A stretch of 64,000 nucleotides of DNA from Terriglobia bacterium (GTDB lineage: Bacteria; Acidobacteriota; Terriglobia; Bryobacterales; Bryobacteraceae), in NCBI GenBank assembly GCA_963835255.1, contig CAWIFY010000022.1, forward strand, positions 35,784 through 99,783, in the 5' to 3' direction. Within the stretch, counting starts at the first letter, position 1; each line of letters opens with the position of its first letter. Below are positions 1-64,000 of the stretch, piece by piece. The position numbers were made by a program, and so were the translations under genes. The notes beneath the pieces were generated by a model, which saw nothing but the letters and a program-made list of their open reading frames with translations, was not told where the DNA came from and searched no databases.

Positions 1-1377
1 TACATCAATGCGGCGAGCGTCTCGATGTGGGCGGAGAAGAGCGGGCCGGGACAGTTGACGATCCACACCCGGACTCCTCTCTGGGGAGACACGCTGAGCG
101 TGAGTTCTACCTCCGCCGCTGGAGAGATTGCTTATACAGGAAACCTGAATCAGGGCGCCGACGGCACGTGGCAGATCGACACAATGGCGCCGAGCCCGAT
201 CAATTATCCGGTTAATCAGTGGCACGCCGACCTTTTTCAAGCCGTGAACGCCGCCGGCTTGCTGATTACAACCTCGTTTTCGATGGAGCTGGTGAACCCG
301 CCGGACGACGGCACGCCCGCGAATGCATGGAAGGCGAGGTTCCCAAATGGAACTGCGGTGGATACTGCGACCGATTTCAGCGGCGTTCTGTCCTCGCAAT
401 GCGCGCCGATTGCAAATCTTACTAGTTACCAGCAGCTTGCCTATAAGCAAATGGCCGGCCTGCAAAGCGCGGCCGGATTGACTCCCTGGCTTCAATTCGG
501 TGAGTTTCTGTGGTGGTATTACAGCTCACAGCAAACAGTTCCGGCAGGCTACGTGGCGTATACGAGCCCGATCTCGATTGGAGTGGCCATTAATCATGGC
601 TTATCGACCGGAGATCGCGTCATTATGTCCGGCGTAGAAGGAATGACAAGCGCGAACGGAACCTGGACTGTAACGGTGACCGACCCTACGCACTTCACGT
701 TGAACGGCTCGATCCCTAATGCGGCATGGGTAAGCGGAAGCGGAACCGTCTGGTACAAATCGATGGCCTACTACGACGCGGTGACAACGGCGGCGGCTAA
801 CACGGCGCTGGGTCGTCCGCTTTACCCGTTCATCGATCCGGACGATGATCCGTCAGTAAACGGCGGCGCAGACGCAAATTTCCTTGCCGGGCAATTGAAG
901 ACTCATGTGGATGCGATCCGCACGGCAGTACTGGCCGCCTATCCGAACACGAAATTTGAAATTCTCTATCCAAATGATGTGAACAATTCCGTCTGCTATC
1001 GTCCAGCCAATCTTCCGGCGCAGGGCGGACGGCTGAACGCAGCCGTCAATTTGCCGGAAGCCTGGCGGACCAAAGCAGGCAGTGGGCTCGACCGCTTCAA
1101 AGTGGAAGCACTAAGTTGGGGCGCGACGTACTTGAATCTTGATCTCGCAGTCCAAGCGATCACTTTTCCGTTCACAGGCGCGATGTCATGGGAGCCGGCC
1201 GACGTGGCATACCTGATTCCATGGTTTAATGGCGTGTGCCCCTGGGCATCGGAGTATCAGTTCGCGGCGAGCTCAGGGATCGGATTAATCAATTTTTGGG
1301 CGTACGACCACGTCGGACTCATGTCATGGCCAGTGCCGTTCCCGAGCCCAACGCGTCGGTCGTTTTTCGCGGGGTAA
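1..1377 (+). CDS. hypothetical protein, 5' end off the window
   Basis: The ORF listed at 25..1377 has no in-frame stop back to nt 1, so it is probably 5'-partial. No family recognised. It contains a beta-rich insert, GDRVIMSGVEGMTSANGTWTVTVTDPTHFTLNGS. Confidence 0.55.
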   Translation, partial: YINAASVSMWAEKSGPGQLTIHTRTPLWGDTLSVSSTSAAGEIAYTGNLNQGADGTWQIDTMAPSPINYPVNQWHADLFQAVNAAGLLITTSFSMELVNPPDDGTPANAWKARFPNGTAVDTATDFSGVLSSQCAPIANLTSYQQLAYKQMAGLQSAAGLTPWLQFGEFLWWYYSSQQTVPAGYVAYTSPISIGVAINHGLSTGDRVIMSGVEGMTSANGTWTVTVTDPTHFTLNGSIPNAAWVSGSGTVWYKSMAYYDAVTTAAANTALGRPLYPFIDPDDDPSVNGGADANFLAGQLKTHVDAIRTAVLAAYPNTKFEILYPNDVNNSVCYRPANLPAQGGRLNAAVNLPEAWRTKAGSGLDRFKVEALSWGATYLNLDLAVQAITFPFTGAMSWEPADVAYLIPWFNGVCPWASEYQFAASSGIGLINFWAYDHVGLMSWPVPFPSPTRRSFFAG

Positions 1378-2165
1378 GCGCAGTTGTAGCTTCGTCTAAC
1401 TTTTCTACGATAGAAACCAGCTACGCCCAGCAGTCCGCCTCCCATCAAGAGAATGCTTGCCGGTTCGGGAGTTGCGCCGACCGGCGGCGGAGTGCCGACG
1501 AAAATATCAGCGAGGACGCCATGTGGACCACCGCTTGAGTGCGAATCATAAGTCGTCTCAGACCAGCCATTCGGGTCTATCCCCTCCCACCCGACGTAGA
1601 CACCTGCCGCATTGCCAGCACCCTTGAGAGTGGGATCTGGGCTGAACTGCGAATAAACCGACTCTCCGTTCCACTTCGCGGTGAATGTTACATAGAAGTT
1701 GCCCACATCGGCGCAGTAATTCCACCCATACACGCTTGCTTGAGGCGTGCACTGAGGAGCTAAAACGAGGTTGCCCGAAGCGCTTAGCCCGTAGCCGGTC
1801 TTGGGGGTGAAGGTACCACTGTACTCGTCGTCATAATCGTACGCAAACAAATTCTTAGCGGTCGTTGAGCCGCTAACGCCAGGAATCGAGCCCCAGGTGA
1901 TAATGGCGGTAGATCCCGCCGTTATATCTGCGAGGCCAACGCTCTGGCTGATTCCGTTGTTTAGGCCTGGATAGCCGGTCAGAGTCAACTGTACATTGGT
2001 GAAATTATAGGCGCTCGAATTGTCGACGTGCAGACTAGGCGTGTCGTAGCTATCGACGTCATAAAAGCCATTGATCGTCGCAACCACCGTATCGGCCTTC
2101 ATCACTGGTGGGACGACAGTCACGACGGACGTAAGTGCCGCCGTCACTAACAATTTATGCTTCAT
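1257..2165 (-). CDS. PEP-CTERM sorting-domain secreted protein
   Basis: The internal ATG at 2165 gives the signal peptide MKHKLLVTAALTSVVTVVPPVMKA. The C-terminal TPEPASILLMGGGLLGVAGFYRRK is a PEP motif, a TM helix and a basic cluster. The ORF runs about 45 codons beyond the motif. Confidence 0.75.
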   Translation of the reverse strand: MKHKLLVTAALTSVVTVVPPVMKADTVVATINGFYDVDSYDTPSLHVDNSSAYNFTNVQLTLTGYPGLNNGISQSVGLADITAGSTAIITWGSIPGVSGSTTAKNLFAYDYDDEYSGTFTPKTGYGLSASGNLVLAPQCTPQASVYGWNYCADVGNFYVTFTAKWNGESVYSQFSPDPTLKGAGNAAGVYVGWEGIDPNGWSETTYDSHSSGGPHGVLADIFVGTPPPVGATPEPASILLMGGGLLGVAGFYRRKVRRSYNCAYPAKNDRRVGLGNGTGHDMSPTWSYAQKLINPIPELAAN

Positions 2166-2383
2166 ATCCGAATATTCGCCATTTGAACCGAGAGTTTTCA
2201 GCTTTTCTTCCCGAATTAGCGCATTCAGCTTACAGAATAAGCTATTCTCTACATCGATAAGGCAACGCAGGCAGGCTTGCTGTCGGTACCAATAGAATCT
2301 AATGGAAATTCCGCTGCATTGGAATCCCGGCTGCCTTCTAGACGCCGCCAAGGATCTGCAAAATTGGCGATGTACAGAGCCTC

Positions 2384-4270
2384 TTAGAAAAATTTGTTTT
2401 TGCAGGCTTCGTAGCGGGTACGCGCGATCGTCATGAGTTGTGGGAACTGAGCTTCGTGACGAACGTTTTCCATAAGAGGATCTGTAACGAAGTAAGGATA
2501 GGAAAAGAACCCATTTTGAATGCTGTAGCGCAACATACGTAGGGCGGAAGCCTTATCCCTCAGAACAGCATACGCTTGGGCAATCTTGTAGGTCGCCTCC
2601 GGATCGCCCACTCCGCGTTGCTGGATCTTATTCTCCAGTTTGTGCAGTATCTCCAGTCCCTCAGAGTCTTTGTGCCCGATGGAATCGCTGAACGCCATTC
2701 CGATCTGCGCGTATAACGAGGGATCGAGTTCGTAGGCGCGCTCGAAATCTTTCGCCGCGCGGTCCCAGTTCTTTTGGTGGTACTCTCCAAAGCCTTGATA
2801 AAAGACAAAAAACGCAGAGTCGCTAGCGTCCGGCAGACTCTGAAGAAACTTGTCGTACTCTCCGAGATAGAGATAGCTGTTACAGGCTGAACCGTTAGCC
2901 TTGACCAAGGGATCGATCTGGCGCGCACACTCACATTCCGTGGCCGACTCTTTCAACATCCCCGCGAACCGGTAGGCATATGCCAGTTCCCAGTGCAGCG
3001 CCGCATGTTTGGGGTTGCTCTCGAGCGCGTCTCGCAGCATAGGCACAGCCTGCTCAACTTTGCCGGTATCGATAAGCAAGTTGGCCAGAAACATAGTTGC
3101 TTCCAATTGCTTGGGCTGTAGCGCAAGCGCACGTTCATAGGCCGCTTGCGCTTTGCGGTATTGTTCGCGGCCACCAAACTCGAAGGTGGCAGCCGACGTG
3201 TAGGACTGCCCGAGATAAGCCCACGTCAGCGAATAGTTCGGGTCGATTTCGGCCGACTTCTCAAGCATCCTGACAGCGAAACGAAAATTATGGCTGCCCA
3301 TAAGATCGGTTCCCCGCAAATAGTATTCATAGGCCAGCGGGTTAACAGGCTCTTCGGGCTCGATCCGCTCCACCTCGGACGGAGATAGCTTCAGCTGTAG
3401 TCCCTTGATGATCTGGCGAACGACATTGTCCTGGACCGTCAAGAGCTTGTCATATTTTAGATCGATCGTGTCCCTGCCCAGGATGCGGTCAGTCTTCACA
3501 TCGATCAATTGATAGGTAATTCTGAGCTCATCGCCGTCCCGAATGAAGTTACCGGCAAGCAGCGTATCGACATTCAATTCGGCGGCAACCTTTGGAGGAT
3601 CGATTGTCTGTCCTCTATATTTCTCAACAGCGGAGGAGGGCCGGACCGTCAAAGAACTAACCGTCGCCAACTTGGTGATGATCGCATCGGCGAGAGAAAA
3701 GCCGAGGAAGTCGTTGTCGGGGTCGTGCCTGAGATTTCGTAGCGGAAGAATCGCAAGACTGCGCTGCACCGCCGCGGTGTGCGCCGGAGTCGCTCCCTTT
3801 CGGTGCAGGAGGTAGGCGACCGTTGTCAGCCCGCAGGCGAGGACCGCGAGAGTAGCTATGAGAATCCGGTATCGCCAGCTTACCCGGCTCGCCCCCTCCG
3901 GCAAAACCGGCACGGCTTCTATCGGGATGATGTCCGGATTCTTTGTCTCTCTGACTGAAGCGGTAAAGCGGTAACCCTTTTTGGGGACCGTCTCAATGTA
4001 TTGCTGGCCATCATCTGTTTTTCCCAGCGCCTTTCGTAGAGCCGAAATCGACACGGTGAGATTCGCGTCCTCCACGAAACTGCCCGGCCAGACCGCCTGC
4101 ATGATTTGGTCCTTAATCACGAGCCGGCCATGGTTCTCAACCAGGTAGAGGAGCAGTTCAAAAGCCTTGGGCGCAAGTAGAACCTGCTCCCCCCCTCGCA
4201 GGAGCCGGTGCTCGACTGGTTCCAGGCGAAAGGGACCGAATTCGTAAAAGCTCGGTGTTTTCAGCACCAT
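2384..4270 (-). CDS. CadC/OmpR-type winged-helix transcriptional regulator with TM segment and TPR repeats
   Basis: The N-terminus FGPFRLEPVEHRLLRGGEQVLLAPKAFELLLYLVENHGRLVIKDQIMQAVWPG...VPKKGYRF is a trans_reg_C wHTH. A single TM (ILIATLAVLACGLTTVAYLL) follows, and the C-terminal half has TPR-like repeats. Confidence 0.85.
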   Translation of the reverse strand: MVLKTPSFYEFGPFRLEPVEHRLLRGGEQVLLAPKAFELLLYLVENHGRLVIKDQIMQAVWPGSFVEDANLTVSISALRKALGKTDDGQQYIETVPKKGYRFTASVRETKNPDIIPIEAVPVLPEGASRVSWRYRILIATLAVLACGLTTVAYLLHRKGATPAHTAAVQRSLAILPLRNLRHDPDNDFLGFSLADAIITKLATVSSLTVRPSSAVEKYRGQTIDPPKVAAELNVDTLLAGNFIRDGDELRITYQLIDVKTDRILGRDTIDLKYDKLLTVQDNVVRQIIKGLQLKLSPSEVERIEPEEPVNPLAYEYYLRGTDLMGSHNFRFAVRMLEKSAEIDPNYSLTWAYLGQSYTSAATFEFGGREQYRKAQAAYERALALQPKQLEATMFLANLLIDTGKVEQAVPMLRDALESNPKHAALHWELAYAYRFAGMLKESATECECARQIDPLVKANGSACNSYLYLGEYDKFLQSLPDASDSAFFVFYQGFGEYHQKNWDRAAKDFERAYELDPSLYAQIGMAFSDSIGHKDSEGLEILHKLENKIQQRGVGDPEATYKIAQAYAVLRDKASALRMLRYSIQNGFFSYPYFVTDPLMENVRHEAQFPQLMTIARTRYEACKNKFF

Positions 4271-4422
4271 GGCGTAGGTTCACCGGTTTGCGGAAGTTCT
4301 TTGGAAATTATTCGGAAATTCTTTATTGGCCCTTAAGGACGAAAAGCTTCGCCATAGACCAGTATGGCGTAGTCCGGGCTCATCAGAGTGACACTCGGAT
4401 TCGAAAAAAGGAGAACATCGAA

Positions 4423-5052
4423 ATGAAAAGGTCGCTTATAGCAGCGTTTACCGCAATCGGTCTCTGGACAGCCGCAGTGCCGGCATCTGCCCAGGTTCCG
4501 GAGATCGTTTTTAACCTTGTACCTCAACCGGCGTTTGTCAATTGCCTCGGAGAGCCGTATGGTCCCGCTCCTACCGCCGAAGCAATTGTTCAGAGAGGCG
4601 AGCTGAATGACATTCTGATTCTGCGCGCCCACCACCTGAGGCCAAATTTGGGATTCGACCTCTTCACCATCCAGAACAGCAATCTGCAAGCTAATGGAGA
4701 GGTGAACCCGAATTTCAAAAACTTCGGACTCGCCTGGTATCAGACAGATCTCCAGGCTGACAGCAACGGAGAGGCCGAGGTGGCGATCAAAACGATCCTG
4801 CTGGATCAGATATTTGGCTTCGATCCAGCTTCCTCCCTGGCGCCCACTCACACCTTTCATGTCGGGTTCTGGTTCAACAAACCTGAAGATGCCGCCGCGT
4901 GCGGGTTTAATCCGGCCAAACCGACTCCCTTCAACGGAGAACAGCACGCAGGGCCAAATGCAATGATCTCGGTGCCGAATCCTGTCACGAACCTCGGGCC
5001 CCTATGCACCGGTCCGCGGAAACAAGGATCCACATTCGTCTGCACTGAATAG
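4423..5052 (+). CDS. secreted hypothetical protein
   Basis: The ATG at 4423 is preceded by AAAAGGAGA. The signal peptide is MKRSLIAAFTAIGLWTAAVPASAQ. No family recognised. Confidence 0.6.
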   Translation: MKRSLIAAFTAIGLWTAAVPASAQVPEIVFNLVPQPAFVNCLGEPYGPAPTAEAIVQRGELNDILILRAHHLRPNLGFDLFTIQNSNLQANGEVNPNFKNFGLAWYQTDLQADSNGEAEVAIKTILLDQIFGFDPASSLAPTHTFHVGFWFNKPEDAAACGFNPAKPTPFNGEQHAGPNAMISVPNPVTNLGPLCTGPRKQGSTFVCTE

Positions 5053-5085
5053 CGACACCGAAACGCATCTTGAAAGGAGCATGCG

Positions 5086-6168
5086 ATGCCAGGGGAATCG
5101 ACGCTAGCGCACGGCATTATGGAAGGCAAGGGCGCCTACAACGCCCACGCCAAACTTCAGGCAGGCGGTATCGCTTTGGCGTTGCCGCTCCTGGAGAAAG
5201 CAGTTCGGAACATAGAACTGGGCGCCGGCGATCAACCGGTGATGATCGCCGACTATGGATCGTCGCAGGGCAAGAACTCGCTAGCGCCAATGCGGGTTGC
5301 CATTGAAAGTCTGCGGCCGCGACTGCTCCCGAATCGTCCCATCTTTGTCTTTCACATCGACCAACCCTCAAATGACTTCAACACGCTCTTCGAAGTGCTG
5401 GATGCGGACTCGGACAGGTATGCCCAGGACCACCCGAATGTATATCCTTGTGCGATCGGAAGGTCGTTCTACCAGCAGGTGCTTCCCCCTCATTCGGTGC
5501 ATCTCGGGTGGTGCTCGTATGCGGCAGTGTGGTTGAGCCAGATTCCCGCGCGGATTCCTGGACATTTCCTTCCGCTTCGCAGCACAGGTCCCGAACGCGC
5601 GACCTTCCAGCGTCAAGCAGCGCAGGATTGGAAAGCTTTCCTTTTCTTGCGCGCGGCGGAATTGCGGCCAGCGGGCCGTCTCGTTGTCGTGCTGCCTGCC
5701 CTCAACGACGAAGGAATATCGGGCCTCGAACATTTGATGGACCATGCCAACGCGGTACTCGCGGACATGGTCCATGAAGGCGCGCTTGGCGCGGAGGAAC
5801 GAGAGCGAATGGTACTGGGAACTTGTCCGAGACGGACGCGCGATCTTCTCGCGCCGTTCCAGCCAGACGGGAACTTCCATGACCTTACCGTGGAATATTG
5901 CGAGCCCGTCTCGCTTCCGGACTCCGCATGGGCCGACTACGAATGCGGCGGGAATAAGGAGGCGCTAGCGGCCAAGCATGCCCTCTTCTTCCGTTCGACC
6001 TTTATCGCATCCCTGGCGCTTGGGCTCACCGAGGCCCATAATGCCGAACGGTGCCGGATTTTCGCCGACCGGTTTGAAACCGGATTGAAGCGACGCCTGG
6101 CGGACCAACCGGCGCCGTTGCACTCGTTTGTTCAAATGATCGTCCTGGCCAAGCAGGATTGCAGATAG
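5086..6168 (+). CDS. SAM-dependent carboxyl methyltransferase, SABATH (Methyltransf_7) family
   Basis: Motifs are collinear with plant salicylate/jasmonate carboxyl MTs: IADYGSSQGKNS (cf IADLGCSLGANT), FHIDQPSNDFNTLF (cf FNDLPGNDFNTIF), GRSFYQQVLPPHSVHLGWCSYAAVWLSQIP (cf [29 protein letters not shown]), and FLFLRAAELRPAGRLVV. Confidence 0.85.
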   Translation: MPGESTLAHGIMEGKGAYNAHAKLQAGGIALALPLLEKAVRNIELGAGDQPVMIADYGSSQGKNSLAPMRVAIESLRPRLLPNRPIFVFHIDQPSNDFNTLFEVLDADSDRYAQDHPNVYPCAIGRSFYQQVLPPHSVHLGWCSYAAVWLSQIPARIPGHFLPLRSTGPERATFQRQAAQDWKAFLFLRAAELRPAGRLVVVLPALNDEGISGLEHLMDHANAVLADMVHEGALGAEERERMVLGTCPRRTRDLLAPFQPDGNFHDLTVEYCEPVSLPDSAWADYECGGNKEALAAKHALFFRSTFIASLALGLTEAHNAERCRIFADRFETGLKRRLADQPAPLHSFVQMIVLAKQDCR

Positions 6169-6180
6169 GTATTGAAATGA

Positions 6181-7052
6181 CGTTGGGCGATCTGCTACAC
6201 CACTTATGCAGGAGTTTCACTCTGGGCGCGCCGGTCGCAACGGCTAATCGCAGCCTTTGGCTGGCGTTCGGCATACGCGATCCTTGGCGCCGCGGTTTTA
6301 ATCGTTGTTGTGCCCGTCGTAGGAGGTTTTCTTAAGGACAAGCCGGAGGACCTAGAACTCTTGCCTGACGGAGCAATGCATGCTGAAACCACGGCGCCCG
6401 ACCAAGCCAGTGATGTGGGTTTGAGTTGGCGTGATGCCTCGCACGGTAAACCGTTTTGGATCGTGGTGTGTGCACTGTTTCTAGTGGGAGTAAGTGTGCA
6501 AGGCTGTATCGTCCACTTGACAGCAATGCTCAATGATCGTGGAATACCCATCCGGGCTACAACTGTAGCTAGTTCACTGCTGGGCGCAGCGGTGCTGATC
6601 GGCCGCGTGGGGTCCGGCTACTTGCTCGACCGGTTCTTTGCCCCTTACCTTACAGCTCTCTTCTTTGGTGGTATCGCGGTTGGATTGGTCTGCTTTGGAC
6701 GGGCAGTCCAACAGCTATTGCGTTTGTGGGCGCATTCCTCACTGGGCTGGGCCTGGGCGCAGAAGTAAATATCATCGCCTACTTAACCGGCCGTTCTTTT
6801 GGTCTTCGCTCCTTCGGAGCAATCCATGGCGCTACTTTTGGCGCCTTCGTTTTAGCAGGCGCGTTGGGCCCGTTGGCAATGGGTGCAGGTTTTGACTTGA
6901 CGGGTTCCTATAGTGGACCGCTTGCGGCATTCGTTACCGCGACTTTGACTGCCTCCGTGCTGATGACTCGTCTGGGACCGTACCGATATGGCGCACGCGG
7001 GCCGCAAGAGAGCGAACCTATCTTGCGGCTTCAAACGGAAGATAGAACATGA
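6181..7052 (+). pseudogene. MFS transporter remnant: N-terminal half missing, internally frameshifted
   Basis: The frame opens right after the methyltransferase stop, in mid-protein (..LIAAFGWRSAYAILGAAVLIVVVPVVGGFLKDKPEDL is the TM6/central loop). TM1-5 are absent. The reading frame switches near 6690-6726, from ORF 6310..6768 to ORF 6726..7052 (GAFLTGLGLGAEVNIIAYLTGRSFG). Confidence 0.65.
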
Positions 7053-7313
7053 GCGAACTTTCCATAAGCGCACAAAGAGACGCAAACCGGTTTGCCACGA
7101 TGCCATCCGGCACCGCTAGAGTGCTTCGTTCAAAGACTGGTTCTCGCCAGAGAAAATCCCGCCTGAGCCAAACATCAAGTCCAATGAGTCAGGCCCTCAG
7201 TGTCTTCCACCGATTTCTGCGTGCGCGGGTATAGATTTATCGCGGAAGATCTCGAGAAATTGCTCGCGGCGGCCAGCTTCGCTTTGTAGGTCCGCATTTC
7301 GACGATCGTTGGA

Positions 7314-7676
7314 CTAAATGCGTTCCAGCTCTAGCAGTGTTCGCTCGTTCTGTACATTGCCGGTGTTGAGGGTGGTCTTTGGTTCGAGCAGGACGATATG
7401 GACTTCGCCTTCCGCAACGGGAAGATGCTCGACTCCCTTAGGCACGATGATGAATTCGCCCGGCGAAACGATCACATCACGATCACGAAACCGCATCCGT
7501 AACTCCCCCTCTACGACCAAAAACAGTTCATCTTCGTTTTGGTGGTAGTGCCACACGAATTCGCCATTGAGTTTCACTACCTTCACGTAGGAATCGTTCA
7601 ACTCCCCGACGATTTTCGGGCTCCAGCAGGCGTTAACTTTCGACAATTTTTCCCGCAGATTCACTTTTTCCAGCAT
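7314..7676 (-). CDS. cupin domain protein
   Basis: 120 aa. WHYHQNEDELFLVVEGELRMRF...VIVSPGEFIIVPKGVEHLPVA matches the two cupin motifs. Confidence 0.8.
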   Translation of the reverse strand: MLEKVNLREKLSKVNACWSPKIVGELNDSYVKVVKLNGEFVWHYHQNEDELFLVVEGELRMRFRDRDVIVSPGEFIIVPKGVEHLPVAEGEVHIVLLEPKTTLNTGNVQNERTLLELERI

Positions 7677-7721
7677 TGATTCGGGTGTCCGGTTAAGAAC
7701 GGCTCTCGCCGCGAAGGAGTT

Positions 7722-7796
7722 TGGTAGCGCTAAGGGGAATCGAACCCCTATTTAAGCCTTGAGAGGGCTCCGTCCTAACCGTTAGACGATAGCGCC
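7722..7796 (-). tRNA. tRNA-Glu (anticodon CUC)
   Basis: The reverse complement GGCGCTATCGTCTAACGGTTAGGACGGAGCCCTCTCAAGGCTTAAATAGGGGTTCGATTCCCCTTAGCGCTACCA folds by hand into a cloverleaf. Anticodon loop is CU-CUC-AA, T-loop is TTCGATT, and the CCA is encoded. Pair 1:72 is G:U. Confidence 0.85.
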
Positions 7797-7854
7797 GAAC
7801 CGCACGAGGGCGTTTTCAGTATAACTGGTCATTTCACGCGGTGAACAGGTTACG

Positions 7855-8364
7855 CTAAAGGGCCGTCGGCATCGGCAAAGCGCTCTTACCCAGCGCCCTG
7901 GCTATCAATCCAATCGCCCCGGGTTCGCTGACCGCTTTGGCTACCGAGGTCTCCAGAATGAGCATGCTGCGCGCCCGTTCGAGCATCTTTTTCTCTCGAA
8001 ACGAAAGCGGCTTCGTCATTTGAATGACGACCAGAGCTTTAAAGACTTCGGCGATTTCGAGTAAGCTGCCGCCCTTCATGCGCTCCGAGTTCTCTTTGAA
8101 ACGATCTTTCCAGTCCTGCGCGCAACGGGGCCGTCCGGCCGCCAAATAGGTCAAAACACGGTTAATCTCGCTGCATTTGGTGACTTTGCGAAGTCCCAAA
8201 TCGCTGACATGAGAGAACGGCACCATAACCGTCATGCTGTTTGGCGCAAGGCGCAAAAGGTAGAAACGCTCTTGCTGCGCGCCAAAGAAACGGGAACTGA
8301 TGTTTTCGATTGTCCCAACCCCGTGATTCGGATACACCACTTTCTCACCGACCTGGAAGGTCAT
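7855..8364 (-). CDS. carD: CarD/CdnL family RNA-polymerase-binding transcription factor
   Basis: The N-terminus FQVGEKVVYPNHGVGTIENI...ERFYLLRL is the CarD_CdnL_TRCF signature. Length is 169 aa. Confidence 0.9.
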   Translation of the reverse strand: MTFQVGEKVVYPNHGVGTIENISSRFFGAQQERFYLLRLAPNSMTVMVPFSHVSDLGLRKVTKCSEINRVLTYLAAGRPRCAQDWKDRFKENSERMKGGSLLEIAEVFKALVVIQMTKPLSFREKKMLERARSMLILETSVAKAVSEPGAIGLIARALGKSALPMPTAL

Positions 8365-8420
8365 TCGCGGACCCCTTTTCTCGTTTTAAAGTTCAGTTCA
8401 AATTAAAACAGCCCAAGGGA

Positions 8421-8449
8421 ATATTAAACCTGCATTAAGATTTCGTCAA
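8421..8449 (-). promoter_or_regulatory. candidate sigma70-type promoter of carD
   Basis: On the minus strand, TTGACG (8449..8444) is followed by a 17-nt spacer and TAATAT (8426..8421), about 55 nt upstream of the carD ATG, in an AT-rich intergenic stretch. Confidence 0.4.
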
Positions 8450-8619
8450 TAGAAAAATTGCATCCCACACCTGACGGAGTAGTGTATAGTCGGATGGCCG
8501 TTAAACCCTTGCCTGTGAATATCAAAAGCGCGGAGAGGCACCCGCATAAGGTGTTAAGCACATTCGGCTAAGCGGCCTGTCGTGCAAACGAAGCGCGTTC
8601 TGCGGGAGGGACGGGGAGA

Positions 8620-10095
8620 TTAGATGATGTTCGCCGACCAGCTCTCGAGAATCGACTTCACCTTTTGACAAAACTGGTCCGCGAGCGCGCCATCGATCAG
8701 CCGGTGGTCGAAAGTAAGCGCCAAGTGGGCCTGCGAACGGATAGCTATGGCATCGCCTTCCACAACGGCCGGCACTTTCTCGACCGCTCCGACACCCAAA
8801 ATCGCGACCTGGGGCTGATTGATCACGGGCGTCGCGAAAATGCTGCCAAAGCTACCGAAGTTGGTGATCGAAAAAGTGCCGCCCTGCACTTCTTCAGGCT
8901 TTAGCTGCCGCGAACGGGCGCGAGTCGCAAGGTCGACAATTGACCGCTGCAATCCTGACACATTCTTCTCATCGGCGTTGCGGATCACGGGGACGATCAA
9001 CCCGCCTTCGAGCGCAACCGCGATGCCGATGTTAATGTCGCGGTAATACACGATGCTCTTGCCATCGATGGATGCGTTGAAGATCGGAAAAGCGCGGAGA
9101 GCCTCAGCGGCCGCCGCCGTTACGAAAGGCAAAAAGGTTAATGAGAAGCCGTTTCGTGACTGGAACTCGGCCTTGGATTTATCTCGCAGTTTCGATACTT
9201 TAGTCATGTCAACGCGGTGTACGGTCGTGACGTGAGCGGAGGTGCGCTTGCTCATCACCATGTGTTCGGCGATCTTCTGCCGCATGGTACTCATCGGTTC
9301 GGTGCGGACCTTGGCGGATTCCGCTAAAGGCATGGTGGCAGGCGCGGACGACTGCGGGTTTGCCGCTGCCTGAGCTGTTTGCGCTTGAGGCGCAGGCTGC
9401 TGGGGAGCCGCGTAACCAGGCGACGGCGGCGAGGCAGCCGCGTAACTCCTGGCGGCTTGCGACGACATGTAACCTTCTACATCCTGCTTAGTGATGCGGC
9501 CGCCTGCGCCGGTTCCTCTCACCTGGCCCAGATCGATGTTGTATTCGCGCGCCATTTTGCGGACCAGCGGTGAGAGCGGCCCCTGATCTTCGTTGCCATC
9601 GGGTTGAGCTACAACCGATGGCGGAGGTGGAGGAGCGCCCGGGTGCGCTGGCTGCGACGCAGTCTGCTGTGCAGAAGGCTGCGGTTCGATCGGATAGGGT
9701 CCAGCTGCCGCCGGAGCCGGCGCGGGGGGTGGTGGCGCCGGCTGCTGGGCAGGAGCCCGATTCGGGGGGGCGGCGGCCGAGGGTCCGACATCTGTGCCAG
9801 GGGGCATGGAAACGGCTGGCTTAGGTTCCTCTTTCGGCGGCCCCGAAGCCGCTTCAGAAGCGCTATCCCCGATCCTCGCTACGATCGAGTTGATCGCGAC
9901 CGTGGTCCCTTCCTGAACCAGTACCTCGCTCAACACGCCTGCGGCTGGCGCAGGAATCTCGGTATCGACCTTGTCGGTGGATATCTCGAACAGCGGTTCA
10001 TCGCGTTCGATCTTCTCACCCGGTTTCTTCAACCAGCGCGTGAGCGTGCCTTCCGTGATGCTTTCCCCCATCTGGGGCATTACGACGTCAATCAT
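8620..10095 (-). CDS. 2-oxoacid dehydrogenase E2 component (dihydrolipoamide acyltransferase)
   Basis: N-terminal lipoyl domain (PLFEISTDKVDTEIPAP). Long Pro/Ala linkers. Peripheral subunit-binding domain (SPLVRKMAREYNIDLGQVRGTGAGGRITKQDV). Catalytic domain ends with the LTFDHRLIDGA motif. Confidence 0.9.
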   Translation of the reverse strand: MIDVVMPQMGESITEGTLTRWLKKPGEKIERDEPLFEISTDKVDTEIPAPAAGVLSEVLVQEGTTVAINSIVARIGDSASEAASGPPKEEPKPAVSMPPGTDVGPSAAAPPNRAPAQQPAPPPPAPAPAAAGPYPIEPQPSAQQTASQPAHPGAPPPPPSVVAQPDGNEDQGPLSPLVRKMAREYNIDLGQVRGTGAGGRITKQDVEGYMSSQAARSYAAASPPSPGYAAPQQPAPQAQTAQAAANPQSSAPATMPLAESAKVRTEPMSTMRQKIAEHMVMSKRTSAHVTTVHRVDMTKVSKLRDKSKAEFQSRNGFSLTFLPFVTAAAAEALRAFPIFNASIDGKSIVYYRDINIGIAVALEGGLIVPVIRNADEKNVSGLQRSIVDLATRARSRQLKPEEVQGGTFSITNFGSFGSIFATPVINQPQVAILGVGAVEKVPAVVEGDAIAIRSQAHLALTFDHRLIDGALADQFCQKVKSILESWSANII

Positions 10096-10760
10096 CGAAT
10101 CTCCTGGAACTCTTCCTGGTAGCCAAATGTTCGGGCAAACGAATCTGCGATCGCGCTAATCGTGGCCTCGCGCGAGACCGTCGCCCCGATCGAGCGAAGC
10201 GAACATACGGGCTTCGTTAAGCCGCAAGGAACAATATATTTGAAATAGCTGAGATCGGTATCGAAGTTGAGCGCGAACCCATGCGACGTAATCCAGCGGC
10301 TGATGTGAATCCCGATCGCGCCTATCTTGGCTCCGTTCACCCAAACACCTTCATATCCACGTTGCGGAATGCGCTCCGCTCTTATGCCGATTACTCCCAA
10401 TGCATCGATCAGCGCCTGTTCCACGCCATGAAAATAGGCATGCACATCGCGTTTCCATTCTCGCAAGTCGCATATCGGATAACCCACGATTTGCCCAGGA
10501 CCATGATAGGTGACATCGCCACCGCGATCGGTCTCATAAAAGGCAATGCCGGATCGCTCCAGAATTTCGCGGCTGGCAAGCACGTGCTGCTCTTTGCCGT
10601 TGCGTCCCATGGTCACCACGTGTGGATGCTCGACAAACAGCAGCGTGTCCCGCCCTTTCCCGCGCTTTCGCTCCTCCACTAAGGCTTGCTGCCGCTCTAA
10701 AGCTACGTCGTAAGGCAGACAGCCCAAATCGAGCACGGCAAGGGATCTCCTGCGGGGCAT
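10092..10760 (-). CDS. lipB: lipoyl(octanoyl) transferase
   Basis: Start chosen at the internal ATG 10760 (MPRRRSLAVLDLGCLPYDVALERQ). Motifs HPHVVTMGRN, RGGDVTYHGPGQ and PCGL are present. The stop TGA overlaps the E2 ATG (ATGA at 10092..10095). Confidence 0.88.
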   Translation of the reverse strand: MPRRRSLAVLDLGCLPYDVALERQQALVEERKRGKGRDTLLFVEHPHVVTMGRNGKEQHVLASREILERSGIAFYETDRGGDVTYHGPGQIVGYPICDLREWKRDVHAYFHGVEQALIDALGVIGIRAERIPQRGYEGVWVNGAKIGAIGIHISRWITSHGFALNFDTDLSYFKYIVPCGLTKPVCSLRSIGATVSREATISAIADSFARTFGYQEEFQEIR

Positions 10761-10794
10761 TGTCGGCGCTTGCGCTGCCGGATGCGAATCGCCG

Positions 10795-12186
10795 TTAGAT
10801 ATTGATTGCGAGACCGTAGACGTTGTTGAAAGCCTCACCAATCGCTTCGTAGATGGTCGGATGGGCGTGGATGGTCGCCATCATGCTCTCGACGGTAGCC
10901 TCGGCTTCCATAGCGGTCACAGCTTCCGAGATCAATTCGAAAGCTTCTGGGCCGATGATATGCACGCCAAGAATTTCGCCTAAGGTTTCTTCCGCGATGA
11001 CCTTGACAAATCCTTCATGCTTGTCGAGAATCGTGGCTTTGCTATTCCCGGCAAACGGAAATTTACCGACCTTCACCTTAAATCCCTGCGCGCGCGCCTG
11101 CGCTTCGCTCAATCCGACGCTTCCGATGCCAGGATCCGTATACGTCGCGCCGGGAATGCGATTGCGATTGATGGGTCGAACCGGCTTACCTGCAATGCTC
11201 CCCACCGCAACCATACCTTCTGCCGTCGCCACGTGCGCCAGTTGCGGTGTGCCCGCCACAATGTCGCCGATTGCATATAGGTTGGGCTCGCCGGTTCGTT
11301 GGTATCCATCCACCTTTACGAAGCCGCGATCAAGCTCGGCGCGGGTGTTTTCCAGCCCGGTATTTTCGGTATTCGGTTTACGCCCGACTGCGATCAGGAG
11401 CTTGTCGAATTTCATCTCTTCCTTGTTGCCGTTGGCAAGGGTTGCCGTCAGGCTGACGTTGTTGGCGTTCTTTCGTATGTTCTCGGCCTTCGCGCCTGCT
11501 TCCACGCGAATGCCAGTTTTCTTGAAATGCTTCTCTAACTCTTTAGAGATCTCTTCGTCCTCTACCGGCACGAGTCTCGGCAGCATTTCGAGTATGGTTA
11601 CCTTCGATCCAAAGCGGTTGAAGATGGAAGCGAACTCTACGCCAACTGCTCCAGCCCCGATGATCCCAATCGTCTTCGGCACCTCCGGAAGCTCAAGAAT
11701 TTCGATGTTTGTCAGGATGAGGTTCTGATCGGGCTGCATGCCAGGAAGCATGCGGGCTTCCGAGCCGGTCGCCAGAATGATGTTCTTGGCTTCGATAGTC
11801 TGACCTTTGTCGCCGGTGACTCCAATCTTGCCGCCGCCTAGCAACCGGGCATTCCCTTTGACCACATCCACTTTGTTCTTGCGCATCAAGAACTCGATAC
11901 CTTTGGAATGCTTGCTGACGATCTTGTTCTTGCGCTGTAGAACCTGCCCGTAATTCAGCCGCGCGTCCTTGCATTCGATTCCCTGGGCGCCCGGGTCTTT
12001 GAAGTAATCCCAAACGTCGGCGGTGTGCAGCAGCGATTTCGTAGGGATACAGCCGACCAGGAGGCATGTGCCACCCAGACGCGGTTGCCGCTCGATCAAG
12101 ACAGTTTTCAAGCCATATTGGCCGGCGCGCACGGCGGCAGAATATCCACCAGGACCGCTGCCGATGACGGCCACATCGTAAGTCAT
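10795..12186 (-). CDS. lpdA: dihydrolipoyl dehydrogenase (E3)
   Basis: GSGPGGY FAD motif, redox-active GGTCLLVGCIPTK, and C-terminal HAHPTIYEAIGEA dimerisation motif. Confidence 0.93.
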   Translation of the reverse strand: MTYDVAVIGSGPGGYSAAVRAGQYGLKTVLIERQPRLGGTCLLVGCIPTKSLLHTADVWDYFKDPGAQGIECKDARLNYGQVLQRKNKIVSKHSKGIEFLMRKNKVDVVKGNARLLGGGKIGVTGDKGQTIEAKNIILATGSEARMLPGMQPDQNLILTNIEILELPEVPKTIGIIGAGAVGVEFASIFNRFGSKVTILEMLPRLVPVEDEEISKELEKHFKKTGIRVEAGAKAENIRKNANNVSLTATLANGNKEEMKFDKLLIAVGRKPNTENTGLENTRAELDRGFVKVDGYQRTGEPNLYAIGDIVAGTPQLAHVATAEGMVAVGSIAGKPVRPINRNRIPGATYTDPGIGSVGLSEAQARAQGFKVKVGKFPFAGNSKATILDKHEGFVKVIAEETLGEILGVHIIGPEAFELISEAVTAMEAEATVESMMATIHAHPTIYEAIGEAFNNVYGLAINI

Positions 12187-12489
12187 TTTCGACTCAAGTG
12201 TAGCATCCGGGCCTTATTTTACAGGCACTTCGGAGGCCTTGGATCACTAGCGCACGTTGCGAGACCGTGGCGGATGGCTTACGATTGAAAGCTTTGGTTT
12301 TGCCATGGGAGATATGGCGGCTGCCGCTTCCATTTGGCGGCGGACTATCCCAAGCAAATTGCCTGCGGGTACTCTGTTTCTTCGGTCACAAGCCCAAGCG
12401 GCCCGCTCGTTCACCGGAAAGGTGTGAGCCGGAACCTACTTCGTTGTCTTCATGTGAGTTGTGTTCATGTGAGAAGAGGAGCTTTTTAT

Positions 12490-13647
12490 ATGTGCTTTCA
12501 CGGTCTGGATCGAACATTCATCCTTCGTCTGCTGACCCTGGCTACGTTGGCTTCGGCATCTCTCGGCTTCGCCGCGGAGAGCGCGAAGGCTCAGGAACTC
12601 GATTGCCCAGTCGCCTTCCAACCCTACTCATCGGCAAGAACGACACTCCTCGATTTCTTGCCGAATCCGGCAGCGAAGGCCGTGGTTGATCGTGACCTGC
12701 CTGGCTTCTTTGCCAAACTACCTCCCATTGTGACCAAGTCTGCGCCCCCCACGCTGGCCGATATCATGACCATCCGGACGATGGTCGAGTTTGCTCCGAT
12801 TCCGGAATCGGCACTCAACAAGTTGGATGAAGATCTAGCACGCGTGCCCGTGACGCGGGAAGCAGCGGTTGCACGCTGCGCTCGCTATGACCATACTCCG
12901 CCTGTTTTGCCAAAGGATCTGAGTCATCCCTCGATCTTGGTGTTTTCAAAAAGCAACGGGTTTCGCGATGACCCTTCGGTAAATGCCGCCGCCGCCGCGC
13001 TGAAAGCCATGGCCGAGCGTGAGCACTGGAGCGTGTTCTCAACCGAAAACGCCGCCGTATTCAATGCGACCGATCTCTCGCGGTTCGATGTTGTGGTCTG
13101 GAATAACGTTAGCGGTGACGTCCTGACCATCCCGCAACGCCGCGACTTTCAAGCCTATATAGAAAACGGTGGAGGGTATGCCGGGTTGCATGGCTCCGGC
13201 GGTGACTTCTACTACGATTGGGACTGGTATGCAGACCGCCTTCTCGGGGCACGGTTCAAAAGTCATCCCATGTCTCCCCAGTTTCAGGCCGCCAAGCTGA
13301 AGGTTGACGACCCCAACAATCCCATCGTGCGAGGTCTTCCACCAGAGTGGACCATGACGGATGAGTGGTACTCCTTTCAAAACGATCCGCGCCAGAAAGG
13401 CGCTCAGGTACTCGTCACACTCGACGAGAGCACCTACCAACCCGTCGCTGGAAAACTAGACCTCCACATGGGCGACCATCCGATTGCCTGGACACAGTGC
13501 CTCGGCAAAGGTCGTTCCTTCTATACCGCCATTGGTCACCGTCCGGAGAGCTATAGTGAGCCGAACACCAATAAACTGATTCAGCAAGGGGTGGCTTGGG
13601 CGGCTGGTCTGGGACGCGGTTCTTGTCAAGCGCAACAGCGTCATTGA
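12490..13647 (+). CDS. secreted ThuA-domain protein with an extra N-terminal domain
   Basis: The ATG at 12490 follows GAGAAGAGGAG. The signal peptide ends ..ASASLGFAAESAKAQ. The C-terminal half carries GGGYAGLHGSG...HPIAWTQCLGKGRSFYTAIGH, typical of ThuA-like (class I amidotransferase-like) proteins. Confidence 0.75.
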   Translation: MCFHGLDRTFILRLLTLATLASASLGFAAESAKAQELDCPVAFQPYSSARTTLLDFLPNPAAKAVVDRDLPGFFAKLPPIVTKSAPPTLADIMTIRTMVEFAPIPESALNKLDEDLARVPVTREAAVARCARYDHTPPVLPKDLSHPSILVFSKSNGFRDDPSVNAAAAALKAMAEREHWSVFSTENAAVFNATDLSRFDVVVWNNVSGDVLTIPQRRDFQAYIENGGGYAGLHGSGGDFYYDWDWYADRLLGARFKSHPMSPQFQAAKLKVDDPNNPIVRGLPPEWTMTDEWYSFQNDPRQKGAQVLVTLDESTYQPVAGKLDLHMGDHPIAWTQCLGKGRSFYTAIGHRPESYSEPNTNKLIQQGVAWAAGLGRGSCQAQQRH

Positions 13648-14023
13648 GAAGCAGGTCGCGCGTTCGTTGTGCGCGATCAGAGAAGGTGCGTGGCTTCGTT
13701 CCGCAAAAAACCGCCGCTGAGCTGGAAGCCTTCGAATATTTCGGCTACTTTCCGGAGGACGCAGAGAAATACGTCAAATCGCTCCTCGATTCGGGGAACT
13801 ATCTGCCGGAAAACATCGAAAACGCCGCCTGAAACAGCCTGACCAATTGTCAGCTTCGCAGGTGGTGACGACGGCTGCCACCAGCTGCACGGATCTTTGA
13901 AAATTGAATATTTCCTTGTTTCGGAAGCGCTCGTAGTGTCCGTTTTGAGGAACGAGCTGAAGGCCCGTCCCCAAGTAAGGTGAAACCAGATGCTCTCGTC
14001 GGGCCGTATCATCAAGAGAGGAT

Positions 14024-15403
14024 ATGCGTTCGATTCTCCTGGTGACGGCGTTCATCTGCTGCAGTAGTTCCCTCATGGCGGGACAAGATGGCGGACCGCA
14101 ACACGCGCCCAAGAAACAGGCGCCTCCCGGAATCCTGCACAGCGTTTCCGTGAGGGGCAACCAGCTCTATTCGTCGGCTGAGATCATTGAGGAGAGCGGT
14201 CTTAAACCAGGGTCGCGTGTAGACCGGGCCATCATCGATCAAGCCCGGGAAAAGCTGCAGGCGACCGAACTGTTCAACAATGTCGCGTTTGAATACCGAA
14301 CGAGCGCGGGAGTAGTGCCGGCCTACGATGTGACCTTCCAGGTGGCAGAAAACGAACAGATCTTCCCGACTCGCTTCGAAAGACTAGGTATTTCGGCCGA
14401 TGCTCTGCGCTCCTGCCTGCGCGACCAGGTGAAGCTATATTCAGACAAAATCCCTGGCACTGAAGGCGTTCTGCACCGCTACGCGGCTGCTGCCGAGCAA
14501 TGCGCGTCCCAATCGGGTCAGACCGTAAAGGTAAGGGCAGCGATCTCGAATGAAGATCCGCAGCAACTCACCGTGCTCTTCACGCCCGATAAACCTGCGC
14601 CCACCATCTCACAGGTAATCGTCTCGGGCAACCAGGCGGTCGATACTGGGACTATTTTGCGCGCGGTAAATTCGGTTGCAATCGGCTCTCCACTTTCCGA
14701 CACGCGCCTGAAGATGATTCTTGATGGCGCTATCCGGCCTCTCTACGCGGCCAAGGGTTACGCAGCAGTGAGCTTTCCGAAAGTTGAGACCGAGCCGGCC
14801 AAGACCAATCTCGGAGTAATCGTCAAAGTCGAAATTAAGGATGGGCCAGCCTTCAAGTTCGGCTCGATTCGCTTCCGCGGTAACGGGCTTGACGAAGATG
14901 AGATTCGTTCCACCATTCCGTTCAAGTCGGGGCAGCCTTTCAACAGTGAGCAGGTCGATAATTTCCGGCTGGAGCTGGTGCGAAAGATGCGGCGGCATGG
15001 GTTGCTAGATGCCAGCATCACCACCGAATCCGAGCCCGAAGGTAGCAAGCGGGCCGTGAACGTCACTTATAATGTGACGCCAGGCGCAATCTATAACTTC
15101 CAAGCGCTCGATATTCAGGGACTCGATGTTACTAGCGAGCCGGTTGTGGCGAGGCTTTGGGGTGAGAAGCAAGGTCATCCCTTCAACCCGGATTATCCGG
15201 ACTTTTTTCTGAAGCGAGTCCAGCAGCAAGGCCTGTTTGACAATCTTGCCGATGCGCGATCCGATTACAGCGCCGACGCTTCCACGCACAACGTGACGGT
15301 ACATCTCTATTTCAAAGGCGGCGAATCAGCCAAGGAGCATGATCGCAAGAAGAGGGAAGCCGAGGAAAAGCGCCAGACGGACGGCAGCTGGAGTCCGTGG
15401 TAA
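14024..15403 (+). CDS. secreted POTRA-repeat protein (no beta-barrel)
   Basis: Signal peptide MRSILLVTAFICCSSSLMAGQ. At least three POTRA-like units, e.g. VSVRGNQLYSSAEIIEESGLKPGSRVD..., IVSGNQAVDTGTILRAV... and IRFRGNGLDEDEIRSTIPFKSGQPFN. Confidence 0.65.
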   Translation: MRSILLVTAFICCSSSLMAGQDGGPQHAPKKQAPPGILHSVSVRGNQLYSSAEIIEESGLKPGSRVDRAIIDQAREKLQATELFNNVAFEYRTSAGVVPAYDVTFQVAENEQIFPTRFERLGISADALRSCLRDQVKLYSDKIPGTEGVLHRYAAAAEQCASQSGQTVKVRAAISNEDPQQLTVLFTPDKPAPTISQVIVSGNQAVDTGTILRAVNSVAIGSPLSDTRLKMILDGAIRPLYAAKGYAAVSFPKVETEPAKTNLGVIVKVEIKDGPAFKFGSIRFRGNGLDEDEIRSTIPFKSGQPFNSEQVDNFRLELVRKMRRHGLLDASITTESEPEGSKRAVNVTYNVTPGAIYNFQALDIQGLDVTSEPVVARLWGEKQGHPFNPDYPDFFLKRVQQQGLFDNLADARSDYSADASTHNVTVHLYFKGGESAKEHDRKKREAEEKRQTDGSWSPW

Positions 15404-17356
15404 CTAATTCGCCCCCTGCAACTTGTTCACAATCTCCTCCGTGTCATAAACGCAACCGCCCCAGATTCCGCCGCTCGCCTGTTGCAGTGCAGCCCAGAGC
15501 CGCGTGTCCGCCGGCAGCAGCGGATCGGACCGGAGATCATCGCGGCGCGGGCGGTTCAGCAAACGCTGATGTCCCTCTTCGGCGGAAAACGTTTCGCCGG
15601 CTTCGCCGACAAAATCCACATGCCCTTCCAGACTGTTGCGATCGACTGTGATTTCGATAAGATCGCCATCCCGCAGCTTGCCTGCCGGGCCGCCAGCCAG
15701 CGCCTCGGGAGAGATGTGACCAATGCAGGCACCCGTGGAGACGCCGCTGAAACGCGCGTCCGTTATTACGGCCACATGTCTGCCGAACGGCAAATGCTTC
15801 AGCGCCGACGTGATCTGATAAGTCTCTTCCATGCCCGAGCCCATCGGCCCGCGGCAAATCAGTACGATCACGTCGCCTTCCTTGATCTGTTGCGCTTTGA
15901 TGGCGGTGATGGCATCGTGCTCCGTGATGAAGACGCGGGCGGGTCCGCGCATGCGGTACACGCCATCAGCATCCACCACGCCCGGATCGATTGACGTACT
16001 CTTCACCACTGAACCCTCGGGTGCGAGATTGCCGTGCGGAAAACAAACCGTGGAGGTCAGACCACGCGAGCGAGCGCCATCTGGCGACAGAATGACGTCA
16101 TCCGAATCGATCCCGTCCAGGTCTCTCAAGCGATCGCGCAAACGCGCTCTGCGTGCGGATTCCCGCCACCAGTCGAGCATCGCATCCAGCTTTTCGCCGG
16201 AAACCGTCAGCGCCCGCGTGTTCAGCAGTCCCGCCGCTCGCAGATGCAGCATCACCTCGGGCACGCCGCCGGCCAAAAAGACTTCCACTGTGGGATGATT
16301 GCGTGGGCCGTTCGGCAGCGCATCCACTAGCCGGGGGACGCTGCGGTTCACTCGATTCCAATCGGCCACCGTGGGCCGGGGCAAACCTGCAGCATGCGCG
16401 ATTGCAGGTATGTGCAACAGTAAGTTCGTCGATCCGCCGAACGCCGCGTGCAGAATCATGGCGTTCTCGATCGCGCTCGGCGTCAGGATGTCTCGCGTCC
16501 GTAGCCCGAGTTCTGTCATGCGCAGCAAGGCGCGCGCTGTCCGCCGCGCCATGTCGAGCCAAACCGCCTGTCCGGAAGGCGCCAGCGCTGAATGCGTCAA
16601 ACTCAGCCCGAGTGCCTCTCCCACAACTTGCGAAGTTGCCGCAGTCCCTAAGAATTGGCACCCGCCGCCTGGCGACGCGCACGCACGGCAACCAGCCAGC
16701 GCCGCCTCTTCAAGCGAAATTTTTCCATGAGCAAATCGAGCGCCGATGCTCTGCACTTTACCGGCATCTTCGCCGTGCTCCGGCATCAGCGTGACGCCGC
16801 CCGGTATGAGAGCGCAAGGGGAATCCGCCGTACCTGCCAGCGCCATCATCATCGCCGGCAAACCCTTATCACAAGTGGCCACTCCGATCACTCCCGCGCG
16901 CGTCGGCAAAGATCGGATGAGCCTTCGTAGAACCATTGCCGCGTCGTTCCGGTAGGGCAGGGAATCGAACATTCCGGGAGTGCCCTGAGTGCGCCCATCG
17001 CACGGGTCCGTGCAGGCTCCAGCGAATGGAATCGCCGAGAGCGCCTTCAGTTCGCGAGCCGCTTCCGCCACTAGCAGACCCACTTCCCAATGCCCTGTGT
17101 GAAATCCAAGTGCGATAGGCTTGCCGTCCGGTGCGCGCACGCCTCCATGCGTGCTCAGAATGAGAACCTGCTTCCCGCCAAGCGCTTCCGGAGCCCAGCC
17201 CATGCCGGTGTTTTGTGTCAGTCCAAACAGATTCCCAGATGGCTGCTCAATCAACATCTCGGGTGTTAGGGGCAGCGCTCCTTCGGGACCGCGTGCGTGA
17301 GTCCGAACAGCAAAGATCTCCTGATTGCCGGAATCGATAATGCTTGTAAGATTCAT
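15404..17356 (-). CDS. IlvD/Edd-family sugar-acid dehydratase, YjhG/YagF (xylonate dehydratase)-like
   Basis: 650 aa. The N-terminus ..[32 protein letters not shown].. and the motifs [34 protein letters not shown] and [27 protein letters not shown] closely parallel E. coli YjhG as I recall it. Confidence 0.88.
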
Positions 17357-17359
17357 GTG

Positions 17360-17839
17360 ATGAAGACCGCTGTCTATCCGGGGTCATTCGATCCGCTGAC
17401 GAATGGCCACCTTGACCTCATTGGCCGGGGTTCGCGCCTGTTCGATCACCTCATAGTAGCGGTCCTCAGGAACACCCACAAACAGCCACTGTTCTCTATT
17501 GAAGAACGGGTCATTATGCTGCGCGAGGTCTCAGCCCCTTTTGCCAATGTCGAAATCGAATCGTTCGACGGGCTGCTGGTCGACTATGCAGCCCATCGCA
17601 ACGCCAGTGCCATCCTGCGCGGTATTCGAGCTATTTCCGATTACGAAACTGAGCTGCAGATGGCGCATCTCAACCACCGCCTGCGGCCCGAAACCGAGAC
17701 TATTTTTCTGCTTGCCACCGAGAAGTATTCATTCATCAGTTCCCGCATGATCAAGGAGATTATCACGCTCGGTGGCGATGTAGGTCAGTTTGTGCCCGAG
17801 CCCGTCTCACGCTCCTTGCGCTCGAAATTCCAGCCCTGA
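17360..17839 (+). CDS. coaD: phosphopantetheine adenylyltransferase
   Basis: [21 protein letters not shown] (T/HxGH motif) and ISSRMIKEI. About 159 aa from the internal ATG at 17360. Confidence 0.93.
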
Positions 17840-17891
17840 TGCAGAGCTCGGCGTCAGGACTGCAAAGACGCTACATTGAAAGGTAACAATT

Positions 17892-19082
17892 ATGCAAGTC
17901 ACAGCGGAAATCGCCGAGCGCATTTCGACCATTAGTGTCTCGTCCACTATGAAGGTTGCTGCCGACGCCGATCGCCTGAGACGAGAAGGGGCGGACGTAG
18001 TCGACTTCGGAGCGGGCGAGCCCGATTTCCCGACGCCCTCCAACATCAAGAAGGCGGCGATCACAGCTATAGACTCCAACTTCACCAAGTACACCAACAC
18101 TGGGGGCACGCCTGAACTGCGCGCCGCTATCTGTGAGCGTCATCGTCTAGATTTCGGCACGAACTACGCAGCCTCCGAGTGCCTGGTGACCGTCGGCGGC
18201 AAGCACGCTATTTTTAATCTCGTCCAAGCCCTGGTGAACCCAGGCGATGAGGTCATCATTCCGGTACCTTATTGGGTGACTTACAAAGACGTCGTGAACT
18301 ATGCCGGCGGGGTATGTGGCTTTGTTGAGACCGACGAACACAATGGCTTTGGAGTTACGGCCAAGCTGCTAGAGCCACATATTAGGCCACGCACGAAATT
18401 GGTGATCATCAACTCGCCTTCGAACCCCAGCGGCGCCGTGATTTCGCAGCCCGAGTTCCGCAAGATCCTAGAGCTCACTTCGAACCACGGTATTTACCTG
18501 ATGACAGACGAATGCTACTGCCATTTCGTCTATGAAAGCAAACCGTTTTCAGCCGCGGCATTCTCTGGCGCGAAGGATTCGGTGGTCGTTGCCGGATCAC
18601 TTTCGAAGACTTATGCCATGACCGGTTGGCGCATTGGCTTTGCGCTCGCGCCCGCGCCTCTTATCAGCGCCATGACGAAACTGCAGAGCCACTCGACTTC
18701 AAACCCGACGTCGATCTCGCAGAAGGCGGCTCTAGAGGCGATGAACGGTCCGCAGGAATCGGTGAATGAGATGCTTGCCGAATATCGCCGTCGCCGCGAT
18801 TTCGTCGTGAATCGCTTGCGACAGATTCCGGGCGTCACGATAGCGACGCCCAACGGAGCTTTTTATGCGTATCCCAACATTTCAGTCGCGTATGGCGGTG
18901 GGCGCATGAAGAATTCACTCGAGTTTGCGAGCCGTTTACTCGAGGAGTCGCACGTCGCCGTTGTACCGGGCGAGGCATTCGGAACCGACGATCACATTCG
19001 CATTTCTTACGCAACTTCGACGGCTGAGCTGGAACGAGGGCTTGATCGCATCCATCAGTTCATCGATGGCCTGCGCGCCTGA
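17892..19082 (+). CDS. class I/II PLP-dependent (aspartate-type) aminotransferase
   Basis: 396 aa. Motifs NSPSNPSGAV, SLSKTYAMTGWRIGF (PLP lysine) and IRISYA. Confidence 0.9.
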   Translation: MQVTAEIAERISTISVSSTMKVAADADRLRREGADVVDFGAGEPDFPTPSNIKKAAITAIDSNFTKYTNTGGTPELRAAICERHRLDFGTNYAASECLVTVGGKHAIFNLVQALVNPGDEVIIPVPYWVTYKDVVNYAGGVCGFVETDEHNGFGVTAKLLEPHIRPRTKLVIINSPSNPSGAVISQPEFRKILELTSNHGIYLMTDECYCHFVYESKPFSAAAFSGAKDSVVVAGSLSKTYAMTGWRIGFALAPAPLISAMTKLQSHSTSNPTSISQKAALEAMNGPQESVNEMLAEYRRRRDFVVNRLRQIPGVTIATPNGAFYAYPNISVAYGGGRMKNSLEFASRLLEESHVAVVPGEAFGTDDHIRISYATSTAELERGLDRIHQFIDGLRA

Positions 19083-19110
19083 TCCGCGACAATTAAGAGA
19101 GAGAAATTGC

Positions 19111-19635
19111 ATGGCAACCGAGCTTGTTATTCCAGCGACTTACGTAGATGATGATCCAGAACACTACGAACTACTCGACGGACGGATGGTTAGGAAAGCA
19201 TCGGTGGGCAGGAAAAAGCATTCGCGGATCGATCGAATAGTTTGGGCCCTGTTGCAGGAGTCCCAGCAGAAGCTCGGCGGCACGTTGGAAATGGAATGGA
19301 CCATGCTGAACGGCGCCGAGAAGCTGATTCCTGATGTCACTTTCTCCTTCCCAAACCATCAGGAGTTCGACGGTTATCTGGTAGCGCCCGCATTCCTGGT
19401 TGTCGAAACATCCTCTCAAGACCAGTCGCTATCTTCTTTATTCAAGAAGTGCCGCGAGAAGTATCATTTTTTTGGCACTCCCTACTGCTGGGTGATCGAC
19501 TCGCAGGAGGAAGCCGGCTACGAATGCCACAAAGCGGATAACGGCTTGTTTCGATTGGTCGACGTGCTGACTGCCGGGCCAGAAGTAAGTATTTCCGTCA
19601 GCGCTATTTTCGACGAACTGAAGAAACAGCCCTAA
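19111..19635 (+). CDS. Uma2 (DUF820) family putative endonuclease
   Basis: The internal ATG at 19111 gives 174 aa: HYELLDGRMV...KLIPDVTF...PAFLVVETSS...KYHFFGTPYCWVIDSQ. Same length class as the two Uma2 genes at 51.8-52.9 kb. Confidence 0.75.
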   Translation: MATELVIPATYVDDDPEHYELLDGRMVRKASVGRKKHSRIDRIVWALLQESQQKLGGTLEMEWTMLNGAEKLIPDVTFSFPNHQEFDGYLVAPAFLVVETSSQDQSLSSLFKKCREKYHFFGTPYCWVIDSQEEAGYECHKADNGLFRLVDVLTAGPEVSISVSAIFDELKKQP

Positions 19636-19682
19636 CTTTGTCCCGTTCTGAACCAGAAGAGTATAGAATTCATATTCGATAT

Positions 19683-21194
19683 ATGAAGCCTCTCTTTGCC
19701 TTGCTCCTCATCCCGTTCCTGGCTCCGGCTGCCGGCCTCACCGGGAAATGGTCCGTCACCTTCAATGCGGACCGCACTGTCCGCGAAACCTCACTCTATC
19801 TCAAAACCCAAGGGGATTCGCTCACTGGCTACATGTTCTCCCATAACGGCAATGAGGCGATTCAGGACGGCAAAATAACCGGGGACAGCTTCTCTTTCTC
19901 GATCATCCGCGACAACTTCGGCGAGGAGCAGAAGTCGAATTACACGGGCCGCATCGAAGGCGATACGCTGCTGCTTCAAATGCCTGGCTCGGAAGATCGT
20001 CGGGGCCGTCAATTGCACATGAAGCAGGTGTCGACCGAAGCTCCTGGTCCCATGCCGGAGGCTCCCAAGAAGATTTCTCTGCCCGAGGCGAAACCCGTTC
20101 CCTACAACGGCCTCGCTAAGACGCCGCCGATGGGCTGGAACAGTTGGAATAAGTTCGCGAACAAGGTTACGGATAAACTCATCCGCGAAACCGCCGACGC
20201 GATGGTCAGCAATGGTATGAAGGACGCCGGCTACATTTACGTCAACATAGACGATACCTGGGAAGCCGGACGAGACGGGCAAGGCAATATCCAGACAAAC
20301 TCCAAATTTCCGGATATGAAGGCGCTCGCCGATTACGTCCACAGCAAAGGCCTGAAACTCGGCATCTACTCTTCCCCGGGGCCGAAAACTTGCGGCGGTT
20401 ACGAAGGCAGCTTTAAACATGAAGAGCAGGACGCCAAGACTTATGCTTCCTGGGATATCGATTTCCTTAAATATGACTGGTGCAGCGCGACTCAGGTCTA
20501 TGACTACCATTCGATGCCTGCCGTTTACGCCAAAATGGGCGAGGCACTGCAGAGTACGGGACGGCCAATAGTCTATAGTCTTTGCCAGTATGGCGTTTTT
20601 CACGGGCCACAGTGGGGCGCAAGTGTCGGCGGTAATTCATGGCGCACAACCGGCGACATCAGCGATAACTGGAAATCGATGTCCCACATCGGCTTCGACT
20701 TGCAGGAAGGCCTTGCTCAATATGCGGGACCGGGTCACTGGAACGATCCCGACATGCTGGAAGTTGGCAATGGTGGCATGAGCGAGACCGAGTACCGCAC
20801 CCACATGAGCCTTTGGAGTCTGCTTGCCGCGCCACTCCTCGCGGGCAACGACCTGCGTAGCGTGTCTCCTGCAATTCTTCAGATCCTTACGAATAAAGAT
20901 GCCATCGCCATCGATCAGGACCCCCTTGGTAAAGAGGCAACACGCGTTGCGAAGAATGGAGATCTCGAGGTCTGGGCGCGCCCGCTGGCCGAAGGCGCTG
21001 AAGCTGTCGGGCTGTTTAACCGTGGCGCAACATCAGCACGGATCTCGGCGACTAGGTCTGACCTGAAACTCGACGGCAATTTTACTGTTCGCGATCTCTG
21101 GGAGCATGCTGATCGGGGAAAGCTCGCAAACGAGTTCTCAGCCGAAGTGCCGTCACACGGAGTCGTGCTGATCAGGCTACAGCCAGCTCAGTAG
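19683..21194 (+). CDS. secreted GH27 alpha-galactosidase with N-terminal accessory domain
   Basis: Signal peptide MKPLFALLLIPFLAPAAG. Motifs PPMGWNSWNKF, YVNIDDTWE, DFLKYDWC, WRTTGDI and the C-terminal beta-sandwich EVWARPL... Confidence 0.88.
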   Translation: MKPLFALLLIPFLAPAAGLTGKWSVTFNADRTVRETSLYLKTQGDSLTGYMFSHNGNEAIQDGKITGDSFSFSIIRDNFGEEQKSNYTGRIEGDTLLLQMPGSEDRRGRQLHMKQVSTEAPGPMPEAPKKISLPEAKPVPYNGLAKTPPMGWNSWNKFANKVTDKLIRETADAMVSNGMKDAGYIYVNIDDTWEAGRDGQGNIQTNSKFPDMKALADYVHSKGLKLGIYSSPGPKTCGGYEGSFKHEEQDAKTYASWDIDFLKYDWCSATQVYDYHSMPAVYAKMGEALQSTGRPIVYSLCQYGVFHGPQWGASVGGNSWRTTGDISDNWKSMSHIGFDLQEGLAQYAGPGHWNDPDMLEVGNGGMSETEYRTHMSLWSLLAAPLLAGNDLRSVSPAILQILTNKDAIAIDQDPLGKEATRVAKNGDLEVWARPLAEGAEAVGLFNRGATSARISATRSDLKLDGNFTVRDLWEHADRGKLANEFSAEVPSHGVVLIRLQPAQ

Positions 21195-21200
21195 ACACTC

Positions 21201-22532
21201 CTATTTTATTTTCTTGCCTGGCATATCGCGGCCGCCCTGGTGCAGGATCACTTGCGTCACCTTGCCCGAGGCATCTTTCGTAAACTCGAGTTGCGCATCC
21301 ACTACTTTCAAGAAAAAGCGATTCTCCGATTCCGCAAAGATGGGAATTCTCTGTTGCCCGGTCAACTGCGTCTCGAGATGGTCACCCTCCAAGGTCACGC
21401 TCAGAACGGCTCCCGGAGCAAGCTGATAATCGCCAACGTACTGCTTGAGCGCTGCGGGCGATAGTTTGATCTCTTTCCGCTCGGAAGGAAGCGTCACCTT
21501 CTCGCCGTGAATCGTCGCTGCAAGCGCACCTGCTATTTCATCCGGCGCCCCGCCGTTCAAATTCCCGAGCACGATTACAATGAGCTGGTCGTCAGGCCAG
21601 TAAGCCAGCTCAGTGTTAAACCCCTCGATTCCTCCGCCGTGCTCGATCTCCTTCCGACCGTTGACCTGCCTGACTTGCAAGCCAAACGCATAATCCTGTT
21701 TGAAAGGCGTCGTCATCTCTTTCAAAGAATCCGCGTGCAAAACCTTTCCGCCGAAGAGCCCGCGCTCCCACCGGAGCAGGTCCTCGCTTGTTGAGTAAAG
21801 CGCGCCTGCCGAAAAGGGAATTGTCATGTCGATGTATCCGGCATTAATGATGCCGTGCTCCGACGGCGTATATCCCGAGGCTCGATGCATGATAATAGCC
21901 GAGTTCGAGTCATATCCCGAATCCTTCATCCCGAGTGGCGTGAAGATGCTCTGTTCCACGAATTGCTGATAGGTCTGGCCGCTGATCTTCTCGAGCAGAT
22001 ATCCAAGAAGTACGTAACCCGAATTGCTATAACTCCACTTAGTTCCTGGCTCGAAATCGAGCGGCTTGTCGCGAAACCGCTCAACCAGTTTCTCCGGGGT
22101 CGTACTCTTCGCTTCCGAGTCCTTATAGTCCTTAAAACTAGTAAAGCTCGGAATGCCTGAGGTGTGAGTCAAAACCTGGTAAATGGTGATCTTGTCCCAG
22201 GCTGCAGGCGCGTTCTGCATGTACTTTTTCACGGGATCACTCACCTTCAACTTGCCCCGCTCTTCCAGGAGCAAAATGCAGGCAGCAGTGAATTGTTTCG
22301 TGATGGAGCCAAGGCGAAACTTGGTCGCCGGCGAGTTTGGAACCGACCACTCGAGGTCCGCTGAGCCGTACCCCTGGTTGAGCAAGATCTGGTCGCCCTT
22401 CGCCACCAGCACCGAGCCCATAAACTGATGATCGTTCACGTATGAGTTGATAACCTGCTGCATGCGTGCCGCGGGGTCCTGCGCCCAAGCAAGGGAGCCT
22501 AGCAGCAAGCATCCGGCTAAAGTCTTCCGCAT
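21201..22532 (-). CDS. beta-lactamase-family serine hydrolase with C-terminal extra domain
   Basis: Signal peptide present. SITKQFTA (SxxK), YSNSGY (YxN) and HGGGIEGF motifs. Confidence 0.85.
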   Translation of the reverse strand: MRKTLAGCLLLGSLAWAQDPAARMQQVINSYVNDHQFMGSVLVAKGDQILLNQGYGSADLEWSVPNSPATKFRLGSITKQFTAACILLLEERGKLKVSDPVKKYMQNAPAAWDKITIYQVLTHTSGIPSFTSFKDYKDSEAKSTTPEKLVERFRDKPLDFEPGTKWSYSNSGYVLLGYLLEKISGQTYQQFVEQSIFTPLGMKDSGYDSNSAIIMHRASGYTPSEHGIINAGYIDMTIPFSAGALYSTSEDLLRWERGLFGGKVLHADSLKEMTTPFKQDYAFGLQVRQVNGRKEIEHGGGIEGFNTELAYWPDDQLIVIVLGNLNGGAPDEIAGALAATIHGEKVTLPSERKEIKLSPAALKQYVGDYQLAPGAVLSVTLEGDHLETQLTGQQRIPIFAESENRFFLKVVDAQLEFTKDASGKVTQVILHQGGRDMPGKKIK

Positions 22533-22558
22533 AGAGCGCTACTATATCGAATCTGCGT

Positions 22559-24928
22559 ATGCTTAGAGGCCAGATTAGCTCCGCGCACGCGCTGCTGCGA
22601 AAATTGAAGTTGACGATGCTCCTTCACATGGCAGTCGTGCTGTCGCTGGCCTCTCTCGTGTTCGCTCAAACCGAAGTTGGCGAACTTCGCCTGGTTCTTA
22701 CCGATACCAGCGGTCTTCCGGTGCAAGGTACCGCTGAGCTCGCGAGTCAGGCCAACCAGTATGTCCATACTTTCGCCGCCGATGCCGAAGGCCGCGTGAT
22801 CGCTAAGCGCCTGCCTTTTGGCCTGTACACCGTGAAGATCGTCCACCCCGGCTTTACTCCCGTTTCCGAGGTGATCGAGATCCGTTCCGCCATTCCGAAA
22901 GAGCTTACTGTGAGGCTAGGAATTGAGCACATCAAGACCACCGTCAGCGTCAATGACAATGCGACGCTCATCAACCCCGCAAACTATTCGGGGAACATCC
23001 AGATTGGCAGCCCTACTCTCCAAGACAGGCTTACTCCCATGCCCGGCCGTTCTCTCGCGGAATTAGTGAACCAGGAGCCTGGCTGGGTCTTCGAAGCGAA
23101 CGGCATTCTGCATCCCCGCGGCGAAGAGTATCAGGTGCAGTATGTGGTCGACGGCATTCCGCTTACCGAAAATCGGTCGGCGGCGTTCGTCCCGGACTTT
23201 GATGCCGGTAGCGTACAGTCGATGAGTATCTACACCGCGGGCTTCCCAGCCGAGTACGGCAGAAAGATGGGAGGTGCTATTGAAGTCGAGACAAGGCGCG
23301 ACACCCGGCACGGTTTTCATGGCAGAGCCATCCTTTCAGGTGGCAGCTTTACTACATTGAACGGCTATTTACAGACCCAATATGGTTTTGGGAAGAATAC
23401 GTTTACCCTGAGCGCCGCTGGTTCCACCACCGATCATTATCTGGACCCGCCTGTTACCCAGAACTTCACGAACCACGGCGCAACAACCGATTTCATGGCT
23501 CAATACGAGCGCGACCTGACCGATAAAGACCGTGTCTCACTCATCCTTCGGCGCGAGCAATCCAAATTTCTTGTACCGAACGAACTTATACAGCAGTCAG
23601 CCGGCCAGCGCCAGGACCGCCAAAGCTTCGAAACTGCCGCTCAATTCTCGTATCAGCACATCTTCTCTTCTAATGTGCTTGCCGATTTCCGCGCTATGAC
23701 GCGCGATTTAACTGCCCGTTTGTGGTCGAACAATCTTGCAACTCCCATGATCGTGACTCAGGATCGCGGTTACCACGAAGAGTATGTCAAGGCAACCGTT
23801 TCCGTGCATGCCGGGATCCACGAATTCAAAGCCGGTCTCGAATCCGACTATGCTTCCATTCAGGAAGCCCTGAGTTACCTGATCACAGATCCAAGTCAAT
23901 TTGACCCCGCGACTCCCCTCGCGTTCACCTTTTATGAGCACGCGCCGGATCGTGAGCAGGGGGTTTTCGGACAGGACGATCTTCACTGGAAGAACTTAAC
24001 GCTGAGCGGGGGACTTCGTTTCGATCATTACGATCTGCTGGTCAATCAGGTCGGCTGGAGTCCCCGCGCGGGCATTGCCGTTTATTGGCCACAAACAGGA
24101 ATTGTCTTTCGCGCCGCGTACGACAGAGTTTTTCAAACACCCGCCTTTGAGAATCTCCTCGTTTCCAGCTCTCCGTTGGTCACTAGCCTCAGCGATCAGG
24201 TGTTGCGCTTGCCTGTCGAACCGGCGCGTGGCAATTATTACCAGGCCGGATTCGGGCGGGGCTTCTTCGGTCATGTGAGTCTTAACTCCAACTTCTTCTG
24301 GCGCCGATACCATAACTATCCAGACGACAATTTGTTACTCAACACAGGCGTGAGTTTCCCCATTTCGTTTGCGCTCGCAAACATTTATGGTGTCGAAACA
24401 AAGCTCGATATCCCCCACTGGGGGCGCTTCTCCGGTTACGCCAGTTGGACTAATTCGCGCGGTAACGGCTATTTCCCCGCTACCGGCGGTCTCTTCCTCG
24501 GTGACGATGCTGCTTATGCTATCAGCGCGACCAGCGGCGAATTTCCAGTTTCTCAGGATCAACGAAACAGCGTCCGCGCTCGCATCCGCTGCGACCTGAC
24601 TCCTCGTCTCTGGCTTGCGTTCGGCGGAACCTATGATTCCGGACTGCCCATTGATTTCGATGGCACCTATCAACAGGCTCTCCAGCAGTACGGGCCTAAC
24701 ATTGTCAATCGGATCAATTTCGGAAATTATCGGCCGCGTCCGCTCGGCTCTCTCAGTGCCTCGCTGGGCTTGCTCCTCAACAAAAGCGAGAAGTTTCCGG
24801 CTCGCTTTCAGATCGACGGAACAAATTTGACAAACGAGATCAATGTCATCGATTTCGCTGGCCTCTTTTCCGGTACCGCTATCGCTGGCAGTCGCAGCGT
24901 GAACGCTCGTTTGCAGGTGAATTTCTAA
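22559..24928 (+). CDS. TonB-dependent outer-membrane receptor with carboxypeptidase-regulatory-like N-domain
   Basis: Signal peptide ..VLSLASLVFAQ. CarboxypepD_reg-like beta-sandwich. Plug region (ANGILHPRGEEYQVQYVVDGIPLTEN). A long beta-barrel ends in a terminal F. The alternative start ATG 22616 is equally possible. Confidence 0.82.
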   Translation: MLRGQISSAHALLRKLKLTMLLHMAVVLSLASLVFAQTEVGELRLVLTDTSGLPVQGTAELASQANQYVHTFAADAEGRVIAKRLPFGLYTVKIVHPGFTPVSEVIEIRSAIPKELTVRLGIEHIKTTVSVNDNATLINPANYSGNIQIGSPTLQDRLTPMPGRSLAELVNQEPGWVFEANGILHPRGEEYQVQYVVDGIPLTENRSAAFVPDFDAGSVQSMSIYTAGFPAEYGRKMGGAIEVETRRDTRHGFHGRAILSGGSFTTLNGYLQTQYGFGKNTFTLSAAGSTTDHYLDPPVTQNFTNHGATTDFMAQYERDLTDKDRVSLILRREQSKFLVPNELIQQSAGQRQDRQSFETAAQFSYQHIFSSNVLADFRAMTRDLTARLWSNNLATPMIVTQDRGYHEEYVKATVSVHAGIHEFKAGLESDYASIQEALSYLITDPSQFDPATPLAFTFYEHAPDREQGVFGQDDLHWKNLTLSGGLRFDHYDLLVNQVGWSPRAGIAVYWPQTGIVFRAAYDRVFQTPAFENLLVSSSPLVTSLSDQVLRLPVEPARGNYYQAGFGRGFFGHVSLNSNFFWRRYHNYPDDNLLLNTGVSFPISFALANIYGVETKLDIPHWGRFSGYASWTNSRGNGYFPATGGLFLGDDAAYAISATSGEFPVSQDQRNSVRARIRCDLTPRLWLAFGGTYDSGLPIDFDGTYQQALQQYGPNIVNRINFGNYRPRPLGSLSASLGLLLNKSEKFPARFQIDGTNLTNEINVIDFAGLFSGTAIAGSRSVNARLQVNF

Positions 24929-24931
24929 TCG

Positions 24932-26785
24932 ATGCATATCCCGGACGGCTATCTTAGTCCTTCTACCTGCGCCGGCCTGTACGCGGTATCGGGGCCGTTC
25001 TGGTATACCGCCCTGCGCCGAACCCGCAATTCTCTCACCGCGCGAACCGTTCCGCTGCTCTCGGTCTTCTCTGCTTTTTCATTCGTCGTCATGATGTTTA
25101 ATCTCCCGCTGCCTGGCGGGACGACCGGCCATGCGGTCGGGATGGGCGTCGCAGCAGTCGTGCTTGGTCCCTGGTTCTCGCTGCTCTCTATTTCTACAGC
25201 GTTGGCCATTCAGGCGTTGCTGTTCGGGGATGGCGGAGTAACAACTTTCGGTGCAAACTGTTTCAATATGGCCATAATAGGCTCATTCTCCGCCTACGCA
25301 GTCTACCGCCTGCTTGCCCGCAATTCAGCTCTAACTTCTCCGCGGCGCGCAGTGGCTGCAGGTCTCGGAGGCTACTTCGGGATTAATCTCGCAGCCCTTT
25401 GTGCCGCCATCGAGTTCGGGTTACAGCCGCGTTTTTTTCACGATTCGGCTGGCGCGCCGCTTTATGCACCCTACCCGCTCCACATTGCAATTCCGGCCAT
25501 GCTGGTCGGCCATCTCACTTTCGCAGGTCTGGCGGAATTCATCCTCTCTGTCGGGCTTGTCGTCTACTTGCAGCGTGCTGACCCTGCGCTTCTCAGCAGG
25601 ACCGCACCCTGTGCCCCGGAAGTTGAAATCGGTGCTTCCCCCTTGGTTGTGTCCGGGATTCCGTGGCTCGCCTGGCGGAAACTCTGGTTGATCCTCGGCT
25701 TCTTCCTCGCTTTGACGCCGCTCGGCATTTTGGCCAGCGGCACCGCTTGGGGCGAATGGCGTGTCAGTGCTTTCAAGCGTGCCGCTGTTCCCGCTGGTCT
25801 GCTGCGCATATCTTCTCTTTGGCGCGCTCCTCTTCGCGATTACGCGCCAAGTTTCATTCGCAGCGCCGGTTTCGGATATTTTCTGTGTGCAATCGCCGGA
25901 GTCGGCGTAATCATTCTTTTGGCGTTCTTTACTGTCTGGCTCACAAACCAGATCCCCGAAGGCTCGCGCATTCACAAGAGTTACCTGGAACAAACCATCG
26001 GTTCACTCCTGCGCGTCTCCGAAGAGTCGCTCTTCGCCGAACAGGTCGCTCAATCACAAGGCTTGCTTCAGCGCATTGACCCGCGCGTCAAACTCGTAGG
26101 TCTCGGCGCCCTGATTCTGTCGGCGATTTCGATTCGTCGCCTGTGGCTCTCGGCCACGCTCTTTCTTTTTAGCATCTTGCTCGCTTGCCTCTGCCGTATT
26201 CCGTTGCGCGCGCTTGCCACTCGGGTCTGGCTTGCCGTTCTCGCATTTACTGGAGCGATAGCCCTTCCTGCCCTGTTTCTGGTGGCGGGCGGCGAAATGT
26301 ATCGCGTTCCGCTGCTCGGCTGGGCAATCAGCGGTCAAGGCCTAACCGCAGCCGCTTTTCTGCTACTGCGCGCGGAAACCGCCGCTACGCTCGTGATGAT
26401 CTTGCTTCTCACCACGCGCTGGAATCGTCTGCTGCGCGCCCTCCGCATCTTCCGCGTTCCAGCCGTTATGGTGATTGTGTTCCAGATGACCTATCGCTAC
26501 TTGTTCGTTTTCCTCCGTGCCGCTAGCGATCTTTTCGAAGCGCGACGCGCCCGGCTACTCGGGCCACCTGTGCCGGAATCTCAGCGCACTTCGGCGACCG
26601 CTATCGCCGGCGTGCTCCTGGAAAAAAGCTTTCTGCTCAGCAGCGAAGTATATCTGGCTATGGAGGCGCGCGGCTTCCGTGGCGAGATTCGGCTGCTTGA
26701 CGATTTCAGCATGCGAATCGCCGACTGGCTCTCCTTAGCTGTCTTCCTTTCGCTCGCGAGCCTCGCTGTTTGGGTCGGACGCTGA
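24932..26785 (+). CDS. fused ECF-type Co/Ni transporter: CbiM/NikM substrate component plus CbiQ transmembrane component
   Basis: The N-terminus MHIPDGYLS...GTTGHAVG...LLFGDGG is the CbiM signature. The central region has extra TM segments (GTAWGEW). The C-terminal ~250 aa are CbiQ-like (..LLRAETAATLVMILLLTTRWNRLLRALRIFRVP..ARRARL). All lie in one 617-aa ORF. Confidence 0.82.
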   Translation: MHIPDGYLSPSTCAGLYAVSGPFWYTALRRTRNSLTARTVPLLSVFSAFSFVVMMFNLPLPGGTTGHAVGMGVAAVVLGPWFSLLSISTALAIQALLFGDGGVTTFGANCFNMAIIGSFSAYAVYRLLARNSALTSPRRAVAAGLGGYFGINLAALCAAIEFGLQPRFFHDSAGAPLYAPYPLHIAIPAMLVGHLTFAGLAEFILSVGLVVYLQRADPALLSRTAPCAPEVEIGASPLVVSGIPWLAWRKLWLILGFFLALTPLGILASGTAWGEWRVSAFKRAAVPAGLLRISSLWRAPLRDYAPSFIRSAGFGYFLCAIAGVGVIILLAFFTVWLTNQIPEGSRIHKSYLEQTIGSLLRVSEESLFAEQVAQSQGLLQRIDPRVKLVGLGALILSAISIRRLWLSATLFLFSILLACLCRIPLRALATRVWLAVLAFTGAIALPALFLVAGGEMYRVPLLGWAISGQGLTAAAFLLLRAETAATLVMILLLTTRWNRLLRALRIFRVPAVMVIVFQMTYRYLFVFLRAASDLFEARRARLLGPPVPESQRTSATAIAGVLLEKSFLLSSEVYLAMEARGFRGEIRLLDDFSMRIADWLSLAVFLSLASLAVWVGR

Positions 26786-27609
26786 TGCCGCTTGCGTCGC
26801 CAACTGTCTTCGCTGCGCAAGCGGTCTCGTTTTCCTATGGCAAGCTCCTCGCACTCCAAAACCTGTCGCTAAACATCGGAGAAGGCGAGCGTGTCGCTCT
26901 ACTCGGAGCGAATGGTTCTGGCAAATCCACTCTGTTCCGCCTGCTTGCGGCGCTTGCTTTCGCCGATCAGGGCAGCATCTCTTATCTAGGCCAAGAGCTA
27001 ACCGCCGCGAGACTGCAGCAGAAAGACTTCTTTTATGAGTTCCGCCGCTCAGTTGGCGTTGTTTTCCAAAACCCCGACGTTCAACTCTTTAACCCGAGTG
27101 TTTTCGACGAGATTGCGTTCGGACCTCTCCAGTTAGGTTGGCCGCAGGGCGAAATTCGTAGCCGAGTCGAACAGACTCTCTCGTTGCTCGGTATTTCCTC
27201 GCTAGCCGCCCGGGCTCCTCACCGTCTCTCTGGAGGCGAGAAGAAGCGGGTTGCGCTGGCATCGGTTCTCGTCACAGAACCGCAAGTTCTATTGCTTGAC
27301 GAGCCTCTCGAATCACTCGATCCCACCAGTCAAAACGGCATCATCGCGCTGCTTTCCTCTATGGCTTCCGGTCCGCGCACCGTGATCATCGCCACTCATG
27401 ACCTCAATGCACTCGAAAGTATCGCAGATCGCTGTCTTGTGTTAAGAGACGGTGCTGTAGCCGCTGAAGGAGATCCCTACACGATCCTTCATGACGCGCA
27501 TCTGCTCGAGCAGACCGGACTGGTGCGCCCCCACCGTCACCATCACCCTAAACCTGCCCAGCCGCATGGGCATCTGCACGCTGACGATCTGGAAGCTGGC
27601 CGCTTGTAA
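26785..27609 (+). CDS. cbiO: ECF transporter ATPase (CbiO-like) with His-rich C-terminal tail
   Basis: The ATG at 26785 overlaps the upstream TGA. Walker A GANGSGKST, signature LSGGEKKRV, Walker B LLLDEP. Tail is RPHRHHHPKPAQPHGHLH. Confidence 0.88.
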   Translation: MPLASPTVFAAQAVSFSYGKLLALQNLSLNIGEGERVALLGANGSGKSTLFRLLAALAFADQGSISYLGQELTAARLQQKDFFYEFRRSVGVVFQNPDVQLFNPSVFDEIAFGPLQLGWPQGEIRSRVEQTLSLLGISSLAARAPHRLSGGEKKRVALASVLVTEPQVLLLDEPLESLDPTSQNGIIALLSSMASGPRTVIIATHDLNALESIADRCLVLRDGAVAAEGDPYTILHDAHLLEQTGLVRPHRHHHPKPAQPHGHLHADDLEAGRL

Positions 27610-27706
27610 GTCTGCTACTGCCAGATCGTGCCCGTTTCCGTGTTCTAGCGGTTTAATTCCTTTTTCCTGCGCGTAACACTGCTGTCGGAGCGCCGTCTAA
27701 CAAGCG

Positions 27707-27895
27707 ATGGCTTGGCGAATCGTTGCGCTTATTCTATTTATCGGCGGTATTTTTGCCATGCCTTTGTGGCCCTATAGTCGGGACTGGAGCGTGTTTGCTC
27801 CAGGATTCTGCTGGTTCCTAGCAATCTTGGCTTTCCTGATCAGTATCTTTGCGAGGCGGGGTAGCGCAATCTGGAAGCATCGCGGTCAGGGCTAA
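27707..27895 (+). CDS. small membrane protein, DUF3309-like
   Basis: 62 aa with two TM helices. The PLWPYSRDW motif resembles the DUF3309 PxWPYSRxWG signature. Confidence 0.6.
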   Translation: MAWRIVALILFIGGIFAMPLWPYSRDWSVFAPGFCWFLAILAFLISIFARRGSAIWKHRGQG

Positions 27896-27943
27896 GAGAC
27901 GAATTTTTCAGGCTCCCGTCGAAATGTTTAGGAGGCACTTATC

Positions 27944-28504
27944 GTGCGGAAAGTGTTCTGTTCCACTATCGTCGCAGTTCTTTTAGTTCTTCCCAGCGTT
28001 GTCATTGCGGGCCAGCGCGATCACAATGACCCATACGTGCATGGACCGGCGGGTGAATCCAGAATGATTCAGGAAGTACGCCACCAGCTCGTAATGTTGC
28101 CGTATTACACCATCTTCGACGACCTCGGCTTTCGAGTGCAGGGCTCAACTGTGACCCTGGTGGGGGCTGTTACCAACCCGGTTCTCAAATCCGACGCGGG
28201 CAACGTTGTCAAGGGAGTTGAGGGCGTCACTCAGGTAAACAACGAGATCAAAGTTCTCCCGCTATCCCCGATGGACTCGCAGATTCGGCGCGCTATGTTC
28301 CGGACGATTTATGGCGACCCCCAGATTGGCGACCGTTACGGACATCAGGCTTTACCCAGCATTCACATTATCGTGGAAAACGGTCATGTGACTTTGGAAG
28401 GTGTTGTAGCTAATCAAGGCGATAAAAACCTGATAAATATTCGCGCCAACTCGGTCCCGAATGTTTTCAGCGTAACTAATAATCTGCAGGTTGAGAAGGG
28501 CTGA
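27944..28504 (+). CDS. secreted BON-domain protein (OsmY-like, two BON domains)
   Basis: Signal peptide present. Two repeats of the pattern ..V.V.G..VTL.G.V......K.......V.GV..V.N.I.V. Confidence 0.82.
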   Translation: MRKVFCSTIVAVLLVLPSVVIAGQRDHNDPYVHGPAGESRMIQEVRHQLVMLPYYTIFDDLGFRVQGSTVTLVGAVTNPVLKSDAGNVVKGVEGVTQVNNEIKVLPLSPMDSQIRRAMFRTIYGDPQIGDRYGHQALPSIHIIVENGHVTLEGVVANQGDKNLINIRANSVPNVFSVTNNLQVEKG

Positions 28505-29933
28505 GACTCGCCCCTTTCAGCGTGTCCAGATGGTAAATCGCCACGATGGGAGTGTGAGCGCCCATCAACTCGTACCGGTTCGCTAACTTCGGCAGGATTC
28601 GATGGAGTGTTTGTTGAGGTGATGCTCTTAAGCCCGTGAGCATAATGTAATCGACGCTCTTGCCAGTCTGCCTCTCGAACACCTCCACAGCCTTTTCGAA
28701 ATCGTGCTGCGTAGCGGGAGCCAGATAATTTTCATCGAGGAAATAGCCCGGCCGGAATCGCGTCCAGAATGCATTACGACCTGCCTCGTAATCGCGCAGG
28801 TCCACGATATTCTTATTTGTCAGCAGATCAATCGCGTGCTCTATCGGCGGAACCAGCTCGGTTTCTTCGTTGGAATCCATTTGGCACACAAAGCTGTTCG
28901 GAGAAATTAGGCTACCGAGCTTCATCACCTCTGCCAGCTCGTAATTCGCGGTGCGCCAGCTCGGGAGTCGCGCAATAATCATCCAGAATGCAATCGCAAC
29001 AGTTATCGAGACAATCGCCGGCACCGCACGTAGAGCCAGCGTTAACCCGAGCCAGAGTGCCCACATCAGGTACCCGAAAAGCAGCAGCCTGACTGCCAGA
29101 AACGTACCTTCGCCGATGCGTCCGGGGCTGAATAATCCCAGGATCAGCAACGTAGCTGCTGTGACGAGGAGAATATCGGCATAATCTATTTTCCGCATGC
29201 GTGTTTTCCACGCAAGATTGGCCAGCGAGGCAAGGACCAAGAATAGGAAGAGCGCCCTCGCTGGGCGCGCATCGCCCTCGAAGATATGCAGCGGAGTATC
29301 GGTGTAAAGGGGCCACATAAGGGTCCGGATTGAAACAATCTTGTTCCACTGCACCAGTTCGTTCTGTCTCGCAAAAAGCAAGTCTGGAATCGCGAAGGGA
29401 ACAAAGATAGCCAGCGGCAGCAGCGTTTGATGGGCGGCTCGCCGGCGCTCAGCGGCGGCAAACCAGCCAGGCCACTCTGCGCATATGGTCATCAACGCAA
29501 TCACCAATCCGCAGACTGCCCAACTAATCGGGTGGCACAAATACACCCCAGCAACCGCCAAAAACAGCAGAGCGAGCCTCCTTGCGTTCCAGTGCCCACG
29601 ACATCGCAGGCACATGCCAACGCACACCAACAGGAACGGAACGCCCAGGCTGAAGCTCCAGAATCCCATCTGTAGCGGCCAGTTATAAAGAAACGGCATC
29701 ACTAGCAGCGGAGCAGCCGGATGTGTTTCCCGAATGCTCAGCACGGCGTACTGGAACGCGAGCGCCAAGCCAACTATGCACAGCGTCATCAGCAGCTTTT
29801 CACAAGCTTCAGGCGGCAAGCCGATACTCATCAGCAAGATCGCCAGCCCGTGACCAGCCAGGTTCCCGGCGGTCGGAATGTGCAGCGTGTAAGCCTGCTC
29901 AAAAACCGGAACGCGCCGGTAATTTAGAAACAC
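28476..29933 (-). CDS. polytopic integral membrane protein, unknown function
   Basis: 485-aa ORF with roughly 10 hydrophobic segments and a soluble C-terminal ~120 aa. No family recognised. Confidence 0.5.
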   Translation of the reverse strand: MFLNYRRVPVFEQAYTLHIPTAGNLAGHGLAILLMSIGLPPEACEKLLMTLCIVGLALAFQYAVLSIRETHPAAPLLVMPFLYNWPLQMGFWSFSLGVPFLLVCVGMCLRCRGHWNARRLALLFLAVAGVYLCHPISWAVCGLVIALMTICAEWPGWFAAAERRRAAHQTLLPLAIFVPFAIPDLLFARQNELVQWNKIVSIRTLMWPLYTDTPLHIFEGDARPARALFLFLVLASLANLAWKTRMRKIDYADILLVTAATLLILGLFSPGRIGEGTFLAVRLLLFGYLMWALWLGLTLALRAVPAIVSITVAIAFWMIIARLPSWRTANYELAEVMKLGSLISPNSFVCQMDSNEETELVPPIEHAIDLLTNKNIVDLRDYEAGRNAFWTRFRPGYFLDENYLAPATQHDFEKAVEVFERQTGKSVDYIMLTGLRASPQQTLHRILPKLANRYELMGAHTPIVAIYHLDTLKGASLSPSQPADY

Positions 29934-30202
29934 ATAAGAATTGAACAGGTGGGAGGGCCCGTCCGAAGATGGAAAGTATCGAAAGGCCCAGATCGGAATA
30001 ATTTGTGCGATCAGGAGCAGATAAAAAGCGGCGGTATAGAAAGACCTTCGCCGGGCGGCATGAGTTTGTTCCAGATCTTTCAGAGGTTCTTCGAATTATA
30101 TCCATCCCAAGTAGGAATTTATCTTCCACCTTTACTGACTCGAAGCAATACAGTACGATTCGCAAGAGGTTCCATGTCACCCCTTGCGCTCACTGAGGGA
30201 CT

Positions 30203-30961
30203 TTGAATTCGCTCGTCCGGCTCCGGCCGATCGCTTTCATTGCCGCTTTGCTTCTCACCTGGCAAATTGCTGCTAGCCACCAGTCTGCTCACCTTCTACC
30301 CGGACCGTGGGAAGTCATCGGTGGCATCGCTGACCTGGTTCGCCACGGACTGTTGTTAAAGTACGTAGTTGCGTCGCTGTTCCGGGTCACGTGGGGATTT
30401 GTGCTCGCGGCAGTCTTGGCCATTCCGATCGGACTTACGATCGGATGGTATCCGCGTGCCGAGATGGCCTTTAATCCGATACTTCAGATCCTTCGCCCGA
30501 TTTCTCCGCTGGCCTGGATTCCCATCGCGATCTTGTGGTTCGGCGTAGGCGACCTTGCCGCCATATTTCTCATCTTCGTGGGCTGCTTCCTGCCATTGCT
30601 TCTGACCGCTATCAGTGCGGCTCAGAGTATACCTGCCGTTTATGTGAACGCTGGACGAAATTTCGGCCTCAGTCCAGCGGCCCTGGTCTACCGCGTTTTG
30701 TATCCGGCGGCGATGCCGCAACTCCTCATTGGCTTGCGCATTACATTGGGCATCGCTTGGCTCGTGGTGGTTGCGGCCGAGATGATCGCCGTAAACTCCG
30801 GGTTAGGCTTTCTGATTGTCGATGCGCGCAACGCCGGCAACCGCTACGACCTGGTGGTAGCTGGCATGATCCTGATCGGATTCATCGGCTTGCTACTAGA
30901 TTTGGCCATGCGATCACTCGAGCAACTCAAATCCCTCCGCTGGAACTATTCGGAGGGCTAG
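30203..30961 (+). CDS. ABC transporter permease (nitrate/sulfonate/taurine, SsuC/TauC type)
   Basis: BPD_transp_1 pattern: LRPISPLAWIPIAILWFG, EAA-like loop ..NAGRNFGLSPAALVYRVLYPAAMPQ, and AAEMIAVNSGLGFLI. Confidence 0.9.
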   Translation: MNSLVRLRPIAFIAALLLTWQIAASHQSAHLLPGPWEVIGGIADLVRHGLLLKYVVASLFRVTWGFVLAAVLAIPIGLTIGWYPRAEMAFNPILQILRPISPLAWIPIAILWFGVGDLAAIFLIFVGCFLPLLLTAISAAQSIPAVYVNAGRNFGLSPAALVYRVLYPAAMPQLLIGLRITLGIAWLVVVAAEMIAVNSGLGFLIVDARNAGNRYDLVVAGMILIGFIGLLLDLAMRSLEQLKSLRWNYSEG

Positions 30962-30962
30962 G

Positions 30963-31751
30963 ATGTCGCTAACGGAAGCTGTCCTGACACTCCCAAAAGT
31001 CGATACCAAGTTGCGCGTCGCGCACATCGACATGGCATTCACGCGCGATGGGGAAAGCATCCCTGTTCTGGAAGACATAAGTCTCGAAGTGGCCGATGGT
31101 GAGTTCGTTTGCCTGCTTGGCCCCTCGGGCTGCGGCAAGTCAACGTTGTTAAGTACCCTGGCAGGTTTCCTTTCCCCCACGAGTGGCGAGATACTGATCG
31201 ATGGTCAGCTCGTGCGCGGGCCAGATCCTCGCCGGATCTTCGTCTTCCAGGAGCGCGGAACTTTTCCATGGCTCACGGTTCAAGGGAACGTGGGTTTCGG
31301 TCTAACGAAATTGTCGCGTTCGGAACGCGAGCAGCGCGTCGCGCACTATATCCAAATGGTGGGTCTCGAAGGGTTCGAGAAAGCTTATCCACCCGAGCTT
31401 TCCGGCGGTATGAAGCAGCGACTCGAAGTTGCGCGGGCTCTGGCAGTGAACCCGGACATGCTCTTTCTGGATGAACCCTTTGGAGCGCTTGACTCGATCA
31501 CTCGTCTCGTTATGCGGAGTGAACTGCTGCGCATTTGGGAGGCCGAGCGCAAGACCATCATCTTCGTGACACACGATATAGATGAGGCGGTCCAACTTGC
31601 AGACCGCGTACTCGTTCTGAGCGCCCGCCCGGCAAAGATTCAACAAATCGTGAACATTGACATCCCGCATCCGCGCGATATCAGCTCGCCACGATATCTC
31701 GAGCTGCGCGACGGAATTTTCCAACAGATCGGCCTGGCACACAAGATATGA
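30963..31751 (+). CDS. ABC transporter ATP-binding protein (SsuB/TauB type)
   Basis: Walker A GPSGCGKST, signature LSGGMKQRLEVARAL, Walker B LFLDEPFGALD, and H-loop VTHD. Confidence 0.92.
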   Translation: MSLTEAVLTLPKVDTKLRVAHIDMAFTRDGESIPVLEDISLEVADGEFVCLLGPSGCGKSTLLSTLAGFLSPTSGEILIDGQLVRGPDPRRIFVFQERGTFPWLTVQGNVGFGLTKLSRSEREQRVAHYIQMVGLEGFEKAYPPELSGGMKQRLEVARALAVNPDMLFLDEPFGALDSITRLVMRSELLRIWEAERKTIIFVTHDIDEAVQLADRVLVLSARPAKIQQIVNIDIPHPRDISSPRYLELRDGIFQQIGLAHKI

Positions 31752-32524
31752 ACTCGCTCGGCGTACCGGGAAGGTGGGAAAAGTTCTTCTGGCCGCTTCT
31801 GGCTTCGGCGCTGTTCCTCGCGTTGTGGCATTACTCCGTTGTATGGACCGCTACCAAAGTTTTTCCTTCCCCGCTCGCCGTGGAGAAAGCGATTGCTGAG
31901 TTAGCACGGAAGAGTCTCCTCTGGAGCTACATCGGCGATTCGTTGCGACGTGTCGCCATTGGCTTCGGCGCCGCTACTGTTCTCGGAATACCGCTCGGAT
32001 TAAGCCTCGGTTGGTATCCGGCGGCCAATCGTGTAGTAAATCCGGTGCTGCAATTGCTCCGGCCCATCAGTCCCATCGCCTGGATTCCAGTTGCTATCAT
32101 TTTCTTCGGCGTGGGTGACCGGGCTGCAACTTTCCTGATTTTCCTGGGCGCGTTCTTTCCGATCGTTGTTACCTGCGTGAACGGCGTATCCAGCGTACCC
32201 ACGATGTTTAGACAAGCGGGACGTAACTTCGGCCTCACCGCTCCCCAGCTTCTTGCGAGAGTGATCTTTCCTGCTGCGCTTCAGCAGATCATCGTCGGCT
32301 TGCGCATTGCGCTCGGCATCGCATGGCTGGTGGTTGTTGCCGCGGAGATGATCGCTGTGAATTCCGGCCTTGGATATCTGGTTATCGATTCGCGAAATGC
32401 GGGCAAGCGCTACGACCTTGTGGTGGCGGCCATTCTGTTGATCGGAGTGATTGGGTTGGCTCTCGATCTATGCTTCCGAAGACTCGAAAAAATCAAATCC
32501 GTTCAATGGGGATTCCGCAATTAG
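31748..32524 (+). CDS. second ABC transporter permease (paralog of 30203..30961)
   Basis: Same motifs as the first permease (LRPISPIAWIPVAIIFFG; AAEMIAVNSGLGYLVI). Its start overlaps the ATPase stop. Confidence 0.9.
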   Translation: MNSLGVPGRWEKFFWPLLASALFLALWHYSVVWTATKVFPSPLAVEKAIAELARKSLLWSYIGDSLRRVAIGFGAATVLGIPLGLSLGWYPAANRVVNPVLQLLRPISPIAWIPVAIIFFGVGDRAATFLIFLGAFFPIVVTCVNGVSSVPTMFRQAGRNFGLTAPQLLARVIFPAALQQIIVGLRIALGIAWLVVVAAEMIAVNSGLGYLVIDSRNAGKRYDLVVAAILLIGVIGLALDLCFRRLEKIKSVQWGFRN

Positions 32525-33578
32525 TCTCAGAAGCAAAATTCTGTTAGTAGCCGTCGGATGGCTCGCGCTCATCTCGGCGTTGCATGGTTACCTGAACGTG
32601 AATTGGGCGGCCGTTCTCAACGATTATCGCCCGCCCGCGAAACGAAAAATTACGGTTGCCTACATCCCCGTCACGTGCCAGCTTACCTGCCCGGTGACGG
32701 ACTACATCTCGAAATTCTCAGAAAGCGGCGAGCTATTTCTGCCCCGCATGTTTCAGGGCTTCCCCGAAATGAAGGAAGCTATCATCTCTAATAAAGTGCA
32801 GGCCGCGTTCATCGTCGCTCCGATGGCGATCGCGCTCAAGGCGCAGGGTGTTCCTATAAAGGTTGTTTATCTTGGCCACCGTTACGGCAGCGCGGTGGTT
32901 GTCCGGAAGGACGGCCCAATCAAAACGTTCGCCGATATGCGAGGCCGCACGGTAGCGATTCCGACTCGTTTTTCTGACGAGAGATTAATGCTCTTTCGTG
33001 CCATGAAGATCTGGGGCATCAAGCCGGGCGAGATCAACATGGTCGAGATGGCGCCTCCGGATGTTTCGGGCGCCCTTGCTGCTGGGGCTATCGACGCGTT
33101 TTCAATGGGCGAGCCATTTCCCTCGCAGGCAGAACTAGCGGGCTACGGTCGAGTTCTCTTTCAAGCACGCGAATACTGGCCTGACTACATGTCATGTATT
33201 CTGATCGTTCGCCAGGACTTGATCGATTCTCGTCCGGACGTCGTGCAGGTCTTGGTGGATGGCATTGCGCGATCGGGTCTCTGGCTAGACAAGAGCAAAC
33301 CTCATCGAGAAAATGCAGCTGATTTCGTGGGCCGTTTCTATTACCATCAAAGGCCTGCCCTGCTGCGGTTCGCGCTCACGCATCCCATGGACCGGGTGAT
33401 GTATAGCCCACTTGCACCGCGAAAGCGTGATTTCGATCTAGTTCGAGACATGATGATGGAAACGGGCGTCCTGGACAAGAAAATCGAGTTCAATGAGTAC
33501 ACGGATACGCGGTTTTCAGATAAAGCGAGCATTCAGACTGCGTGGAGATATGAGGCGGGAATTGCGGCGGCCAGATAG
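32451..33578 (+). CDS. ABC transporter substrate-binding protein (NMT1/SsuA-like), membrane-anchored
   Basis: N-terminal TM anchor ILLVAVGWLALISAL, then an NMT1-like fold (ITVAYIPVT...VVYLGHRYGSAVVVRKD...GRTVAIP). The start is uncertain. The only in-frame start is TTG 32451, which overlaps the permease by 74 nt. Confidence 0.75.
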   Translation: MGWLSIYASEDSKKSNPFNGDSAISLRSKILLVAVGWLALISALHGYLNVNWAAVLNDYRPPAKRKITVAYIPVTCQLTCPVTDYISKFSESGELFLPRMFQGFPEMKEAIISNKVQAAFIVAPMAIALKAQGVPIKVVYLGHRYGSAVVVRKDGPIKTFADMRGRTVAIPTRFSDERLMLFRAMKIWGIKPGEINMVEMAPPDVSGALAAGAIDAFSMGEPFPSQAELAGYGRVLFQAREYWPDYMSCILIVRQDLIDSRPDVVQVLVDGIARSGLWLDKSKPHRENAADFVGRFYYHQRPALLRFALTHPMDRVMYSPLAPRKRDFDLVRDMMMETGVLDKKIEFNEYTDTRFSDKASIQTAWRYEAGIAAAR

Positions 33579-33583
33579 AGGTG

Positions 33584-33610
33584 GAATTGCAGGGCAGCAG
33601 GCCGCAATTC
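33584..33610. terminator. hairpin between convergent genes (weak terminator candidate)
   Basis: GAATTGC (33584..33590) pairs with GCAATTC (33604..33610), and there is an inner GGC/GCC pairing. It sits between the SBP stop and the DUF3179 stop. No adjacent U-tract. Confidence 0.25.
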
Positions 33611-33632
33611 AGCGATTTGAGACCACGGTTAT

Positions 33633-34916
33633 TTATCGAATTTTTTGTTTGACTCCGTAAACGGTGGTCTCCACGTTGTAGTTCCGCCAGTCGAACCAGT
33701 AGTCCTTGATGACGTCGACGTGATTCAGGCAAAGCCCTTTTGATTGTCCAGCAACTGCGCATCCTTGGAAATCCCATTGACTGCCCGTCTGCGCATCCAT
33801 GAGCAGCGCGCCGGATCGCAGCTCATCTGGCCGTGTATCGGTTGGATTGTCAATAATCCGGTAAAACTGCGGCGTGCCCTCTACCCCGGGAATACGCTCC
33901 CGGAAGGCGCGCACGGAACGATTATCACCACCCACGACGAGCAGAATCGGCTCTGTTCCAACGCGATCTTGAATCAGCTTCTCTCTTAAAACAGCCCCGT
34001 AAGGGAAAGCGCGGCTTGCCCCAAAAGCGTGGATCCCGAGCATCAGATCGCGCGGCTTGAGTCCAGCCTGGGCGTAGCTCACAACGGTAGGAGCTTTCGC
34101 CATTCTTACATCCCAATTCTTGGGAGCGTACTCGTGTCTAAAGCGGATAACATCGTCAAGTACCGTGCCATTAGGCTGCTCCATTTTCCAGAGCGAAAAA
34201 GTAAGTTCATCCGCGGAGACCAGCGGCAGACGACGCCCCGCAAGCGGTCCAGAAATTGCAATACCGGTTATCTGTTGCCAGTAAGTTCCGGTCTGCTCAT
34301 CGCGCATCAAGAAATTCTGGTTATTGATGCCAGCGAGATGAAAACGTAGTTGCATTCCATCGATAGTTCTTTGAAACACCAGACCGGTGTGACAGAGCGT
34401 TCAATAAGTCGCTATGATAGAGACCCCGCCAAGCACGTCGTTGATTATATGGTGATACGACATGCTCCGGATTGGATAAGCTCTCGCTGCTCGGCCCATA
34501 TGGACCGCAATTACCTCCTCGCCGCCGTCCAATTTCGCTTTGGAAGAGGGAGAGAAAGCGGGACCATCCAAGGGATGAAACATGAGCTCATAGATATTCA
34601 CGCGCGACAAGATGCCGAAAACAACAACCAGCAGAGCACATACTGAAGCTGCTACTTTACTCCCCATACGATGGTTTTGCCGCCAGGAGAAGACTAGCAA
34701 CGCGAATGCAGCGGCGACGAAAATAATCTGAAGAAAGGGCCGGATGCGCATCACGGTTAACGCGAGAGCCAGTTCACCTCGGCCCTGATATCGAAACGGG
34801 CGAATAACATACAGTGGATAGGCGAGCACGAGGAACGAAAGCAGGACGCAGATAGTCAGCCAGAGAAGCGGTTTACAGACCAATCTCCTATTCGTCGAAA
34901 GCATGGTTCCCTCCAC
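33633..34916 (-). CDS. membrane-anchored DUF3179-family protein with in-frame TGA (candidate selenocysteine) at 34401..34403
   Basis: ORFs 34401..34916 and 33633..34379 are in the same frame and are separated only by one TGA. Read through, the sequence is ..ARAYPIRSMSYHHIINDVLGGVSIIATY-[TGA]-TLCHTGLVFQRTIDGMQLRF..MRDEQTGTYWQQITG.., which matches the DUF3179 core (..ARAYP...H.v.ND..GG.P..vTYCPLC.tg.vF.R...G..l.F...D.eT.S.W.Q.tG). Confidence 0.6.
34376..34390 (-). promoter_or_regulatory. SECIS-like stem-loop downstream of the in-frame UGA
   Basis: The mRNA reads UGA ACGCUCUGUC ACACC-GGUCU-GGUGU. That is a 5-bp stem starting 11 nt after the UGA, with an apical loop beginning GG. Outer UG/CA pairs are possible. 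It resembles the E. coli fdhF SECIS apex (GGUC loop) in position and frame. Confidence 0.4.
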
Positions 34917-35040
34917 TGTGCGCGATCAGCTCACGCCTCTGAGCGAGTATGACAGCAATCCGAGAACCTGCCATCGACCGAAAGTTCGGTTCAAGGCTAC
35001 CCCGTGCACCAGGATTCCTACGCGCTAATTCTCTGTTTTT

Positions 35041-35065
35041 TGGCGGTGAGGGTGGGATTCGAACC
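35041..35065. repeat. 25-bp direct repeat of the tRNA-Ser 3' end (distal att site of island 1)
   Basis: TGGCGGTGAGGGTGGGATTCGAACC is identical to 42781..42805. The flanking sequence cannot form a T-stem, so this is a fragment and not a tRNA gene. Confidence 0.8.
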
Positions 35066-35550
35066 ATGAAGCGCCTAGCATGCTCTGTAACTTGTAGATC
35101 GCACGTTGCTGCTAATGCCAGAATCGCCATCAATTTCAAGAACCATTGCCCGATATTGCCCGGTGATCGGTTCTGGTTCCCCAGCCTGCCCTGCTCGCGC
35201 AAGCCGAAAAGCAGTTTAGCCGCCTGAAGTGCCCAGGATCAAAGACACCAAAGAGTCGCAACCAGTTCAGCCGGATTTTTCTTCAGAAAACTAGGAGAAT
35301 TCTCACAGCCCGAGCTCACTATTTTTCTGACCGATGCGCAACAGCATCGCTCAGAAGGTGCAGAATGTGTCCTTGTAGTGCGCGGTTCTGCCGAAAATGC
35401 TAGGATGCTCACGGGCTGGCCGGCATCGGGAAACCTGTGTCGTCCTGCCTAGAATGCGCCACAGCGTTTAAATGCGACTTAAGAGGGGTTGAAGTGCGGC
35501 TACTTGCGCTTCGCTTCTGCTGAGTGCCTTTCCATTCGATTATGAGGGGA

Positions 35551-35880
35551 TTATCCGTCGCGTTCCTTCTCACGTTGCTCGGTGCGGTATTCGTGAATCA
35601 CGCGGTCTACGTATTCCATCTTCTCTTCCTCGGTCATGCGGTCGGGGTCAAGTCCCTCGGCTTGCAGGCGGGCGCGGAACCGGGCCTCGCCGTAGGCGCG
35701 TAAGTGTTCCCATGATGCCCGCCGCTCCCGGCTCTGCCGCATCAGTTCGTCCGTGGCCTTCTGGCCGATATACTTGGGCAGCACTTCCGCCGCAGGCCGC
35801 GCCCGCTTCATGTCTTCCGCCGTGCATTCGGGGTTGTCCTCGTCAATGCGTTCGGGGTCGGGGGTTTCGGTGTCGCTCAT
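35551..35880 (-). CDS. hypothetical protein (BrnA-antitoxin-like N-terminal motif)
   Basis: 109 aa and acidic. DEDNPECTAEDMKRARPAAEVLP resembles the NPExT.EDF.RA.P motif of BrnA-family proteins. It is the third gene of the DUF433/PIN-like operon. Confidence 0.45.
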   Translation of the reverse strand: MSDTETPDPERIDEDNPECTAEDMKRARPAAEVLPKYIGQKATDELMRQSRERRASWEHLRAYGEARFRARLQAEGLDPDRMTEEEKMEYVDRVIHEYRTEQREKERDG

Positions 35881-36283
35881 ACCCGTATCTTCCTCCTGGC
35901 CGGGTTCGCGGAGGGCAGACGAAAGGGGCTAGAGCCGCCGTCCCTTTCGCGGCTTCCGGGGGTAATGGCATCTCGATAAAGCCATAGCTTCCTGGCGTTG
36001 CCGCATCGACGGCTGACGCTATCTCGGCCTCGTGTTGCTGCAAAAGCCGCCAAATGTTGGAGCCGAGGGCGACCAAGGCCAACTTCCGGCCCGTGAGGTT
36101 CTGTTGGTAGCGAATGTTCTGGTCAGCCGTAACCATAACGTCAAACCCTGCTTGTTCCGCATTCAGAAGCTCGCGGTTTTTCAATCGCTCCGGCCACTGC
36201 ATTTGGGCGACCGTGCGAACTTCATGTTCCGGCAGGAAGCGGCGTACAGGGACAGGGACGTTTTTATCGAAGAGGATGCGCAA
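35843..36283 (-). CDS. DUF5615-like PIN-fold putative toxin
   Basis: MRILFDKNVPVPVRRFLPEHEV...GFDVMVTADQNIRYQQNL is the Mut7-C/DUF5615 pattern. Its start overlaps the DUF433 gene. Confidence 0.65.
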   Translation of the reverse strand: MRILFDKNVPVPVRRFLPEHEVRTVAQMQWPERLKNRELLNAEQAGFDVMVTADQNIRYQQNLTGRKLALVALGSNIWRLLQQHEAEIASAVDAATPGSYGFIEMPLPPEAAKGTAALAPFVCPPRTRPGGRYGYERHRNPRPRTH

Positions 36284-36695
36284 CGCGGTGGCTCTTTACG
36301 TAGGTCAACACCGCCTCGACGCGCTCCAGCGAAATTTCAAACAGTTTCGCGATTTCCGCCGCGCTCTCTCCGTAGTCGGCATTATCGACAATGGCACTCA
36401 CCGGCATACGGGTGCCGCGCAGCACCGGAGCGCCGCTTTGGATTTCAGGGTCGATTTCGACGAGCGGACACTGTGACCAGTCGATTTTCCCTTTGCCACG
36501 GCTCCACCATTTGCCGGCCTGCGCCTCGCCCGAGAGTTTTTGGCGGCGCTCCCGCAGACGGCGTTCCATCGCATCGCTTACCAGTTCGTCCAACGTGATA
36601 TGTTCCTGCTGCGCCACTTCCGCCGCCCGCGCAAGGAGCTCCGGGGGGACGGAAGCATGCAGGTTTTTTTCGGGATTGGTCACGTTGCTGCTCAT
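36264..36695 (-). CDS. DUF433-domain putative antitoxin with N-terminal RHH-like extension
   Basis: PEIQSGAPVLRGTRMPVSAIVDNADYGESAAEIAKLFEISLERVEAVLTY is the DUF433 core. It pairs with the downstream PIN-like gene. Confidence 0.7.
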   Translation of the reverse strand: MSSNVTNPEKNLHASVPPELLARAAEVAQQEHITLDELVSDAMERRLRERRQKLSGEAQAGKWWSRGKGKIDWSQCPLVEIDPEIQSGAPVLRGTRMPVSAIVDNADYGESAAEIAKLFEISLERVEAVLTYVKSHRVAHPLR

Positions 36696-36847
36696 TTCTC
36701 TATTTTCGCTGCCGCGAGACTAGCAGAACATCCCGGTTCGGTAAAGCCGGATGCGCCGCCCCGGCTTCGCTTCTCCTGATCGGCGGTTCCGTCCGTTCAA
36801 ACCGCATTCCTGAGAGTGGGGCGGAATACCTCAAAGCGACTGTCAAG

Positions 36848-36912
36848 TTTGGGCAGCGTTACTGCCAACTTCTCTCAGTAAACTGCCAAAAATCGCTTGC
36901 AAACTTGGCAGT
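36848..36912. promoter_or_regulatory. iteron/operator-like ACTGCCAA repeats upstream of ORF 36961
   Basis: ACTGCCAA occurs at 36861..36868 and 36882..36889 (21-bp spacing) and inverted as TTGGCAGT at 36905..36912. There is also an imperfect TTTGGGCAG at 36848..36856. Confidence 0.45.
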
Positions 36913-36960
36913 ATTGGTGCAAGTTTCCTGTCACTTTACTGACAAAAAAAGGCAACGAAA

Positions 36961-37518
36961 ATGGCAGAAGACTTCCAAGAAGGCAAGGAGGAAACGGCAG
37001 TTCTCAAACGATGGGGATTTCCGATCTACGAAACGAATCCCAGCGTAGGCGCATTCCCAGTAAGAATCAAGCGCTCGAATATGAAAGCCGAACTCAGCGT
37101 TTACATGGTCGCTCCCAGTTCAGGTGATGTGATCGGCCGCGGCGCTTTCGGTTTCGTGGAAGAGAAGCAAGTGGACGGTGAAGAGTTCGTCAAGATCTAC
37201 CTTGATGGCGTGCGCAAGTATGGCGAGGTGAAAAAAGCCGGCGCATTGCTATTCGAGTTTGTCTACTGGGAACTCAGCGGCAAAGATGCGAAGGATAAGG
37301 ACACGGTGGTGCTTAATTACCTGCTAGCTAACCGATGGAAGCAAGACCTCACCGAGCACACCTATTTTAGGTGTAACGTGCGATTCATGTTCAACGATGA
37401 TCGCCTGATTCTTGGCAAGAGTTACCGGCGGCGGCGACCGCAGGAGATGATGCAGGAAGAATTGCCGCTGTTGGAGGGTATGCGAGCACTTCCGGCTCCC
37501 ACGGATAGGCAGACATAA
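36961..37518 (+). CDS. hypothetical protein, possible RepL-like/wHTH DNA-binding protein
   Basis: 185 aa. The segment EEFVKIYLDGVRKYGEVKKAGALLFEFVYWELSG parallels the NFVKAYI..L..L..GGKKLKIVNYIL region of RepL-type replication/maintenance proteins. This is a weak by-eye similarity only. Confidence 0.4.
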   Translation: MAEDFQEGKEETAVLKRWGFPIYETNPSVGAFPVRIKRSNMKAELSVYMVAPSSGDVIGRGAFGFVEEKQVDGEEFVKIYLDGVRKYGEVKKAGALLFEFVYWELSGKDAKDKDTVVLNYLLANRWKQDLTEHTYFRCNVRFMFNDDRLILGKSYRRRRPQEMMQEELPLLEGMRALPAPTDRQT

Positions 37519-37559
37519 AGACGCGCCATATTGGAGTATTCTGGGCAGCTTCTGCTAGT

Positions 37560-45807: not shown

Positions 45808-46785
45808 TTACCACCCGAGAACGTACGCAAACAGCAGCGGTGCCACCATCGACGCATCGGATTCGATCACGTATTTCGGCGTATCGATGCTCAACTTTTC
45901 CCACGTGATCTTTTCGTTCGGGATTGCGCCCGAGTAGGACCCATAGCTAGTTGTCGAATCGCTGATCTGGCAGAAATAGCCCCATAGCGGGATATCTTCG
46001 CGCTCCAGATCTTGCCTCAACATGGGCACGACGCAGATCGGGAAGTCGCCCGCAATGCCGCCCCCAACCTGGAAGAACCCGATCGACGAACCTGTCGACG
46101 TATTCGTGTACCACTCCGCCAGCGACATCATATACTCGATTCCCGTTCGAACCGTGTGCACGTTCTTTACGTCTTTCGAAATGCAATGGCCCGCATACAT
46201 GTTGCCGAGAGTTGAATCTTCCCAGCCTGGAACAAACATCGGAAGATTGCGCTCCATGGCGGCGTAAAGCCAACTGTCCTTTACGTCAATCTGGAAGCTC
46301 TTCTGCAAATCGGGCGAGTTGAGAATCCGAAAAAAGAACTCGTGCGGAAAATAGCGTTCGTTCTTTTGGTCGGCTCCGATCCATTCTTTAAGAATCACGC
46401 CTTCGATGCGCCGCATGGCTTCTTCTTCTGGGATACAGGTATCGGTGACACGATTCATGTGGCGCTCAAGTAACTTTTGCTCGTCTTCCGGCTTTAGATC
46501 CCGCCAGTGTGGGACGCGCTCATAGAAATTGTGCGCCACAAGATTAAAGACATCCTCTTCCAGGTTTGCTCCGGTGCAGCAAATTCCATGAACCTTGTCC
46601 TGGCGGATCATCTCAGCCAAGGACACTCCCAACTCGGCTGTGCTCATCGCTCCGGCGAGCGTGACAAACATCTTTCCGCCCCGCTGAAGATGGTTGGCGT
46701 AGCCTTCGGCGGCATCGACCAGCGTGGCTGAGTTGAAATGGCGGAACTGATGTTTTATGAAGCTGGTAATCGGACCTTGACTCAT
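45808..46785 (-). CDS. deoxyhypusine synthase-like protein
   Basis: 325 aa. ..MFVTLAGAMSTAELG...GICCTGANLEEDVFNLV...FFQVGGGIAGDFPI is the DHS family pattern. Confidence 0.85.
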   Translation of the reverse strand: MSQGPITSFIKHQFRHFNSATLVDAAEGYANHLQRGGKMFVTLAGAMSTAELGVSLAEMIRQDKVHGICCTGANLEEDVFNLVAHNFYERVPHWRDLKPEDEQKLLERHMNRVTDTCIPEEEAMRRIEGVILKEWIGADQKNERYFPHEFFFRILNSPDLQKSFQIDVKDSWLYAAMERNLPMFVPGWEDSTLGNMYAGHCISKDVKNVHTVRTGIEYMMSLAEWYTNTSTGSSIGFFQVGGGIAGDFPICVVPMLRQDLEREDIPLWGYFCQISDSTTSYGSYSGAIPNEKITWEKLSIDTPKYVIESDASMVAPLLFAYVLGW

Positions 46786-46813
46786 CTCTTATTCAAGGTA
46801 CCGTTCTGTTATT

Positions 46814-48271
46814 TCAATCCAGTTGCATAGGCACGTAAAGCAGATGGCCTTGGCGCTCGATAAGCAATACAACAGATTCGCCCGGTTTCATCGCTCCCAG
46901 ATACTGGCGCAACTGAGGGACTCCGTTGACCACCTGGCGGTTTAGTCCGTAAATCACATCGCCAGTTTCAAGGGGTGGTCCTGAGTAGGGTGCGCCAGAC
47001 CTGCGCGCAGCCACGACAACACCGGCGGGACGGCGCAGATCCGGCATCAGCTCGCGTACCGGCTTCGTTATGTCGAGCCCCACGATGCCTAATTCGGGCA
47101 CCACATTCTTCACCGGATCCACCATGTCAGCGAGGGCATCGAGCTCGCCGCCCGATTGCTCTTCCGTGATGACCGGCAAATCGAGTTGCTGGTCCTCCCG
47201 CTGCACTCGAACAGTCAGCTTGGTCCCAGGACTCACGCGAAATACTCGCGCTTCAAGCTGATGAAGACTCGTGACCGGACGTCCGTTCATGCCAATCACG
47301 ATGTCGTCGACTTGCAATCCAGCGTGTGCCGCGGCCCCGTCCGGCTCGACATCGGAGATGATTACGCCGTGATCGGTTTCGAGCTTCAGCCCCTCGGCCA
47401 TATCGGGTGTTACCGTCTGGGCTACTATCCCGAGTTGCGCGCGGTGCACGTGCCCCTGGGTCCGTAACTGCTGGTAAACATCGCGGGCAATTTTACTCGG
47501 GATGGCAAAGCCGATCCCTTCACTTCCGCCCGATTGCGTCATGATGAACGTGTTTACCCCCACTACCTGTCCATCCGTATCGACCAGCGGTCCTCCACTA
47601 TTTCCTGGATTGATCGGAGCGTCGGTCTGGACATAAACCATTGGGTTTTCGGCCTTGATTTGCCGGGAGACGGCGCTTACAACTCCCATGCTGACCGAAT
47701 TGTCGAGACCTAGCGGGTTACCGAGCGCGAGCACGATCTCGCCCTGCTTCAGCTCGTCGGAATCGCCGAAGTTCAGGTACGGCAGGTTTTTCTCATCTAT
47801 CTTGATCACGGCCAGGTCACTGTCATGATCTAGCCCGATTAAGGTTCCTACAAACGGTCTATTCACCGTGCGGTCACCCTGTTCGCGGGCGGCAGCTTCG
47901 GTCCGCACATTGAGTTGCACTTTGACGCTGTGCGCGCCCTTCACCACATGCGCGTTGGTCAGAATATAGCCATCCGAACTCATGATGATGCCCGAACCGC
48001 TGCTAACCTCGGCCGTCAACAGCTCACCGTTGTTACTAGATCCTTCGGCCGGCACATAGCTACGCACGAAAATCTGCACCACGGCGCGGCCGCATCGCTG
48101 CGAAACTTCTTCGAAAGAAGAACTCAACTGCTTAAGCACGTCCATCTTTTCCGGATTAGGCGTGGCCGGAGGTTTCCCGCCGTGCTCTGCGACATTCTGC
48201 TGGCCCCAGGCGAAAGACAAGCACAGACCGCTGACCATCGCCCACTTACCAAAACTCGCATTTCCACTCAT
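46814..48271 (-). CDS. HtrA/DegP-family periplasmic serine protease with two PDZ domains
   Basis: Signal peptide present. Catalytic motifs ILTNAHVV, DLAVIKI and GNSGGPLV, followed by two PDZ-like segments. Confidence 0.9.
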   Translation of the reverse strand: MSGNASFGKWAMVSGLCLSFAWGQQNVAEHGGKPPATPNPEKMDVLKQLSSSFEEVSQRCGRAVVQIFVRSYVPAEGSSNNGELLTAEVSSGSGIIMSSDGYILTNAHVVKGAHSVKVQLNVRTEAAAREQGDRTVNRPFVGTLIGLDHDSDLAVIKIDEKNLPYLNFGDSDELKQGEIVLALGNPLGLDNSVSMGVVSAVSRQIKAENPMVYVQTDAPINPGNSGGPLVDTDGQVVGVNTFIMTQSGGSEGIGFAIPSKIARDVYQQLRTQGHVHRAQLGIVAQTVTPDMAEGLKLETDHGVIISDVEPDGAAAHAGLQVDDIVIGMNGRPVTSLHQLEARVFRVSPGTKLTVRVQREDQQLDLPVITEEQSGGELDALADMVDPVKNVVPELGIVGLDITKPVRELMPDLRRPAGVVVAARRSGAPYSGPPLETGDVIYGLNRQVVNGVPQLRQYLGAMKPGESVVLLIERQGHLLYVPMQLD

Positions 48272-48355
48272 CGAGAGACTCCTTAAAATTATCGATGCAA
48301 CGAACGAAAACTTAGCATTCGGGAGAATTGTTAACCTCTAGCAGTACACACTGGC

Positions 48356-50047
48356 TTGCAAGTAAGGATTCGCATTTCTAATAGGCTCAGATCGCCGCGC
48401 GCGGTTACGGTCCCAGGACCCGTCGCGAACTCGCAAGCCGCCTTCAACCAGGAACTCGCGCCCGCTCCTACCCGGCGCGCGCCTTTGGGCGCGTCTTCCA
48501 GTGTGGCACTGGGCATTCTGCTGAGCCGCATCACCGGGCTCGTCAGAGAAAGAGCTTTTGGGCATTACCTGGGAAACTCATCGGTCGCCGGGGTTTTCCG
48601 CGCCGCTTTCCGTATTCCGAACCTTCTCAGCATGCTGTTTGGAGAAGGCGTTCTGTCGGCCGCGTTCGTAACCGTTTACGCGAAATTAAGAGCACAGCAG
48701 GAAGATGAGGAAGCGGAGCACCTCGCGGCTGCCGTTTTCGGAGTGCTCACGCTGATTTGCTCTGTCCTCGTGCTCTTGGGCGTGCTCATAGCGCCGCTGC
48801 TGATCGACCTTATTGCTCCCGGTTTTCACGGTGAGGATCGCATCCTTACTGTGCGGCTGGTCCGTATTCTTTTTCCCGGTGCCGGCATCCTGGTCATGAG
48901 CGCCTGGTGCTTAGGCGTACTGAATAGCCATCGCAAGTTTCTGCTGTCTTATACTGCTCCGGTCGCTATGAATGGCGCCATGATCGCCGCGCTGGTATTG
49001 TTCGCAAGATACCTGCCGCGGCAGCAGATAGTGATCTATCTCGCGTGGGCCGCCGTCCTGGGTAGCTTTTTGCAGTTTTCGGTTCAGTTGCCGGCTGTTC
49101 TTCGCCTACTGCCTACTTTTCGCCCTTTGCTCGATTTCAGCTCTAACCATGTGAAAACTGTGATCAGGAATTTCGGCCCTGTGTTCGTAAGCCGGGGAGT
49201 CGTGCAAATTAGCGCCTGGATCGATCAGATGATTGCGAGCGTACTTGGAACCATTGCGGTCTCCACGCTAGGTTATGCCCAGATCATCGGCATTCTGCCC
49301 TTCAGCCTCTTCAGCGCCTCAATCTCGGCCGCGGAACTGCCGGCACTATCGAGCGCGTTGGGAACACGCGAAGAAGTCGCGCACGTCCTTCGCACTCGGC
49401 TTACCGCTGGTTTGCGGCGCATCGCTTTCTTTATTGTGCCCTCCGCTGTGGCGTTCTTGACTCTTGGCGACGTACTCGTGGGCGCTCTGTACCAGGGCGG
49501 CCGATTCGATTACGCTGCTACCATTTACGTCTGGTCCGCTTTGGCCGGCTCTTCCATAGGCTTGCTCGCTACCTCGCTCGGACGGCTCTATTCGTCTGTG
49601 TTCTACGCGCTGCACGATACCAGAACGCCCTTGCGATTTGCCCTGATCCGCATTACGGTGACAACCGTTCTGGGCCTCATTTTTGCTTTGCGTTTGCCTC
49701 ACTGGCTCGGCATCGACCCAAAGTGGGGCGTGGCTGGCCTGACCTCTTCGGCGGGTCTGGCAGGGTGGGTGGAATTTGCGCTTCTGCGCCGCGCGCTAGC
49801 GGAAAGAATTGGCGCTACGCCGCTCACCGTGAGCTTCACGGCAAAACTCTGGACTATTTCCGTCCTGGCTGCCGTCCTTGGGTACGCAATAAAATCGACC
49901 CTTGGCATGAGGCATCCGCTTCCGCTCGCGATGGTTGTCATTCCTTTGTATGCCGCTGTGTATTTCTCCGGCACTGCTTTGTTGGGCGTTAATGAGTCGA
50001 GAGCATTTTTCTCGGGCGGTTTGCGCAGACTCGGGTTTGGCAGATGA
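48356..50047 (+). CDS. murJ: lipid II flippase MurJ
   Basis: ..LGILLSRITGLVRERAFGHYLG.. and 14 predicted TM segments. The true start may be downstream (in-frame TTG ~48484 or GTG ~48502), because the first ~45 aa look non-native. Confidence 0.85.
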   Translation: MQVRIRISNRLRSPRAVTVPGPVANSQAAFNQELAPAPTRRAPLGASSSVALGILLSRITGLVRERAFGHYLGNSSVAGVFRAAFRIPNLLSMLFGEGVLSAAFVTVYAKLRAQQEDEEAEHLAAAVFGVLTLICSVLVLLGVLIAPLLIDLIAPGFHGEDRILTVRLVRILFPGAGILVMSAWCLGVLNSHRKFLLSYTAPVAMNGAMIAALVLFARYLPRQQIVIYLAWAAVLGSFLQFSVQLPAVLRLLPTFRPLLDFSSNHVKTVIRNFGPVFVSRGVVQISAWIDQMIASVLGTIAVSTLGYAQIIGILPFSLFSASISAAELPALSSALGTREEVAHVLRTRLTAGLRRIAFFIVPSAVAFLTLGDVLVGALYQGGRFDYAATIYVWSALAGSSIGLLATSLGRLYSSVFYALHDTRTPLRFALIRITVTTVLGLIFALRLPHWLGIDPKWGVAGLTSSAGLAGWVEFALLRRALAERIGATPLTVSFTAKLWTISVLAAVLGYAIKSTLGMRHPLPLAMVVIPLYAAVYFSGTALLGVNESRAFFSGGLRRLGFGR

Positions 50048-51727
50048 TCAGTGGCTCTGGCCGGCTTGTATCAATTGCTCAGCTTGGCGCAGAGCTTCGG
50101 GCGTAATCTGCTCACCGGACAGCATGCGCCCTATTTCCCGTGCACGATCTTCCGGGCCGAGGTTGTCGACCTGAGTGGTGATCCGTCCTTTTCTTTCGCT
50201 TTTCGAAATCGCGTAATGGTGATCGGCAAATCCGGCTATCTGGGCCAGGTGCGTTACGCAAAGCACCTGGTTGATGCGCGACAATATCTTCAGCCTTTTG
50301 CCAACCGCAGCAGCGGCTGCCCCGCCTACCCCGGAATCCACCTCATCGAAGACGAGTGTTGGTAAACCCTCGTGCCGGACGGCTCCTCCTGCGGCGGTTT
50401 TCAAAGCCAGGGCGATGCGTGAAAGCTCACCTCCTGAAGCGATCTTTTCAAGCGCCTTCAGCTCCTCTCCCCGATTCGGTGAGACAAGGAAAAGAATTTC
50501 ATCCGTGCCGTTAGCGGTCCACGCTCCTGGCTGAAGCCGTATCTGAAATTGTGTGCCACCCATCATTAAGCCCTTCAGCTCGGCTTCAGCGGCTTTGCTC
50601 AGGCGAGCCGCCGCCGCTCGGCGCGCTTCGCTCAAGCGGGTTGCGCTCTCCTTATAGCGTCTCGCCAGCTCCTCTTGCCGGTTTTGAAGAGTTGTGCGAT
50701 GAGCCGTCGCGTTCTCCACTTCATCAATGTGGGTGGCCACCTCCGCACGGAAGGCAAGCACCTCTTCAATCGTGCGTCCGTATTTTCTTTTCAGGCGGTC
50801 GAGCGCGGCCAATCGGCTCTCCACGTCCTCCAGCCGCGCCGGATCTCCTTCCAGCTTGCCCAGATAGTCCCGCAGCGTGTAGGCCGCTTCATCCAGCAAA
50901 ACCGAGGCTTGACGCAGAGAGCTCGTTGTCTCGCTTAGCGTCTCGTCTATCCGGACCAGCTCGTCCATCCGCTTGAGCGTTTGCCGGACCTGCGTGGTAG
51001 CGCTTTGAGGAGCTTCATAGAGCGCATCGAAAGCGGCGGCCGCGCTCTCCTGGAGCTTTGTCATGTTCTGCAGAATCTTGCGCTCGGCTTCGAGCTCGGC
51101 ATCTTCACCCGCGCGGGGCACCACAGAATCGATCTCGCTCCGCTGAAAACTCCAAAGGTCCAGCAAACGCAGCTTCTCTTGCTCCGTGCGGTCGAGTTCG
51201 GCAAGTTTTTCGCCCGTCTCGCGCCATTCGCCGAAGATCTGCGCCACCTGCGCCCGCTGTGTTCCAGTGCCGGCGTATTCGTCCAAAAGATCGCGCTGCG
51301 CCTGGGCCGTGAACAGGAGCTGCTGTTCATTCTGCCCATGAATGTCTCCCAGAGCTGGGGCAAGCTGGCGCAAGAACGCAGTTGTCACCGGGCGATTCGC
51401 CACGAAGGCCCGCGATTTGCCGCTCGTTGTTATTTCGCGCTCTACGATCAATTCTTCTTCCGGGGCTCTCTCGATACCCGCCTCAAGAAAAAGCCGGCTT
51501 AACTCCTGGCCAGGGGCAGCAGCGAAGATGCCGGAAACGCGAGCGCGGCTTTCGCCCGTGCGAACCATCTCGGCCGAAGCCCGCGCCCCGAGCAGCAGAC
51601 TGAGCGCATCCACGATGATCGATTTGCCGCTTCCGGTCTCACCAGAAAGTACGTTAAGGCCTTCTCCAAAACGGATCCGAGCTTGTTCGACTACTGCATA
51701 ATTTTCTACTATGAGCTCGAGCAGCAT
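50048..51727 (-). CDS. recN: DNA repair protein RecN
   Basis: N-terminal Walker A GETGSGKS, a long coiled-coil, C-terminal SGGELSRIALAL and VFDEVDSGVGG. Confidence 0.93.
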   Translation of the reverse strand: MLLELIVENYAVVEQARIRFGEGLNVLSGETGSGKSIIVDALSLLLGARASAEMVRTGESRARVSGIFAAAPGQELSRLFLEAGIERAPEEELIVEREITTSGKSRAFVANRPVTTAFLRQLAPALGDIHGQNEQQLLFTAQAQRDLLDEYAGTGTQRAQVAQIFGEWRETGEKLAELDRTEQEKLRLLDLWSFQRSEIDSVVPRAGEDAELEAERKILQNMTKLQESAAAAFDALYEAPQSATTQVRQTLKRMDELVRIDETLSETTSSLRQASVLLDEAAYTLRDYLGKLEGDPARLEDVESRLAALDRLKRKYGRTIEEVLAFRAEVATHIDEVENATAHRTTLQNRQEELARRYKESATRLSEARRAAAARLSKAAEAELKGLMMGGTQFQIRLQPGAWTANGTDEILFLVSPNRGEELKALEKIASGGELSRIALALKTAAGGAVRHEGLPTLVFDEVDSGVGGAAAAAVGKRLKILSRINQVLCVTHLAQIAGFADHHYAISKSERKGRITTQVDNLGPEDRAREIGRMLSGEQITPEALRQAEQLIQAGQSH

Positions 51728-51789
51728 GTGACCGAATTATAGAGCGCGGCCGCAATGCCGGGCCTGCGGAGTCAAACAGCTCCTGCTTC

Positions 51790-52314
51790 TTAGTCGTTCC
51801 TCAATTGCCGCTCTAGCTCCGCCCAGAGCTCTTCGACGACGATCTGTTTCCCATTCGGTAGCGTCATCATCGAGATGCGTTCCAGGTTCTTGGTCGTACT
51901 GCTCCAAACCCATGCATCCCTAGATTCCGGGTCCATAACGAAGATCGACCGAGTGCCGATCCGCTCATAATTCCGGCATTTGGAGATTACTCGCTGCATA
52001 CGATCATCCGGAGAAACTACCTCCACGACGACGTCTATCGGTTGGGTCGGATAGGGACCCTCGATCCTGGTCCAAGCGGCAACATCAGCTTTGGGCTGCC
52101 ACTCAGGGTCGATCCTCAGTTCCAGCTCAGGTCCAGATTTGTAACCGGCCTGTTTCAAGACCGCTAATAAGATACTTACGAGCAGGACGTGCGAAACAGT
52201 CGGCACTGTCTTCTGCACCGCCTCCCCAAACCAATATTCAAAATATGGTTTTTCTTCGGCGTAGCGAGAACGAAACTCCTCGAGTGAAAGCAGATTCAGC
52301 CTAGCCGTCGCCAT
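51790..52314 (-). CDS. Uma2 (DUF820) family putative endonuclease, tandem copy 1
   Basis: 174 aa from the internal ATG 52314. About 85% identical by eye to copy 2. ..DVVVEVVSPDD...KCRNYERIGTRSIFVMDPE. Confidence 0.8.
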   Translation of the reverse strand: MATARLNLLSLEEFRSRYAEEKPYFEYWFGEAVQKTVPTVSHVLLVSILLAVLKQAGYKSGPELELRIDPEWQPKADVAAWTRIEGPYPTQPIDVVVEVVSPDDRMQRVISKCRNYERIGTRSIFVMDPESRDAWVWSSTTKNLERISMMTLPNGKQIVVEELWAELERQLRND

Positions 52315-52409
52315 GTACTGAGTATATTTGTTCGAGAGCGCGCTCAAATCCCCGCAGCTAATCCCCTGCTCTCTAAGACCGCCGCAGATATGGCCGTTCC
52401 CGAGGCTTG

Positions 52410-52934
52410 TTAGTCGTTCCTCAACTGCCGCCCAAGTTCCGCCCAGAGCTCCTCGATCGCGATCTGTTTTCCGTTCGGTAGCGTCATCCTCGAGATGCGT
52501 TCCAGGTTTTGTGTGATCCTGCTCCACTCCCATGCATCCCTAGATTCCGGGTCCATGACGAAGATCGACCGAATGCCTATGCGTTCGTAATTGCGGCATT
52601 TGGCAATCACTCGCCGCATAGGGTCTTCAGGAGATAGGACTTCCACCACGATGTCTATTGGCTGAGTCGGATAAGGACCGTCGATTCGGGTCCAAGCGGC
52701 AACATCGGCCTTTGGTTGCCAGTCAGGGTCGATCCTTAACTCCAGCTCGGGTCCCGACTTATATCCAGCTTGATCCAGAGCAAACAGCAGAATCTTTACA
52801 AGCAGGACGTGCAAAACAGTTGGCACCGCCTTTTGAACCGCCTCCCCAAACCAGTATTCAAAGTACGGCTTTTCTTCGGCATAACGGTGGCGGAACTCTT
52901 CGAGTGACAGTAGGTTGAGCCTCGCTGTTGCCAT
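52410..52934 (-). CDS. Uma2 (DUF820) family putative endonuclease, tandem copy 2
   Basis: 174 aa. MATARLNLLSLEEFRHRYAEEKPYFEYWFGEAVQK...DIVVEVLSPED...KCRNYERIGIRSIFVMDPE. Confidence 0.8.
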   Translation of the reverse strand: MATARLNLLSLEEFRHRYAEEKPYFEYWFGEAVQKAVPTVLHVLLVKILLFALDQAGYKSGPELELRIDPDWQPKADVAAWTRIDGPYPTQPIDIVVEVLSPEDPMRRVIAKCRNYERIGIRSIFVMDPESRDAWEWSRITQNLERISRMTLPNGKQIAIEELWAELGRQLRND

Positions 52935-52978
52935 GTACTAAGTATATTTTGTTCGAGAGCGCGCTCAAATCCCCGCAG

Positions 52979-54175
52979 CTAATCCCTTCTCTCTAACACC
53001 GCCGCATAGAAACCATCTCCCTCATCCCTCCCGGGTAAGCGCCACACCTCGCGTGTACAGCGGAAGGAAGAGTGCTGGTCGAGAAAGTCTCGTATCGTGT
53101 CTTCGTTCTCCTCGCGTTCGAGCGAACAGGTTGCGTAGAGCAGCTTTCCGTCGGGCGCGAGCACGCAAATAGCTTGTGAGAGCATCGCCAACTGCTTTTC
53201 ATGAAACCGCTTGAGATCGACCTCCTCCAGACGCCACTTGATCTCCGGATTCCGCGCCAGCGTTCCGGTACCCGAACAGGGGGCATCGATGAAGATGCAC
53301 TGGAACCTGACACCGAACGGCAGTGGCTCGGTGGCATCCAAAACAACACGCGGACAAACAGGCGGAATCTCGCGGATTCGTTTAGCGCTGATATCGCAGG
53401 CAACCGCCAGCGCCAACGGCGTTTCCAATGCGTGCAAGGTCTTGTTGCCTGGTGCCGCGCACAGGTCGAGATAGGTATAGCCGGGCCGGAGATCGAGCAA
53501 TGGAATAATTGCCTGTGAGCTAATGTCGTGTAGCCTCCGCCCTGGCGGGGATTTCGAGACGAGGCGGTAGGCGCCGGGCACGTTGCCGCCCTCACTTTCG
53601 AGGTCAGAAGGAACCGGTGAGCCTGGTGGGATCCGGATGTAAGGAACCGGTTCCTGCAACGCCGCAGCCGCGATTCCGCGAGCAGTCTCGGCGCCAAAAT
53701 GGGCGCGCCAGCGCTCGAGCAACCAGACAGGGCAGCTAAGCTCAATTGAATCGTCCGGCCATTTGACGGGAGCACGGTTCACTTTACGAAGAACCGCGTT
53801 CGCTAAACCAGTTGCAGCGCGTTTATGGGCTTTGACGAATTCGACCGACTCATGAACCGCCGCGTGGGCCGGAATGCGTTCGAGATAACGAAGTTGAAAA
53901 ATGGCAGCCCGTAAGGCTAGCCGAACCGTCTCGTCGAGCTCCCCAGCCCGCCGCCCAGAATATTGAAAAACCAGGTAATCGAGCTGACTCTGGTAACGCA
54001 GACAGCCGAAAACGATCTGCGCGGCTAAACCAGCGTCCCGCTGCATAAGACCCCAGCTCCTCTCCCGGAGAGCATCCGAAGCATATGCGCCGTCCGCCAC
54101 CGCCTCTAGAGTGTCGAAGGCTGCACTTCTAGCTGCCGATATCGGGCGCGTCAAATTGCCGGTCACAGGCATCAA
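52979..54175 (-). CDS. rsmB: RsmB/Sun-family rRNA cytosine-C5 methyltransferase
   Basis: NusB-like N-domain. Motifs DLCAAPGNKT, FIDAPCSGTGT and LLYATCSL. Confidence 0.85.
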   Translation of the reverse strand: MMPVTGNLTRPISAARSAAFDTLEAVADGAYASDALRERSWGLMQRDAGLAAQIVFGCLRYQSQLDYLVFQYSGRRAGELDETVRLALRAAIFQLRYLERIPAHAAVHESVEFVKAHKRAATGLANAVLRKVNRAPVKWPDDSIELSCPVWLLERWRAHFGAETARGIAAAALQEPVPYIRIPPGSPVPSDLESEGGNVPGAYRLVSKSPPGRRLHDISSQAIIPLLDLRPGYTYLDLCAAPGNKTLHALETPLALAVACDISAKRIREIPPVCPRVVLDATEPLPFGVRFQCIFIDAPCSGTGTLARNPEIKWRLEEVDLKRFHEKQLAMLSQAICVLAPDGKLLYATCSLEREENEDTIRDFLDQHSSFRCTREVWRLPGRDEGDGFYAAVLERRD

Positions 54176-54328
54176 AAGCTTAGCCTAATCATTGTGTAGC
54201 AACAAATTGAGGAGAATTTGATCTTCCAATCTTTGCGGGCCTTATGTTAGGATGCTAATAGCCTCTGGGATGAGAGTCCTCGCGAGGCGCGCCTCATTAA
54301 CTTCCCTCGGAGCAACAACATTTATTAC

Positions 54329-54751
54329 ATGAGCTTTACCGTTTTCCTCGGAAATCTCCCTGTCTGGGTGACGGCCGACGATATCAAATCGTGGCTCTCC
54401 TCAGAGAACCTGGTCGCAGACGCGGTCAAGGTTATTCGCAATCCTGAAACTCAGGAATCGAAGGGTTTCGCCTTCATCGAATCGCCAAATCAGGATGAGA
54501 TGAACTCGATCATTCGCCGCTTCGATCGCGCTCCACTTGAAGACAGATTACTTCGTGCCAATCCTGCCCAACCTCCGAAATCGAGCGGTAAGGGCCCCGG
54601 AAAGAGCACACCTCCTCCCGATCGTGGCAATCGTCCAGCGGTCGCCGCCGGGAGCAATCTGCAACCGCGAAAAGGCGCCAATGGACGACGTCCAACCGGA
54701 TCACCTGCCCGGCAAAGTGCCTTTGCAGAGGAACTCGCCAAAGCTCTTTAG
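54329..54751 (+). CDS. RRM-domain RNA-binding protein with basic/Gly-Pro-rich tail
   Basis: RNP2 VFLGNL and RNP1 KGFAFIE. 140 aa. Confidence 0.85.
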   Translation: MSFTVFLGNLPVWVTADDIKSWLSSENLVADAVKVIRNPETQESKGFAFIESPNQDEMNSIIRRFDRAPLEDRLLRANPAQPPKSSGKGPGKSTPPPDRGNRPAVAAGSNLQPRKGANGRRPTGSPARQSAFAEELAKAL

Positions 54752-54920
54752 CCCGGCAGCCCTATCGAGCACGCGTGGCCTAAGCGTCCAACGTGCGTAG
54801 TGCATCGCAGGCGGTAATAAAGGGCTTTGTCTGCAAGTTCCCCCGCTCTCATCCTTCCTTAGTACTCCTCCCAAACCCTAGTGCGCCTGTGATATACTCC
54901 CTGGCATCATCAAAGGGCCT

Positions 54921-56069
54921 ATGATGACTAAAGAGCTGCGCGCAACCAAATCGGGGCACCAGTCTTTTAACCCTTCCTCCACTCTGCCCCCTGGCCGCGA
55001 AAACAAAACCGCGCGAAGTTTTAGTTGGGAAGCTCTTACCATTCGAGCTCTTTTCATTGCCCTAATTGGAGCATTGGCCGCCATCACTCATCCCTTTCGC
55101 TTGTCGCTTCCGGCCGCGGCGGCCAGTGGCATCCTCGTTGCTTTAGGCGCGACTTTGCTCGAAATGCGGCTGAGGCGGGCAGATCTAAAAACCCTCATAG
55201 GCGGTTCTTGTGGCGGCGTGGCCGGTACGGGCATCGGCCTGCTCTTCGCGTTCGTCCTAAATCAGTCTGTACTGCTTCAGGGGCCCACTTTGCAATTTTT
55301 CCGTTTAGCCCTTCCCCTATTAGGAGCTTATCTGGGCGCCCGCGCGGGCATCGCTAAGTCTGGACTTATCAGTACGGATGTACTGGGTAAGAGCGCCGAG
55401 TGTTCTGGCGCGTTCCCTGCGCCAAAGGTGCTCGATACGAGCGTTTTGATCGACGGCAGAATCGCCGACATTGCCGAATCGGGATTTCTCGACGGCCGCC
55501 TAATTGTTCCAGAGTTTGTTCTGCACGAGCTTCAGCTCGTGGCAGATTCCGCGGATTCGGCTAAGCGTAACCGTGGCCGGCGCGGTTTGGATGTCGTTCA
55601 GCGCCTACAATCCATCTCCGCTGTAAAGCTCGAAGTCTCTAATCAGGATTTCCCCGGCACCCGCGAAGTCGATCTCAAACTGATCGAGTTCGGGAAACAA
55701 TATTCCGCAAAAATCGTCACTAATGATTTCAATCTGAATAAGCTGGCCCAGGTTCAGGGAGTCAAAGTTCTGAACATCAATGAACTGGCCAATTCGTTAA
55801 GGCCGATTGTACTTCCGGGTGAAACAATGCGTGTCTTCATTTCAAAGGAAGGCAAAGAGTACAACCAGGGCGTCGCTTACCTCGATGATGGGACCATGGT
55901 AGTGGTTGACAATGCCCGGAGGCTTATCTCTAAGACGATCGACATCACCGTGACCAGCGTGTTACAAACAACTGCCGGTAAAATGATCTTCGGCAAACAC
56001 GACGAACGCCACCCCGTGGTCGCTGAACCCCGGATTGCTACCGCCTCAGCCGGTTCAACTGCCAGCTGA
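54921..56069 (+). CDS. PIN/TRAM-domain membrane-associated protein (YacL-like)
   Basis: N-terminal TM segments. PIN core VLDTSVLIDGRIADI...TNDFNLNKLA. C-terminal TRAM-like barrel GETMRVFISKEG...ITVTSVLQTTAGKMIFG. Confidence 0.85.
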   Translation: MMTKELRATKSGHQSFNPSSTLPPGRENKTARSFSWEALTIRALFIALIGALAAITHPFRLSLPAAAASGILVALGATLLEMRLRRADLKTLIGGSCGGVAGTGIGLLFAFVLNQSVLLQGPTLQFFRLALPLLGAYLGARAGIAKSGLISTDVLGKSAECSGAFPAPKVLDTSVLIDGRIADIAESGFLDGRLIVPEFVLHELQLVADSADSAKRNRGRRGLDVVQRLQSISAVKLEVSNQDFPGTREVDLKLIEFGKQYSAKIVTNDFNLNKLAQVQGVKVLNINELANSLRPIVLPGETMRVFISKEGKEYNQGVAYLDDGTMVVVDNARRLISKTIDITVTSVLQTTAGKMIFGKHDERHPVVAEPRIATASAGSTAS

Positions 56070-56480
56070 ATTGATGCGGCGGGCCTAATAACTTCCGCAA
56101 CTCGGCAGCAAAGCGTCAGAATTTTCGCTTAGTGTGGCTCCCCTATCGTGTTTGTTGGTGGGACTGCCGATAAATCCCACAGGGTAGCAGCCCACAGAGT
56201 CAATTAATGATCTTGAAAGTCGCACCGCTCGGCGCACGGAGCCGGATCTCCCTTGTCTTTCTACTTGCTGCTTTGTTCACTGCGTGCGCCAGCGTGTCCG
56301 CTTTCGCCTCGCGGGCAAATGAGCATCGCCCGGTCGCCACCTCAACAACCGGGATTCCCGGTACAATCGAAAGAAATCGGTGTATTTGGGAGGAAACGGG
56401 AATTGACTGCTATTCACCATCTCTTGGCTAACGCTGCCGCCGACATCCCAGCGCCTGACAGTTGCGAAGGAGGCTTCGCC

Positions 56481-58490
56481 GTGATTTCAGATGCGAGCAC
56501 CATTTCATTCCAGACCAGGTTGTTCGCGAGGAACGGAGGTTTCCTCTGTGCGATGGCGATTCTCCCGGCGCTGCTCTTCGCCGTCACCTCGACGAATGCC
56601 CAATCGTGCCTGGGGAACCCTAACACCGGATGCACCTATCCTGGCCTATGCAAGCCAGTTACAACAGGCACTGGAACGGAAGGCAAATGCATGACGCCAA
56701 GCGGGATGCCGAAGGGCGAGCTTAGCTGCGTGTGCGCGGGGGCGCCCGTCCCGCCGCCACCTTTGTTCGACGAGATCACGTATCCGACGCCTCCTGCCGG
56801 CACCGACGTCAGCATCCGGATCGACCGGCCCAACCCGACCCAAGCCTCCACCCCTTATAAGATTACCTTCCAGCCGGGCGACACGGTGACGATCCATGCC
56901 GGAGGCTGCGTGCAGGGCGGCGGCAGCGGCAAGACCTGGCGCCAATACGTCAATCCCACGGAGAGTGACGGGCGGTACTATCACGGCCTGATCACGATTC
57001 CGTTTGCCACCGACAACCTGGCGCGCATTCAGAGATATTGGAACCAGCAGGTGCATATTCCGGACACGGCTCGAGCATCTGACCTCAAGCTGCAACTCGG
57101 CTATGAAGATGAGCCGGGCAAATACGGCGATAACGGCTATTACAGCCACGACGATGGCCCGGGGAACCAATGCGCTGGCACGCAAGGCGGGCCCGCGTGG
57201 GTCGAGCTGGACGTTGTACACAAGGGACCAACGCCTGCTCCTACCGACGGCGGAGACTGGGATCTTCTATGGACCGACTACGACGCGAACAGTATTCCCT
57301 TGAATCCCGACTGGCGAACCAGCGTCCTTTACAAGAGGTTTCCGAATCCCGACAACTGCATATGGCCGTGGATGGGTTCGGGCCTGCCAAAGTGCACGAG
57401 TCAGGTCACGAACACGGACACAGCTTCGGGCATCATCGACTCCATCGTCTGCCGGCGCCCTTTTGAGGAAAACACATACAACCTGCCGGGACATGCAAAC
57501 TATTTTGCCGCCACCTACAACGGTTTCGTGTATTGGGAAGCAAAGTCGGCGCCGGAATGGGACGATGAGTACTCGGTAGACCTGGACACGACAGGCCAGG
57601 CCGGGGCTGCCGACGCAAGACCAAAGGGTGTACACGTCGAGTTCGACAGTGGCGAGACGATCAACGTGCTGACCGACGATTTCGGGCTTCCGTGGTGGCA
57701 GGGACTTCGCGGCGCCGTCGACCAGGGAGACAGTCAGGCGCACAGCTACCTTGATGGTGACTATGTGGTCGTCACCGGGCTTATGGGTCTCGATTTCGTC
57801 CATACTCCCGGTCCGGAGTCTCATCCTGCGTGGTCTATGGCTGTACAGGGATCTAAGTCCCCCTATACGGATATTTGGTCCTTTTTTGTTCGGGGATGGG
57901 GGAACGAGGGCTACTGCAGCAGCGACCAACACTACGTAAACTACCTCGACAACCAATTCACATTCAACCTACGGTGGCCGCAGGGCGCCACGTCGGGCAC
58001 GGTCACGAGCTCAAGCTTTTGGACCAATGCACATACTCCAAGCACCTTCTCCGTTACATTCATCCCCGGCAAGGCCGTGCAGGTGAGTTTCTACAATCTG
58101 CCGAACCCAACCGAGCAAGCGCTTATCGGGGGAGAACTCCATATCGCCTGGGCCGGCACGCCTACCGCGCCAACGCCCTTTGTCCGTGCGGCGGCTGACG
58201 CGAGACAGGTCGAGGAGGACGAACCCGAGGCCTACCTGAGAGATATGATGCGGCAGCTCAGTTCTGCTCAACTCACTGTCTACAAGGCGAACGCCCCGAC
58301 TTACAACCGCGTGAAAAAGACGGCGTCGGCTCTCCGGATGCAACCAGGTGTGGCGAAAGCCCTTCCGACCAAGCCGACACGGCTGCCCCAGATCAGCACG
58401 GCTCCCGACACTGCCACACTTGCGCGGAAGAATGCTCAAATGGATGCGCTGAAAAAGGCTTATGGAGGAAATCTGCCCGAGCCGAAATAG
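56481..58490 (+). CDS. large secreted orphan protein with N-terminal 6-Cys module
   Basis: The GTG at 56481 lies 7 nt after GAAGGAGG. Signal peptide is ..FLCAMAILPALLFAVTSTNAQ. Next comes CLGNPNTGCTYPGLCKPVTTGTGTEGKCMTPSGMPKGELSCVC, a PPPP linker, and then about 600 aa with no recognisable family. Confidence 0.6.
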   Translation: MISDASTISFQTRLFARNGGFLCAMAILPALLFAVTSTNAQSCLGNPNTGCTYPGLCKPVTTGTGTEGKCMTPSGMPKGELSCVCAGAPVPPPPLFDEITYPTPPAGTDVSIRIDRPNPTQASTPYKITFQPGDTVTIHAGGCVQGGGSGKTWRQYVNPTESDGRYYHGLITIPFATDNLARIQRYWNQQVHIPDTARASDLKLQLGYEDEPGKYGDNGYYSHDDGPGNQCAGTQGGPAWVELDVVHKGPTPAPTDGGDWDLLWTDYDANSIPLNPDWRTSVLYKRFPNPDNCIWPWMGSGLPKCTSQVTNTDTASGIIDSIVCRRPFEENTYNLPGHANYFAATYNGFVYWEAKSAPEWDDEYSVDLDTTGQAGAADARPKGVHVEFDSGETINVLTDDFGLPWWQGLRGAVDQGDSQAHSYLDGDYVVVTGLMGLDFVHTPGPESHPAWSMAVQGSKSPYTDIWSFFVRGWGNEGYCSSDQHYVNYLDNQFTFNLRWPQGATSGTVTSSSFWTNAHTPSTFSVTFIPGKAVQVSFYNLPNPTEQALIGGELHIAWAGTPTAPTPFVRAAADARQVEEDEPEAYLRDMMRQLSSAQLTVYKANAPTYNRVKKTASALRMQPGVAKALPTKPTRLPQISTAPDTATLARKNAQMDALKKAYGGNLPEPK

Positions 58491-58514
58491 CTTTCGGCGG
58501 CTCCTTCTCCTTTC

Positions 58515-58615
58515 CGCGCGGTGCGTCGGTGCTCTATCTTCCGCCCTACCCCCCGATTTCACTCCCATCGAGCAGGCGTCGTCCAAGCTGAAGCAACTGC
58601 TGGGCGTGATCACGG
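58515..58615 (+). pseudogene. IS630-family transposase C-terminal fragment
   Basis: ..VLYLPPYPP / DFTPIEQASSKLKQLL in two frames matches the conserved YLPPYSPDLNPIE..WSKLK end of DDE_3 transposases. Confidence 0.5.
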
Positions 58616-58833
58616 ACATTCATGATAAGTATTTGTCAAGGAGAGTGAGGTCCCGCTTGAAGCCGCGAGCGGCTTCTGGTTGCCTTTAGTCTTCGAAGGA
58701 AGTCGAGTCGTTACGCGTTTGGCTTCTCAGCGGGGGCTCTACATGGAACAGAACTAGACATTCATTTGCGGTCTCGGGTGATTTCACTGTCACCGAAGAT
58801 TGAATTTGGATTCATCTGCCGGCCTCGAAACAA

Positions 58834-59254
58834 TTAAAAGTGAGGCCTCAGAATTTCTTCGGGCGGCAGCAATCTGCCGAATAGACAAGCCAGGTTCATG
58901 GGCGGATTTGATGGCCCACAGCCGTTCTTCAGTTCCACCTCTCGATACCAGCCGCAACGCACGATTTGCGCCAGTCCGAATGCATCATTAGGATCCGTCT
59001 TATTCAGCTTCATCATCAGGCAGCCTTGGCGTGCCGCGCATGGATACAACGACGGGCAAGTTCGCCTGACGCAGCGCATGCCAGTGTCACACGCACAGAG
59101 GGCCCGTTTCCGGTGCAATCCGAACCGCACCAGGCGCTCGTTTGAAAACCAGCTCCGAAATATCATCAGTGTGGGAAGCGCACTTGACCCGCCACACTCG
59201 ATTGCCTTCCTTATCCACAACACAGATCGCGGTTTGTCTTAGCGATACGTCCAT
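58834..59254 (-). pseudogene. IS110-family transposase N-terminal remnant
   Basis: MDVSLRQTAICVVDKEGNRVW... starts at 59254. After a frameshift the sequence reads ..KLNKTDPNDAFGLAQIVRCGWYREVELK (the KTDxxDA motif of DEDD_Tnp_IS110), then ends. Confidence 0.65.
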
Positions 59255-59334
59255 CCCACATACGTCTTCATCACCTCACGTCCTTCTTTGATGATTTTCG
59301 GTCTTCGCTTAACCCGAGACCCTCGACGCGATTA

Positions 59335-59670
59335 GACCATGTGGTTCACTTGTTCGCCGTCCCGCTGTAACAACACATGCAGCCGGCGATAACCGAACCG
59401 TAGCTTGTCCCGCGCCAACTCCATCACCTTTGTGCGCAACTCGGTATCGGGTCGCGACGAGCGATAACAGAACGTGGAAACCGGCAGTTCCAGCACGCCG
59501 CATGCGCGCCGTTTACTGAAGGCAAAGTCCCGCTTCAGATGCTCGACAGCCGCCTTCATTGCTGTGAGCTCCAGCCGTTTTTTCGATGACCGACTGCAGC
59601 GCGTCTTTGTCTAAACTCAGATCCGCAACCAGTTTCTTCAGCCCCGCATTTTCGTCCCGCATCTAACTGT
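59335..59670 (-). pseudogene. IS3-family internal fragment (OrfA C-terminus, frameshift window, OrfB N-terminus)
   Basis: ..DENAGLKKLVADLSLDKDALQSVIEK is followed by an A6 slippery run (59578..59583). OrfB then reads ..KRRACGVLELPVSTFCYRS...LRFGYRRLHVLLQRDGEQVNH and breaks off. Both ends of the IS are missing. Confidence 0.7.
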
Positions 59671-59807
59671 TGCAGCGCAGCGATGATCGCTGCTTCCCTG
59701 TGCTTACTCCTCGGCATCCTGCTTCCCCTTTCCTGCGTTCGAAAATGATAATCAACTTCGTACGGATTTTGGAGAGCAGGTCAACAGGTCCAGGCACGTA
59801 TCGTACT

Positions 59808-61934
59808 ATGTCACAGCCCTTCTGCATCGCGATCAATATCGCGCAGATACATAGCCTGTCAAAACAGGAGGCGCTTAGGAATTTGCCCGTTCGGCTCCGT
59901 CCGGTAGTTACGTACTTCGATCCGGTTGCAGACAACCTCTTTCTGAACGACGCTACTGGCGGTATCTGGATGCGCTGGGAGCCGAATCTTCCCAAGCTCA
60001 AACTGGGCGATTTGCTTGACCTTAAAGCCGAGACCGATTTCACGTTTGCGCCGGACTTAAGGAACGCTAAATGGTCGGTAATTGGCCACGCGTCCATGCC
60101 CGAGCCGCGGCGGGTTTCTTACCAGGAGATGATCAGCACCTCCGAAGATAGTCAGTGGGTAGAGGTCGAAGGCAACGTTCGACAAGCCGAATACTTGCAT
60201 CGTACGCCAAAAGAGAAGGTTCTCTGGATGGATCTGGCCATGTCGGGCAACGGCATCGATGTTGAAATTCCCTGGGACGGGTCGCCAGTGCCGCCTGGAT
60301 TGATAGACGCGCGGATCAGAGTCAGGGGAATTTGCGGCGCGGAGTTTAACCCAAAAAATCAAATGGTCGGTGTGACTCTCTATGTGCCGAGCCTTCGCGA
60401 AATATTTACGCTGGAGGCGGCCGAACCCGAGCCGTTGACCGGCCCTCCTACGTCGATCGGAACGCTTCAGCGCTTCGGATACACGAATTCCAAAGGTCAC
60501 CGCCTGAAGCTGGCGGGGACCGTTACTGCAGTTCTGCCGACGCAAGGCTTTTACTTGAAAGATGACTCGGGCAGCATCTATGTCCTAACTCGGCAGGGCT
60601 TGCGTCTGAAGCCCGGTGACCGAGTCGAGACACTCGGGTTCGTAGGTCTCTCTGAATCGCATGTAAGGTTTGAAGATGCCTATTTCCGGCGCATTGCGAC
60701 CGGCGCGCCCCCTCAGCCTTTGAAGATTACACCGGAGCAGGCCATGACCGGTCTGTATGATTCTGAATTGGTGACGCTGGAAGGCCGGGTAGTGGGACGG
60801 TCTGCTCTACCCCATCAGCAGAGGCTTACGATAGCTGCTGGGCAGTTGACATTTGCGGTGGTTTGCGCCAAGCAGACTTCAGCCAAACAGTTGCCGCCCG
60901 AAGGTTCACTTGTCCGGCTGGCCGGGATATGCATTGCTCAAATCAATGACTTAGGTCAAATGGCTACCTTCCGACTGGTTCTCAACGACGCGTCCGATGC
61001 CAAAGTTTTGGCCAGTGCGCCATGGTGGACGGCGCAGCGGGTCATGGCCCTGTTGGGATTTTTGGCTGCCGCGATTGCCTTAGCGCTGGCGTGGGTCATT
61101 GTGCTGAGGCGCCGGGTCCGGCAACAAACCCAGCTAATCAGCCAGAAGCTCGGGCAGGAAGAATCGCTCAGAAATGCAGCCCAGCTCGCGAGCCGCGCGA
61201 AGAGCGAGTTCTTGGCCAACATGAGCCATGAGATTCGGCCCCCGATGAATGCCATCGTAGGCTTCACCGATTTGCTGCTCGACACACCGCTCAACGAAGA
61301 GCAGCGCGATTATCTCCACACCGTTCAGTTCTCGTCGCATTCGTTGACGCGCATTTTGAATGATGTTCTAGACTTCTCGAAGATTGAAGCGGGCCACCTG
61401 ACCTGCGAGAAGGTGCCGTTTTCTGTCTCGAGTTGCGCCTCACGAGTGCTTCAATTGATCACCCCGGAAGCACACCGCAAAGGTTTGACGGCCTCGCTCG
61501 AAATCGATGAAAATGTCTGCGACGAAGTAGTCGGCGATCCATACCGGTTGCATCAAGTGCTCCTCAACCTGATGAGCAATTCGCTAAAGTTTACCGAGCG
61601 AGGTTCAATTACTCTAGCCGTCGCGTGTACCGCGAAAGACGACGCGTGGACCGAGCTCCAGTTTTCAATCATCGACACAGGAATTGGTATTCCGGAAGAA
61701 GCGCAACCTAAGATCTTTGAGTCGTTCTCGCAAGGGGACAACTCAACAACCAGAAAGTACGGCGGCACGGGGCTGGGATTAGCGATCTGCACGCGTTTGG
61801 TTGAGCTATTCGGAGGGCGCCTCTGGCTGGAGAGCAAGTTGGGCGAGGGTAGCCGCTTCCATTTCACGGCACGTTTTGTGACGGGCAGTTCGCGCGAAGA
61901 GAACATAATTGCCGAAGCTGCCGCCGAAATTTAG
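59808..61934 (+). CDS. sensor histidine kinase (periplasmic domain, TM, HisKA, HATPase_c), 5' end possibly damaged
   Basis: H-box [17 protein letters not shown]-box [13 protein letters not shown]-boxes DTGIGI and GGTGLGLAI, and a TM at ~[20 protein letters not shown]. No signal peptide is in frame. A signal-peptide-like ORF (ATG 59683, MIAASLCLLLGILLPLSC) lies in another frame. Confidence 0.8.
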
Positions 61935-61935
61935 A

Positions 61936-63780
61936 TCATTTGTTCCGCGTCAATTCTTCGGCTGCGATCTGCGCGATATCTAGCAGCCGGGGCGGGTTCT
62001 CAGATGTCGCCGCCAGCGCATCGCGAAACATGCTGTTGCAGAACGGGCATGCCGCGCCGACTACCTCCGCGCCGGTATCGGCTAGCTCTTTGGCTCGCGC
62101 ATGACTCACGCGTTGACCAGTCTCTTCGCCGAGGAACACCAATCCGCCACCCGCCCCGCAGCAGAAAGATCTTTCACGCGCGCGGGGCGGGTCGATGACT
62201 TGCGCCGAGCGTCCGATGACCTCGCGAGGCTCATCATAGATTCCGCGATACCGCCCGAGATAACAGGGATCATGGAAAACCACTCGTTGTCCGCTTTGCT
62301 TTGACGGAAGCGAGGCGCTGTGCCGCGCCATAAACTCGCTGTGATGTTCAATGTCCAGGGCTGCCCCGTATTCTTGCCAATCGGTTTGGATCGTGCGAAC
62401 GCAATGCGGGCAAATCGATACGATCTTCTTCACCTTGGCCTGTTCAAGCGTGCCCAGATTCGTCTCGGCTAGTTGCCCGAACAAAAGATCGTTGCCAAGG
62501 CGCCGGACAGGATCGCCGGTACAGCGCTCTTTCTTCAGAACGCCAAAAGAAGTGCCGAGGTGTTTCATGACTGACGCAAACGCCTTAATAATTTCGCGGC
62601 CCTGTGGATCATAAGAGCCCATGCAGCCGAGCCATAGGCAGTACTCCTGTGAACCGTCGAACAACGGAAACTCCTGCGTCGCGATGAACTTGTCGCGTTC
62701 GGTTTGCGAGAAGCCCATTGCGTTGCCGTTGCGCTCGAGGTTCAGAAAGAGCTTGGTTCCGTGCTCGTCTTCCCACGTCCCGGTGTTGACTGCGCCCCGG
62801 CGCAACCCTATGATCATCGGTAAGTGTTGGATCCCAACCGGACATTGATATTCGCAGGCGCCGCAAGTCGTGCATTGGAAGATCGCTGTTTGAGAAACGG
62901 TCGCCTCGAGTATTGGTTTTTCGTTGTGGGGTCCGAACTCGTTCAGATAGGAACGCAAACCTAACGCTATGAGTTTCGGGTTCAATTCTTTGCCAGTGTT
63001 GTTGGCTGGGCAATGCTCCGTGCAGCGTCCGCATTCGACGCACGAGTACGCCTGAAGAGCAGTGATCCGGGTTATGTCCTTGCCCGATACCAAGCCGAAA
63101 TCCTCATCTCCTGTAAGCGGAGGAATCTTGCTGAATCCGTCCCGTTCAAGAAAGATCGTCACGGGACTGAGTATGAGGTGCAGATGTTTGGTGTGCGGAA
63201 TGAGCGGCAGGAAGGCGAGCAGCGTGAGCGTATGCACCCACCAGAGTGCTTGCCCCGCGATGGACGATTCGGGTACCCACCATTCGGGCATATACGTGAC
63301 CATTAGGATAAATATGAAGAGCGCGATAATACCCGATTCAAAGGACACGGGGCCGAGCCACTTCGGGCGGAGAACGAAACGCCGAAAAGCCAGGTAGGCG
63401 ATCGAGACAGCGCACAGCGCGGCAAAGGCGAACGCAAACCAGAAGTAGAATCCACCGAATAGCGAATGGTGATCGAGGAATGGAACGCCGAAACCACCGG
63501 CAATGTGGTTGAGCGTGACTAGTGCGAAAGCGCAGAAACCCCAAAAGACGAACGCGTGCGCTAGTCCCGGCAGCGGCCGTTCACGAATGACTTTCGCCTG
63601 GCACATGACTTCCCAGAAAAAATTCCAGCAGCGACGCGCGACTGATCCAAGTTTGAAGTCGGGGTCAGCTCTGCTTCGCCAAATGCGCTCGATGGTCTTG
63701 CCGAAGCGCACAGCGAAAAGTGAAAGCGAGACGAGAATTAAAACGAGCAGAAGGATCTTAGCGAATAGAGGCTGTTGCAT
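61936..63780 (-). CDS. membrane-bound Fe-S oxidoreductase (NarI/DsrM-like membrane domain fused to HdrD/DsrK-like 2x[4Fe-4S] + CCG domains)
   Basis: The internal ATG at 63780 gives MQQPLFAKILLLVLILVSL. There are about 5 TM helices. Motifs: CVECGRCTEHCP, CTTCGACEYQCP, and CCG-type CPHC.. and FCCGAGGG. Confidence 0.85.
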   Translation of the reverse strand: MQQPLFAKILLLVLILVSLSLFAVRFGKTIERIWRSRADPDFKLGSVARRCWNFFWEVMCQAKVIRERPLPGLAHAFVFWGFCAFALVTLNHIAGGFGVPFLDHHSLFGGFYFWFAFAFAALCAVSIAYLAFRRFVLRPKWLGPVSFESGIIALFIFILMVTYMPEWWVPESSIAGQALWWVHTLTLLAFLPLIPHTKHLHLILSPVTIFLERDGFSKIPPLTGDEDFGLVSGKDITRITALQAYSCVECGRCTEHCPANNTGKELNPKLIALGLRSYLNEFGPHNEKPILEATVSQTAIFQCTTCGACEYQCPVGIQHLPMIIGLRRGAVNTGTWEDEHGTKLFLNLERNGNAMGFSQTERDKFIATQEFPLFDGSQEYCLWLGCMGSYDPQGREIIKAFASVMKHLGTSFGVLKKERCTGDPVRRLGNDLLFGQLAETNLGTLEQAKVKKIVSICPHCVRTIQTDWQEYGAALDIEHHSEFMARHSASLPSKQSGQRVVFHDPCYLGRYRGIYDEPREVIGRSAQVIDPPRARERSFCCGAGGGLVFLGEETGQRVSHARAKELADTGAEVVGAACPFCNSMFRDALAATSENPPRLLDIAQIAAEELTRNK

Positions 63781-63839
63781 AGCGCAGCAAAATAACCTGG
63801 GAGACGTTCCGCATGCCGCGTTTAGTAGCATGAAAAAGC

Positions 63840-64000
63840 GTGAGATACGTCATTTCGGGAGCCGCAGGCTTCATTGGATCACACCTGTGTGACAGGCTCG
63901 TCGAAGCCGGGCATCAGATCGTCGCTCTCGATAACCTGATCACCGGACACCGGGAAAACCTGGCGCACCTCGAAGGCCGTGATGGCTTTCAATTCGTTCA
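63840..64000 (+). CDS. NAD-dependent epimerase/dehydratase (UDP-glucuronate decarboxylase-like), 3' end off the window
   Basis: The GTG at 63840 follows an in-frame TGA. VRYVISGAAGFIGSHLCDRLVEAGHQIVALDNLITGHRENLAHL carries the GxxGxxG Rossmann motif. Confidence 0.8.
   Translation, partial: MRYVISGAAGFIGSHLCDRLVEAGHQIVALDNLITGHRENLAHLEGRDGFQFV

Follow-up and report, generated by a model that had tools for sequence, protein, structure and literature searches.

An in-frame UGA followed by a candidate SECIS element in an unannotated DUF3179 gene of Bryobacterales

On the minus strand of the window (the whole stretch of 64,000 nucleotides analysed here), two open reading frames, 34916..34401 and 34379..33633, lie in the same frame, and the TGA at 34403-34401 is their sole separator. 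This arrangement had been pointed out in a preliminary description of the locus, and the sequence, the list of open reading frames and the translation all confirmed it. Read through the TGA, the junction is ..GGVSIIATY-*-TLCHTGLVFQRTIDG.... Translation had previously been taken to start at a GTG (34916); an ATG at 34904-34902 is the likelier start, with a GGAGG 5 nt upstream of it (34910..34914, minus strand) that, as read from the sequence, may act as a Shine-Dalgarno-like element. From this ATG to the TAA at 33635-33633, the complete gene (33633..34904, minus strand) would encode a putative selenoprotein of the DUF3179 family. The read-through product has 423 residues, and the UGA is codon 168. 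Its N-terminal part (34593..34868, minus strand) is predicted to form a membrane anchor. Using the Kyte-Doolittle scale with a 19-residue window and a cut-off of >1.6, we found three clear hydrophobic segments (residues 13-35, 54-75 and 82-104), one fewer than the four transmembrane segments described earlier.

For the Pfam search, Cys was put in place of the UGA. The product matched DUF3179 (PF11376) with 192.9 bits (gathering score 27 bits; E 1.1e-56) over residues 112-413 (33666..34571, minus strand) and profile positions 7-292 of 292, and the read-through protein had no match in NCBIfam. The Pfam match covers both sides of the TGA; therefore, a single domain spans the stop. When 53 full-length Cys forms were aligned, the invariant pattern of the family emerged: YHH..ND, then Y-C-x-x-C-H-x-G, then two C-terminal Cys. 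Within this alignment Y-C-T-L-C-H-x-G is invariant, as are the two C-terminal Cys and several His; the residues numbered C82, C85 and H86 in the alignment are identical in 53/53 sequences. The window protein has all the corresponding positions: H151 and H152, U168 (the UGA, 34401..34403, predicted to be the Sec codon that opens U-T-L-C-H), C171 (34392..34394, the partner Cys of the UxxC), the neighbouring H172 (34391-34389), C382 (33761-33759) and C392 (33731-33729). As for the use of UGA elsewhere in the window, the 33 long non-overlapping reading frames end in TGA (12), TAG (12) or TAA (9). Since TGA terminates 12 of the 33, a genome-wide reassignment of UGA is unlikely, and a local recoding event is required.

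The closest relatives identified by protein search (69-81% identical) are without exception fragments (about 236-251 aa) that correspond to the C-terminal 56-59% of the query. Gene callers yield such C-terminal pieces when the same stop is present; one of these fragments, P0001 (240 aa), comes from the present gene itself. The full-length relatives (about 380-454 aa, 44-49% identical) are of the Cys type, and a partial Cys-type sequence, P0002, reaches 61% identity. Cys-type homologues read TYCTLCHTGLVW at the UGA site, so that the UGA falls precisely on the column of the first Cys in CxxC. The peptide in these homologues is YCTLCHTGLVW, so that the motif of the relatives is YCTLCH, not the YCPLC that had been expected.

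We next considered the distribution of Sec and Cys at this column across genomes. One genome per GTDB species was scanned and the best 80 related loci were taken (53-77% identical); nearly all of them come from metagenome-assembled genomes (MAGs) labelled Bryobacterales, Bryobacteraceae or Terriglobia (Acidobacteriota). The window's own genome was outside these 80 loci and was added as the 81st sequence. TGA was present at the same column in 81/81 Sec-type sequences (the 80 loci and the window), and Cys in 80/80 Cys-type loci (TGC in 70, TGT in 10). Together with the 53-protein alignment, this bears out the original proposal that the UGA stands for the first Cys of a CxxC. Both comparisons suggested in the preliminary description were also in its favour: in the PF11376 alignment the UGA falls on the conserved Cys column, and 80 of the 80 related loci carry TGA at this column along with the invariant hairpin codons described below.

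Codon-position entropies were computed on the 81 sequences. Upstream of the TGA (29 codons) the means for codon positions 1, 2 and 3 were 0.56, 0.40 and 1.38, and downstream (codons +12 to +44) they were 0.31, 0.21 and 1.09. It follows that purifying selection acts on both halves as parts of one translated frame, which excludes a pseudogene, a sequencing error or an unrelated pair of ORFs. A lone in-frame stop in an otherwise intact gene, next to a hairpin of unexceptional energy, could point to a pseudogene with a simple nonsense mutation, or to a mistake in sequencing or assembly. However, 80 genomes of different species, each assembled independently, have this TGA as well, the gene has no other disruptions, the third-position variation on either side of the stop fits purifying selection, and wobble positions are frozen specifically beside the TGA. 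We regard this explanation as extremely improbable.

It could also be that the gene is truly split, with translation stopping at the UGA and restarting at a GTG (34379) to yield a membrane fragment of 167 residues and a soluble fragment of 248 residues; public databases at present annotate the gene in this way. Gene callers do predict C-terminal pieces of 240-248 aa in many assemblies (e.g. MBV9308897.1). The break, however, would fall inside the invariant YCTLCH, between two strands of one modelled beta-hairpin, and the seven codons from the TGA to the GTG (TLCHTGL) are fully conserved as protein, whereas the residue that follows lacks a conserved start context in most orthologs. In addition, the Cys forms are single polypeptides, and the stop is always TGA, never TAA or TAG, in the 81 sequences, for which a split gene offers no explanation, nor does anything else other than recoding. 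We thus consider a split gene very unlikely.

Downstream of the UGA, the hairpin ACACC-GGUCU-GGUGU reported in the preliminary description is indeed present in the sequence (34376..34390, minus strand). We predict it to be the apex of a SECIS, based on folding and on the bacterial SECIS (bSECIS) consensus: a 5-bp stem is formed by ACACC (34390-34386) and GGUGU (34380-34376), closed by a 5-nt loop, GGUCU (34385-34381). The stem begins 10 nt past the UGA and the GG of the loop lies 16 nt after it. With a weak lower stem, the full predicted hairpin extends over 34369..34397 (minus strand), with a minimum free energy (MFE) of -8.1 kcal/mol in the window.

The hairpin lies within a stretch that, by codon counts in the Sec-type sequences, is nearly invariant at the nucleotide level (TAT TGA ACG CTY TGY CAC ACC GGT CTG GTG T; 34376..34406, minus strand). 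Third-position entropy in this stretch is 0.15, versus 1.1-1.4 in its flanks. The hairpin codons CAC-ACC-GGT-CTG-GTG are 100% fixed in 79 Sec-type loci, wobble positions included, and so is TAT-TGA. As a control we used the 80 Cys-type loci, which were drawn from metagenomes and encode the same residues. There, Tyr is encoded by TAC (52) or TAT (28), His by CAT (42) or CAC (38), and Gly by GGG (38), GGA (28), GGC (9) or GGT (5), while Val is spread about evenly over four codons and Leu over five codons. Synonymous codons thus vary in the Cys forms and are frozen in the TGA forms, which indicates a constraint that acts on the RNA, and only when the UGA is present.

In orthologs with Trp at position +9, the stem is 7 bp long and there is an added lower stem, and the mean MFE of the orthologs is -15.0 kcal/mol; at -8.1 kcal/mol, the hairpin of the window is the weakest of the 81. 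It does not fold better than shuffled sequence (z = 0.11 for 81 nt and 0.39 for 48 nt). Yet the proven SECIS of E. coli fdhF is also unremarkable in the same shuffling test (z = -0.67), and hence folding energy cannot decide the matter. The case that the hairpin is probably not a product of chance is one that rests on comparison, not on energy. No clear compensatory covariation was seen: the upper stem is invariant, so covariation cannot be shown there, and in the lower stem, pairing is limited to 53-69 of the 81 sequences. RNAalifold of the orthologs retained the 5-bp core only. The covariance-model search proposed at the outset for the hairpin region gave nothing, as Rfam models had no match in 33400-35600 even at E <= 10.

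The hairpin was also compared with the bSECIS consensus (PMC13188914), which describes a loop of 3-9 nt with a G within its first two positions, a stem of 4-16 bp, a spacing of 16-37 nt from the UGA and an MFE of -7.5 kcal/mol or lower. The loop GGUCU has 5 nt and begins with GG; the stem has 5 bp in the window and 7 bp in most orthologs; the MFE is -8.1 kcal/mol in the window and -15.0 kcal/mol on average in the orthologs. The spacing, 15-16 nt, is at the lower edge of the range. This agreement and the freezing of the hairpin codons only in TGA forms support the SECIS-like character that had been attributed to the element.

We searched the window for Sec machinery. No tRNA-Sec was found in its 64 kb by ARAGORN and Rfam, whose matches were tRNA-Glu and tRNA-Ser only. 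With SelA, SelB and SelD of E. coli MG1655 as tblastn queries, there was no match to selA, selB or selD in the 64-kb window or in 160 fetched related loci. Three selenoprotein families have been counted in the phylum Acidobacteria (Zhang et al. 2006), and Occallatibacter riparius is named in the literature as a Sec-utilising bacterium; that Acidobacteria include Sec-utilising organisms supports the Sec reading. We infer that the UGA is decoded in a SelB-dependent manner, and that the sel genes are elsewhere in the genome.

Alternatively, a pathway other than SelB/Sec might decode the UGA, for instance with a suppressor tRNA (tRNA-Sec-like, or an allo-tRNA) that has a UCA anticodon and brings in Cys or Ser. 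In that case the role of the conserved hairpin would be to assist this other pathway, or simply to delay termination. Such tRNAs have precedents: allo-tRNAs that are possible nonsense suppressors have been reported from Acidobacteria, and a selC* tRNA(Cys) with an opal anticodon occurs along with a dedicated SelB* in Deltaproteobacteria (Mukai et al., PMC5389517). Nevertheless, selC* was not found in Acidobacteria, and allo-tRNAs are sporadic and tied to toxin-antitoxin systems (PMC5389517), unlike the UGA described here, which is fixed in 80 species. Furthermore, the element matches the SECIS consensus and has the GGUC loop of fdhF, the UGA occupies a classic position of Cys/Sec interchange in a family already catalogued as selenoprotein, and the 64-kb window contains no such tRNA. 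This alternative therefore appears distinctly unlikely.

Immediately upstream of the gene, the segment 35041-35065 repeats without mismatch the final 25 nt of a tRNA-Ser(CGA) located at 42781-42870. We considered whether this segment could be a tRNA-Sec or an allo-tRNA and rejected it, as it is a duplicated tRNA-Ser 3' end, the remnant of an att site. The two copies of the tRNA-Ser 3' end are 7,740 bp apart and flank a degraded integrated island. It encodes a DUF433 protein and a DUF5677 protein as well as the truncated N-terminal domain of an integrase, and next to the DUF433 gene there is a small ORF that has no Pfam match. This island has no bearing on the Sec finding, and a neighbouring tRNA is not typical of the gene: 21 related loci contained 0 tRNAs. 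Downstream, in convergent orientation, there are genes for an ABC permease and an NMT1-like binding protein. Across the 81 loci, no neighbour was common to more than 16; the commonest, found in 16/81, is an ORF that by eye is AhpD/CMD-like. Clusters of neighbours obtained initially were rejected as artefacts of alternative-frame ORFs in G+C-rich DNA. Since the neighbours are not conserved, they provide no operon-based clue to the function of the gene.

Taken together, the TGA in 81/81 sequences, the coding character of both sides, the TGA-specific codon freeze and the agreement with the SECIS consensus support the UxxC selenoprotein originally suggested. On this comparative sequence evidence, the locus very probably carries a genuine Sec codon and SECIS, in a gene that belongs to a known selenoprotein family but is not annotated as a member. 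A single gene would encode a membrane-anchored DUF3179 protein in which the UGA at codon 168 is recoded to Sec. Just past the UGA, the mRNA would fold into ACACC-GGUCU-GGUGU and act as a bacterial SECIS; SelB with Sec-tRNA(Sec) would bind this hairpin and deliver Sec once the UGA is in the ribosomal A site. The hairpin would be made from the H-T-G-L-V codons of the conserved peptide, through fixation of particular synonymous codons, and the product would have U-x-x-C-H where its relatives show C-x-x-C-H.

Aiming to gain insight into the function of the protein, we examined an AlphaFold2 model of P0002, the nearest of the Cys forms. The model is confident (mean pLDDT 90.6) and beta-rich, with a beta-beta-alpha-beta-beta pattern that occurs twice, and the CxxCH is located at the turn between two strands. 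With Foldseek, part of the model gave weak, partial matches to Rieske/ISP-like structures (8hn2_A, CntA 6y9d_A and the NirD-like 3c0d) over about 105-115 columns, with probability 0.93-0.98, E 0.07-0.2 and a TM-score of about 0.5 by target but only 0.19 by query. Rieske/ISP-like domains and the model both have Cys and His at the tips of beta-hairpins; the Rieske motif CxH...CxxH, however, is absent from the window protein, whose motif is CxxCH. There was no Pfam match to a Rieske family at E <= 10, the two domain halves searched separately returned DUF3179 only, and a profile search of the PDB gave no sequence homologue. The resemblance of the predicted fold to Rieske domains is a lead, not a classification. 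The invariant C/U-T-L-C-H motif resembles the CXXCH at which haem is attached in c-type cytochromes, whose haem-binding fold is extracytoplasmic and mostly helical; in the model, however, it sits at a beta-hairpin turn of a beta-rich structure, and Pfam searches gave no match to cytochrome families.

With low confidence, we suggest that a beta-hairpin of the protein carries at its tip a selenol/thiol centre with redox activity, in which a metal may assist. Such a centre would join U168, C171 and H172 with C382, C392 and conserved His. A bolder proposal, which we consider rather unlikely, is that the Sec/CxxCH, C382, C392 and the invariant His form a catalytic centre that contains a metal or carries out redox chemistry with the help of one. 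The domain around it would be beta-rich and anchored in the membrane, and part of it would be distantly similar to the Rieske fold; in the extreme version of this proposal, haem may be attached via U-x-x-C-H. If a metal centre were true, DUF3179 would be an unrecognised class of selenium-ligated metalloproteins, abundant in soil Acidobacteria.

The main value of these results is in annotation. Gene callers split or truncate the gene both here and in no fewer than 80 species-level genomes of Bryobacterales, and several Sec-type orthologs are present in nr as truncated proteins of 240 aa (e.g. MBV9308897.1, and likewise P0001). The correct annotation for all of them would be one selenoprotein of 410-425 residues. 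The clade also appears to be a very clean natural case of a SECIS written into the codons of a conserved peptide via fixed synonymous sites, which the matched control set of Cys-type loci makes easy to demonstrate. In other respects this is an ordinary unannotated member, whose family and UxxC position are already catalogued, and it leaves the knowledge on selenoproteins unchanged.

Compared with the SECIS of E. coli fdhF (the sequence used for it matched part of fdhF at 100% identity in 5,413 E. coli records), the predicted element is similarly a hairpin in the coding region directly past the UGA. The resemblance to its apex noted in the preliminary description holds for the GGUC, read as GGU CUG in the same codon phase, but not for the distance to the UGA: the loop is one codon closer, with GGUC at nt 19-22 from the U of UGA here versus nt 22-25 in fdhF. 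The stem of 5-7 bp is closed by C-G below a 5-nt loop, and there is no counterpart to the bulged U of fdhF. Sequence similarity between the two is confined to the loop, and binding of SelB to the present element is a prediction.

The Cys-type DUF3179 proteins of Terriglobales (P0073, P0093 and P0040, from Tunturiibacter and Edaphobacter) are 45-49% identical to the window protein over their full length and share with it the membrane anchor, the YCTLCHTGLVW peptide (with Sec replacing its first Cys) and the two C-terminal Cys. They differ in having TGC or TGT for TGA, and HTGLV codons without synonymous constraint. The NCBI product name found on Tunturiibacter and Edaphobacter relatives is "DUF3179 domain-containing (seleno)protein".

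The preliminary description was not aware of DUF3179 as an established selenoprotein family. However, tables of selenoprotein families in Zhang et al. 2022 (PMC9312934) and in a 2026 AEM review (PMC13188914) already include DUF3179 (PF11376), with the motif UxxC/T, and both credit Zhang & Gladyshev 2007 (PMC1976440). In the literature examined, experimental selenium incorporation has been reported for no DUF3179 member. The catalogued family (example sequences MBW1804167.1 and MDJ0986319.1) has in common with the present protein the Pfam assignment, Sec as the first residue of UxxC and the existence of Cys homologues, and it was predicted on a like basis, the Cys/Sec pair and a downstream hairpin. 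The family was first found in a marine deltaproteobacterial symbiont, whereas the present clade consists of soil and peat Bryobacterales (Acidobacteriota) and has a predicted N-terminal membrane anchor and a 15-nt predicted SECIS core that is identical in every member of the clade.

Sec-type orthologs of the DUF3179 gene, which carry TGA at the predicted selenocysteine codon, are represented in NCBI nr, JGI and ENA by truncated C-terminal proteins of 216-248 aa. These records are the 240-aa fragment of the window gene itself (P0001), MBV9308897.1 (P0020), and P0121-P0123. Acidobacteriota MAGs thus systematically carry a wrong annotation for the selenoprotein form of DUF3179. We also detected two Sec-type loci (L007 and L059) in MAGs with labels from outside this phylum, namely Solirubrobacteraceae (Actinomycetota) and Verrucomicrobiia. 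The predicted SECIS core in both is identical to that of the other Sec-type loci, and their occurrence under these labels points to bin contamination or mislabelling, or else to horizontal transfer.

Across the 81 Sec-type loci, the sole recurrent neighbour of the DUF3179 gene was an ORF resembling AhpD/carboxymuconolactone decarboxylase, as judged by eye. It was found within 3 kb of the gene in 16 loci (L066 and 15 others), mostly downstream, and is absent from the window. Directly upstream of the DUF3179 gene in the window (35041-35065, minus strand) there is an exact second copy of the final 25 nt of tRNA-Ser(CGA) (GGTTCGAATCCCACCCTCACCGCCA), 7,740 bp away from the tRNA gene (42781-42870, minus strand). 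These tRNA-Ser 3'-end repeats flank an integrated island of about 7.7 kb (35066-42780), which contains a DUF433 protein (36264-36695) with an adjoining small ORF at 35843-36283. The island also encodes an N-terminal SAM-like domain from a truncated integrase (39959-40480), as well as a DUF5677 protein at 40620-41393. Immediately past the tRNA gene, two overlapping minus-strand ORFs (42960-43750) look, by eye, like pieces of one tyrosine recombinase gene that a frameshift has interrupted.

In the AlphaFold2 model of P0002, a partial homolog with Cys at the Sec position, a strand-strand-helix-strand-strand(-strand) pattern occurs twice (residues 44-92 and 201-249), and this repetition suggests that the DUF3179 domain may be internally duplicated; the CxxCH motif is present in the first copy only. 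The corresponding motif, U-T-L-C-H in the window (34403-34389), is invariant in all homologs and formally matches CXXCH, the haem c attachment signature. The DUF3179 protein gave no match to any cytochrome family; together with the beta-rich predicted structure, this makes a cytochrome less likely.
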